Assembly (NCBI RefSeq): GCF_006345805.1
Contig: NC_043005.1
Span: 6,324,001-6,388,000 of the forward strand
DNA: 64,000 nt
Origin: Octopus sinensis
Lineage: Eukaryota
Direction: 5' to 3'
Shown: piece after piece, positions 1 through 64,000 of the stretch
How positions within the stretch are numbered: position 1 is the first letter of the stretch
Layout: each line of letters begins with the position of its first letter
The notes under the pieces: generated by a model
What the model was told of the DNA's origin: nothing
Database searches by the model: none
Seen by the model: only the letters and a program-made list of their open reading frames with translations
Translations under genes and position numbers: made by a program

Positions 1-166
1 CCCCAACAACTAAAACAAATAAAAGAATAATAAAACATAATACCCCCCCTCCCCAACACGATTAAATGACCTTCAGTGTGGTCTCATTTGATTACGGATT
101 AGCCACAACTCAATACATCTATATCTATTTATCTATCTATCTATCTATCTCTGTATGTCTGTCTAT

Positions 167-731
167 ATACTTTGATACTTTGATAGGTTTCGGCCATTAT
201 TGGCCCAGGCCATGTCTAACTTAATAGCCACCACCTGGTGAAGTCTTTCAAGTCAAATTTGGGCCTATGGCCCACTCAAGTAGAGAGTATTGTTACAGAG
301 AACATTCCAGGTGTAGGGGGTTATCCTGGATGTCTTGAAGGACTCTGTCCAAAGACTCTTGAACCCTATAGGGTCAGTTTCGTTTTAATGTTTTTGGTGT
401 AATGTTAAAGAGAGCGGGGCCACTTGAGGTGAAAATAATTGTGCCGTTTTTGTTGTTATAAGATGAGAGTGCGATTTTTGTTTTGGGCGGATGGCACGGG
501 GCCCACCTGGATGTACCTTAAGGTGATGCCAACATCATTTGGGCAATGCTGATGGAATATTTTCCCCATCATGCGATGATGCAGCGCTCACGACGACGTT
601 GGAGAATAGAGTTTTAGCTTTTCTGCCGACCCCAATAGTCGAGGCCTGTCATGCCATCTATCTTTTTTGTGATTGCCCTTTGAGGTGCTTCACTTTTATA
701 ATACCTTGTATGTGTGGGGAGACCACAGTGG

Positions 732-738
<7 letters not shown>
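167..738 (-). mobile_element. CR1-group LINE (family A), 3' fragment, copy 1
   Basis: Colinear with 3973-4561 apart from many 1-bp indels. Minus-strand 3' tail is (TCAAAGTA)n. The 5' end is truncated at a (TA)n array. Confidence 0.85.
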
Positions 739-2070
<1,332 letters not shown>

Positions 2071-3683
2071 AAAAGCATGTAAGAGAGTCCTAGCAAGACC
2101 ACTGCAGTTCCTCTTTCAGAGCTTCCTTGCAGCTGGCAAAGTTCCAGGAAAACTGAAGGAAGGTAAATATGCCCCATTCATAAAGGAGGTAGCAGAGCGG
2201 AAGCCAAGACTATAGACCTATCTCCTGACCTCACACATCAGCAAGGTCATGGAACGAATAGTCAGAAGGAAGCTGATCACCTTGCTTGAAGAGAATGACT
2301 TGCTGCCCGACACCCAACATGGTTTCCGACCAGGGAGAAGCTGTTTAACTCAGCTCCTACACACTATGACTGTGTGCTGAAACGGCTGCTCAACCACTCA
2401 AATGTGGAAGTGATATATCTCGACTTTGCAAAGGCCTTTGATAAAGTCGATCATGGAATGATATGTCACAAACTGCGTGATCTCAACATAGTTGGAAAAC
2501 TGGGAGAATGGCTTCATGACTTTCTGAAGGATAGAAGTCAGGTGGTAGTAGCCAATGGGGCCACCTCCATTAACACACAAATAGTGAGCGGTGTTCCGCA
2601 GGGCACTGTTCTGGGACACTACTGTTCATAATGGCCCTCTCAGACATGCCCTCAGCCACGCAGAGAGCCACGATCACAAGTTATGCAGATGATACAAAAG
2701 TTTCACAGGCAATACAGAACCCTAGGACACTAAACACCTGCAATGTGAGCTGGACAAAATATACAAGTGGGCTGAAAGAATAGCATGCAGTTCAATGCTG
2801 GAAAGTTTCAAGCTTTATACTATCAGCATGCAAAACTGAATGCAATACCCAATGAATACACTGGACCCGAGGGATTGCAATCCCAGAGGCACAATCAGTG
2901 CGTGACCTGGGTATTCATGAGTGATGACGCGACCTTTCATGTACATGTTGCTAAACTGACAATGAAATGTAGACGGCTGGCTGGATGGATCCTTAGAACC
3001 TTAGAACAAGAGAACAAGAAACCATGATGGTCCTCTGGAAGACACTTGTCCTAAGCCACTTTGACTATTGCTCTCAGCTATGGTCACCATCCAGTGTCAA
3101 GTTGATCACAGAACTTGAGGCGATCCAACGAAGCTACACAAAGAAGATAGCCTCTATGCAGAATGTAAGCTACTGGGAAAGACTCAAGAGATTAAAATTA
3201 TATTCCCTGGAGCGTAGGCGGAAAGATATGCCATAATATACATCTGGAAGATCCTGGAGGGAAGTGTCCTGAACTTTGGCATCGAGAGTTACGCAATGCC
3301 AGAACTGGGCGCCCTGCGTGGTGCCTAGGACTACAAACCTGCCATCAAGATGTAGGACAAGATTCTGTGATAGCCTGGGCTTCCGAGGCCCACAGCTCTT
3401 CAATATCCTCCCGAAGAACCTGAGAGACCTGCATGGGGTGGATACAGATGTCTTTAAAATGAAGCTGGATCTCTTCCTGTCAGGTGTCCCAGATGAACCA
3501 ACTTCACGGCAGGAGGGGCAGATGAGGGCAGCTGCATCGAACTCTCTCATGCACCAAATAGCAGTTGCTAGAAAGCCTCCATGAAGTGAAACTAAGTAGC
3601 AACACCAAATGGCGGTGCCCCAGCATGGCCACAGCTCATAAGCTGAAACTAGAATCAGTCAGTCATCAGTCAGTCAGTCAGTC
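2071..3683 (+). mobile_element. CR1-group LINE (family B), 5'-truncated, frameshifted RT plus 3' UTR and (CAGT)n tail
   Basis: RT motifs IYLDFAKAFDKV, SGVPQGTVLG and SYADDTK (2679-2699). CR1-type C-terminus DYCSQLWSP, YWERLKRLKLYSLERRR, GPQLFNILP. Tandem CAGT tail at 3656-3683. Confidence 0.92.
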
Positions 3684-3729
3684 ATATATATATATATATA
3701 TGTTATATATATATATATGTATATATGTA

Positions 3730-3812
<83 letters not shown>

Positions 3813-3852
3813 TATATATGTATATATGTAATATATATATAATGTATATATG

Positions 3853-3884
<32 letters not shown>

Positions 3885-3972
3885 TGTTATATATAATGTA
3901 TATATATATGTATATATATATATATGTATGTATATATATATATATATATGTATATATATTATTATGTATATA
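3684..3972. repeat. (TA)n microsatellite between two tail-to-tail LINEs
   Basis: Directly visible. Confidence 0.95.
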
Positions 3973-4998
3973 TACTTTGATACTTTGATACTTTGATAGG
4001 TTTCGGCCATTATTGGCCCAGGCCATGTCTAACTTAATAGCACCACCACCTGGTGAAGTCTTTCAAGTCAGAATTGGGCACTATGGCCACTCAAGTAGAG
4101 AGTTATTGTTTACAGAGACATATCCGGTGTAGGGGGTTTATCCGGGATTTCTTGAAGGAATCTGTCCAAAGACTTCTTGAACCCTATAGGGTCAGTTTCT
4201 GTTTTAATGCGTTTTGGTGTAATGTTAAAGAGAGCGGGGCCAATTGAGGTGAAATAATTGTGCCGTATTGTTGTTATGAGATGAGAGTGCGATTTTGTTT
4301 TGGGCGGATGGCACGGGGCCCAAGCCTTGATGTACCTTAAAGGTGATGCCAACATCATTTGGGCAATGCTGATGGAATATTTTCCACATCAATGCAGATG
4401 ATGTAGCGCTCACGACGACGTTGGAGAGAATAGAGTTTTAGCTTTTCTAGTCGACCCCAATAGTCGAGGCCTGTCATGCCATCTATCTTTTTTGTGATTG
4501 CCCTTTGAGGTGCTTCGACTTTTATGATACCTTGTATTGTGTGGGGACCACAGTGGACAACAGTATTCAAGGTGGGGTCGGGCAAAAGTGGTGAAGAGAA
4601 GGATAATGTGTGGGATATCTCTCGACTGGAAAGTTCTGAGAATCCAGGACACACATTCTGCGGGCCATGTCAACTTTGGTGTTTATATGAGTGGCCCAGC
4701 TTACGTTGTTGTCCACAATTACTCCCAAGTCTCTGATGTTGTTGGACGCCGTGAGAGTTTCACCTGAAGGAAGGGAGTATGGGAGTTTCAGGGCATCCTC
4801 TTTTCCAAAGTGGATTAGCTCAAATTTATCCTCGTTCAGCAGCATATTGTTTTTTTTCTGGCCCATTGGATAACAGCCAGTAGATCTGACTGAAGGCATG
4901 TCCGGTCACTCGCCTCATTTATGACCTTCTGTAGCTTGGAGTCATCTGCAAAGATTTTTATGTTGCTGTGCTTGATGATGTCATTAATGTCATAATGT
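3973..4998 (-). mobile_element. CR1-group LINE (family A), 5'-truncated RT C-terminus, copy 2
   Basis: Minus strand gives IFADDSKL (about 4932-4955), RDLGVIVD, RPHLEYCCPLWSP, YSLQRRRERY and GPALFNITP, plus a (TCAAAGTA)n tail. Confidence 0.92.
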
Positions 4999-4999
4999 A

Positions 5000-5000
5000 A

Positions 5001-5034
<34 letters not shown>

Positions 5035-5455
5035 GTATAATATATATATGTATATATATATATATTATATTATATTGTATATGTATATTATATATATGTA
5101 TATATATATGTATATATATATATGTATATATATATATGTATATATATATATATGTATATATATATATGTATATATATATATGTATTGTATATATATATAA
5201 TGTATATATTATATGTATATATATATATGTATATATATATAATGTATATATATATATGTATATATATATGTATTATATATATATATATATATATATATGT
5301 ATAATATATATATAATGTATATATATATATTATATATATATATGTATATTATATATATAATATGTATATATATATATTATATATAATATATATGTATGTA
5401 TTATATATATATATATATTATATATATAATATATAGATATATATATATATATTAT
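5000..5455. repeat. (TA)n microsatellite
   Basis: Directly visible. Confidence 0.95.
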
Positions 5456-6007
5456 AAATGGAAGATGTGTGTGTGTGAGTGTGTGTGTGTGTGTTTACAG
5501 GCCTTTTTCTTCATTCGACTTAAGATCAATATTTTTCATCCCATTTCGTTCACGCTGGGAACATACATTTCTTATGTTCCAGAGATGCTCATATAGACTC
5601 CTCAAATTTTCCACAGAATGAGTAATGCCGCTCCTAGTTCAAATATAAAACATAAAAATAAAAGAGACAAGAGGTCCCCGCCTTGCTATTATGGGGCTCA
5701 TTGGATGTTTCAGTCCTAAATTTAGTCGCTCTACGGTAAGAAAAACTAATAAATGACTCGCCCCTTCACCATTTTCGTTTTTTAATGTTAAAACAAATGG
5801 TTTAGAGGTCTCTACATTAAACAATGTGACGCTGACACACAACCCCCAGCTGAAAACCCTTACTGTAGCATTAATTTAGACGAGATATAACAGGAAGTTT
5901 GGAGTTTATGTTTATAGATATATATATATATAAGTATGTATGTCTATCTGTTTTTCTTCTTTCTTCTAATCCCCTCTCAGGCTATATATATATATATATA
6001 TATTGTA

Positions 6008-6057
<50 letters not shown>

Positions 6058-6502
6058 TTATTTCACGTTGTCACACGCACAGATAAACAAACATACGCTC
6101 TTAGACTTTGTATACAAACAGAAGTTGCACACACATTCCACAACCGTAAATTACACAAACACACGAACGTAGAAATACTCCTTCACACACGGTCACTTAC
6201 CCTGATTGTTAACAAACTCAAGCTGTTACGAGTATTCTCGAAAACACACACACACACGCGCGCGCTTGTATCTATATATAAACGCTATATGTGCAAATAT
6301 ATGCATATAGAACAATATTATATATATACAAACACACATATATACATATAGAGAGCGAGAGAGACACACGTATATGTGTATATATGTATCCATATATTTT
6401 TATGTATGTGTATATACATATAATTATATTATGTGTGTGTACATATATGTATATATATGTGTGCGTATATATATATATGTGTGTGTGTGTATTTGTACGT
6501 AT

Positions 6503-6522
<20 letters not shown>

Positions 6523-6543
<21 letters not shown>

Positions 6544-6895
6544 AACGGCAAAATGTGTGTCCGTGTCCTTTATACAAATCCACAATTTTTCAGTTAGAGG
6601 GCTCGCACTTTCTATGATCATTGAAAACCGTCCAAGGGGGGGGGGTCGTGCACATCTTTACATTTCCCCAGTCACCCCGCAAAGCCATTAAAAAATCAAT
6701 AGAAGTGACTTTTTTGTGAATTTTCTATCCAAAACCAAATCAAAATGCCCGAAACTTGATATGCCAATTGAATGCCAGCTAGCTGCATGTGATTGGTCGG
6801 AGATTTGGACAGTACTCGCGTGTATGTGTGCAAGCACGCAGCTGTATATGCATGTACTAGCACTATGACCCGCCGTTGCCGGATCATACTGCTAG
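6523..6895 (+). mobile_element. Non-autonomous Helitron-like element
   Basis: Subterminal hairpin TATGACCCG...CGGATCATA (6864-6888), then CTAG (6892-6895) and a flanking T. The 5' end is lost in (TA)n. Confidence 0.7.
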
Positions 6896-7009
6896 TTAGA
6901 AAATAAAACGAATGGTTTATATCTGGTAGCCTACGGGTAAAGCGCGGTCCCTTTCACGGTGTTTGTTATGTATCTGGTTAACGAGAGACGGAAGATACGT
7001 TCTTATTAA

Positions 7010-7056
7010 TCATTACAATTGTTCCGACTCATGTAGCATCGGTACTTCACCGGATA
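7010..7056 (-). ncRNA. Degenerate minimal hammerhead-like motif
   Basis: Minus strand reads CCGGTGA...GGAA-CAATTG-TA with a palindromic stem III. The core has substitutions. Confidence 0.35.
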
Positions 7057-7184
7057 TATGTGTGCGTGTGTGTGTTGCGTTTGGGGGGAGCCATACTGTC
7101 TTAATACTTTATTATCTAACACACTCACCACCAGTTCGATTTCCACTCATTTCTTATTTAAACATATGTTAATGTTATGGCGCG

Positions 7185-7252
7185 GTTACTGATGAGAATT
7201 TCGCCTAGCAAATTATTTTATTTGCTAAAAACATTTGAAATATATATATAAC
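7185..7252 (+). ncRNA. Minimal type-I hammerhead ribozyme motif (Penelope-like)
   Basis: GTTA / CTGATGA / stem II including TAGCAAAT:ATTTGCTA / GAAA / palindromic TATATA / TA / TAAC. All core nucleotides are canonical. Confidence 0.6.
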
Positions 7253-7255
7253 AAT

Positions 7256-7490
7256 TTAATAAATAAAACATATGCATACATACATATATATATGTACATA
7301 CGTACATCTATATGTATATATATACATGCATATATGAGTACAGGACACCACAAATAAACGTAGAACACAACGAGAAACGAAAACATATAACCAAACAAGG
7401 AAACGGACTTTTTTTAACAACGAAAAAACAGAGTACAAGATGGAATAACACAAGGAACATTCCCCTTCTTCAGCTGCCCCTGTTTCGACT
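7256..7490 (-). mobile_element. Unclassified interspersed repeat, inverted relative of 10059-10310 (possibly Penelope-derived)
   Basis: Reverse complement shares CTGAAGAAGGGG...TTGTGTT...GTTTCTC(G/A)TTGTGTTC...GGTGTCCTGTACTCATATATG with 10095-10240. Confidence 0.65.
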
Positions 7491-7530
7491 CATATATATA
7501 TATACATATATATGTGTGTGTGTGTATATC

Positions 7531-7657
7531 GGCAAAAGACACCGATAGAATAAGTACTAGGCTTACAAAGAATAAGTCCTGTGGTCAATTTGCCCGACTA
7601 ACAGCGGTGCTCCAGCATCGCCACAATCAAATGACTGAAACAAGTAAAAGAATAAAG
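7531..7657 (+). mobile_element. SINE family 1 (OK-like), 3' fragment
   Basis: ACCGATAGAATAAGTACTAGGCTTACAAAGAATAAGTCC...GACTGAAACAAGTAAAAG matches the full copies. Confidence 0.85.
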
Positions 7658-8250
7658 GAACACACACACACACACACACACCTGTGTGTATTCGAAGATG
7701 ATTCACTTTAAGAACGTTAACAACGGCGCAGTTGATGGAATGATATTCCAGTGTCTCACACGCAATGGCGGAAGGGCGTAAAAATAAAGCAAAATACATG
7801 ATGCTTCATGGAGGAAAAGTTTACTCATCCACTCGAAGGAGAAGTGGAGGTTGGTCGACTCCTAAAGTTCTCTCTTCCTTTAGAACAATCACTTATTGTG
7901 TGAAACAATATATTAATAACAACTGTAGCTGCAGCGTTCATATCAACAATAATGTTGAAATGACATGAACGAACGAGCTCTTGAAATCTCAGAACTTTCC
8001 GGGGCAGGACTCGAGATATCCTCCTAGTGTTTATTTTTCTGCCTCTCCTTAACAGAACTAATACATTGCCCCCTTTGTGTCTTTGCATACTAAACAACAT
8101 ATTGCGAGAAAGGAAGAATCTCGGATGTCAATTACAAATGAAGGGTCTCGGATGTCAATTACAAAGACAATAGATGAATAAATAAATAAATAATAAATAA
8201 ATAAATAAATAAAAAAAATTAGCATTAAATTTAGATTTATGGCGACGAAT

Positions 8251-9140
8251 CATATGGCGACACTGATTGGTTTGATTTATGGCGGCAAGCCATATGGCGA
8301 CACTGATTGGTTTGAGATTGGAAAAGGCACTCGGCAAGGTTGCATCCTGTCACCAGCAGCCTTCAACATGTACGCTGAAAAGGTCATGAGGAATGCAGGT
8401 CTGGAGAATAGCAGCATTGGAGTGAGGATTGTAGGAAGAAATATTAATAACCTTCGCTATGCAAATGATACAACTCTGCTGGCAGAAAATAATAAGCATC
8501 CAGAGAATCCTATCCTGCTAGTCAAGAGAGTGAGAAATTTGGGCTGTACCTCAATGTCGAGAAAACGAAGATCATGTCAACAGCAGCCACAACAAACATT
8601 AGCATCAAGATCGATAATGAAGAGATCGAAGTGGTTGATGATTTCATCTTCTTTGGCTCCAAAATAAATCGAGATGGTAACTGCACTCCAGAAATAAGGC
8701 GGCAGGTAGTACTAGGCAGAGAGGCAATGGTCAGCATGAGCAGGGTCTGGAAGAGTAGAAGCATCAGCCTAGCTACCAAATGCAGATTGGTGAATGCAAT
8801 CGTCTTCCCAGTAGCAACATATGGATGCAAGACCTGGACACTAAAGAAAGCTGATCAGAAGAAAATTAATGCGTTCGCGTTTTGCTGTTTGAGAAGACTT
8901 TTATGGATTCCATGGACAGCGAGGCTCACCAATGGAGAAGTTCTTAACCAGATCAAGCCGAAACTGTCGCTAGAAGCTAGGATCACCAAGCATAGATTGA
9001 CATGTTTTGGTCATATTATGCGGAGAAAATCCCTGGAGAAGGACATCATGCTCGGAATGGTCAGTGGCAAGAGAGGAAGAGGCCGACCAAGAACCCGCTG
9101 GCTTGACACCATTATGAGTGACACGGAAATGGCCATAGAA
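8251..9140 (+). mobile_element. RTE-clade LINE RT fragment (decayed)
   Basis: GTRQGCILSP, NINNLRYANDTTLLAE (YADD changed to YAND), FPVATYGCKTWT, LWIPWTAR, FGHIMRR, GKRGRGRPRTRWLD. Frameshift near 8525. Confidence 0.93.
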
Positions 9141-9211
9141 CTGGCTGGAGAGCATATTAATCCATCGAGGAACCGAGAGTTGACTCCGACTGAGCGGATA
9201 GATAGATAGAT

Positions 9212-9410
9212 AGGCGGCAAGCTGGCAGAATCGTTACCTGCTTAACAGCGTTTCGTCAAATTTTACGTTCTGAGTTCAAATGCCGCCGGGGTCAATAAAA
9301 TAAGTAGTAGTTGAGCTCTGGGGTCGATGTAATCGATTTATCCCCCAACACACACACACACCACTACCACTTCCGAGATTGCTGGCCTTGAGCCAAAATT
9401 TGAATCCAAT
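9212..9410 (+). mobile_element. SINE family 2 (Deu/Nin-domain-like), degraded
   Basis: GGCGGCAAGCTGGCAGAATCGTTA head, GAGTTCAAAT B-box, GGGGTCGATGTAATCGA body. Confidence 0.8.
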
Positions 9411-9785
9411 ATTAAATTTAGATTTGGCGCAAGCATTAATTTGGTATTGAGACGTTCCTTCGTAGCTCCCTTGCTTCAGGTTCGACCACTATTACACAAC
9501 AACCTGAGCAAGTGTCATCTGCTATATTCCCGGACTATTGAATGCTTTGAATGTGAATTCGGTGAACAGAAACTTTGTGTGTGTGTGTGATTTATTGATG
9601 AAGGAAAACTTCAACTGTTACCCAGAGTGCCACGTCATTAGGCAGAATTGAACTTTTGGAATAATACTATGGTTTATAAAATGTTTCTAAACATTTATAT
9701 ACCCTACACACACACTCTGTCTCTTTCTCTCTCTTGCACACACATACATATATATATTAGAAGGTTTGGAGGTGATGTACAGGTA

Positions 9786-10024
9786 TTATATATGAGAAAA
9801 AATAAGGTACTCAGAAATCTGGATGGTTGTACATTTACAGATTTTTATTAATATGTCACATGTTTTTATAAATCATATATTAGCGCTTGCATCTACTCTA
9901 GTAGATGAAGAATCTACTAGAGTAGATGCAAGCTCTAATATATGATTTATAAAAACATGTAACATATTAATAAAAATCTGTAAATGTACAACCATCCAGA
10001 TTTCTGAGTACCTTATTTTTTCTA

Positions 10025-10031
<7 letters not shown>
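9786..10031. repeat. Near-perfect long inverted repeat (about 120-bp arms, 5-bp spacer GAAGA)
   Basis: GAAAAAATAAGGTACTCAGAAATCTGGATGGTTGTAC...TCTAGTAGAT is mirrored by ATCTACTAGA...GTACAACCATCCAGATTTCTGAGTACCTTATTTTTTC, with about 3 mismatches. Confidence 0.97.
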
Positions 10032-10056
<25 letters not shown>

Positions 10057-10058
10057 AT

Positions 10059-10310
10059 CCTTCGAAACGTAGAGTAGATGAAAGCTTTAGCGACTGAAGA
10101 AGGGGTTTTTTCTTTGTGTTAATTGTCCTGTATTCTATTTTTTGTTGTTTTTAAATATATGTCCAGTTCCTTTGGTTTGTGTCTGTTTTTGTTTCTCATT
10201 GTGTTCGACGTCCTTTTGGTGTCCTGTACTCATATATGCGTGTATATGTACATGTAGAGGTAGGTACGTACATATATGTTTATATATATGCATATGTTTT
10301 ATTTTATTTA
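10059..10310 (+). mobile_element. Unclassified interspersed repeat (same family as 7256-7490)
   Basis: Sequence similarity to the reverse complement of 7256-7490; contains CGAAACGTA and CTGAAGA words. Confidence 0.65.
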
Positions 10311-10387
10311 TTAATATATTATATATATATGTATATATGGTAGATGGAAGATGGAATATACGAGAATTTTTATCATTAATCACAACA

Positions 10388-10588
10388 AGGTGGCGAGCTG
10401 GCAGAATCGCTAGCATACTGGACGAAATGCTTAGCAGTATTTCGTCCGTTACTACGTTCTGACTTCAAATTCTGCCGGGGTCGATTTTGCCTTTCGGGGT
10501 TAATTAAATAAGTACCAGTTACGCACTGGGGTCGATGTAATCGCCTTAATCCTTTCCCTCAAATTTGGTGCCTTGTAGAAAGGATTAT
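10388..10588 (+). mobile_element. SINE family 2
   Basis: GGCGAGCTGGCAGAATCG...TTCAAATTC...GCCTTTCGGGG...AAGTACCAGTTACGCACTGGGGTCGATGTAATCG. Confidence 0.88.
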
Positions 10589-10984
10589 TAATCAGGACAA
10601 TTGTTTCAACACATCCAGCATCAATCCCTCACGGATCGGACACTTAACAACTGATTCAGGAGCATCCCGTGGTGCAGCTTTCTCATCGGGTGACAAACAG
10701 ATACAACTCGTTAAAGTAACTGTTCAGCAATGTATCTTCTCATTTAGTAGAGAGAAACGCGGCAAAACGAAATATCGCCAGCCACACAGAAAATCAAAAA
10801 CAAAACCACAGATGCAAAAAAGAAACTAACACACAACAAGCGAGAAAGGCGCCAAAAATAACCTTTAATAGAACCCTCTTCTCACACCGTCTCCGATGAA
10901 GGGATATAATAAATACTTCCCCCATTTCACTCTCTATTTTATATCTTATCTAAATTAATTATTTCTTAACCAACCTCTCACACC

Positions 10985-11032
10985 GTCTCCGATGAAGGGA
11001 TATAATAAATATCCTGGAAACAGCTGTAAGAC
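10985..11032 (+). ncRNA. Minimal type-I hammerhead ribozyme motif, U4C core variant
   Basis: GTCT / CCGATGA / A / GGGATAT-AATAA-ATATCCT / G / GAAA / CAGCTG / TA / AGAC. A 36-bp partial duplicate lies at 10880-10915. Confidence 0.7.
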
Positions 11033-11106
11033 CTTCTATCTATAAATGTTCTAATATCTATACAGTCTTGGTTTTTTTTTTTTTTTGATTACGAAAATTT
11101 ATATTA

Positions 11107-11137
<31 letters not shown>

Positions 11138-11612
11138 ATATATATATAACCATACAATCCCTTGGACATGATTCCCTTTACTATGAAACCTAGCATGATA
11201 GTTATGGTTAAATGGCCAGATAAGCCACCAAAACTTTTCTTTCTCATTGCTCGAGATTGGAGTTGTACATTGATGATATGGCGATAGTCGTACGCTGGTC
11301 GCCTAATTTAGGCAAATGACACGGCTATCTCTTTCACACATTAACAGACTTACACACACACACACATACACACACACACACATACACACACACACACATA
11401 CACACACACACACATACACACACACACACGCATCACGTTTGCTTCTGACATTTGCAGCTGAACGAAGAGGTTATGGTCCCTGGGGCCAGAGGTCAGGGAA
11501 CAGATGTGGTGTTACTTTGGTACAACCACCAGACTCCTCTCCCCACCCCTCTCCTCACCGGATGTTCCTAATTTGTTTCTTGGTAACGTTAAATAATCAT
11601 TTCTTTTTCTAA

Positions 11613-11815
11613 TTTTGGCACAAGGCGAGCAATTTTGAGCGAAGGGGAAGGAGCACGTCGATTACATCGACCCCTGAACTTGACTGGTACTTTATTGTAA
11701 CGAACCTGAAAAGGTGAACGGCTAAGTTGATCTCGGCGGGATTTGAACTCGAACATAAAGAGGCGGAAGACATACTACAAGGTATTTTTCCAACGTTCTT
11801 TCTACCAGCTCGTCA
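11613..11815 (-). mobile_element. SINE family 2
   Basis: GTCGATTACATCGACCCC...ACTGGTACTTTATT...CTCGGCGGGATTTGAACTC. Confidence 0.8.
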
Positions 11816-11943
11816 CCCTTTGAGATTGCTAATTTAAACACAAAGCCAGCACTTTTGAGGGGAGGAGCAGTCATTATCATTAACTCCCGTTCTTAATTTT
11901 ATCGAATCCAGAAGAATGACCTCGGTGCAGGGCTGGATTAACC

Positions 11944-12173
11944 CATGTACACCCCTGGTTGCGTTTTTGCAACGCAAAACCTGCTCGTACTTGTTTGGAC
12001 ACGAACTCGCCGGGAAGCATCTGACTGAACATACGAAATGTTCGGTAGGGAGTCGACACCCGCGACTAACAGTTGCATGCTGTCCTTCCCCTCCAGATTG
12101 TGAAGGCTTACCATAACGTTTAACCTAAATACAGTGAAATCTTAAGACTTCATTATTTTCATGGGCATATATG
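11944..12173. mobile_element. Small nested TIR element with 8-bp TSD
   Basis: Ends CATGTACACCC / GGGCATATATG differ by transitions only. Flanks are GATTAACC / GCTTAAGC. Confidence 0.45.
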
Positions 12174-12679
12174 GCTTAAGCAAAATAAGCAAGTGCTTAG
12201 GGCCTCAGGGGAAGGGAAGCACCACAGGAATGGGAAATGGTTTATGGCACAAAAGAAATCACTTTCAACCTGCAAAAATAATATTCGAAGTGGTTATATG
12301 ATCGGAAATACAATTTCGAAGTGTTTGTAGTGTCTTATTGAAGATCTGCTCAAAGACTTTGTAAGTTTTATAGTCAAGTATAGTAATGGACATCACATTT
12401 TGTATACGAGTGTGTATGTATCTGTGAGTCATTCGACTGTCAACCAAACGATGGGTCGTGTTAGATGCAGCTACGACCGCCACAAAAGAGAGTATATCCA
12501 CTGATAGCTTTTTGGTGCGTTCAAAGATCCCTAACACCTCCCAACCCCAATTTTCCATGACAGGTTAGGACCTGGATTCCTCTAGATGGACGTATGACAT
12601 ATCGCTTAGTCGAATTAGCCCATCATTTACTCCACAATTGTTTTGTCGTCAATGCTTCATTTTCCCGTATCACCTGTTT

Positions 12680-12740
12680 TATATATATATATACAAACTA
12701 TGCCATGTTAATCTCGAGCAACGCCGGGTATCTCTGCTAG
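12680..12740 (+). mobile_element. Helitron-like 3' end
   Basis: CTCGAGCAACGCCGGG hairpin remnant followed by TATCTCTGCTAG and a flanking T. Confidence 0.55.
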
Positions 12741-12938
12741 TTGTTTATATTTTGAACTACATATATATACGGAGGCACCAAAATCTTTTAAGTGCTTAAG
12801 CCTTGATGGATCTTGATCCGGGCCTGCTTCTGCGAGACTTGAACCCAGACTGTAAACCAAATATTTAACTAACATGAAAATCTCGAGTACACAACACACC
12901 CACCCACACTCACACACATACACATGTATTGTTTAAAC

Positions 12939-13174
12939 CAGTATTTCTCAACCATTTCTCCCTATGAACCTCTCTGAATGGGTCTTCAAAGCCATTCGAT
13001 GTTTAAAAAATCCCATTATATTTTGATAATTAGATATTTTTAGAAATTTTATTTTTAGAAATTGTTAGAACATCTGGTGCATTGCAGAAGCAGAGCCAAT
13101 TCTTTGTACACAAATCTTAACAAAATCTTATGTGGACCCGCAATGGACATGTGGACTCTGATTGAGAATTACTA
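12939..13174. mobile_element. hAT (Charlie-like) MITE
   Basis: TIRs CAGTATTTCTCAACC / GATTGAGAATTACTA; TSD GTTTAAAC / GCCTAAAC. Confidence 0.65.
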
Positions 13175-13688
13175 GCCTAAACTAACCCAGGAAGTCCAGC
13201 AACCCGCCCGTCGAATATCAAAGAGGTCCTTGGTAATATCCCTGTGTTATAATGGTCCTCGAGGTTTCACGCGCAGTATCAGAGACCTCGACCAAGCAAC
13301 GTTTGTTTGTACTGCTTTCTACTTCACTAAACACCTAATGGCACTCCTTTCATGCCACTATCTTTGGTATTATTTTCGATGCATGTATTTAGATAAATAT
13401 ATGTCCACGGTAATGGGAAAATCCTGTATTATCCAATCTACCAAGCTGCAACGGATGGGCTTCCATACATTACTCACGAATATCTCACATGAAGCTGCGC
13501 TAATTAATAACTATTTCACAAATTCAGTTAACGAAATTACTGGATTTTACGACATCGATTAACAAAACTGTGGGATTTTACCAGTTCGTTAATGATATCA
13601 TGAGATTTGACGACATCTGTTAACAAAATTATGGGTTTTCACCATTGTCACTTGTGATGCTTGTTCGCTTTTTAAGACACAAAACTGC

Positions 13689-13832
13689 TTGTTAACCAGT
13701 ATAATTAGTTGTTAACCAGTATAATTAGTTGTTAACCAGTATAATTAGTTGTTAACCAGTATAATTAGTTGTTAACCAGTATAATTAGTTGTTAACCAGT
13801 ATAATTAGTTGTTAACCAGTATAATTAGTTGT
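13689..13832. repeat. Perfect 20-bp minisatellite (TTGTTAACCAGTATAATTAG) x7
   Basis: Directly visible; no spacers. Confidence 0.97.
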
Positions 13833-14029
13833 CTGGCACCTAATGTGGAAAATTTATGAATCAGCCATTAAAATCAAAACCTTAAGTGCTTCGATTTCAT
13901 GTTTCAATGAATGGCGCATAGACATGGTACCTAGTTACCTCGATGTAAAATAGGGCGAGATGGCAAGACCGGCTCACAAACACAGCCTCGTGGGAATAGG
14001 CGAGCTAGCAACCTTCTGAAACCCCAGTC

Positions 14030-14240
14030 AAGAGGAGGAAATGAGGGTTGGCTGAGACACATCCTACGGAAACCTGTTTCCAATATTACAAGGTAACCCC
14101 ACGAGAGACGGAAACATCTCAGACCAAAATCAATACGCAGAAGGCTCACAAAAATTAAAGAAATGGCGGGCATCTATACAAGGGGACAAAGATCGAGAGA
14201 AGCTGGAGATCTCTTATTTGCACTCTATGCTCAAGCAGAA
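14030..14240 (+). mobile_element. Decayed RTE-clade LINE 3' end
   Basis: Translates to WLRHILRKPVSNITR, with a downstream DR..W..L...LC-like remnant followed by a GAAGA-rich tail. Confidence 0.55.
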
Positions 14241-14724
14241 GATGAAAGAAGATGAAGGAAAAATAGAAAAAGAAAAGATGCAGAAACGAGAAGAAAGAAG
14301 ACGAAGGAGAGGAAAGAGACTTTTTTCTTCTCTTTCATCTTCTTTCTTCGGAAAGAAGACGAAGAAGATAAAGCGACAAAGATGACGAAAACGAAAGAAA
14401 GAAAATAAAGGGGGAGCTAGTGGAGTTAGATTTGATCCGGCGGCAGGCGTAATATATCAACAAGGTCACGTGTAGATCTGTTTTTACATATTACAAAGGT
14501 GAAGTCAGCTAATTTTAAGAAAAAAATAAAAAAGCTCTTTTATCTATTTTGGTTTATTACACCGAAAGCAGCTGAGCACATGTTTCTCCTCAGCAGAAGT
14601 TCTTTTTGTAAATATCAAAACGCATTGACCCTAATTTTATTCAGACGTTGGGAGTTTTTAGTCACTGCTCGAAAATGTCGGTTTCTCCTTTCCAAATATG
14701 TACGTGCGTAATCTAGATGGATGA

Positions 14725-14746
14725 ATGTGTGTGTGAGTGTGTGTGT

Positions 14747-14779
<33 letters not shown>

Positions 14780-14909
14780 TACGTATATATATATACGTAT
14801 ATATATATATATTATATATATATATATTATACATACGTATATATATATATACATACGTATATATATAATATATACTTACGTATATATATATATATATACA
14901 TATGTATAT

Positions 14910-14983
<74 letters not shown>

Positions 14984-15105
14984 GTATGTATACATGTACA
15001 TGCATGCATATTTACACACACATATACACATACATATCTATATACATATACATGTACGTATGGGTATGTAGAAATATTTATATATACATAAATATACACA
15101 CACAC
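14725..15105. repeat. (TG)/(TA)/(CA) microsatellite cluster
   Basis: Directly visible. Confidence 0.93.
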
Positions 15106-15258
15106 AGGTGTTTATGAATTTTGATGCACAAATGACCTTTGCATTAATAAAATCCCCTCAACAACATCAAAAGCGTACCATTAACAATAAATATTGAACA
15201 ACATTCAGCATCCATCCACCTAAAATTGTTAATAGAATTGAGATTAGGGTCCGTTCGT

Positions 15259-15500
15259 TATCATCATCATCATCATCGTTTTAACGTCTGCTGTTCCATT
15301 CTTTGATTAGTTCGACAAAGTTCGTCGAGGCAGATTTTCTACGGCCGGATGTCTATCCTGTCACCAACCCTCACTCGTTTCCAAATAAGACAATATTTCC
15401 CCAAGGCCAGTCATGCTTTTCATGGAAGATTAGAAAAGAAAGACATCGCTTATATGGCGGTGACACTCGTTTACAAGTAACATGCGATGTCAAGATAAAG
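15259..15500 (-). mobile_element. SINE-like family 4 fragment ((GAT)n tail)
   Basis: CATCATCGTTTTAACGTC and TTTCTACGGCCGGATG...CCTGTCACCAACC resemble 31140-31300. Confidence 0.6.
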
Positions 15501-15564
15501 AGACAGAAGACACGCACACACACACATACATCTACGTCACAAACACGTGTGTGTGTGTGAAATA

Positions 15565-15740
15565 GTCCCCCAACACCACCTCTCTTGACAACCGGTGTAG
15601 GTTTATTTACATCCTCATAACTTAGGTGGTTCAATAAAAGAGGCCGATAGGATAAGTACAAGACTTCAAAAAATAATTAGAGGTCGACTAAACCCTTCAA
15701 AGTAGTGCTCCAGTATGGCTACAGTAAAATGACTGAAAAA
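15565..15740 (+). mobile_element. SINE family 1, 3' half, degraded
   Basis: TTGACAACCGGTG...CCGATAGGATAAGTAC...GTGCTCCAGTATGG...ATGACTGAAA. Confidence 0.8.
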
Positions 15741-15834
15741 AAAATAGTTATATTTTTTTTCTCCATGGTGCCTGTCAGTCACAATTATATCGCATTTTAC
15801 CCCTTGAATAATAAACAGACATAAACCAGTTTCT

Positions 15835-16560
15835 ATTTCTATTTCATATCGATTTGTAAAGAAAGGAGCTCTTTTGCCAGACTATAGTTCTCCAATGAGT
15901 AGATCTTTTGTCATTCTTTCGTCTTTCATACAAACTATATAACTAGATAACCTGCTCACCTTAGTTTGTTACGACACAAGATTGATTCTATGCTACGATT
16001 ACAGCTTTCTACCAACAGTAAAGACCACAGGATCAATTACATAGAATACCCTCGAGGTATAGGACAAATATTGTCAAAACTCTTTTGCCAAAAACGCTCC
16101 AACTGTTTCCTGTTTGAGGATAATGTCGGTATTTCACAGCCATGCAACAAAACAGATAAAATGCACGTTTTGAAAACAGCTTTTTTAGAACCACTTTCTT
16201 TTGTATATATTGCTGCAACGAAGGTGGTGGTGGTGGTGGTGTGTGTGTGTGTGTGTGTCTAAAGGGACAGAGAGAGATTGTAGTTCCAGAAAAAGGATCT
16301 AAGCCTCTCCAGATCAAACTGGGAACATTTAAAACTAATCAGGAGAGCGTTATCCCTATAGAGTCTGCCCCGCCTCGAAGTTTGGAAAGCTCTCCCTTAA
16401 ATGGTAAAATATATATAGACCTGCAGGATCGATAACTTCGGCGGAGTCCGAAGAACCCGTAGCCGTGTCAAACTTGCTAATAATAAAAACTTTATTGAAT
16501 AATATGATTGATATCATCGGGTAGTAGTTCTCTATATCGATCTTTATGAACAAGTTTTTG
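15835..16560 (-). mobile_element. Ancient RTE-clade LINE fragment (not represented in the ORF track)
   Basis: Manual minus-strand translation gives KQLERFWQK, SIESILCRNKLR*AGYL and MKDERMTKDLLIGEL*SGKR, matching the RTE C-terminal pattern LRWAGH..RM.D.R.PK..L.GEL..GKR. Confidence 0.7.
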
Positions 16561-16585
16561 TTCAGAAAAACACACACACACAAGC

Positions 16586-16735
16586 ATGGCAGTGTGGTAA
16601 GAAGTTTGCTTCGCAACTACGTGTTTTCAAGTTCAGTCTCACCGCCTGACACCTTGGACAGGTATCGTCTACTGTAACCTCGGGACGATTAAAGAGTGGA
16701 TTTGATAGACGGTAACTGAAAGAAGTCCGCCGCTT
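16586..16735 (+). mobile_element. SINE family 1, 5' half
   Basis: GTGTGGTAAGAAGTTTGCTT...GTTCAGTC...CACCTTGG...TAGACGGTAACTGAAAGAAG. Confidence 0.8.
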
Positions 16736-17751
16736 ACACGCATGCATGTATATATACATACAACGAACCGTCCAACTCATGTCAACACTGAAAAAGGACG
16801 TTAAATGGTGACAGTGTGTAAGTGTCTTTGTGTTTTATTTGGACAGGTCAGGTGCAATTAATGAATGTTAATCAAAGTTATGTCTTCCGAAGTTATGCAT
16901 AAGCGTATGTCTATAGAAAAAGTTAAATGAAATTGAAAAACAAACTGAGGTACCGTCGACCAAACCAGCCGTAACGCATTTAACAACAGTTCTTGTTCAC
17001 CGGATCTGATTCTTTCGCACTGATGAAACAACAATGCATGCAGTAGAATTATTCTACCATGAAACCAGGACTCATATCCGATAATAGAGTTTGCTTGTTA
17101 AAGGCAAAAAGCCCACGTGTTGTGCAGTGCAATTATTCTACCGCGTTAGCAGGTCCTTTTTTTTCCTACAAAATATCCAAAAGCTGTTTATAGTCAGAAA
17201 TGGAAACGAATGCCTGTATACATTAAATTCTGATTCAGAATGAGGTCTAACTTTTCTTCTTTTTTTTTTTCTCATTAATATACAACTTTTCTCTTGAAGT
17301 ATTCACATGGCAAATCACTTTTTCTTTTCTATCTTTCTCTCCTTTTTTTGTATACTAATAGTATACTGTTTTTTATGGGGTTGAAGTTTTTATTCTTCAA
17401 TGTAATTATTCTTCTGAACCTCCCAGGAGAACAAAAAGCAAAAAACGTAAATACTTCGTAGTCTATTTTAAAAAACTAAAACAGTAATTCTTTCTCCGCC
17501 CCCCATCCCTGTGTGTGTTATTCAGATGAACAGGAACAATAGTTAATACGTTTTCCTCTATATTTTGGTGGGAAATCCGAGACGGGCAAGGCAAAGGGGA
17601 AAATGAAACACTTCGTTTGAGTTGTTGTTGCTATTGTTGTTGTCTTGTCCTTGAGATCAAAAGTCATTCAAATCGTGATCTTCTGATCTTCTCAGTTTGT
17701 ATTTCCGGATTTCGTTTAACCCGGACGACATTATCCAATGTGTTCACGTGA

Positions 17752-18447
17752 TCCGTCAGAGATGATATATAAAAACTGAAACTATTTGTTCGGCAATTTC
17801 AATTAAAAGTTTTATATTTCTTTAATTTTTCCCAGTCGAATCGCTTACGCTTTATGCATTGAAAAAAATTTTGCTGTATGTATGTATGTGTGTGTGTGTG
17901 TGTCTGTGTGTATGTGTGTGTGTATGTATGTATGTATGTATGTACGTACGTATGTATGTATGTATGTATATATATATATATATATATATATGAAAGTATA
18001 TGTGCTTATGTGCATGTCTTTATATTTGTGCATGCATACATACATACATACATACATACATACATACATACACACACACATATATACACACACACATACA
18101 TACATAAACATACATACATACATACACACACATACATACACACACATACACACATACACACATACATACATACATACACACACATACATACATACACACA
18201 CATACATACATACATACATACATACATACATACATACATACATACATACATACATACATACATACATACATACATACATACATACATACATACATACATA
18301 CATACATACATACATACATACATACATACATGTACACACAAAAAGTACACGAACAAGAGTAATCCAGCTGAAAATGAATTAAAGAACTAAAAAGGTTTTA
18401 CGGAAATTGCCGAATAGTTTCAGTTTCAATCTAGCATCTCTGAAGGA
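17752..18447. repeat. Fold-back: about 90-bp diverged inverted arms enclosing inverted (TATG)n and (CATA)n arrays
   Basis: TCAGAGATG...AAACTGAAACTATT...CGGCAATTTC...TTCTTTAATT at 17756-17828 is mirrored by AATTAAAGAA...GAAATTGCCGAATAGTTTCAGTTT...CATCTCTGA at 18377-18443. Confidence 0.8.
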
Positions 18448-19009
18448 CCGCCATGTGTACTTTTAAAGCTGGTAAAGGCGCGATATGTGAGAGGCCCAAC
18501 AGTTATTTCTAGCAGACGGCGACGACACGACATCACAGACTTCCTGATTAGTGATGCAACAGGAAGCAATACAACCAAACGCCGTATTATTTATTCTCCC
18601 AATATGGCGTTATAGCCTGGATGCTTACGATAAAGTGAATGCGATTAAAGTCACCCCGAAAGGCCAGATAATGGTGTTGAACCAGCCTATGTCGTATTAA
18701 TATTAACTTAATATTATCAAGCCGTTCCCAACATCTTTTGAAACCGTTGTTTCCGAGAGACAATAGAGTCAGTAAAGAGACAGAAAAAACTACGTTTTGC
18801 AACTCTCAAAGTATTTTATCTCAATTTCACTGATACAAAGCCAAACGCTGGCATTTTCCCGTGCGAATTTGAAATACTTAGAATAAAAAAGAAGAAGAAA
18901 AAAAATGATATTTTATCTTTATTCGCTGTTTTATATTTATTTACCAAAAACAATACAAACAGATTAGATTTAAGGGCGGAAATGGGATTTAACCCATTCA
19001 ATCTCTCTT

Positions 19010-19378
19010 ATCTTAAACTTTTCCAGTTTTTGGACTACGGCCATGCTGGGGTACCACATTGAAAGGTTTTAGTGAGATGAATCGGCCCCAATACTTTTTT
19101 TAAAGCCAAGTTCTAATTCTATCAGTTTACTTTGCAGAACCACTAGCGAACGGGAATGTAAACAAACCAATATCGGTTGTCAAGCGATGGTGGTGGAGGC
19201 ACACACACACACACACATACGATGGGCTTCTCTTAGTTTCCGTCCACCAAATCCACTCACAAGAATTTTATCATCCCGGAGCTATAGTAGAAGATACTTG
19301 CCCAAGGTGCCACGCAGAGGAACTGAACCCGGAACCACATGGTCGGGAAGCAAACTTCTTAGGACACAGCCACGTCTG
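19010..19378 (-). mobile_element. SINE family 1, near full length, diverged
   Basis: CTTGCCCAAGGTGCCACGCAGAGGAACTGAACCCGGAACCACATGG plus a tail remnant GGCCATGCTGGGG. Confidence 0.88.
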
Positions 19379-19933
19379 CACTTATATAAATGAATGAAAA
19401 TTGTGGAAATTCTTCTTTGTAGTTATTGAGATTGGTAAGAGAGAGAGGGGGAGCGAGAGAGACAGACAGGCAGCGAGAAGAAGGAGAGAGAGGAGGGAAA
19501 GAGAGAGGAGAAAGAGAGAGAGGATATGTAAGAATGAGAAGCCAATTTTGAAAATTCTTTGTAATTATTGATATTCGTAAGAGAGAGAGAAAGAGAGTAA
19601 GGAGAGAGATGGAGAGAGAGAGAGAGACAGAGAGTAAGGAGAGAGATGGAGAGAGAGACAGACAGAGAACACATGTAAGAATGAATAACGAGATATTTTT
19701 GTCAATTCATTTCTTCAAGTCCACCAAAAAAGCGCCATTAAAGCATATTTGTTGAGGTTTCGGTTCATATAAGCGTACAACATGGATGTGTGCACAGGTG
19801 TGTATGTGTATGTGTAAATATATATTGTATACCCGTGCGTATGTATGTGTGTATACTAAATAGGCCATCGCTCATGTCATTAAAACTATTTGGACATTTA
19901 AATTTATCATTGCATAAACGTGCACGAACATCT

Positions 19934-20074
19934 ATATATATATATATATATTATATATATATATAATATATATATATATAATATATATTATATATATTAC
20001 ATATATATATATATTATATATACTATATATATATTATATATAACATATATATATATATACATACATATATATAT

Positions 20075-20106
<32 letters not shown>

Positions 20107-20161
20107 AATACAGATATATACATAATATATACTACACATACATATATATATCTATATATAT

Positions 20162-20192
<31 letters not shown>

Positions 20193-20264
20193 ATTATATA
20201 TACATATATATAATACATATATAGATATATTAATATATAGATAATATATATATTTATTATATAC

Positions 20265-20313
<49 letters not shown>

Positions 20314-20421
20314 AGAATGTATATAATGTATATAGATTATGTATATATATATGTATATATATATATGTATATATATATGTAGATCTATATATATATATAT
20401 GCATATATATATATGGATATA

Positions 20422-20469
<48 letters not shown>

Positions 20470-20555
20470 ATATATATATGTATATATATATATATGTATA
20501 TATATATATGTATATATATATGTATGTATGTATGATATACGTATGTGTATGTTTG
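19934..20555. repeat. (TA)n microsatellite
   Basis: Directly visible. Confidence 0.95.
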
Positions 20556-20764
20556 TGCATGCGTCTGTGGTGTCTAAATGTGGTAAGTGTATGGATGCTT
20601 GTGTAGATCATGTCGGCCTCGCTCGATAAGGTCACACAAAGTGAGGGAGAAGTTTAAAAAAGGAAAGCAGTCTCAGCAAATAAAAACAAAAAACAACAAC
20701 AAAAAACTAAATAAATAAAAAGAAAACTATTTGCAATTCAAGTGAGATTGGTGTGATTTATAGC

Positions 20765-20807
<43 letters not shown>

Positions 20808-21084
20808 TCAACTGTTTTAAAGTTTACAATGGAAGTACTGATGTTATCATATATCACATGTAGCGTGTAAATTTGGCAGGGTGGGTCTAATTGGAGGTTT
20901 GGGTCAATGAAAGCTAGAAAGGTCAGGTCAAATATCTAGCGTAAATAAATACACCGAATCAGGAATATATTCGATTTCGTTGTGAAATTCGGCCCACAGG
21001 GGCATTTTCCACAGCTTACTAAAAGATTCGTATCAATGGTTGTCATGGTTATTTAACAACTTTCATCCTATCAATGCATATTAT

Positions 21085-21453
21085 AACAAGAGCACTCAGA
21101 GAATGCAAACCTCCACCAAGGCAACACCAACGTCCTCTCAATGATTAGCCAGAGATGATTTTTAAAATGAGAATATCTGAAATAAACTCGGCTGCTCTCA
21201 CAAACGAGAATACTAAAAATGAACCCGACTGTTCTCAAAGATTAAGTAAAAAAAAAAATGGAAAAATAATCCAGAATCCTTGTCTGGTACCGGATCGATC
21301 CTAAAATCTAATCAGTTCATGACAGTCACGAGGCCAAACGTCCCTGAAAGTTTCATCCGAACCCATCCAGGGGTTTTTGAGATATTTTGTCCACGGTCAA
21401 ACAAACAAAAGCGATTGAAACAATACCTCCGCCTTAGCAAAGGTGGAGGTATT
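21085..21453. mobile_element. Helentron-associated (DINE-1/HINE-like) non-autonomous element
   Basis: Subterminal ACCTCCACC near the left end; terminal palindrome AATACCTCCGCCTT / AAGGTGGAGGTATT; internal AAGTTTCATCCGAA...TTTTGAGATAT and (AAAC)n. Confidence 0.7.
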
Positions 21454-21711
21454 GTTTCACTGATAGTTAAACAGCATCATTGTTATTGATAATATATATT
21501 GCAAATAAACAAACGGGTTATTTGTTTTATTTAATTCAATTAAGTATTCATTTCATGGTTAACATGCAATTTAGGCCTCTACAAAACTGAAAGTAAATTG
21601 TAATAGAAACCATGCATCCATTAGTATGTCTGCACATATATGCACACACACATGCGTATATATACATAGATATATGGATGTATACACACGTGTGCGTGTG
21701 TGCATACATAC

Positions 21712-21759
<48 letters not shown>

Positions 21760-21775
21760 TTTTTTTTTCTTCTCT

Positions 21776-21912
21776 AGGCACAAGGCCAGAAATTTTGGAG
21801 GAGGGGGCCAGTGGATTAGATCGACCCCAGTACGAAACTGGTACTTAATTTATCGACCCCGAAAGGAGGAAAGGCATAGTCGACCTCGGCGGAATTTGAA
21901 CTCAGAACGCAA
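21776..21912 (-). mobile_element. SINE family 2, lacking head
   Basis: ACTGGTACTTAATTTATCGACCCCGAAAGGAGGAAAGGC...GACCTCGGCGGAATTTGAACTCAGAACG. Confidence 0.9.
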
Positions 21913-21933
21913 TGATAGACAAAATACATATAT

Positions 21934-22243
21934 ATTAACATGCAAGTGGCTGAGCACTCCACAGACACGTGTACACTTAACGTAGTTCTCGGGGAGATTC
22001 AGCGTGACACAGAGTGTGACAAGGTTGGCCCCTTTGAAAATACAAGTACAACAGAAACAGGAAAGAAAGTGAGAGAAAGTTGTGGTGAAAGAGTACAACA
22101 GGGTTAACCACCAACCCCTGCCGGAGCCACGTGGAGCTTTAGGTGTTTTCGCTCAATATACACTCACAACATCCGGTCTGGGAATCGAAACCACGATTGC
22201 ACGACCGCGAGTCCGCTGCCCTAACCACTGGGCCATTGCGCCT

Positions 22244-22245
<2 letters not shown>
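21934..22245 (-). mobile_element. SINE family 3 (tRNA-Arg-like head, OR-like), tail type X
   Basis: A-box TGGCCCAGTGG, B-box GTTTCGATTCC, TCG anticodon-like loop. Confidence 0.85.
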
Positions 22246-22287
<42 letters not shown>

Positions 22288-22448
22288 TCATGTATACAAA
22301 CATATCTACACTTGGTAACAAGATGCATACGTATTTCACAGGGTACATCATATTTAGTCTTACCAAGTTATTTCTTATCAAAAGTGCTCAACAAATGCTC
22401 ATTAGGAATCACAAAATAGTTTGCGGCTATGATATCAATTCAATACTG

Positions 22449-22859
22449 GGATCTTTTCGGTTTGAACGGCAGTTTTTAACATAATTTCTAGGCAACTAAA
22501 AAATATTAAACTTCGTATACTGGTAGAATGTGTTTATAAAACATCCTTTTCTCTTGGCTTTATTGAGAAAATTCTATAGTTTGTAAGATATTTGTTGTTG
22601 TTTTTCTTCAATTTCTGTAATTTCAACCAATCAATTACGTCTATTCAGGTAAAAAACATTCTGTGCCGTATGAATATGTCCCTCGTTTAAGAAACAGATT
22701 GGGTTTATTTACATTTGTGAAGAAAAAAAAGATACCCTTCCCCCAGCCCTAACCCTAAAAGAAATTGAAATGCAATAGATCGATACTAGGGTCATAATTA
22801 TGGGTGACAATTTCATATGACACCGCTAGAAAAAACTGCCGTTCAAACCGAAAAGATCC
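22449..22859. mobile_element. MITE with perfect 29-bp TIRs and 8-bp TSD (Merlin-like)
   Basis: GGATCTTTTCGGTTTGAACGGCAGTTTTT / AAAAACTGCCGTTCAAACCGAAAAGATCC; TSD CAATACTG / GAATACTG. Confidence 0.88.
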
Positions 22860-22956
22860 GAATACTGTAAGTGAGCGAGGGAGTGCAATATGTTGCAGAG
22901 CAGCAAACAACGAGAGAAGAATTTACGCAATGCAATTATACGACATATAGATACGT

Positions 22957-22990
<34 letters not shown>

Positions 22991-23141
22991 AGTGTTTCCT
23001 TGCCTCTACCTCCTTCTCTCTCCCTCTTCAATCCTTTTTTAAGTCTCTTGATGTTCTTCTCATTTTTCTTCTCCCTTTTGGCCTCTGCTCCTTTGTACCA
23101 ACACTTGTTACTTCCCCGCCTTCTCCCCGCTTCTTACACAC

Positions 23142-23241
23142 NNNNNNNNNNNNNNNNNNNNNNNNNNNNNNNNNNNNNNNNNNNNNNNNNNNNNNNNNNN
23201 NNNNNNNNNNNNNNNNNNNNNNNNNNNNNNNNNNNNNNNNN
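23142..23241. other. Assembly gap (100 N)
   Basis: Exactly 100 Ns, a placeholder of unknown true size. Confidence 0.99.
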
Positions 23242-24900
23242 TGTTAATAAATAACACAAAAGAGATCGTGGCATTGTTTCCTGCCTCCTTATTATATTCC
23301 CGTTGCCCCTCTCTCTCTCTTAATACCTATGTCAACATTTATAAATCATAATGGCTCTCCTACTTTATTGTTTTCCTTCAACAACTTAACTGTCTTTCCG
23401 GCTTCTCGATATCGCCAAACAGCTTTCTCTTTTTATCTTTTACTTTCTGTCTACCTACCAACCTACACACCTTTCTTTCTTTCTATCTATCTATCTATCC
23501 ATCCATCTACATACGTGTTTTCTCTACATATTCTTTCTAATTATCAATCTGTCTGTACCGCACTTTCTTCCTATTCTTCTTTACCTTCTGATATATCTAA
23601 TTTGTCTATAAAATACATCCAAAATATATAACTGGAAAATGGCGCTCGTTATCATTTTAATCTGACAACCACAATAACAGCTTGGACAGCAATAGGTCAA
23701 CCTCAACGGGAAGCCACACTCAGCTGCTCATAATGTCATTAGGGTGAGAACTAGAAAAAAATATATAATAAAAGAAAGAGAGAATGGGTTGTCTCGATCA
23801 TTTTACATCATCATCACCAGCCTACACATCAGAGCAGACTGCCACACAGAAAGAGCATCGTGAATGAAATATATTTAAAGGGGCTCAATCATTAAGTAGC
23901 TAAAGATGGTACGCCTACACCGGAAGCTGTGTCATATTTTACGTAAGGAGTGTATCTTGTGAGACAGTAAAAAGAATTTTTGAGGGAGGTTTAGGCAAAA
24001 CGGTGTATGATGAGGAAACACAGAAAAGAAGAAGAAAAACAACATAAATAAAGGAAATAAACGAAAGAATTCAGAGTCTATTTTCTACTCTCTGACGTCT
24101 TCAACCTAAACTTAACCACGCAAAAGAGAACTGCGTTAGTTTTTAATTCAGTTTTTGTTTATTTCTATTTATTTATACATTCATTTATTTTGCTGATTTC
24201 TCTCTGCTTTTTCGGTCTTTAAATTGCTTTGCATTCGTTTGTGTTTCTTTCTCGGGATGAATGTCATTTTCTCACACATACATATACGCACACTCACATA
24301 TATGTGTATGTATGCATGCACACACACGTTTATATACAGACACTCATATATACTCACATCCAACCTCCCCCCCCCCCATACACACTCACACATACAAACA
24401 CCCACCCACCCAGCCATCTAAGTGCTGCAAATCAAGGTGAATACCCTTTGCTAGTGATGTCTCACAAATTGGAACCTGTCCATTACATTCACCTGTTGGT
24501 TTAAAAGACACGGTACACTCCTAGCGGTTGCGTGTCTTTATTTTCCCAAACATTTGGATTAGCTCATATTTGAGTCATCTCCCTTGCTTGTCTACAGTGA
24601 GTAGTTGTTTCCTAATTGCAAGGATAATTCTCAGATAATTAAAGCTTTTTACCTCAAAGCTTTACGTATGTGAGACACAACCACAAATATATATATGTAT
24701 GTGTATATATACATACATATATATACGGCAATAAGAAAATGGAGGAGATCAAGAGTTGATATTCATCAACTTTTAGACATTATATTGCATGTTTAGTATT
24801 AAAAAACAACAACAATAACAATATACATGTATAACGTATTATGCTATACATAATACCAGTAATTATTAAAATATATAACGTAGAACATATAAAGTAGAAT

Positions 24901-24968
24901 AGTTTCTTACAGCTGTTTCAGCCAAGAGGTCATAGTACCCCTCTTTACTTCCATCTCTTCGGTGAACT
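24901..24968 (-). ncRNA. Minimal hammerhead-like motif, U4C variant, extended stem II
   Basis: Minus strand: AGTTCA / CCGAAGA / ...AAGAGG-loop-CCTCTT... / GAAA / CAGCTG / TA / AGAAACT. Confidence 0.5.
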
Positions 24969-25294
24969 GAAGTATTTGGTAGATATATATATATATATAT
25001 ATATATATACCACACACACACACATATTTACGTACAAACATACCCATAGGTACATACATATTTCATGTGTTGAGAAGGGAGGACTACTGTAGCAATTCGT
25101 ATTTTTCTTTTTATATAATTATAATAATTATATACAAACATATAAACATGCAATATGTTGTCTATTCAGGGGTTGGAGATAAAGGCCCACAACAAGTGGG
25201 TTAGAGTTTATATTAATACCTGTGATATTAGTCGGCACTAAAAGTAATAAAATATAGATAGATAGACAGATAATATAAAGAGAGATTCATATCT

Positions 25295-25330
25295 ATATAT
25301 AATATATATATATATATACATATATATATA

Positions 25331-25364
<34 letters not shown>

Positions 25365-25553
25365 TATATATATATATATATATATGCATATGTATATGTT
25401 AATATGCATATGTATATACATATATATATATATGTATGTATAATATGCATATATACACATATATATGCATGTATATATGCATATATACACATATAATGCA
25501 TATTAACACATATATATGCATATATCACATATATGCATATATACACATATATA

Positions 25554-25605
<52 letters not shown>

Positions 25606-25960
25606 TATGCATATATATATATGCATATATGTGTACATATGTATATATATTCATATATATGCAAATATATATACATATAGATAGATAAATAGATAGATAT
25701 CGTGTATATATATATATATATATAGATATTATTATATATATATATATTATATATATATACATATATATATATCATATATATATATATATATGTAAACATA
25801 CACATGCAGACATACAAATACATAAATGTACATACATTAAAGTTACATATAGATATATACATACATGTATTTGAATGCATATACATATATACATGGACAC
25901 ACACAAACATATATATACACATATATGTACACACATACATATATGCATACACATGCATAT
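25295..25960. repeat. (TA)n/(CATA) microsatellite
   Basis: Directly visible. Confidence 0.93.
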
Positions 25961-26589
25961 ATAATTTTTAAATTATGTGTGTGTATGCCACTTATATCAC
26001 ATTATTTAACCATAAAACTATCATCATCATCATCATCATCATCATTATTATTATTATTATTGGTATCCTTACTAATTGTCAGTGTGCTTATTTTTAGATG
26101 CTAGCATTGATGTTAACCAATGGCCTCTCTAGAAAATGTTCTACTTATTGCAACTAAAAACAAACAAAAACCCCCCAAAAAGTGGGGGTACCTGCCCCTC
26201 TTTCTCCATCCTACCACGTTTATTTATCTTCTATTCTGCTTATCAGCTGCTCTCCTGCAACTTCCTATTTAGTTGATTTTAGACATGGTGTGACGTATTT
26301 AGCCAAACTGCATACATTATATACGCGCGCGCGCGCGTGTGTGTGTGTGTGTGTGCGCGTGTGTATAAAATTCAGAGACCCAGATATATATACATATATA
26401 TATAAATTAAATTAGAGATACAACCACAATTAGGCAAATCAAACAGTGGAAAACATAAACCAAAACATAGAAATAAAATTAATTAATATAATATACAAAA
26501 AATATATAAAATATAAATTCAAAATTTAAATTATTTAAATTTAAAATTAAAAAAAATTTTTTAATTATTAATTTATACTTATAAATTTT

Positions 26590-26624
<35 letters not shown>

Positions 26625-26664
26625 TTTCATTATTTTTATTTTTATTATTATTATTATTATTTTT

Positions 26665-26696
<32 letters not shown>

Positions 26697-26710
26697 TGTA
26701 TATCTGTCTG

Positions 26711-26752
<42 letters not shown>

Positions 26753-26959
26753 CTACAGAGAGAGAGACAGAGATGTGTGTGTATGTATGCATATATGTAT
26801 GTATATAAATATTAGCCTTTATGGAGATTTAGAATAAAAACAATTTAACATTAAACTGAAGTCTTACTTGGTGTTTATTAAGATTCATTAAAACTGATAT
26901 GGATGAATGTACCCATCTATATATGTATGTTTATATATTTGTGGACGTATATTTTATAT

Positions 26960-27104
26960 CTGTGCAGTAAGAAGCTTGCTTCCCAACTATGTCGTTCCGG
27001 GTTCAGTCCCACTGTAAGGCACTCTGGACTAGCCTCGGGCTGACCAAAGCCTTGTGAGTAGATTTGGTAGACAGAAACTGAATGGAGCCCATCACATATG
27101 AGTG

Positions 27105-27144
<40 letters not shown>

Positions 27145-27345
27145 GTGGCTTTATGGTTGTCCTCCACTATGGCTTGACAACTGTTGTTGGTGTGTTTACC
27201 TCCCCATAACTTAGTGGTTCGGCAGAAGTGACTGATAGAATAAGTACCAGGTTAAATTTTTTTTTCCTAAATAAGAAAACTGGGATCAGTTCATTTGACT
27301 AAATTCCTCATGACCACAATCTCATGACTTGAACAAGGTTAAAAA
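26960..27345 (+). mobile_element. SINE family 1, diverged and CpG-decayed
   Basis: GTTCCGGGTTCAGTCCCACTG...ACCAAAGCCTTGTGAGT...GATAGAATAAGTACC. Confidence 0.85.
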
Positions 27346-27369
27346 AAAACATGTGTATATACATATATA

Positions 27370-27417
<48 letters not shown>

Positions 27418-27606
27418 TATATAATTATATATATATATAATATATTATATATATATATATATTATATATATATATTATATATATATTGTATATATAATAT
27501 ATATGTATATGTGGTGTATATATTATATATATATGTCCAACCATGCTAGCATGGAAAATGGACGTTAAATGATGATGATGATGATGATGATTATATATAT
27601 ATATAT

Positions 27607-27645
<39 letters not shown>

Positions 27646-28400
27646 GTGTGTGTATATATGTATATATTCGAGCTTAAAATTGTATAAGAACTTATGTATA
27701 TGCAATATATGTATATATGAACATAATTGCACCAGATGTAAGTAAATGCCACTGTTTTTATTTATCTGTTTGTTTGTATATTTGTTTTTTCTTTGAGTGG
27801 GTGGTGGGTGGGTGTTGGGGGGCTCCGAAGATTTGATAACCTACATTCTTCTTCTGCTTCAGTGTGTAACCTGCTTCTAAAAACTAAGCTAATCATTCAC
27901 ATCCTTGCAATTTTCAGCTAAAACACACCCTCACAGCTTGGAACAATATGTTGCAGAAAAACACGACACTGTACTGTGTGTGTGAGTGTGTGTGATATTT
28001 ACATACTGAACATACGTACATACACACTTGCACACACACACAACGTACTTCTATCAGAGAGTGCAATATATTCCCTGTTGGCTGAAGGTTGCTTCATTGC
28101 ATTACAACCCAGAGTTTTGCCATTTAATGGCTCATCCAGTAATTGCGTAATGCATGTATATACACGTGTGTGTGTTCATTTACAAGTTCCAGTCATTACC
28201 ATATTTAGGCATCGCATTCTATCAATATGTGCACTTACATTGACACAGCTGCCCATTTCATTGACTTTGGAAGGTTGAAAGGCAAATTACACTTGTGTGG
28301 TGTGTGTGGTTGTGTGGGTGTGTGTACGTGTGTGTGGTTGTTGGGGTGTAATATATTAATATATATATATATATAATATATATATATTATATATATATAT

Positions 28401-28700
28401 TGTGATCACATGATCGACCAGACAAGTATTGGATGTTGTTACACATCACTGGTCACAATGTGCTTAGCACTGTTTAGGCTTCCAACTGATGCCGCCAGGC
28501 TGACTAGGTGAGCAGGCCAACATCCCCTGTGATCAGAGGACTAGTCCAACACAGGGTGACTCATTTACAGCTGAGTGGACTGGACCAATGTGAAATGAAG
28601 TGGTTTGCTCAAGAATACAAGGCACCGCTTGGTCTGGAAGCCAAACCCACAATCTAGCAATCAAAAGTACAACATTCTAACCACTTGGTTACACACATAC
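28401..28700 (-). mobile_element. tRNA-headed SINE, body B plus tail Y
   Basis: Body TTCTTGAGCAAACCACTTCATTTCAC as in 47516; tail CATTGTGACCAGTGATGTGTAACAACATC as in 44291. Confidence 0.75.
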
Positions 28701-28756
28701 ACACACATGCTAAGACATGACTAAGACACATCTTAGCTTTTATATATATATATATA

Positions 28757-29155
28757 AGGAGTGGCTGTATGGTAAGTAGCTTGTTTACCAACCACATGGT
28801 TCCGGGTTCAGTCCCACTGTGTGGCACCTTGGGCAAGTGTCTTCTACTATAGCCTCGGGCCGACCAAAGCCTTGTGAGTGGATTTGGTAGATGGAAACTG
28901 AAAGAAGTCCATCGTATATATGTATATATATATATGCATGTGTGTGTTTGTGTGTCTGTGTTTGTCCCCCCAACATTGCTTGACAACTGATGCTGGTGTG
29001 TTTATGTCCCCATCACTTAGTGGTTCGGCAAAATAGACCGATAGAATAAGTACTGGGCTTACAATGAATAAGTCTCGGGGTTGAGTTGCTTGATTAAAGG
29101 CGGTGCTCCAGCATGGCCGCAGTCAAATGACTGAAACAAGTAAAAGAGTAAGAGT
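28757..29155 (+). mobile_element. SINE family 1 (OK-like), full length
   Basis: A/B-box head (TGGCTGTATGGTAA, GGTTCAGTCC), conserved body, internal microsatellite, tail GGCGGTGCTCCAGCATGGCCGCAGTCAAATGACTGAAAC and (AAGAGT)n. Confidence 0.93.
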
Positions 29156-29747
29156 ATATATATATATTAATATACATATAATATATATATATATATATAT
29201 ATGATAGATAGATAGATAGATTAGATAGATAGATAGATAGATAGATAGATATATAGATAGATAGATTACAATATCCCCTCCACCATTGCAGGTGTTTTGT
29301 TCCAAAATCCCCATGATTGGTGAAAATCCACAAAGTAGAAACAGAACTGTACTGTATATTTTTTAAAAATTATTTTTATAATTTGTATTTATTTATTTTA
29401 TTATAAATGCAGAACACCACACCCCACACTCACCTCCCAAGTTTTGTTTTCCATACAGTATGTGCGATCCTTTGTTTACTTGGTACACTAGGTATCTTCT
29501 TCTGATATATTTTAATGGGTGTGTTTATACAATGCACTTCCTGTTCAGTCAACTGTCATCAGTGTTGTCATACACTCATATGTTAATGGGATTTGGTAGG
29601 TGGAAACTGTGTAGAAGCCTGTTGTATAAATAAATATGTGTGTGTGTATGTGTGTACAAGTGTCTGTTAGTACCCTCACTGCTTGACAACTAGTGTTGGT
29701 TTGTTTATGTTCTTGTAAAGTTCAAATGAAGTGAAGTCTGTCATATA

Positions 29748-29799
<52 letters not shown>

Positions 29800-30323
29800 T
29801 GTGTCTCTATCTCAGTTAGAATAAAGCAAAAAAGCAGAATGATACTATTCCCTTTGGTAAAGTCATTAATGCCACAACATCACATTCACCCCTTCCTCTG
29901 TAACACCTACAAACTCTTTTCCAGAGTCAAAAATAAACTGAAACTACTCATAAAAGAAATCACTGCCATCTGTCTGTCTGTCTCGGATGGAACAAAGAAC
30001 AAAAAAAATAGAAAAGAAGCGGAAATGTTTTAAAAATAAACATGAAACCTTAAAAAAAAAAAGATAAACAAAACTGATATGTGTGTCTGCCTCCACACAC
30101 CAACCAACCAACCAACCAACCAACCAACCAACCAACCAACCAACCATACAACCATCCATTCCAAAAATGGTGTCTGGAAACAAATGGAACGTGTGTTTGA
30201 CAAAAGTCACTTGCATCAAAAAAAACAACTTTGGTACATATTTACTTAAGTCATTTGCTCTGACTTCAAACTGTCGACCATTACACATGAAATGTAATCG
30301 ACTGAGAATAGATTGTTTGTGTT

Positions 30324-30490
30324 AGATGATGATGATGATGATGATGATGATGATCACAGCTATGATGATGATGATGATGATGATGATCACAACTATGATG
30401 ATGATGATGATGATGATGATCACAGCTATGGCAATGATAGTGATGATGATGATGATGATGATGATGATGACAATGACAGTGATAGTGAAA
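30324..30490. repeat. (GAT)n with higher-order unit (GAT)n-CAC-ARC-TAT
   Basis: Three units of about 33 bp are visible. Confidence 0.9.
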
Positions 30491-30509
30491 TTGATAATCT
30501 TTTCTACTC

Positions 30510-30624
30510 TAGGCACAAGGCCCAAAATTAGGGGGGGGGCAGTCGATTAGATCAACCTCAGTATGCAACTGGTACTTAATTTATCGATCCTAAAAGGATG
30601 AAAGGCAAAGTCGACCTTGGCAGC
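30510..30624 (-). mobile_element. SINE family 2 fragment
   Basis: ACTGGTACTTAATTTATCGA...AGGATGAAAGGCAAAGTCGACC. Confidence 0.85.
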
Positions 30625-30876
30625 ATGACAATGATGATGATGATGATGAAGATACCAATGATGATGACAACAACAATGATGATATTGATGGTGATGATGA
30701 TGATGATGATGATGACTATGGTGATAATGATGACAAATCTGTCTTCATTGAAGGGGTGGGGTGCCCCAGCATTGCTACAATCCAAAAGAATGAAACAAGT
30801 TTGAGAATTAAAGAATGTAAATAAATTGTATGGCTGAAATGTGTAACGTTAGTCTTGTATGATGTGTATTTGGCTT

Positions 30877-31025
30877 CAAATTTTGCCACAGGGGAGGGTG
30901 CTAGTTGATTGCATCGACCCCAGCGTTCAACTGGTACTTAATTTATCGACCCCGAAAAGACTGAAAGGCAAGGTCAACCTCGGCAGAATTTGAACCCAGA
31001 ACATGCAGATAGATGAAATGCCGAA
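30877..31025 (-). mobile_element. SINE family 2 fragment
   Basis: ATCGACCCCAG...ACTGGTACTTAATTTATCGACCCCGAAA. Confidence 0.85.
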
Positions 31026-31139
31026 ACTAAGTCATCTATGGTCAAAGGCGTTCCAGCCATGACCATCTCATACTTTATTCGATATATTGCATCAAGGACT
31101 ATATTATTCAGTGTGTCATTTATCCTTCTCTTTTAAGAT

Positions 31140-31680
31140 CATCATCATCATCGTTTAACATCTGCTTTCCATGCTAGCATGGGTTGGACGTTTTAACTGA
31201 GGGCTGGAGAACCAGATGGCTGCACCAGGCTTCAATCTTGATCTGGCAGTGTTTCTACAGCTGGATGCCCTTCCTAACACCAACCACTCCGAGAGTGTAG
31301 TGGGTGCTTTTTATGTGCCACCGGTATGGGGGCCAGTCAGGCAGTACTGGCAACAACCTCGCTCTAACCTTTTTACACGTGCCACCAGCAAGGCGTCATT
31401 GGTAACGATCACGCTCGAATGGTGCCTTTTACGTGCCATTGGCACGGAAACCACTTGGCTGCTCTGGCAATGATCATGCTCAGAAAGTGCTCTTGGTACC
31501 CTACTAGCACGGGCACAAGTGCCAGTAAGCAACGCTGGTAACGATCACACATGAATGGTGCCTTTTATTTGCCACTGGCACGGAAGCCAGTTGGCCGCTT
31601 TGTCAACGATCACGCTCGTATGGTGCTCTTTGCACCCCACTAGCATGGATGCCAGTCATCGAATGTGATTTTGATTTTGA
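31140..31680 (-). mobile_element. SINE-like family 4, complete insertion with TSD and internal minisatellite
   Basis: (GAT)n tail on minus, AGGAAGGGCATCCAGC domain, four repeats of about 65-70 bp, TSD TTTAAGAT at 31132-31139 and 31681-31688. Confidence 0.85.
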
Positions 31681-32269
31681 TTTAAGATGGTAGCAAAATA
31701 TACTTTGGTAGACTTAGCTGCTGTTTCTAGTAAGACATGTGACTCACTAGTGGCTCTCGGTACATGTGAGATTTTCTGTGATTCTCTACACAGTATCTGC
31801 CCTTGGGTGAAGCATGTACAGCACACGTTTCATTGCCTCTTACGTGTGTGTGTGTGTGTACACATGAGTGAGGGAGAGAAAGTGAAGTGTGTATATGTGT
31901 GTGTGTGTGTGCATGTGAGAAAGTGTGTATGCGTGTGTTTATCATGAGTGTTTATCATTAACAATAGGCTGCTGGATGTAGACAAAAGAAGGATCTAATA
32001 GCGCTGACCTTAGATAAAATAAATAAACTGAAAGGTCTAGTATTTTGCTACCAAATTAATATATAATTGGCTTCAAGACAAGGACCACACAGGCACACAC
32101 ACACACACACACACACACACATTCTGAACCATCCCATTATCTTTCTTTTGCAAATCTTCTTTTCATAAAAGAACAAGAAAAGAAACATACAGGCAAAACC
32201 ATTTTGAGCCCATGAGAAATTTGCCTTTTTCTGTTTTTACTTCCAACTCCCAATCCTTTGACCCGGAAC

Positions 32270-32490
32270 CCCTTTAGCATTCAAATGACTCAGTCAAATT
32301 CAAGGCTCTCTTATCCTTACATATTTTGAATTGATAATGCATTGTCTTGTAACTTCAAGATTCCAACAATCTGATTGTTTACTTTTACAATGACATTGTA
32401 GTGTTGGTGTGAGAAGCCAGATATGGCATGTCTGAACATAAAGCAGAATATTTGGACCAGTTGTGGCTGGTTCAAATACCAAAAGATTAA
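32270..32490. mobile_element. piggyBac-like MITE, decayed
   Basis: CCCTTTAGCATT ... AATACCAAAAGA followed by TTAA. Confidence 0.5.
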
Positions 32491-32574
32491 AACAACATTT
32501 TTTATTTTTACTTTTTTATTTTATTCTGTATATTTTTCTCTTCTCTGTAGTCTATATAGGATTATATCATTTTT

Positions 32575-32768
32575 TTTACTTGTTTCAGTCACTGAGCTGT
32601 GGCCAAGCTGGGGCACCACACTGAATAAAGGAACAGTTCAGTCAAACAAATCAACCCCAGTAATTATTTTCTTACTTAAGTCTGCTAATTATTCTATTTG
32701 GTTAAGTTACAGCGATGTAAACAAACCAACACCAGTTATCATGGAATGAAATGGGGAATAAACACAAA

Positions 32769-32801
<33 letters not shown>

Positions 32802-32987
32802 CACAACTGCTGATCTACAAGTTCTTTTCATTCTCTCCCTATTTATTGTCTCTTGTTCCTCTCTGTTGAAGAGCATAAGCTCGAAATGTAAAAAACGTTT
32901 TCATTTTCCTGAGCATCAAACTAATACACTTGCTTGCTGTTCATACACTCGTCTTCGCCTTTTGTTTTTTCTATAAATTTCAGCTAT

Positions 32988-33018
<31 letters not shown>

Positions 33019-33198
33019 AACACACGCACATGTATGACAGGCTTCTGCACAGTTTCCGTCCAATAAATACACTCACCAGGCATTAGTAGGCCCAAGGATA
33101 TAACAGAAGATACTTGTCCAAGGTGCCATGCAGCAGGACTGAACCCTCGAGCCCCATGGTTAGGAAGCAAGTTTCCTAACCACCCAGCTATGTCTGCA
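32575..33198 (-). mobile_element. SINE family 1 interrupted within its internal microsatellite
   Basis: Tail half at 32575-32770 and head half at 33035-33198 flank a foreign segment of about 190 bp. Confidence 0.78.
32859..32894 (+). ncRNA. Minimal hammerhead-like motif, A6U variant
   Basis: CTGTTGA / A / GAGC-ATAA-GCTC / GAAA / TG / TA. Stem I is decayed. Confidence 0.45.
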
Positions 33199-33361
33199 CC
33201 TTGTTTGCTGTTATGTTTGTGGTGACTTGCATTCTTTGAAGAGCAACTGCACCGTTATCCCTGCAATAATTAGTGTAATGATTCTTATAGTTTCCAACTT
33301 AATGACCTAATTAATTATACCTTTATGTTTGGTGATTATGAATTCAAAGTGGGTTTACTGT

Positions 33362-33752
33362 TTTACTGTTTTACTTGTTTCAGTCATTTGACTGCGGCCA
33401 TGCTGGAGCACCGCCTTTAATCAAGCAACTCGACCCCGGGACTTATTCTTTGTAAGCCCAGTACTTATTCTATCGGTCTCTTTTTGCCGAACCGCTAAGT
33501 GACGGGAACGTAAACACACCAGCATCGGTTGTCAAGCAATGCTAAGGGGACAAATACAGACACACAAACACACACGCATATATATATACATATATACAAC
33601 GGGCTTCTTCCAGTTTCCGTCTACCAAATCCACTCACAAGGCTTTGGTCGGCTCGAGGCTATAGTAGAAGACACTTGCCCAAGGTGCCACGTAGTGGGAC
33701 TGAACCCAGAACCATGTGGTTGGTAAACAAGTTACTTACCACACAGCCACTC
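33362..33752 (-). mobile_element. SINE family 1, full length, little diverged
   Basis: Reverse complement closely matches 28757-29155 and 48214-48708. Confidence 0.94.
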
Positions 33753-34063
33753 ATTTTAATTCTTTTTATTTATTTTTCTTATTGTAGTTCTTTATTCAGG
33801 TCTGTCTTGTGATTAAATATTTGCTGCCTTTGTACCAAACATATTTATGTTCTGTTCATTTTCTTTTTTTGTTTGTTTGTTTGTTATTTAGCAAGCTTTC
33901 CTTCCTGTTCTTTGGTAATTTAGATGAGGTGGGGGTCAGGGATGTGGGGGGCACCTCACCCATAATAATTACCAAGTTAGGGTTTGTTAAGTGCATCTGT
34001 TGTTTAATGTTATGAGTTTATATATATATGTATGTGTGTGTATGTGTGTATGTATGCATGTAA

Positions 34064-34094
<31 letters not shown>

Positions 34095-34242
34095 CATACA
34101 GACATACATACATACATACATATATATGTATATATATATATATATATATATCAAAGACAAAAGAAAACAGCTTTATTTTTCTTCGACAAGTGCAAATACC
34201 ATTGATGTCTGAAAACTAAGACTGCTGAAAGGCAGGCATATG

Positions 34243-34286
<44 letters not shown>

Positions 34287-34589
34287 ATATATATATATAT
34301 ATATGCATGTGTGTGTGTATGTATAAGTGCGTGTGTGTGTGTGTGTAAGTATTATATACATGCTTATTAGAAGTGTTTCAGAGAAAACTATAGAATTCCA
34401 AGATATATATTGTGAAAGCCTATAAACTAAATAGTCATTCTACACCCATAAAGAAAGTAAAATGACATTCCACAACCCACCAAAGTGCTTATATAAATAT
34501 ACACACAACAATATCATATCGCTACATCATTATCATGTGTTTTACGTATAAGTATATATATATATATATATATATATAGGCTTAATAAT

Positions 34590-35140
34590 GTTTAGACCTA
34601 TGAAAGGTGTTCCAGCCATGACCAACCCATCATACTTTTAAATCTAAAAGGAAATACATTTTCCAATGTGTCCTTATTTTTCTTTTTAAGACTAAGGTAT
34701 GGTTTCAGGAGCAGATTTGACTGCTATTTCTAGCACATCGAAAGATTACATAGAGGTTTACTCGGATTGTTGCAGCTGCATTGTTGCTGTTTAAATCCTA
34801 GTCAATTGTGATTGAGTTGAATTATGATCAAAAGCATTCCAGTTGTGACCATCCCAATTAAAATTTTTTTTTTTTATCATCCAGTAGTCTGGACAAAACG
34901 CTGTGGCTGAGTTAACTCAGGGTTGAATCTTAGTCACAGCAGCCTCCCCTCAAATTGTATTGGCAATGCCCCAGCATGGCCACAGCCTCTAGCTGAAACT
35001 GATCAGAGGATAATAGAATAATATCAGAGGTATTAAATTGCTTAATGGATTCTTTAATTAAAATATGATGAAATTTGTGAGGGATTTGGTTGCTATTTCT
35101 ATTAGGCCAAGCAACATTATAAAAGCTCCCCAGGTGGCAC
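34590..35140 (+). mobile_element. Old unclassified repeat family (GCTATTTCTAGCA / TTCCAGCCATGACCA), two copies, second interrupted by a LINE-B-like tail
   Basis: The same motifs recur near 17650, 18500, 31040, 31720, 35200, 36290, 39050, 39260, 54800, 56760 and 58950. Confidence 0.7.
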
Positions 35141-35361
35141 ATGGCTCGTAGCTGTTTTCATTGGGTCAGTTTTGACTCCATCAAATTAATCTTAGGTTCA
35201 GACTGCCTGAAATAGTAGCTAAATTTCCCTCACATCACATACCTCCATCTTAAAAATATAAAAAAGGACACAATGGATAATGTAATCCAAGGTGCTCTAG
35301 GCCTGAAAAAAAGACAATATATAAATATATTTTTATATATGCATATATATTTTTATATCTA

Positions 35362-35660
35362 CATCATCATCGTCGTTTAACGTCCGCTTTCCGTGCTGGC
35401 ATGGGTTGGACAGTTTGACTGAGGACTGGCGAGCCAGAAGGCTGCATCAGACTTATCTATATTCATATATCATCATCATCATCGTTTAACGTCCGTTTTC
35501 CATGCTGGCATGGGTTGGACGGTTCGACCGGGATCTGGGAAGCCAGGAGGCTGCACCAGGCTCCAGCCTGATCTGGCAGAGTTTCTACAGCTAGATGCCC
35601 TTCCTAACGCCAACCACTCCGTGAGTGTAGTGGGTGCTTTTTATGTACCTTTTACGTGCC
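35362..35660 (-). mobile_element. SINE-like family 4, two tandem 3' fragments
   Basis: CATCATCGTTTAACGTCCG...CATGGGTTGGAC occurs twice. Confidence 0.85.
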
Positions 35661-35870
35661 TTATATATACTTATATATTTTTATGTATACATATACATAT
35701 TTATAAATACTTATATATTTCTGTACACACACACACACACATGCATGCACGCACACTCATATATATGAGAGAGAGATAAGAAAATTATAGACTTCATTCT
35801 CTCTTCCTGAATATTTTTCAAGAGAGAAACTAAAAATACACGGTGATTAGTGCCAAGTAAAACAACCCCA

Positions 35871-35912
<42 letters not shown>

Positions 35913-36426
35913 TGCACTTAAATGAAACTGGAAGCCGACATAATAAATTTAAGAGATTTAAAAGATGAACGATGATAATTTAATCAAGTGTAATGCAGAT
36001 ATTCCCATCATCTCCAAATCTCTATAAAGGCAGACGGTATTAACAAAGAACTACATACTTGTTTCTCTCGCAGACGTTTAATTATCGTTACATAATTGAA
36101 TTCAGACATAACGCTCATTTCGAGGTGACATGCTGAGGGCATTTCCCGCCTGACTGAGTTTTTGTACTAATAGTTACCCCCACCATCACCAAAACCACCA
36201 CCTCCATCTGTCTGTGTCTCTCTCTCTTTCAATAAAATGGCTTTCTTTGCGATGTCAAAGAGTCAAAGTTTTTATGTGGTTGCTGAGCCTGGTAGAAATA
36301 GCAGCCAAATCTCCTTCACCTTGTACCATATAGACTTTTAAAACAAGTGGCAGAGCAGGCAAACGTACAATGGATAATGTAACTCTAAATAAACTATGTG
36401 TGAAAAAAAAATAACAAAAAAACACA

Positions 36427-36582
36427 GGAATAGCTGTGTGGTAAGAAGTTTGCTTCCCGACCACATGGTTTAAGGTTCAGTCCCACTGTGTGGCACCTTG
36501 GGCAAGTGTCTTCCACTTTCACCTCGGCCTGACCAAAGCCTTGTGAATATATTTGGTAGAGGAAAGTTGAAAGAAGCTTGTT
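36427..36582 (+). mobile_element. SINE family 1, 5' half
   Basis: GCTGTGTGGTAAGAAG...GGCACCTTGGGCAAGTGTCTTC. Confidence 0.85.
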
Positions 36583-36789
36583 ATGTACGTTTGCCAGTTC
36601 CACTCAAACTGTCCAATCCATCCATGCCAGCCTGGAAAATGGACATTAAGTGATGAGGATGATGGATTGGAAGAACCATTAGGAACTTCTGTGAGAAGTA
36701 CCTTGCAGTATTTCTTTAATCTTCTAAGTTCCAATTCTGCCAAGATCAACTTTACTTTTCCTCAATCCAGGGTCAAAAAAATAAGTTAC

Positions 36790-37205
36790 TGAAACCATTT
36801 ACTCCTTATGGGTCATAGGAGGTCTTTCATGACTTTTCTTCAATGTTCTCAACTCTGTGCTGTCATTTCTGCATCACTTCAGTTGGATCCTGGTTTTTTG
36901 GGCCTTGCAGTTTCCTTTCAGATTTTGCTACTCCTGTACCTTGTTTCCATGGTGGAAGGCCTTCCTCTCCTAGGTCTTGCTCATTTTGAATTGTCCTCAT
37001 CGCTTCTGTAACTTTGCTTTCTTCTAAATAGGAATGTAGGCCCTAGGCAAACCCATTTTCACCTCTATGAAGCGAAAATCCATATTAACCTGACCCCTAT
37101 CCTTTGATCTGTCCAGCATGGATGGCCCTACCTGGAGCTTGTGTTTCACTGACATTGCCCTCAAGTTCAATGTGACACACAAGGCACCACACAGCAACAA
37201 GAACC
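36790..37205 (-). mobile_element. Bipartite non-autonomous RTE derivative (5' UTR joined to 3' end)
   Basis: Minus strand has an RTE-type 5' UTR (GCTCCAGGTAGGGCCATCCATGCTGGACAGATCAAAGG), followed after about 200 bp by an RTE C-terminal remnant AQS*EH*RKVM. Confidence 0.55.
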
Positions 37206-37311
37206 AGATCTGGCAGTGGTTTGAGGTCAGTGGCATCAGCTAACCCCCTCCCCTCAAACGTGTGGGCTTTGTGCTAAGAGAAATTATTATTATTATTATA
37301 TTATTACAAAG

Positions 37312-37462
37312 ACAGCAAGCCGATGGAATCATTAGAAAGCCAGTATTTGTTCTAGCTTTTTACATTCTGAGTTCAAATCCTGTTGAGATCAACTTTGCCT
37401 TTCATCCCCTTAGGATTGATAAACTAAAATACCAGCCAAACACCAGGTTTCATGATTTAAAT
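37312..37462 (+). mobile_element. SINE family 2 (resumes at 38148-38175)
   Basis: TTCTGAGTTCAAATCC...GCCTTTCATCCC...TACCAG. Confidence 0.8.
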
Positions 37463-38139
<677 letters not shown>

Positions 38140-38371
38140 ATTTAGATTAAGCCCCTCTCTTCAAAACTGCCAACTTTATTATTACTATCCTTCCTTTGTC
38201 GAAAAAAGAAACTTAGATGTTATTAGGATGTTTCATTTAAAGAAAGGGGAGATAATTTCAAACTATTAAGAACACATTCCAGAAAAAATTTAATTTCCGT
38301 GCCTGAGGCTACAAACAAATAAATAAAAATGTGTGTAATTATAAGTCTAATTATAAATATGTCTGTTATAT

Positions 38372-38473
<102 letters not shown>

Positions 38474-38647
38474 CGACTGCGTGTTATAAATGATACTTTA
38501 TATCAACTGTATCTTAATTGCTTGGAGAAGAAATAAATCATAATATAAGTAACAAATTGAAGGGAAGGAAAAGAAGAAATATGAAAGAGATTCCTATTTC
38601 TCCCGAGATCTTAAAGTACAGACTCATCCATTGCTTTCTATATATAT

Positions 38648-38794
38648 ATCATCATCATCATCATCATTTAGCGTCCGCTTTCCATGCTTGCATGGGTTGG
38701 ACTGTTCGACTGGGGTCTGTGAAGTCGGAAGGCTGCATCAGGCCCAGTCTGATCTGGCAGTGTTTCTACGGCTGGATGCCCTTCCTAACGCCAA
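38648..38794 (-). mobile_element. SINE-like family 4, 3' fragment
   Basis: CATGGGTTGGAC...GCTGGATGCCCTTCCTAACGCCAA. Confidence 0.85.
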
Positions 38795-38978
38795 GTATAT
38801 ATATATATATACATACATAAACACATAGACATACACACAGATGCATTCAGATACAAACGTACAGACACACAGACAGACACATGCACACACGCATATAAAA
38901 ACCTAGACACTCTGTACACAAACCTAACAGCTCTTCTAACACAGAACACTCACCACACAGCCACTCCCTCATACACGT

Positions 38979-39011
<33 letters not shown>

Positions 39012-39390
39012 TATAAAGTCAGTACTAAGAGAGAGAGAAAAATTGCTAAAAAATGCAGTCAAATCTCTCTAAAGTTACTTCCCGATGTCTTAGAAAGAGA
39101 AGGCCACTTTGGAAATGATGAAAAAAAGAAACAAAACAGAATGGGATGATCACGAGGTGTATGTATCTATTCAGTAAGAGTTGACCCGTGGTTAAACAAC
39201 ACCACACACAATAATGAGGGAGCTTATGAAGAAGAAGCAGTGTGGTTGCTTAATATACTAAAAATAGCAGCCAGAACTCCCTGAAATCACCCCCTCCTGT
39301 TTTAAAAGGGGAAAAGTAAAGGGCAAATTGAATAATGTAGTTTCATATATGGTGTGGCTAGTTTATGCGCGCGCGCACACACACACACAC

Positions 39391-39495
<105 letters not shown>

Positions 39496-39699
39496 TACAT
39501 ACATATACACCACCAATCTCACATATATATTCACAAACCACTGAAACTATATTGACTCAAACAAAGAAGCCTTGTCCCTTTGTTAGAGACTGGTTTGGAT
39601 TCTAGGGAGGAGAGGGGGAAAAGGAAAGAAAGGTAGGAAGGAAGGAAGGAAGGCATACATGCATGTACGTACGCACATATGCACGCATGTACATACATA

Positions 39700-40279
39700 T
39701 GTAGCGGTGATTCGAAACCGAACTGCTAAGTGACTGATAAGACATCACGAGCAAACCACAACAATTCACGCGATCAGTTTATTAAGCAACCAATCAGCAT
39801 CAGGCTACCACGTGATTGAATCGTCCCCTTCTGCCCTATAAAAAGCCGCTTTTGGCGCCCAAACTCTTTGCAGAGTGTTGAAAGCAGCCGACTCATTCAC
39901 ACGTCTCACGTTTTGCCATCGCAAGAATGTTGGGGCAGCCGCACGTTGTCTCCATTCTCACCACTGCCAGACAGTTAAGACAGATGGCAGACTGTCGACG
40001 GCAGTCTCCGTCACCGCGAATACAGCACAATTGTTTCCAGCTGATAGACCTGTCACAGATTGCTGTAACAGTAAGCTTGCCGTAAACACCAACCAGTGGG
40101 TCTCTCTCAGTATGTAATTATTGCTAATTCTGTGTCCAATAATAAAATCTACTGTTAATTGTTCGCGGTTGTTGTCTGTTACTTCTTCACGCAGTCCATG
40201 AAACACATATTTATTCATCAACTCAGCAAGTCATCCCCTCAGACCAGCCAACCAAAACAATCGCTCGTGACTCATTACA
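39700..40279 (+). mobile_element. Candidate solo LTR (580 bp)
   Basis: TGTA...TACA termini, with CCAAT (39790), CACGTG (39809), TATAAAA (39837) and AATAAA (40141) in order. No clean TSD. Confidence 0.68.
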
Positions 40280-40590
40280 TACGTGGTGATATTAGTGTGT
40301 CCCAAAGGCGTTACGTATTCGGAACTCCATAAATCCAATTAGAATCAATTCCTCTTCAAATTATAGTCATGACATGAGTTGTACTAAGTATTACAAAATT
40401 ACGAAACACTCACCAAATCTGATGATGCAACAACCATTTACAACCGTCCGCTGGGCTTCGTACCACGACTCCTATTTACAGTTGTTAAAAGGTGACAATC
40501 TTTCAGGGCCTGATGCCTTTGCCATAAACAAAATGTAGAACTGACAGAAAAGAATTTAACAGTTCTGTTGATAGTTCAATTACACTAAAC

Positions 40591-40763
40591 CAGCGCCCGT
40601 CAGACCCTTTAATATCCGGGTCAGATCTAAAATCAGGATTTTTTAGGGGGCTGCACCGGAAAAAGTAAAACATGAGTCAATTAACGAAAATTTTATAATA
40701 CTTGTAGAAGAAAGACCGTCGAGGGTCGCAGGAGGCTCTGGGAGCCGCCGTTGAGAACCGCTG
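40591..40763. mobile_element. hAT-like MITE, decayed
   Basis: Right TIR GTTGAGAACCGCTG; left end CAGCG; flanks CACTAAAC / CACTTAAT. Confidence 0.5.
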
Positions 40764-40786
40764 CACTTAATACTTTTTCGGTACAT

Positions 40787-41150
40787 AGGAATGGCTGTGT
40801 GGTAAGTAGCTTCCTTACCAGTCATATGGTTCCGGGTTCAGTCCCACTGCATGGCACCTTGGGCAAGTGTCTTCTACTATAGCCTCGGCCGACCAAAGCC
40901 TTGTGAGTGGATCTCGTAGACGGAAACTGAAAGAAACCTGTCATATGTTTGTGAGTCTGTTTGTCCCCATTAACGTTTGAAAACTGACCGATGCTGGTGT
41001 GTTTACGTCCCCGTAACTTAGCGGCACGGCAAAAGAGACCGGTAGAATAAGTATTAGGCTTCCAAAGAATAAGTCCTAGGGTTGATTTGTTCGACTAAAG
41101 GCAGTGCACCAGCATGGCCGCAGTCAAATGACTGAAACAAGTTCAAGAGT
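40787..41150 (+). mobile_element. SINE family 1, full length, minimal internal microsatellite
   Basis: All modules present. Confidence 0.93.
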
Positions 41151-41638
41151 GTATGTTATATTTGCACATAAAGTTTCAAAACTTAAGCACATTTCGGCTA
41201 CACAGGGGCTGGGTGGGGGGTAAATTTGCTCGTTCTAGATTCATATGTTGTACTATTATAAATTTTTGAAATTTGAGGTCAAGAAGAAAGTTTCAAGTAG
41301 ACCTATTTAGTGTGAAAACAAAATCTCTTTTTACTTTCTCCCACTTTGGATTTAACGATCTGTAGTGTTTGCTCCAAAATGACTGTGGCACTAATGGAAT
41401 AGTCTAACCGATAAAATATGGCACTAATAGAATAGTCTAACTGATAAAATAAGAAGTTAGTCTTAACTTAAAATCGTAAGTCTGTAAGACAAATTGCTTA
41501 GCACCATTTCTTCCAGCTCTTTACATCTTTTAGATTTTGAGTTCAAATCCCGGTTTCCATCTAATCAACGAAACCGCTTACTCTAATAAATAGATAAATA
41601 AATAAAATCGCTAGCTTTGTGCAAAAGTTTGAAACCAA

Positions 41639-41860
41639 AGGCAGCGAGATGGCAGAATCGTTAACGAGTAGGACAACAATGCTGAGTAGTATTCCTTCCG
41701 ACTCTTTAAGTTTTGAGTTCAAATCCTACCAAAGTCAGTTTTGCTTTTCATTCCTTTGGGATCGATAAAATAAAGTACCAGTCAAAGTACTGCAGTCGAG
41801 ATAATCGACCAGCCAACTCCCACCAAAAATTTGTTCGTTTGAAACCTACATTTGAAACCT
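41639..41860 (+). mobile_element. SINE family 2
   Basis: Head, B-box and TTTCATTCCTTTGGGATCGATAAAATAAAGTACCAG. Confidence 0.85.
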
Positions 41861-42041
41861 TTATTAATAAATAAATGAAATAATGTCGTTTTGGGTTATT
41901 TTTGTTGTTATTTGAACTTAAAATAATAACGTTTTGTTTTCTTTTTAATTTCCTCTTCGGCGGTTGTTTTCTCACGGTTCACATTTGAATGGAACTTAAA
42001 TTACAAAACAAAACAAATGAATTTACTTTCAAAAAGATGTT

Positions 42042-42388
42042 AGGCGCCAGCGTGGCTGGGTGGTTAAGAAGCTCGCTTCGCAACCACGCGGTTTCAGGTT
42101 CAGTTCTGCTGATTGGCAGCTTGGGCAAGCCGACCAATGCCTTTTGGGTGAATTTGGTAGATGGAAACTGAAAGAAGCCAGTTTTATGCGTGTGATTGTG
42201 TTTGTCCTTTGACAACCGGTGTTGGTTTGATTACGTCACCATAATTTAGCGCTTTGGCAAAAGAGACCGATAGAATAAGTACCAAGCTAAAAATAAAAAA
42301 AAAGTCTTTGAATCGATTTGTTCAGTTAAACCTTGAAGGTGGTGCCCCAGCATGGCCGCAGTCCAATGAGTGACACGAGATAAAAGAT
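42042..42388 (+). mobile_element. SINE family 1, older variant
   Basis: Head, TTGGTAGATGGAAACTG body, and GGTGCCCCAGCATGGCCGCAG tail. Confidence 0.85.
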
Positions 42389-43014
42389 ATATGACAAAGG
42401 GAACCAAATAGAAACGGAGCGAAAATGGTTTATAACTCCAATTGCCAAGGATGCGTCCATAAAACACATGCAGGCAGGCAGGCAGGCGGACCCGGAAACT
42501 GAGAAATCAACACAAATGTTCCTCCTGAACAGCCGCAAGTTGACAGGTGCAAGAAGAACATATGCATGGAGGGTATTTTAGGGAGTAAAGATTAGTTCAA
42601 GTGGTTCTTGCAATATCAAGGGAGGTAGGGAAGGACACGGAAGGGTTCATACGTCAAATGATATTAAAAGAGAAAAAAAAAAAGAAGGGGAGAAAGAGTG
42701 ACACTGAAATAGAGCCGTCTTTCGAAACCGGAACAAATTTTTTCTTAGTCGTAGAGAAATACAAACACACAGGAACAAAAGGTAGAGATAGATACATACG
42801 TATACACACGTATACACTCATGTATGACGTAGGAACACAGGCAGCAGACGTCCAAACGGTTAAATACGAACGGACAGAGATGTTAATTAAGAGTGAACGC
42901 TTTTATTTAGGAACGAACTTGTTTCTTTACGCTTTCATTGATGAATAGTGACAGGAGAGGACTGGGTGACATGGAGATGGCACAAAGGAGAAGGTGGAGA
43001 AGATCTGTGAGAGT

Positions 43015-43415
43015 GAGGTGAAGAAATGGTGGCGGTGGTGGTGGTGGTGGTAGGGAGAGGAAATGGAGGAAGAGAGATTATGATGAAGAAGAAGAAGAAG
43101 AAGAAGAAGAGGTGGTGGTGGTGGTGGTAGGGAGAGGAAATGGAGGAAGAGGGATTATGATGATGAAGAAGAAGAAGAAGAAGAAGAAGAAGAAGAAGAA
43201 GAAGAAGAAGAAAGAAGAAGAAGAAGTAGAAAATCGGAAACAAGCGAAAATGAAAAGTAAAGAAAACAAAGAAAAAAATCCGAGGAGAAAACGATGGAAA
43301 AGAAAGCAAAGAAAAAAAGATAAAAAAGATAAAAATAAAACGAAAAAAGAATAAAACGAAATGAAAAAAAAAAACGAAGAGAAAAAAGCGAAGAAGAAAA
43401 ACGAGGAAGAAGCAA
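43015..43415. repeat. Purine-rich (GGT)/(GAA) compound repeat with tandem duplication
   Basis: The block (GGT)n-AGGGAGAGGAAATGGAGGAAGAG-GATTATGATG-(AAG)n occurs twice. Confidence 0.9.
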
Positions 43416-44290
43416 AGCACGTTGAATATCTAAAATATCTAAAAAAAACAGATGAGATGGTCCGGGATGGAAGGTCTCTTTGATAATTGGTCTGACCAAT
43501 CAGAGCCATGCTATGTCTTAGCAACAATATCATCACGATTATCATTACTCCCCACCACCACCACCATTACTACCACAACTAACAGCAACAGAAGCCAATA
43601 AGGCCCCTCTCTATTTTTCGTACCCTTCCATCTCCCCCCTCCTCCCCCGGTTGCCTTCCATTTAGGACCAGGGGCAGCAGCAGCAGCACATGTTCAAATC
43701 AATTTGGAATTTAAGATATCTTGACGTCTTCCGTATTGTTACTGCTACTGTTGTTGTAGTTGTTATTGTTACCCTTTGACCCATCACAATGACATCAACA
43801 CGCCCCCCCCCCCGCATTTCATGAGGCCCCTACCACATAACTATACAATTCCCCTCAACCCACAACGAACATAGCTGTACCGTTTCCTCGTTCGCTTTCT
43901 GTCTGTCTCCCGGAACCGAGACAAGGTTCTTTTACTCGCAGTCCAAGACAACTTTGAACCATTTATAAAAATGTCCATTTATGACATAGTCCAATTCTTT
44001 GTTCGTTCTAGCTGGAGCAACGTGAAATAAAGTGTCTTGCTCAAGGATACAACGTACCGCCAGGACTCGAACGCACAACATCGAGAGCCGAATACCCTAA
44101 CAACCGCCTCTCACATTTAATGATATAACAATTAGAATGAAAGCAGTAAAGTATAAATTTCATATACAGTTCAGATTTTATGTGCAACAGCTGTTTCATT
44201 AAGATAAACACCATTAAACATATAATTTAAATTTAAATTAATTTAAAGACCACGAACACCCAAACCATCAGGAATATTACATACATAGAT

Positions 44291-44594
44291 ATCACGTGAT
44301 TACGTGACCGACCAGACCATCAGATGTTGCTACACATCGCTGGTCACAATGCGTTCGCATTGTTTTAGCCTTCGAATGACGCCACCCGCTGGCTAAGCGA
44401 GCAGGCCAACAGAAGAAAGAGTGAGAGAAAGAGTGGTGAAAGAGTACAGCTGGGATCACCACCCCCTGCCGGAGCCTCGTGGAGCTATTAGGTGTTTTCG
44501 CTAAATAAACACACACAACGCCCGGTCTGGGAATCGAAACCGCGATCCGACGACCGCGAGTCCGCTGCCCTAACCACTGGGCCATTGCGCCTCC
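44291..44594 (-). mobile_element. SINE family 3 head and body with tail type Y
   Basis: The first ~180 nt match 22065-22245; the tail differs and ends in TCACGTAATCACGTGAT. Confidence 0.88.
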
Positions 44595-45390
44595 ACACAT
44601 AGATATACAGACACATAAATTGACTTCAAACCCCAGACTTCATATGCTTGTGTACATGCATGTCTATATAGGCGAATTATTCCCTTTAGGGTTGCTGACA
44701 TTGTATTATAACATGATGCAAGGAAAAGAATTTCCGCCTCTAAAAGATATTCCTGTGTACAATATTCTTTATGATTATTCTGCAAAATATTTATCTACTT
44801 TCCCTTTTCTCAGAATTCAATCCCAAGGGCTTCGCAACGTCCCCCTCTCCTATTTCGTAGATTATTTGATTAGAACGACACTATACGATGTTAGCCCAAA
44901 TAGCAAATGTTTGCAAACACAACTAATGGAGTGTCCCACTGATTCTGTTGGGATCCGGGTATTTGTTGAGCCGTTAGGGTATCAGGCAATCGGTTGAGGG
45001 AACGGTAGTTTGAATTTTAGTATCTAGCTGTGCTTGATCCAGGATCAAGAAAGACACTTAACTGTCAATGATCCAGTTCCATTCTGCTTAAAAAAGAAGT
45101 CTGAAAATCATCCTTAATCTCAGACTAGCAAAATCTATAGAAAAAGAAGCCTGCTCTGTATAACCACGGCGAAAGTTTTAGATATGAAACCACAAGATCA
45201 CAAGGTTTTGGGGAGTGTATAGTCTAATTTTACTGAAATGTATGTAGTATGTACGTACGCATGTATATACGTACGTACGTTGGTTTTTATGAGTTTATGT
45301 ACCCATATATGTATGTACATACGTAACTATGTATGCGTGTACGTATGTACCTATGTTTGTACCTACCACCCATGTATGTATGTATGTATG

Positions 45391-45421
<31 letters not shown>

Positions 45422-45489
45422 TTATGTATGTATGATGTATGTATGTATGTAGTATGTATGTATCAATGTATGTATGTATCAATGCATGT

Positions 45490-46001
45490 TGCATGGTCGG
45501 GTCGTCGGCGACTAAACCGGCAACCCCACCAAGCTTGCTTGGTGAAGAGGGTGTTTATTGGACACCGCGGGATGAAAAACAAAACCCGTCAAAGGGCGGA
45601 GGAACTCTTGAGAGTCAATGGCCATCCAATAAATGTCTTAAGGATGTATCATGCGCGTTGGACATAGAAATAATCGAACTGAATACCCGATCGCGCGGTT
45701 AAACCATTGGGAGTGAAGGACTCCTAGCCTTTGTTAGGGCATCCTTCTAGGAGAAGGTAACTCAGGTAACTGGGATAACTCCGACATAAAACCTGCGGCT
45801 CAGTGGTTACCGATGATGTTGACTTGTTCTTCTTTTCGGATTATGGCTGCTGTTGCTTAGTGAGTGGGATTGACTCAGTGCACAGCTTTTCCTCACTTTT
45901 AAAAAAACTCTTCTTGCACAGGCATTGTAAGATAACATTGATTAAGCTTCGTGCAATGGCCATACTCGATAACGAGGGGGCAGCCACCACCATGTATGTA
46001 T
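45490..46001 (+). mobile_element. Non-coding RTE/RTEX-like non-autonomous retroelement with (TGTA)n tail
   Basis: GC-rich structured 5' region, AGGGCATCCTTCTAGGAGAAGG RTE-type UTR motif, ends in ATGTATGTATG. Abuts a (TGTA)n array. Confidence 0.55.
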
Positions 46002-46254
46002 GAACGTTGAAAAAAGCTACAATGTTTGCGAAGCCCTGACAGAGAGGCTCATGAGTTGGGTCAATATTCTGCAATCTCACCAGATTCGCAATGAGAAAAT
46101 CTTATTGAAATGGTGTCTGTTGGTGTTATTTGCAAAACGAGAGAGAAAAGAGAGAAAGTAAGAAGCTTTCTTTAAATATTGAAGTGTGTTAAGGTATGTT
46201 AAGTAAACAGGAAGTGTATACTTCTACCTCTTTTAATTAGATTGATATATATGA

Positions 46255-46360
46255 TATGGTATGGTATGTATATATATGTATGTATATATATATGTATGTA
46301 TGTGTGTATGTATGTATGTATGTATGTGTGTATGTATGTGTGTGTGTGTGTATGTATGTA

Positions 46361-46391
<31 letters not shown>

Positions 46392-46398
46392 GTGTGTG

Positions 46399-46432
<34 letters not shown>

Positions 46433-47512
46433 TGTATGTATGTATGTATGTATGTGTGTGTGTGTATGTATGTGTGTGTGTATGTATGTATGTATGTGTG
46501 TGTGTATGTATGTGTGTGTGTATGTATGTATGTATGTATGTGTGTATGTATGTATGTGTGTGTGTATGTATGTATGTATGTGTGTGTGTATGTATATGTG
46601 TGTGTGTATGTATGTATGTATGTGTGTATGTATGTATGTATGTATGTATGTATGTATGTGTGTATGTATGTATGTGTGTATGTATGTATGTATGTGTGTG
46701 TGTATGTATGTGTGTATGTATGTATGTATGTGTGTATGTATGTATGTATGTATGTGTGTGTGTATGTATGTATGTGTGTATGTATGTGTGTATGTATGTA
46801 TGTATGTATGTATGTGTGTGTGTATGTATGTATGTATGTATGTATGTATGTATGATGTATGTATGTATGAATGTATGTATGTTTGTGTGTATGTATGTAT
46901 GTATGTATGTATGAATGTATGTATGTTTGTGTGTATGTATGTATGTATGTATGATGTATGTATGTATGTATGTATGTATGTATGTATGTGTGTATGTATG
47001 TATGTGTGTATGTATGTATGTATGTATGTATGTGTGTGTGTATGTATGTGTGTATGTATGTGTGTATGTATGTATGTATGTATGTGTGCGTGTGTATATG
47101 TATGTGTGTGTGTATGTATGTATGTATGTGTGCGTGTGTATATGTATGTATGTGTGTATGTATGTATGTGTGTGTGTGTATGTATGTATGTATGTATGTA
47201 TGTATGTATGTGTGTATGTATGTATGTGTGTGTGTATGTATGTGTGTATGTATGTGTGTATGTATGTATGTATGTATGTGTGTTGTGTGTGTGTGTGTGT
47301 ATGTATGTGTGTATGTATGTGTGTATGTATGTATGTATATATGTGTGTGTGTATGTGTGTGTGTATGTATGTGTGTGTGTATGTATGTGTGTATGTATGT
47401 GTGTATGTATGTGTGTATGTGTGTATGTATGTATGTATGTGTGTATGTATGTATGCATGCATGTATATAGGTACGTACGTGTGTGTGTGTGTGTGTGTGT
47501 GTGCGTGCGTGC
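46255..47512. repeat. 1.25-kb (TATG)/(TG) microsatellite
   Basis: Directly visible. Confidence 0.98.
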
Positions 47513-47514
47513 GC

Positions 47515-47745
47515 GGAGGCGTATGGCTCAGTGGTTAGGGTGTTGCACTCATGACTGTAAGATTGTGATTTCGATTCCCGGACAGGGCGGTGTGTTGCGT
47601 TCTTGAGCTAGACATTTCATTTCCTGTTGCTCTAATTCACTCAGGTAATCCTGTGTTGGACAGGTGTCCTGTCCAGGTAGGGAATATATACGCCACGGAA
47701 TCTGGGAAACCAGACTTATGAGGTCAGGAAGAACCTTTGATCTCT
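47515..47745 (+). mobile_element. tRNA-headed SINE, body B plus tail Z
   Basis: TGGCTCAGTGGTTAG A-box, TTCGATTCC B-box, TTCTTGAGCTAGACATTTCATTTC body. Confidence 0.8.
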
Positions 47746-48213
47746 TTTGAGATATATAATCTTGCACGCACAGGCTACTTACTCTGGTTCTTTACATTCT
47801 GAGTTCAAATACTGCTAATGCCAAATATACCTTTCATCTTTCTGGCGATGATAAAATTAAATAACAGTCATCCGTTTGGTTCAATATGATCGATTACACC
47901 TTCTTCCCCACCCCAAACTGGTAAAAAATGTAAAAGCAAAAATCAATATTACTTTTCAATAGATTTGTTATCGAACTGGCTTCAAATGTTTCTTTTTTTT
48001 TTTTTCAAGGTACCAAACTGGATTCGAACTTGTAAGCTTTGTCTTTAATCTAAGAGAAATACATGCATCAGTGATCTAGGAAAATATAGCATTATGACTA
48101 CTGGTTTAGGAACAAAGGTTCACTGTTTAAATTCAAACTGATGTTGATTAGGGGTCAACCCGATTGAAACGCAGTGTAAATGTAATTTATAATAAAAAAA
48201 TATACTCCCCCAA

Positions 48214-48394
48214 GGCGTAGGAGTAGTTGTGTGGTAAGTAGCTTGCTTACCAACCACATGGTTCCGGGTTCAGTCCCACTGCGTGGCAACTTAGGCAAGT
48301 GTCTTCTACTATAGCCTCGGGCCGACCAAATCCTTGTGAGAGTATTTGGTGGACGGAAACTGAAAGAAGCCCGTCGTATATATATATGTATGCA

Positions 48395-48426
<32 letters not shown>

Positions 48427-48440
48427 CAAAGTACCAAACT

Positions 48441-48506
<66 letters not shown>

Positions 48507-48708
48507 TTGTGTGTCTGTGTTTGTTCCCCTAACATCGCTTGACAACAGATGCTGGTGTGTTTACGTCCCCTTAACTTAGCCGTTCGGCAAAAGAGACCGA
48601 TAGAATAAGTACTAGGCTTGCAAAGGATAAGTCCTGGGGTCGATTTGCTCGACTAAAGGCGGTGCTCCAGCACGGTCGCAGTCAAATGACTGAAACAAGT
48701 AAAAGAGT
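48214..48708 (+). mobile_element. SINE family 1, full length with expanded internal microsatellite
   Basis: All modules present; about 150 bp of internal TA/T/TG. Confidence 0.93.
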
Positions 48709-49126
48709 CAATTGAAACATGTCAGCCGATGTTGACAGAGAGGTAAACACTTACGTAAGCGTTCATACTTTTTATGGTGGTTCAAGAAGCTGGTCGACTT
48801 TACCATTTATCCCTTTTGGGGATCAATAAACTAAGCACCAGTTGAGCACTGCGGTCGATGTAATCGACTTAGCCTTCTCCAAGAAGCTGGTTATGCTTCA
48901 TAGGAAATATATTTAGGCTGTGATTTTAAACTGTGAAAGCGCGTGGCCTAGTGTCAAGGATACTGTACTCCCCGATTGCGAAATCGTGGTTTCGATTCCA
49001 GACCCAAGTGTCGTGTTCCTGGGCGGAATTTGAACTCATAAAGACGGACGAAATGCCGCTGAGCATTTTGCTCGGCATGCTAACAATCCTACCAGATCGC
49101 ATGTGTATAATTGAATTATTACATAT

Positions 49127-49321
49127 ATGTGTGGGTGCTGAAGAGTTTCTGGCTTTGGGTAAAAGAAAATCGATGAGGATCGGTCAATTATGATTTTATT
49201 CAATGTATTGCAGCGGACCCTCAGTTTTTCTAAGCCCTGTAAAGGAACTCAGAAGGTTGGGCTTCCAACAGGGTCTTTCGCGATACCCTTAAAGCCAGAA
49301 ACTTTCCAGTAACCCCGTATA
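49127..49321. mobile_element. Tc1/mariner-like MITE
   Basis: TA-flanked TIRs GGGTGCTGAAGAGTTTCTGGCTTT / AAAGCCAGAAACTTTCCAGTAACCCCG. Confidence 0.7.
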
Positions 49322-49914
49322 ATACAAAAACATCCTGCAGGCTGTGATAGTCAATAAAACAGAAATAAACTTTTAAATCCATTCTTTCTGTGCGACTCGA
49401 TGCTAAAGGATCAACGGCCTGGTACTAGTTTGCGGCCCGGTGGTCCAGGACCCTTAAAGTAAAGGATTTGAAAGTACTTAGCGATATCTCCTTTACATTC
49501 TGTGTTCAAACTTACCGGAGTTACCGCCACTTTTCACTCGTACAGAGTCGATAAAATAATTACCAATAAAGTTCTGAAGCAATTTAATCAACTATGCCCT
49601 CCGCTCCACAAAGATTTGTGACCCTGGGCAAGGTTAAAACTCATTTATTTCTACTTACTTGGTCGATAGAGATAGTGACCTTTTCATGATCAGACGTACC
49701 GATTTTAACATTGAGAGATCAACCCCACCACTTTAGCTTCAAGCGGAAAACGAGTGACGAGGGAATTGTATGACATTCGTATATTTCCTAAAGGTTCTAG
49801 GGAGCTAAGTGGGATCTACTTCCGGCTCACAGAGTGGGGAACATTGTTATGCCATACCATATGTGATTGTATATAGACAGATAGATACACATACACACAT
49901 TATTATTATTATTA

Positions 49915-49963
<49 letters not shown>

Positions 49964-50363
49964 GAGGCGGGAGAGCTGGCAGAATCGTTAGCACGCCGGG
50001 CGAAATGCTTAGCGGTATTTCGTCTGCCGTTACGTTCTGACTTCAAATTCCGCCGAGGTCGACTTTACCTTTCATCCTTTCGGGGTCGGTAAAATAAGTA
50101 CCAGTTGAACACTGGGGTCGATGTAATCGACTCATCCCCTCTTCCAAAATTGCTGCCCTTGGGGAAAAATTTGATGTCATTATTATTATTATTATTATTA
50201 TTATTAAGGAGGCGAGCTGACAGAATCGTTAGCACGCCGGGCGAAATGCTTAGCGGCATTTCGTCCGCCCTTACATTCTTACCAGTCAAGCACTGGGGTT
50301 CGATGTAAATCGATTTACCTCGACCCCGGAATTGCGGGCCTTGTGATAACAAATTTAAAACCA
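49964..50363 (+). mobile_element. Two tandem SINE family 2 copies, each preceded by (ATT)n
   Basis: 49964-50175 is complete; 50207-50363 is internally deleted. Confidence 0.92.
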
Positions 50364-51029
50364 TTATTGCCAGGTGATTAACATAGTGAATAAAAGCTGA
50401 AAATATTTCTGGAGATTAAGGCAATTGAAAAAGATTCATCAATCGTATCATACTACAGCCTCCGTTGTTCCCAGTGCTCATAATTTCCCACAACCCCAGG
50501 GGACGCCACAGACCTTGTTGAGAAGTAATGTTGTAAAGCAGTTCTTACGGCTCCTAAATCCCTATGTGAACATAACCAAGGTAGTCACAACAGTATATAT
50601 ATAAATATCACAGCTCTTTTTTGTTAGAGTTTTCTTGTATTCGTTTCAACTACTGACTATGAATATGTTTATGTAATTTTATTAAATTACAGCTTTAACT
50701 GATTTACATAATGCGGCAATAAACGTTCACAACGCTAGACTCTTTATCTGACGTTCGTTTATTTATTGGTGCATATGCACACAATACTTCAGTGTGTGTG
50801 TGTGTGTGTGTGTAATTTATGTTGAAAGTCAGTCAGCTTTGCTAAACCCTTCAAATTTTTTACATTTGATACACACACACAAACATATATATATATCATC
50901 TCTGATATTTCATCATCACCATCATCATTAATGTGATGACGGTGAAAAGATTAAAAGAAAGAGAGAAAGAGAGGGAAGATAAAACGAAATATATGGGCAT
51001 AAAATCTCCATGTTGGAAGATGAGGGAAC

Positions 51030-51259
<230 letters not shown>

Positions 51260-51835
51260 AAGCAACTGGTAATTTAATACCAACAACATCCTCCAGTCAC
51301 AAAATTCCGATATCAATGGAAAATGACTCGATTGCAGAAATATCTTGAAATACCTAGAAAAAAAAGCAGTTACCTTTTTTTATCGCCCTCTCCCAGACGC
51401 ACACGTAGAAGTGCAAAAGTATTTTAGTTTTAAATTACAAACACATACAATTTTAATTTCACCTAGTATTAATTAATAATCCGAAACTAAATTTTATAAT
51501 CTTAACGATAATACCACGAAATTGCGTGGATTGTTGGTCAAGAACTGATGAGAGATAAGCATGACAACGTCTTGTGTGTGTGTTTTTCCGCATATTCTTT
51601 TGCCGTCATTTCTGTGCAAATTTTTAGTCAAATATATTCATCACATACAAATCGAATTATTATAATATAACGTAATAGTTATAACAGGAAATCTCTAAGC
51701 TAATTGAAGTTTAATTGATAGGTTGTAGAGTTTATCAGCCGAAGATTTAATGGTGTGTATGGAAACAGCAGGTCTTGCGCCGAGTCTCTGGAATCGGACA
51801 CTTATTTCCTGATGGCAGTACTGTCCAACATTGTA

Positions 51836-52133
51836 AGGCGGCGAGCTAGCGGAATTGTTAGCACGCCGGGCGAAATACTTAGCGGCATTTCGTCCGACTT
51901 CAGGTCTGAGTTCAAATTCCGCCGAGCTCGACTTTGCCATTCATCCTTTCAGGGTAAAATAAGTCGATAAAATAAGTACCATTTGCGTACTGGGGTTGAT
52001 GCGTTCGACTTACCCCCACCCCGAAATTGTTGGTCTTGTGCCAAAATTTGAAATTTGAAATCAGTACTGTCCACTTGTGTCCAAATTTGAAATCAGTACT
52101 GTCCACTTGTGTCCAAATTTGAAATCAGTACTG
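51836..52133 (+). mobile_element. SINE family 2 followed by a 32-bp tandem repeat x2.6
   Basis: Unit AAATTTGAAATCAGTACTGTCCACTTGTGTCC at 52051-52133. Confidence 0.88.
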
Positions 52134-53370
52134 GTTTACTCGAACACTACTGGATTCATTTTATCGAGCCCTGAGTGTATGAGAAGCTACTCAACAGGAC
52201 TGGCAACAGAGCCAACTATTAGACAAGCATTTAGTCTAAATCTGATCTGATGTTGACGGAGAAATTGAAAGAGAGAAGAGAGGAAGAAAGAGAGAAGTAA
52301 GACTGGAAAAAAGAAAACGGAGGAAAGCAGGAAGGAATGAAGGAAAAGGAAAGAAAGAGAATCGAGTGAGCCGGTGGGGTCAGATAATGATCAACCAGAT
52401 GGGCTAAACGAGAGTGAGAGTGGTGAAGGAGAGGGGCAGCAGTAAGATATAAAGGTTTATAAATAAAGGCCAAAGGCAACACATCCCGAGAATGTATTTC
52501 AGTGGTAGAGACCGGAAACGGAAGTGAAAGAGGAGCGACTTGACTCTCAGAGGCGAGACGTGAAGGTTTGCTGTCTTAACTGATGTGATTAGACGAGTTG
52601 TCAAGGTTACGTCACTAAAATAATATCACAACAATAACATTCAACAACAAACAAACACACACACGCTTTCTAATATTGTTCTTCGCAGATATGTGACACA
52701 CTCTCTCACCCCCCTCTCTCTCTCTCCCCTCTCTCTCTCTCCCCCTCTTTCTCTCTCCCTATCTCTCTCTCCCCCTCTTTCTCTCTCCCCTTCTCTCTCT
52801 CTCTCCCCTTCTCTCTCTCTCTCTCTCTCTATCTATCTCTGTCTCCTCTGTGTGTGTGTTCGATAGGCGTGTGTATGTGTGTGTATATATATATGCATGT
52901 ATGTATGCACATGCATATATATGAATGTGTGTGTACGTGTTCGTATATTTATATAGATATGTTTATGTATAAATACATGCATATATATAAATATACACAC
53001 ATACATATATATGTACACAAACATATATACTTCTAGTCGCGCGCACACACACACACACATATTTATCACACACACGCGCGCATATATCTATCTTATGAAA
53101 CCGGAAGACTAATTACATTAATCAACTGTTTGTACTGGGGCACCTGATAAAATAAATCAAAATAAACAAATAATCACAAGGAAATGAAAACAGGGATTGG
53201 GGAGGGAGAGGGTGGGTGGGGGTGGAGGGGAGGCTGAACATGAAAGCGAAACTTTCTTTTGCTTAGAGTCATCTGGGACGACATCTTCATCCTTGTCAGT
53301 TCCTTCGTTCTAGTTCTGACTGCATATTAAACCTGAATGTAAATATAGAGACGGTAGCGCCGATACTGGA

Positions 53371-53596
53371 ACACACACACACACACACACACATACCACA
53401 CACACACACACCACCACCACCACACACACACACACACACCACACCACACACACACATACCACACACACACACACACCACCACCACACACACACACACCAC
53501 ACACACCACCACACACACACATACCACACACCACACCACCACACACACATACCACACCACACACCACACATACACACACACATACACACACACACA
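53371..53596. repeat. (CA)/(CAC) microsatellite
   Basis: Directly visible. Confidence 0.95.
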
Positions 53597-54419
53597 AGGT
53601 CGATCGTTTGATAAAAGGGTGTGAGTGTTTTGATACATGTTTTATATGTGGATACGTATACACATATATAAACAACTACATACAGTCATACACTCATAAG
53701 CGTATAGGTGTATTTACATACGTGTGTGTGTGTGTGTGTGTGCGTGCGTGCCTGCGTGTGTGTGTGTACGCATGTATAATCCCGCTAAATGTTATCCCTT
53801 TTAAGCTTTGACGGATGCCGAAAGGTCAAGTACAACGAAAGACGTACGTAAACATAGACTCGGGGTGGCCTTACGGAGTTTGTTAGAAGAAACTTTCCGC
53901 ACCTCTGTATAGGTGGGGCACTTTTTAATATCTTTTAGTCCTAGAGGAAGCAGCAGCTCCCATGACCTCCGTTCGTTTTGTCAGAACCGTCGAGATTTAG
54001 TAGAAGGAAGGGAGGACGTTAACCTCAAACCGGAGATCCTGTTTGAATCCCTTGAAACAGAATAAACCCTGGTAAAGGCACTCAAACACCTGGTAATGCA
54101 CTCGGGTGACGGGTTAAATCACAAATTACCACCCAACAATTTTAAGAATAAATACTGCAAGGCTTTTTGTCTCGATGCTCTTGAACAATGCCGTCAATCT
54201 ATGCCCTGGAGGGATTTTTTTTTCAACCCCGGAAGCATTAAAAATAGTTGACCTCAGCAGAATTTGAACTCAGAGTGCTGTGAACCGGAACAAAAATTCT
54301 GCCAATACACCGCCTAAACGTGATCACGCTACAGCCGTTTCGACGCGCCGATGTGTGGCCGTGAAAAGGATTGTTAAATGTGTCTATGGTAGGAAGGATT
54401 ATTAAACACTGAAGTTTCC

Positions 54420-54738
54420 ATCCGACTCTTTACGTTCTGAGTTCAAATCCCGTTGAGGTTAACTTTGCTTTTCATTTTTCTAAAGTTGATAAATTAAGTA
54501 CCAGCCAAGTACTAGGATTAGATGGTATCGACAAAACCCTCTATTCTCAAATTTGCTGGCTTTGTGCCTAAATAAGAAACCAGTAATAAGAGAACGGTGA
54601 GCTGGCACAACCGTTGGCGCGTCGGACAAAATGTTTGGCAGTTTTCCCTCCGTCTTTTTGCAATCTGAACTCAAGTTCCGTCGGGATCACCTTCGTCCTC
54701 CTTCTTTTCGGGGTCGATAAAATAAAGTATCAGTTGAG
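54420..54738 (+). mobile_element. Two degraded SINE family 2 copies
   Basis: TTACGTTCTGAGTTCAAATCC; TTTCGGGGTCGATAAAATAAAGTATCAG. Confidence 0.8.
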
Positions 54739-57255
54739 AAGGATGTGTTGGTGGAGTTGTTGACGTTTAAGTCTCCCGGTTAGCTGTCATTAAACAAATT
54801 TATGACCAAAACATTCCAGCCATAACCATCCCGCCTTTCTTGGTTTATCTCGGATTGCATTTCCAATACGTCATTCATTGTTTTTTTTTGTAAATGTGAA
54901 GTTTACGACCGGAATGTCGAATGTCTGCATGCTTCAGGTTTGGCTTAAGGGAGTTTGGGGCTGTTATTTCTAGCTGACGTAATGACCATATAGAAGCTCC
55001 CTCGTAAGGGTTTTGTTAGAATGTAATGCTGAAGTCTTCTGTGGATGTCGTGAGAAGCCGATATTGGAGTGCGATGGTGAATGAACCAACCAGCCATTTT
55101 ACCTTTCCAATTTCGTCCGCTGGGACAAAGAGACGGACTGACAAGCCTTTTGAGGTATTTCTTTGTTGTAAGGAAGAGGAAGGATTCGATGGTTTAGGCA
55201 GGGCCTTTCATCAGTGTAAGTGTGTGTGTGTGTGTTGTGTGTATGTGTGTGTGTGTGTGTGTGTAAAAATAGAATTTTTGAATATCCAAATAATCAAATT
55301 TATGTTAATTATTTCGATATTCAAAAATTCTATTTTTACACACACACACGCACAAATTTACAGTGGTCAGTGGAGAATTGTGAACTGACCAACCAGTTTC
55401 TTACCCACCAAGCCAAACAAGTCACTTCACAGACACCCCACAACCACCTCCACCACCAGTTTCAGAGCACTGACGTAACGTGGGTTTCCAGTGCTTGGGA
55501 CGAAGCAAAATAGTTCCTGTGCGAGAGGTAGGGCACGCTCGATTGATCTGCCCCAATCGCCTTCGCTCGGGGTTTCTAGCCTTGTGCCTTAATGTTATTA
55601 CTACCTGGTTTTTGTATTGGATTGTAGGGAAGAGAGAAGTCACTGAAAAGGTCGCGAATATGACTGGCAAACAATCAATTGATTGTTTAGCCAACACATT
55701 AAACAAACGATTGATCAGTTAGTTGGTTAGATTGACTAACAATAAAGAAGTGATACTTAGCCAGTGTGTGTGTTTATTGTTATTGGTGTAATGACCTTCG
55801 CAAGACACAAGAACTATAATTACTTCATTTTTTTTTTTTGAAATTTTTCTCCCCTAACAATGTTGCTTCAAGGGCAACTGCCACTGTGGCCCTGCCCACG
55901 ATGCGTCACAGCTCCTCAGAAGAAATTACAATGAAGTTCCTGAAATCCGTTTATGGTTTCCAAGGTTTTAAAGCCTGACAACAGCCCTTTCTACAGGGGA
56001 AAACGGTAGGGAGCAACAGCAACAAAAACAACAAGATAATCAAAACAACAACAACAACAACAACAACGCTACAACAACAAAAACAACAACGGCAGTGACG
56101 ACAGGAACGGCTTCGTACCCGGAAGATACAAGAATCGACTTGAAACTATTCCACAAGTCTTAATAAGGATAATACGGGGAGGCTGGCCGCACCTGACACC
56201 CACAGACAGGCTGTAAAATAAGTCAGTGAGTCTCTTGAGGCGGAATGGAGCGGGGGGGGGGGGGGAGATGAGGCAGGGAAGGAAGCAGCAGAGAATTGAG
56301 AGATGAGAAAACAGCGGTGGTGATGCTACTGTTGGTGGTGGCGGTGGTGGTGGTGGCTTCCGTGAAGCTGTTGCTGCTGGTAGTAGTGATGGTGGTGTTA
56401 GCGGAGTTGGTTTCTTTTTGTTGTTGTTGGTGTTGTTGATGTGGTGGGGGTGTCAGTGGAATTGATGCTGTTGCTGATGGCGGCGTAGTTGTTGCTAGCC
56501 ATATTGATGAAATGCTGTGGTGGTGGTCATGATGATGGTGGTGATGATGATGGTGGTGATGATGATGGTGGTGATGATGATGATGTTGGTACGACCAACC
56601 GAGTTGCAGTTGTTGGGTGTTGTGTAGCTGCAGGTGAAAGGCAAGGGGGGGGGCGACTTAACCCCCCCCCGCTCCCCGTCATTGGCTTGTAGCTTATTGT
56701 TCGAACAACGCTCGATCAAAGACACTCTGGTCATGACCACCCGGTAGACCATGATTCGAGGAGCATTTGTTTGCTATTTCTAGCAGGCCCATCAATCGCA
56801 TTAAGGCTCCCGCGTTGATGTTTGCTGTTGATGTCGATGATGATAATGGTGGTGGCGGCGGCGGTGGTGGTGGTTGCATGATGTGGGGGTGGGGGGTTAG
56901 GAATGGCTTAGTTTTAAGAATATATTAAACAATTGGGATTCAGCCATCATTTTTCGTGTTCCCCCTCCCCTCTAATGTTTCCGGCAGTTGGCAATACCAT
57001 AACCGAGTTTTCTTCATCTCCCCACCCCCCGCGCCATTGCTGCTGCTGCTACGACTACTACTACTACTAATAATTCTACTCGTCTAAGCATCTCTATCAT
57101 CCACCCCCTTTTCACCTCACCTTGCTTCACTCACCTTTCACCCCCTCCCCCACTAACCCCACTCCACTCCGAACCCTCGCTCCACAGCTTCACTCGAAAT
57201 GTATCCGCCCACAACTCACCTTCAACCCGTTCTGCGCCCTTCTGCGCGCACGCGC

Positions 57256-57294
<39 letters not shown>

Positions 57295-57654
57295 TACGGT
57301 TGGTTATATTTCATCTCGCATATATATACAAGCGTATACACAGGGCTGACTCACGCACACACAATCGCCATTGTCACACATACAAACACCCATACAAACA
57401 CGAACACATACACCTGCTGTTTGCAATGTACACTCCACCTCAGTCACTCATTTTCTTTTTACTACACACACACACAAGCGCGCGCGAGTGGTTAGGTTCA
57501 CTCATACACACCACTCACCACTATCGCATACATACACACTCGAGCAGGTATAAGCACTCACTCACACGCACATACACACACACACAAACAGGTATACACA
57601 CATATCTATAGTTTGCTAGATATACTAACTTTTCTTTTTAATTATACACTCACA

Positions 57655-57798
57655 TATCGTCTGTCTTTACGTTCTGAGTTCAAATTCCGCCAAGGTCGAC
57701 TTTGCCTTTCATCCTTTCGGGGTCGATAAATTAAGTACCAGTTGCAACTGCCCAAGCCTTCCCCAAAATTTCGGGCCTTGTTCTTGGAGTAAAAAAGA
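57655..57798 (+). mobile_element. SINE family 2 fragment
   Basis: GCCTTTCATCCTTTCGGGGTCGATAAATTAAGTACCAG. Confidence 0.9.
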
Positions 57799-58339
57799 TT
57801 ATACACTCATATACATATAAGCGCAGACTAGACTCCTACCTATACACTCATACCAACCAAACAGGCACACACACACACACGCACACACACACATATGCAC
57901 ACACACGCACGCACACACACACACACACACACACACATCTCAGACACCTACTCAAAGTTTTTATCTCCGCTCTTCAAGCAACGACTCATTTCTCCTCCAA
58001 CAGAGGTGAGTTATTACTCCAAGTTTAGTAGTTTCGTCTGAATCACCAGAAAGGTATTCCATCATCATGCGTGAATATAGAATATTATCATATAATAGTA
58101 TTAGATGGCACCATCTGTTGGTTCTTATAAAACCCACCAACCCTCTTGCTACATCCCACCAGCATCACAGGCAGCAGTTGTTTGAATTCTCTTTTATTTG
58201 TGTTTATCTTCATCTTTTCATTTCATATTTCAGCATCCCGCCTCATTTGCCTCTACCACGACTGCCTATTTCGTTAACCAGTTTGATAATAATATATAAG
58301 GAGTGAAAGGCGGCGAGATGGCAGAAACGTTAAGCTCTC

Positions 58340-58588
58340 ACCTTGTGAGTGGATTTGGTAGACGGAAACTGAAACACGTCCATCGTATATTATGTGTGTG
58401 TGTGTCCCCGCCCTCCATCGCTTGACAACCGATGTTGGTGGGTTTAAATCCCCATAACGTAGCGGTTCGGCAAAAAGAGACCGACAGAATAAGTGCTAGG
58501 CTTACAAAGAATAAGTCCCGGGGTTTATTTGTTCGACTAAAGGCGATGCCCCAGCATGGCCGCAGTCGACTGAAACAAGTGAAAGATG
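58340..58588 (+). mobile_element. SINE family 1, 5'-truncated, abutting a family 2 head (58307-58333)
   Basis: CCTTGTGAGTGGATTTGGTAGACGGAAACTG through the tail. Confidence 0.88.
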
Positions 58589-59274
58589 GAAAGGAAGTCG
58601 CCGGGCTGAATAAAAATTCGATTCACGCAATCGAAACAGCACCGTCAGGTCGACTCTCATCTCGCTCCGGTATGAGTTACCTTTCTAAACATAGCATTTC
58701 TACGAAGAGATTTTCTCTCAGATGAAAACCATTGCATTGTGCCTGTCAACGGTGTACATGTGTTAAACATGGTACATATATAGCTATTTCATCCTGTGAG
58801 GTTTGGGATTAGAATCAGACCATAACCATTATTGGATTTGATTTAACAACAAAAAAGGAATTTCTGTAGGATAAGATCCTTCTATCTAAACACTCGTCAT
58901 CTTGATACTTAAAAAAAATGGGGGACTAACTCCACGCGGTCATTCAACCCATTAAAAATAGAACCACGTTCCCTTCGAGTCACACCATCGTCTCAAAGAA
59001 AAAAGAATACAGATAATATATTCCCACACGTTTCTAAAAATAGACGAGATAGTCACGACTGGAATGTCTTCATCATTAAGGTCTGTTTGACCGGGGTTGA
59101 CCTGCGGCTAAACCACAGCAAGAACATCAACAAGCCTGAATGAGTCAATTCCATTCGATTTCCTCGATGATTTGGAAAACGGAAGTCCCATAGTTTAGTG
59201 ACCCTCAACGTTCAGAGATTAATCGCGCGCGCGCGCACACTCGCATACGTATAGATAGATAGATATATATATAT

Positions 59275-59335
<61 letters not shown>

Positions 59336-59372
59336 GTGAGAAAGAAATTGGAATAACCAGATGTGTGCTATC

Positions 59373-59529
59373 AGGCGTGGCTGTGTGTTAAGAAGCATAC
59401 TTCCCAACCACATGGTTCCGGGTTCAGTCCCTCTGCGTGGCACCTTGGGCAAGTCTCTTATACTATAGCCTCGGGTCAACCAAAGCCTTGTGAGTGGATA
59501 TGATAAACGGAAACTGAAAGAAGCTCGTC

Positions 59530-59561
<32 letters not shown>

Positions 59562-59796
59562 GATAAGATAAGCACCAGGCTAACAACGAATAAGTTCAGG
59601 GGTCATTTTATTGTTCTATTCTTGTACTTGTTTCAGTCAATTGACTGTGGCCATAATGGAGCACCGCCTTATTGTCGAAGAAATCGACCCCTGCAATATT
59701 CCCTGGATTATTCTTTCGATCTCTTCTGCCGAACCGCTAAGTTACGGGGATGCAAACACACCAATATCGGTTGTCAAGCGATGGTGGTTGTAGGGG

Positions 59797-59798
<2 letters not shown>
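59373..59798. mobile_element. Two partial SINE family 1 copies tail-to-tail
   Basis: Plus-strand head and body at 59373-59603; minus-strand tail half at 59620-59798. Confidence 0.85.
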
Positions 59799-59877
<79 letters not shown>

Positions 59878-60123
59878 TGTATGTATGTATGTATGTGTGT
59901 GTGTATGTATGTATGTATGTATGTATGTATGTATGTATGTATGTATGTGTGTGTGTATGTATGTATGTATGTATGTATGTATGTATGTATGTATGTATGT
60001 ACGTGTGTATGTATGTATGTATGTATGTTTGTATGTATGTATGTATGTATGTATGTATGTATGTATGTATGTATGTGTGTGTGTATGTATGTATGTATGT
60101 GTGTGTGTATGTATGTATGTATG

Positions 60124-60245
60124 TATACGAAGGAGTGCTAAAATTTTCCTGGCTTTGGATAAAATAAAATACAGAAGGGTCAGTTAATTGTGATTTCATA
60201 CAAACACATTCCACTTTGAGATTTATACACTTATTGCAGCAGTCT
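60124..60245 (+). mobile_element. Left half of the mariner-like MITE family
   Basis: TACGAAGGAGTGCTAAAATTTTCCTGGCTTTGG resembles 49127-49160. Confidence 0.6.
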
Positions 60246-60333
60246 TTGCTTGTATATACGCAGTGAAGCTATACAATAGCGTCGTATTTATTACGATTGT
60301 TATTTTCCAGTAAATATTGGTGCCTTGTACCAT

Positions 60334-60422
<89 letters not shown>

Positions 60423-60433
60423 ATCTATATATA

Positions 60434-60471
<38 letters not shown>

Positions 60472-60479
60472 TATATTAT

Positions 60480-60529
<50 letters not shown>

Positions 60530-60573
60530 TTATGTCATTGTTCAGTTTTATTTCAAGATTTCTTGTCAATGGA

Positions 60574-60623
60574 GAAAGAGCCGGTTTCCTACCTAGATTT
60601 GAGGGTCTTTCACTGGAATTTCA
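60574..60623 (-). ncRNA. Highly degenerate hammerhead-like motif
   Basis: Minus strand: CCAGTGA...GAAA-CCGG-CT with palindromic stem III. Several core changes. Confidence 0.3.
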
Positions 60624-60685
60624 ACATCAACAACAGAGTTTTTTGTCTCTCTCTATGTATGAGTGAGAGAGTAGTGCATGCCATC

Positions 60686-61346
60686 ATGTATGTATGTACA
60701 TATGTACGTATGCGTGTATGTATGTATGTTTGTATGTATGTTTGTATGTATGTACGTATGTATGTATGTATGTATATATGTATGTATGTATGTATGTATG
60801 CATGTATGTATGTATGTTTGTATGTATGTATGTATGTATATATGTACGTATGTATGTGTGTGTGCGTGCATGCATGTATGTATGTATGTATGTGCATGTA
60901 TGTTTGTATGTATGTATGTATATTATGTATGTATGTATGTATGTATGTATGTATGTATGTATGTATGATGAGTATATGTGTATGTATGTATGTATGTGTG
61001 TATGTATGTACGTATGTATGTGTGTGTGCGTGCATGCATGTAGTATGTATGTATGCAGTATGTTGTATGTATGTATGTATGTATGTACGTATATATGTAT
61101 GTATTATGTATGTATGTAGTATGTTGTTGTATGTATGTATGTATGTTGTATGTATGTATGTATGTATGTATGTACGATATATGTACGTATGTATGTGCGG
61201 TGCGTGAATGTATGTATGTATGTATGTATGGATGTATGTATGTATGTATGTATGTATGATGTATGTATTATGTATGCATGCGTGCATGCATGTATGTAGT
61301 ATGTATGTATGTATGTTTGTATGTATGTATGTATGTATGTATGTAC

Positions 61347-61377
<31 letters not shown>

Positions 61378-61633
61378 TGCATGTACGTATGTATGTACGT
61401 ATGTATGTATGTATGTATGTATGTATGTTGTATGTATGTATGTATGTATGTATGTACATATGTATGTAGTATGTATGTAGTATGTATGTACGTATGTATG
61501 TACGTATGTATATGTATGTATGTATGCATGTATGTAGTATGCATGTATGTATGTATGTATGCATGTATGTATGTATGCATGTATGTATGTATGTATGCAT
61601 GCGTGCATGCATGTATGTATGTATGCATGTATG

Positions 61634-61665
<32 letters not shown>

Positions 61666-62878
61666 TGTATGTACGTATGTATGTACGTATGTATGTATGT
61701 ATGTATGTATGTATGTATGTATGTATAGCATGTATGTATGTAGTATGATGTATGTATGTTTGTATGTATGTATGTATGTATGTATGTATGTATGTATGTA
61801 TGTATGCATGTAGTATGTATGCATGTATGTATGTATGTATGTTTGTATGTATGTATGTTTGTATGTATGTATGTATGCATGTATGTATGTATGTATTGTA
61901 TGTATGTATGTATGCATGTATGTATGTATGCATGTATGTATGTATGTATGTTTGTATGTATGTATGTATGTACGTATGTATGTACGTATGTATGTATGTA
62001 TGTATGTGTATGTATGTATGTATGTACGTATGTATGTAGTATGTATGTATGTACGTATGTATGTATGTATGTATGTATGTATGTATGTATGTATGTAGTA
62101 TGTATGCATGTATGGTGTATGTATGTATGTATGTATGTTTGTATGTATGTATGTTGCATGTATGTATGTATGTATGTATGTATGTATGCATGTATTATGT
62201 ATGCATGTATGTATGTAGTGTGATGTATGTATGTATGTATGTATGTATGTTGGTATGTATGACGTATGTATGTATGTATGTATGTATGTATGTATGTATG
62301 TATGCAGTATGTATGTATGTATGTATGTATGTATGTATGTTTGTATGTATGTACGTATGTATGTATGTATGTATGTATGTATGTATGTATGTATGTATGC
62401 ATGTATGTATGTATGTATGTATGTATGTATGTATGTTTGTATGTATGTACGTATGTATGTATGTATGTATGTATGTATGTATGTATGTATGCATGTATGT
62501 ATGTATGTATGTATGTATGTATGTTTGTATGTATGTATGTATGCATGTATGTATGTATGCATGTATGTATGTATGTATGTTTGTATGTATGTATGTATGT
62601 ATGTATGTATGTATGCATGTATGTATGTATGTATGTATGTATGTATGTATGTATGTATGTATGTATGTATGCATGCATGTATGTATGTATGTATGTATGT
62701 ATGTATGTATGTATGTATGTATGTATGTATGTATGCATGTATGTATGTATGCATGTATGTATGTATGTATGTATGTATGTATGCATGTATGTATGTATGT
62801 ATGCATGTATGTATGTATGCATGTATGTATGTATGTATGTATGTATGTATGTATGTACGTGTGTATGTATGTACGTAT
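60686..62878. repeat. 2.2-kb (TATG)n with TACG/CATG/TTTG variants
   Basis: Directly visible; source of the 758-aa pseudo-ORF. Confidence 0.98.
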
Positions 62879-63504
62879 ACAAACATATATGAGTGTGTTT
62901 GTGTGTTTATAGTTAGGCAGCGAAATAGATAGATAGCTAGATAGACAGACAGACAGACAGATAGAGACAGGTATATAGATGGGGAGATATCAATTCCAAC
63001 TGCATCCTTTAAAAAGAAAACCTAATTTACAGTTTTTATTTATTGTTTTTGCTTTCTTTTTTTTTTTTTACCAGGATAGTTATTTTCACCAGAGAATGGT
63101 CATTTCCTTCAGGAATATTTACAGGAAGAGAAACAAATTGTAGTGTGGGTGGCAGAGCGTGCACTTGAGACTTGAAAGAAAACAGCTAGGAAGCCCTGCC
63201 TGCAAGTTCTTTTTGCTTGCAGGAAAATTTACTGACGTCACCTAATGATTTCAAGAAAGCAATGAACGCAAACCATTCCCGTTTTCTCCTTCTTCCCTCT
63301 TCTCTCTCCCCCTCTCTCTCACACACACACACAATTTATAAATACATTAGAGTGTTACCATTGATGTGAAGGGTAACTCTGGAAGTTATATATTTACCAT
63401 CAAGGGTAATATCAGGAAATACAGCATACGTTATATATCAGAATTATAATTTGACTTTCATCAAATTTCTTGGTGCTTATGCATAATGACGAAAAAAATA
63501 TAAA

Positions 63505-63705
63505 TTTGGTTGACGGAAACTGAATTGTGTGTGTGTGTGTGACAATCGGTGTTGATTTGTTTACTTCCCTGCAACTAGTAGTTTGGCAAAGCGACCCACA
63601 GAATAAATACCGGGCTTAGAAATCAGTACTGCGATCAACTTGTTCGATTAAAACCCTTCAAGGCGGTGCCCCAGCATGGCCGCAGCTCTATGACTGCATA
63701 AGTTC
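63505..63705 (+). mobile_element. SINE family 1, 3' part, diverged
   Basis: GACGGAAACTGAA...GGCGGTGCCCCAGCATGGCCGCAG. Confidence 0.8.
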
Positions 63706-63754
63706 AAACTCTGCATAAGGAGTAGACAACCACCATATATATATATATATATAT

Positions 63755-63976
63755 ATTTCAGGATGGTCATTTCTTTTTGTTTTTGCCAAATAAACACACG
63801 CACTACATTTTCGTTCTTGACTATAGCTTTATTATTGTTTTTATTCTAGTATTTAGTCCAGAACGGACTAAACAGAGAATCGCCGAGGAAGCCACAGGAT
63901 GTGTAACGAAAGATTACAGGCGGAGGACACGAAAATAAGAACACTAAAGAAGAAATAAACTGACCATCCCGAAATG
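63755..63976. repeat. Short element with inverted ends
   Basis: ATTTCAGGATGGTCA / TGACCATCCCGAAAT; internal TTTAGTCC / GGACTAAA hairpin. Confidence 0.55.
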
Positions 63977-64000
63977 TAACAATATCTGTTTCAACACACG

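What the first reader, a model, noticed from the sequence alone, without database searches (positions are those of the whole stretch)
3611..3649. Partner LINE of the dominant SINE: shared 3' tail with compensatory base pairs
Seen: LINE B ends GGCGGTGCCCCAGCATGGCCACAGCTCATAAGCTGAAAC and SINE family 1 (29099-29137) ends GGCGGTGCTCCAGCATGGCCGCAGTCAAATGACTGAAAC, 30/39 identical without gaps. Most differences fall in one hairpin, CAGCT-CATA-AGCTG versus CAGTC-AAAT-GACTG, with two swapped pairs preserving a 5-bp stem and 4-nt loop. Established: stringent-type LINEs (CR1, L2) recognise a 3' stem-loop that partner SINEs copy. Inference: this LINE lineage mobilises the SINE. I cannot tell whether the pairing is already published.
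Basis: partly seen in the sequence, partly recalled or inferred. Interest (0 to 1): 0.8.

Follow-up and report, generated by a model that had tools for sequence, protein, structure and literature searches.

The report
Octopod SINE borrows LINE clade's tail
A very abundant short repeat in a genome that is likely an octopod's ends in the same predicted two-hairpin RNA tail as a whole group of related retrotransposons, which likely copy it; the flagged LINE is the least similar of six such families, and a second short repeat has taken over its exact tail.

Summary
The tail is the true 3' end of LINE B: all 30 loci found with a tail-less query carry it. It folds into two hairpins, not one. It is not specific to LINE B: five more families of the same LINE clade (C-G) end in it, and across 12 representatives 97.9% of cells pair, with three pairs changed on both sides. 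LINE B is the poorest match to the dominant SINE (34-35/51 with terminal repeats). For the young and mid SINE subfamilies E is best (43-44/51), then F and G (42-43). So the SINE's tail likely derives from the clade's ancestor or the E/F/G side, and the swapped pairs likely arose on B's branch. Which family supplies the enzyme is unresolved; B's lineage overlaps in age. A second, young tRNA-SINE carries B's stem and terminal repeat (6 of 30 loci), and 13 of 24 LINE-derived insertions are tail only. A known kind of SINE/LINE pair; I found no octopod case in the papers I could search. Mobilisation is untested.

The parts
2070..3684 (+). LINE B copy, 5'-truncated, flanked by (AT)n on both sides; about 98% identical to other copies
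2070..3584 (+). ORF2 remnant (RT domain and C-terminus), frameshifted in this copy; stop at 3582-3584
   Evidence: open 951-codon frame in L078
3611..3630 (+). Tail hairpin 1 (7 pairs, one G.G mismatch, 4-nt loop); predicted; almost invariant across families
3632..3645 (+). Tail hairpin 2 of LINE B (CAGCT-CATA-AGCTG); predicted; two pairs differ on both sides from SINE, D and E
3650..3684 (+). Terminal tetranucleotide repeats of LINE B ((AATC)n in other copies); unlike the SINE's
28757..29155 (+). SINE1 copy (young subfamily; about 6 nt short at the 5' end): tRNA-like head, CORE-like motif, internal microsatellite, LINE tail
28762..28773 (+). A-box-like motif of the SINE head
   Evidence: (other copies); consensus recalled
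28805..28815 (+). B-box-like motif; did not pass the one-mismatch pattern in six other copies
   Evidence: by eye; negative
28827..28833 (+). CCTTGGG, the motif shared by CORE and Ceph domains
   Evidence: PMC5786205 passage
29099..29137 (+). Shared tail of SINE1: hairpin 1 (29099-29118), hairpin 2 CAGTC-AAAT-GACTG (29120-29133); predicted
29138..29155 (+). SINE terminal repeats (AAAAGAGT type), same type as LINE F; the AAAAGAAT type of older copies matches E and G
33364..33755 (-). Second young SINE1 copy with the same tail (33377-33415)
4000..4047 (-). Tail of LINE A, a distant relative (about 35% ORF2 identity to B) with a longer hairpin 1 and a GGCCA-ATAA-TGGCC hairpin 2
   Evidence: (weak, z -1.2)

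Best explanation
The dominant SINE ends in a 39-nt tail, predicted to fold into two hairpins, that it likely took from an ancestor of a LINE clade (families B-G here), and ORF2 proteins of that clade likely recognise it and copy the SINE. Shown: the tail is the 3' end of six LINE families and of two unrelated SINE heads; its stems keep their pairing while loop 2 and the linker change; LINE B has the most changed version. Inferred: the SINE's stem and terminal repeat are near the ancestral state (same stem in D and E on both sides of the best-supported split; same terminal repeat in F and G), so the two swapped pairs arose on B's branch. Inferred: recognition rests on hairpin 1 and stem 2 rather than loop 2, so several families could have served in turn (E and older B subfamilies for the young wave). 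Inferred: reverse transcription often ends or switches template at the 5' edge of hairpin 1, which is how SINEs pick the tail up. From known systems: Pol III transcription of the head, ORF2p binding in trans, target-primed reverse transcription from the terminal repeats. None of this was tested by experiment.
For: Tail at the end of B, C, D, E, F, G. Fold. Pairing 97.9%, 3 pairs changed on both sides, covariation score above 500 of 500 shuffles and above all slid controls. Identity to SINE subfamilies over 51 nt: B 34-35, C 35-38, D 39-41, E 40-44, F 41-43, G 41-43. Tree: B-G apart from A and outside proteins, support 96; B+C+D 99. Oldest SINE subfamily (median 19.3% from its majority) predates all six families (0-11.3%). 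At least six loops occur on the B stem among the first 100 of 8,761 exact matches. SINE-LINE likeness begins at the first base of hairpin 1, where 13 of 24 B-stem LINE insertions also begin. A second SINE carries B's stem and terminal repeat, copies 0.5-2% apart. (AT)4 within 80 nt downstream: SINE 15/60, B 19/39, E 12/35, C 14/15, random 506/5000.
Against: No family with the SINE's exact loop was found: 0 genome-wide matches for the B/D/E-type coding motif plus SINE hairpin (the same frame with a free loop hit 29/30 B, 16/30 E, only 1/30 D loci, and G-type motifs would be missed). In zebrafish L2 elements loop swaps abolish retrotransposition (PMC4176376 passages), which argues for stricter pairing. 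Two of five covariation measures did not beat the shuffles (319/500, 476/500), rows are related and hand-picked, and five hairpin-1 pairs never vary. Young family C has the bottom pair of stem 2 broken (z -0.6). E/F/G branching is unresolved (38-46), so 'ancestral' is soft. LINE ages come from top hits and are biased young.
Confidence: 0.78

Rival explanations
1. One reading: the B lineage is the working partner and drove the recent SINE waves in trans, although the SINE kept an older tail. Compatible with the clade-level reading; it differs in naming the motor.
For: 8,761 exact B-stem tails against 123 for the D/E pattern (71, 41; part of the 8,761 are the second SINE); B subfamilies form a series up to 15% apart, and same-loop copies are 3-6% apart, like young SINE copies; loop 2 is free in B.
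Against: Worst tail match of six families, different terminal repeat. No SINE1 pair under 1.6% among 90 full copies while top B and C copies are at 0.0% median. No SINE1 inside 100 kb of B copies scanned (overlapping loci, so fewer unique bases), against 2 in 24 kb of F and 1 in 17 kb of G; but also 0 in C, D and E. No SINE1 body on a B-type tail in 30 loci, one on an E-type tail in 30.
Confidence: 0.3
2. Recognition is strict and the SINE has one partner: family E, or an unsampled sister with the SINE's own loop.
For: E shares stem 2, the hairpin-1 loop and the terminal repeat type; E copies are 4.3% (pattern-found, n=17) and 3.9% (top hits, n=30) from their majority, close to the young SINE subfamily at 3.6%; one SINE1 body sits on an E-type tail (L214).
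Against: E differs at 3 of 4 loop bases; at most 123 exact tails against 90,438 for the SINE; SINE subfamilies span 1.6-34% divergence, wider than E's 2.4-9.6%; the exact-loop search found nothing.
Confidence: 0.3
3. The tail is a relic of an old capture and the SINE is now copied by an unrelated LINE such as the RTE elements that expanded in octopuses.
For: RTE-BovB is the LINE family reported as expanded in octopuses (PMC8967140 passages) and is reported as likely active (PMC9115989 passages).
Against: Both hairpins are intact in all three SINE subfamily majorities, whose changes fall in loops and one wobble position; the SINE ends exactly like the clade's LINEs; a second SINE took the same tail recently.
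Confidence: 0.08
4. Chance likeness, or a SINE fragment inserted behind this one LINE copy.
For: Only 39 nt, 77% identical.
Against: Every B locus examined has it; five sister families have their own versions; backwards-pattern controls give 0.
Confidence: 0.01

Closest known systems
Bivalve BivaV-SINE2 and BivaCORE-SINE1 with CR1-14_CGi; Vhc_1 SINEs with CR1-1/-14_CGi (PMC4824008, PMC4758252; passages read)
   Same: Molluscan tRNA-SINEs that share a 3' stem-loop with a LINE, with compensatory changes, inferred from sequence alone.
   Different: Other class of mollusc. I could not compare tail sequences (figures not held; supplement part 1 of 4 read). Here six sister LINE families and two SINE heads are resolved, with two hairpins.
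Eel UnaL2/UnaSINE and zebrafish ZfL2-1/-2 (PMC4176376 passages; PMC3747384 passages and Table 1)
   Same: Stem-loop plus terminal microsatellite at the 3' end of an EN-RT LINE; SINE mobilisation through the common tail was tested there.
   Different: There the loop is the identity element; here loop 2 varies freely between close subfamilies while hairpin 1 is fixed. No experiment here.
Passerine TguSINE1/PittSINE with CR1-X (PMC5729268 passages)
   Same: Partner chosen among LINE subfamilies by diagnostic tail bases and age overlap; new SINE born by template switch.
   Different: There a head was swapped; here an existing SINE head swapped its tail, at the edge of hairpin 1.
Octopus OK, OR1, OR2 SINEs (Ohshima and Okada 1994; paper not held, seen only as cited) and the tRNA-Core class of PMC8967140
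   Same: Octopod tRNA-derived SINE with a CORE-type motif and very high copy number; SINE1 is probably one of these known families.
   Different: Identity untested: no published sequence was available. None of the passages I read names a partner LINE for them.

Membership tests
SINE/LINE pair with a common 3' tail | SINE 3' end homologous to the 3' end of a LINE family, in many copies of both | tested here: met
SINE/LINE pair with a common 3' tail | Conserved stem-loop with compensatory changes | tested here: met
   (3 pairs; related, hand-picked rows; 2 of 5 measures not above shuffles)
SINE/LINE pair with a common 3' tail | Same terminal repeat in SINE and LINE | tested here: not met
   not met for LINE B; met for E, F, G and for the second SINE with a B subfamily
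SINE/LINE pair with a common 3' tail | Overlapping activity in time | tested here: inconclusive
   E and older B subfamilies overlap the young SINE wave; samples small and biased
Stringent-type LINE | Tail needed for retrotransposition and bound by ORF2p; SINE mobilised in trans | not testable with these tools
   needs a cell assay
CR1/L2 group of LINEs | Two ORFs; ORF2 with AP endonuclease and RT, no RNase H; microsatellite 3' end (definition recalled) | tested here: met
   Pfam Exo_endo_phos_2 and RVT_1, no other domain family; ORF1 with weak CCCH and Myb hits below cut-off
CR1/L2 group of LINEs | Placement in a named clade (CR1, L2, Crack, Daphne) on an RT tree with reference elements | not testable with these tools
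   no named references among 120 listed relatives
CORE-SINE (tRNA-derived) | tRNA-like head with A and B boxes | tested here: inconclusive
   tRNA-like only at a relaxed ARAGORN threshold in 6 of 6 copies; A box found, B box not within one mismatch; default ARAGORN and Rfam negative
CORE-SINE (tRNA-derived) | Central CORE domain | tested here: inconclusive
   7-nt hallmark present; no CORE reference to align
Octopus OK/OR1/OR2 | Sequence identity to the published families | not testable with these tools
   paper and SINEBase supplements not held

The most novel reading that the evidence does not exclude
In this LINE clade the two-hairpin tail is a portable module of about 40 nt: about half of the insertions stop at its 5' edge because ORF2p protects just this stretch or leaves the template there, and the same edge is where unrelated SINE heads and tRNAs are joined on. 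With loop 2 free, one SINE rode successive LINE lineages for a long time, which would explain the octopod SINE expansion and map the protein's footprint from genome data alone.
Probability: 0.3. Interest if true: 0.65.

Novelty: new member of a known kind. Interest (0 to 1): 0.4.

Why it matters
SINEs are the largest repeat class of octopus genomes (PMC8967140 passages), and I saw no partner LINE named for them. This gives a candidate enzyme source, a near-complete open ORF2 (L078) and a natural series of tail variants for testing which part of a LINE tail is read, plus a young SINE family whose tail swap can be located to a few bases. The principle itself has been known since the 1990s, with 58 pairs listed in PMC3747384.

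Tried and rejected
ARAGORN default and Rfam found nothing at threshold. A genome-wide pattern for a LINE with the SINE's exact loop gave 0. Relatives outside the B-G clade: none of 16 metagenome loci inspected showed the tail motif, and among all 80 there were only two loose core hits upstream of the RT match; few of these loci reach the 3' end, so this is weak. Nesting test too small to decide. Earlier scan findings: nothing returned. My interim readings that D, then E alone, then F alone was the partner were dropped: D and F/G are older than the young SINE wave (two F and one G copy contain young SINEs), and E has few copies and a different loop. Target-site duplications were not examined. 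Papers not held: the id tried for Gilbert and Labuda 1999, Albertin 2015, Ohshima and Okada 1994.

Full report
Observation. Window 3611-3649 and 29099-29137 are 30/39 identical without gaps. The 20-nt core has 14 matches in the window and none in 100 shuffles.

The LINE. The copy at 2070-3684 is a 5'-truncated, frameshifted LINE between AT repeats. The window's genome (G000, 2.72 Gb) gave 1364 candidates; all 30 fetched loci end in the same tail followed by (AATC)n. With a query lacking the tail, 26 of 30 loci have it exactly and 4 with small changes (the two sets overlap, include the window and three loci with identical flanks). Of 20 longer stretches, six reach about 5.4-5.7 kb with a shared 5' region, and L078 has an open frame of 951 codons with endonuclease and RT domains; ORF1 has weak CCCH and Myb hits below cut-off. 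That anatomy fits the CR1/L2 group (definition recalled); the clade cannot be named here. The nearest named relative among 120 listed is from Argonauta hians, 64%, so the host is likely an octopod (inference).

The SINE. In 800 kb of evenly spaced stretches plus the window there are 131 tail cores: 102 behind the SINE body, 2 behind ORF2, 27 unassigned, most of which look like older SINE copies. Genome-wide there are 90,438 exact SINE-type tails, control 0. The head is tRNA-like only at a relaxed threshold (6 of 6 copies) and carries the CCTTGGG motif of CORE domains. Three rough subfamilies lie at median 3.6% (n=26), 9.9% (n=57) and 19.3% (n=18) from their column majority. It is probably one of the octopus families described in 1994; I could not test that.

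The tail belongs to a clade. Looking for LINEs with a SINE-like stem turned up five more families: C (20 loci), D (30 loci, about 26 with the tail), E (30 loci: 27 whole tails, 3 partial, tail-less query), F (30 loci) and G (25 loci); the C and G queries included the tail. Their ORF2 C-terminal halves are 68-82% identical; B-G stand apart from LINE A and outside proteins with support 96, B+C+D group with 99, E/F/G are unresolved (rows are column majorities). Hairpin 2 is CAGTC/GACTG in D, E and the SINE, CAGCT/AGCTG in B, CAGCC/GGCTG in F and G, CGGCC/GGCTA in C. Over tail plus 12 nt of terminal repeat, identity to the young SINE is B 34, C 35, D 39, G 42, E 43, F 43 of 51; to the mid subfamily B 34, E 44; to the old one B 35, D/F/G 41. 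B is last each time. Since D and E share the SINE's stem across the best-supported split, and F and G its terminal repeat, I infer that the SINE keeps a near-ancestral tail and that the two swapped pairs arose on B's branch. The oldest SINE copies are older than any of the six families as sampled (0-11.3%; top hits, biased young). No LINE with the SINE's exact loop was found (limits shown).

Covariation. On 12 natural copies chosen to stand for families, 97.9% of cells pair and three pairs change on both sides, one of them in hairpin 1 (family F); cells changed on both sides and the covariation score beat all 500 shuffles and all slid controls, but the counts of pairs and pair types did not (319 and 476 of 500), five pairs never vary, and the rows are related. 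Family C, young and abundant, has one stem-2 pair broken. Loop 2 is free: the first 100 of 8,761 exact B-stem matches show at least six loops. This differs from zebrafish L2, where loop swaps abolish activity (PMC4176376, passages).

Who supplies the enzyme. E matches best and is the right age (3.9% top hits; 4.3% for 17 pattern-found copies) but is small (at most 123 exact tails). The B lineage is large and long-lived, with copies up to 15% apart and same-loop copies 3-6% apart, so it overlaps the young SINE wave, though the newest B and C burst (0.0% median) has no SINE counterpart among 90 full copies (closest pair 1.6%; 7 of 90 with under 1% private changes). Nesting is uninformative for B, C, D, E (0 each) and shows young SINEs inside two F copies and one G copy. 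All types are followed by AT repeats more often than random (SINE 15/60, B 19/39, E 12/35, C 14/15, random 506/5000), which fits a shared endonuclease but does not pick a family. I therefore commit to the clade, not to B.

Two additions. First, 6 of 30 B-stem loci are a second SINE: another tRNA-like head joined to B's tail at a short stretch of likeness just upstream of hairpin 1, with a terminal repeat like that of a B subfamily, five full copies 0.5-2% apart. The same head occurs with at least five other tails (output partly cut). This is B's clearest SINE partner. Second, of the other 24 loci 13 are tail only, beginning within a few bases of hairpin 1, and 11 carry LINE body; of 30 E-stem loci 10 are tail only or nearly, 17 carry body, one has a SINE1 body, two lie behind tRNA-like sequence (sorted by eye). 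These loci are the first 30 by position and require an exact 29-nt match. The peak may reflect a protein footprint or pause, or simply microhomology between the AAT before the tail and AT-rich targets; I cannot separate these.

What is known. Shared tails are a standard arrangement: 58 pairs, none from a mollusc, in Table 1 of PMC3747384 (passages and table read); bivalve SINE-CR1 pairs with compensatory changes followed (PMC4824008 passages and part 1 of 4 of the supplement; PMC4758252 passages). Passages of PMC8967140, PMC9115989, PMC9223172, PMC5804259, PMC5786205, PMC3531059 and PMC5729268 name no partner for an octopus SINE. Nine searches listed no such paper. Not seen: Ohshima and Okada 1994 and 2005, Gilbert and Labuda 1999, Albertin 2015, SINEBase supplements, Repbase and Dfam; any of these may already hold the pairing.

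Verdict. Real and correctly seen; the partner is mis-specified. New member of a known kind. Interest 0.4: a useful, testable lead on the engine of the octopod SINE expansion, with a tail-only insertion peak and a recent tail capture as the less ordinary parts.

Noticed in passing
L336, L340, L344, L351, L355, L359 (each about 1325-1560 in tail orientation): Young second SINE: tRNA-like head plus LINE B tail; 8 of the first 100 B-stem matches have its loop type, so perhaps several hundred copies.
   Followed up: partly
window 44433-44592 (-) and 22080-22243 (-): Two copies of the parent of that second SINE, each with a different tail; the head occurs with at least five other tails whose LINEs were not sought.
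   Followed up: no
L333-L362 and L188-L217: Tail-only insertions starting at the 5' edge of hairpin 1: 13 of 24 B-stem and about 10 of 30 E-stem loci.
   Followed up: partly
L197 about 1410-1530; L203; L214: tRNA-Glu-like sequence directly before an E tail; tRNA-like sequence before a short E 3' end; SINE1 body on an E-type tail. Chimeras or adjacent insertions.
   Followed up: partly
window 4000-5000 (-) and 187-735 (-): LINE A, two copies, about 35% ORF2 identity to B, with a related tail and a different terminal repeat; another copy in L206.
   Followed up: partly
L356:1501-1539 (-): Copy with C-type flanks but the B-type stem, suggesting C's stem changed again from a B-like state.
   Followed up: no
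window 34962-34999 (+): G-like tail with a 3-nt loop and an upstream region that matches nothing else held.
   Followed up: partly
L061:5586-6398; L064, L065, L073, L074: LINE B ORF1 has Myb-like and CCCH-like stretches; the long 5' UTR holds AT-rich tandem repeats; full-length copies start directly after AT repeats.
   Followed up: no
L016, L017, L018; L305, L306; L270, L273: Copies with identical flanks: local duplications rather than independent insertions.
   Followed up: no
window 46001-48000 and 60001-64000: Strong GC and AT skew, probably simple repeats; 100 N in the window.
   Followed up: no
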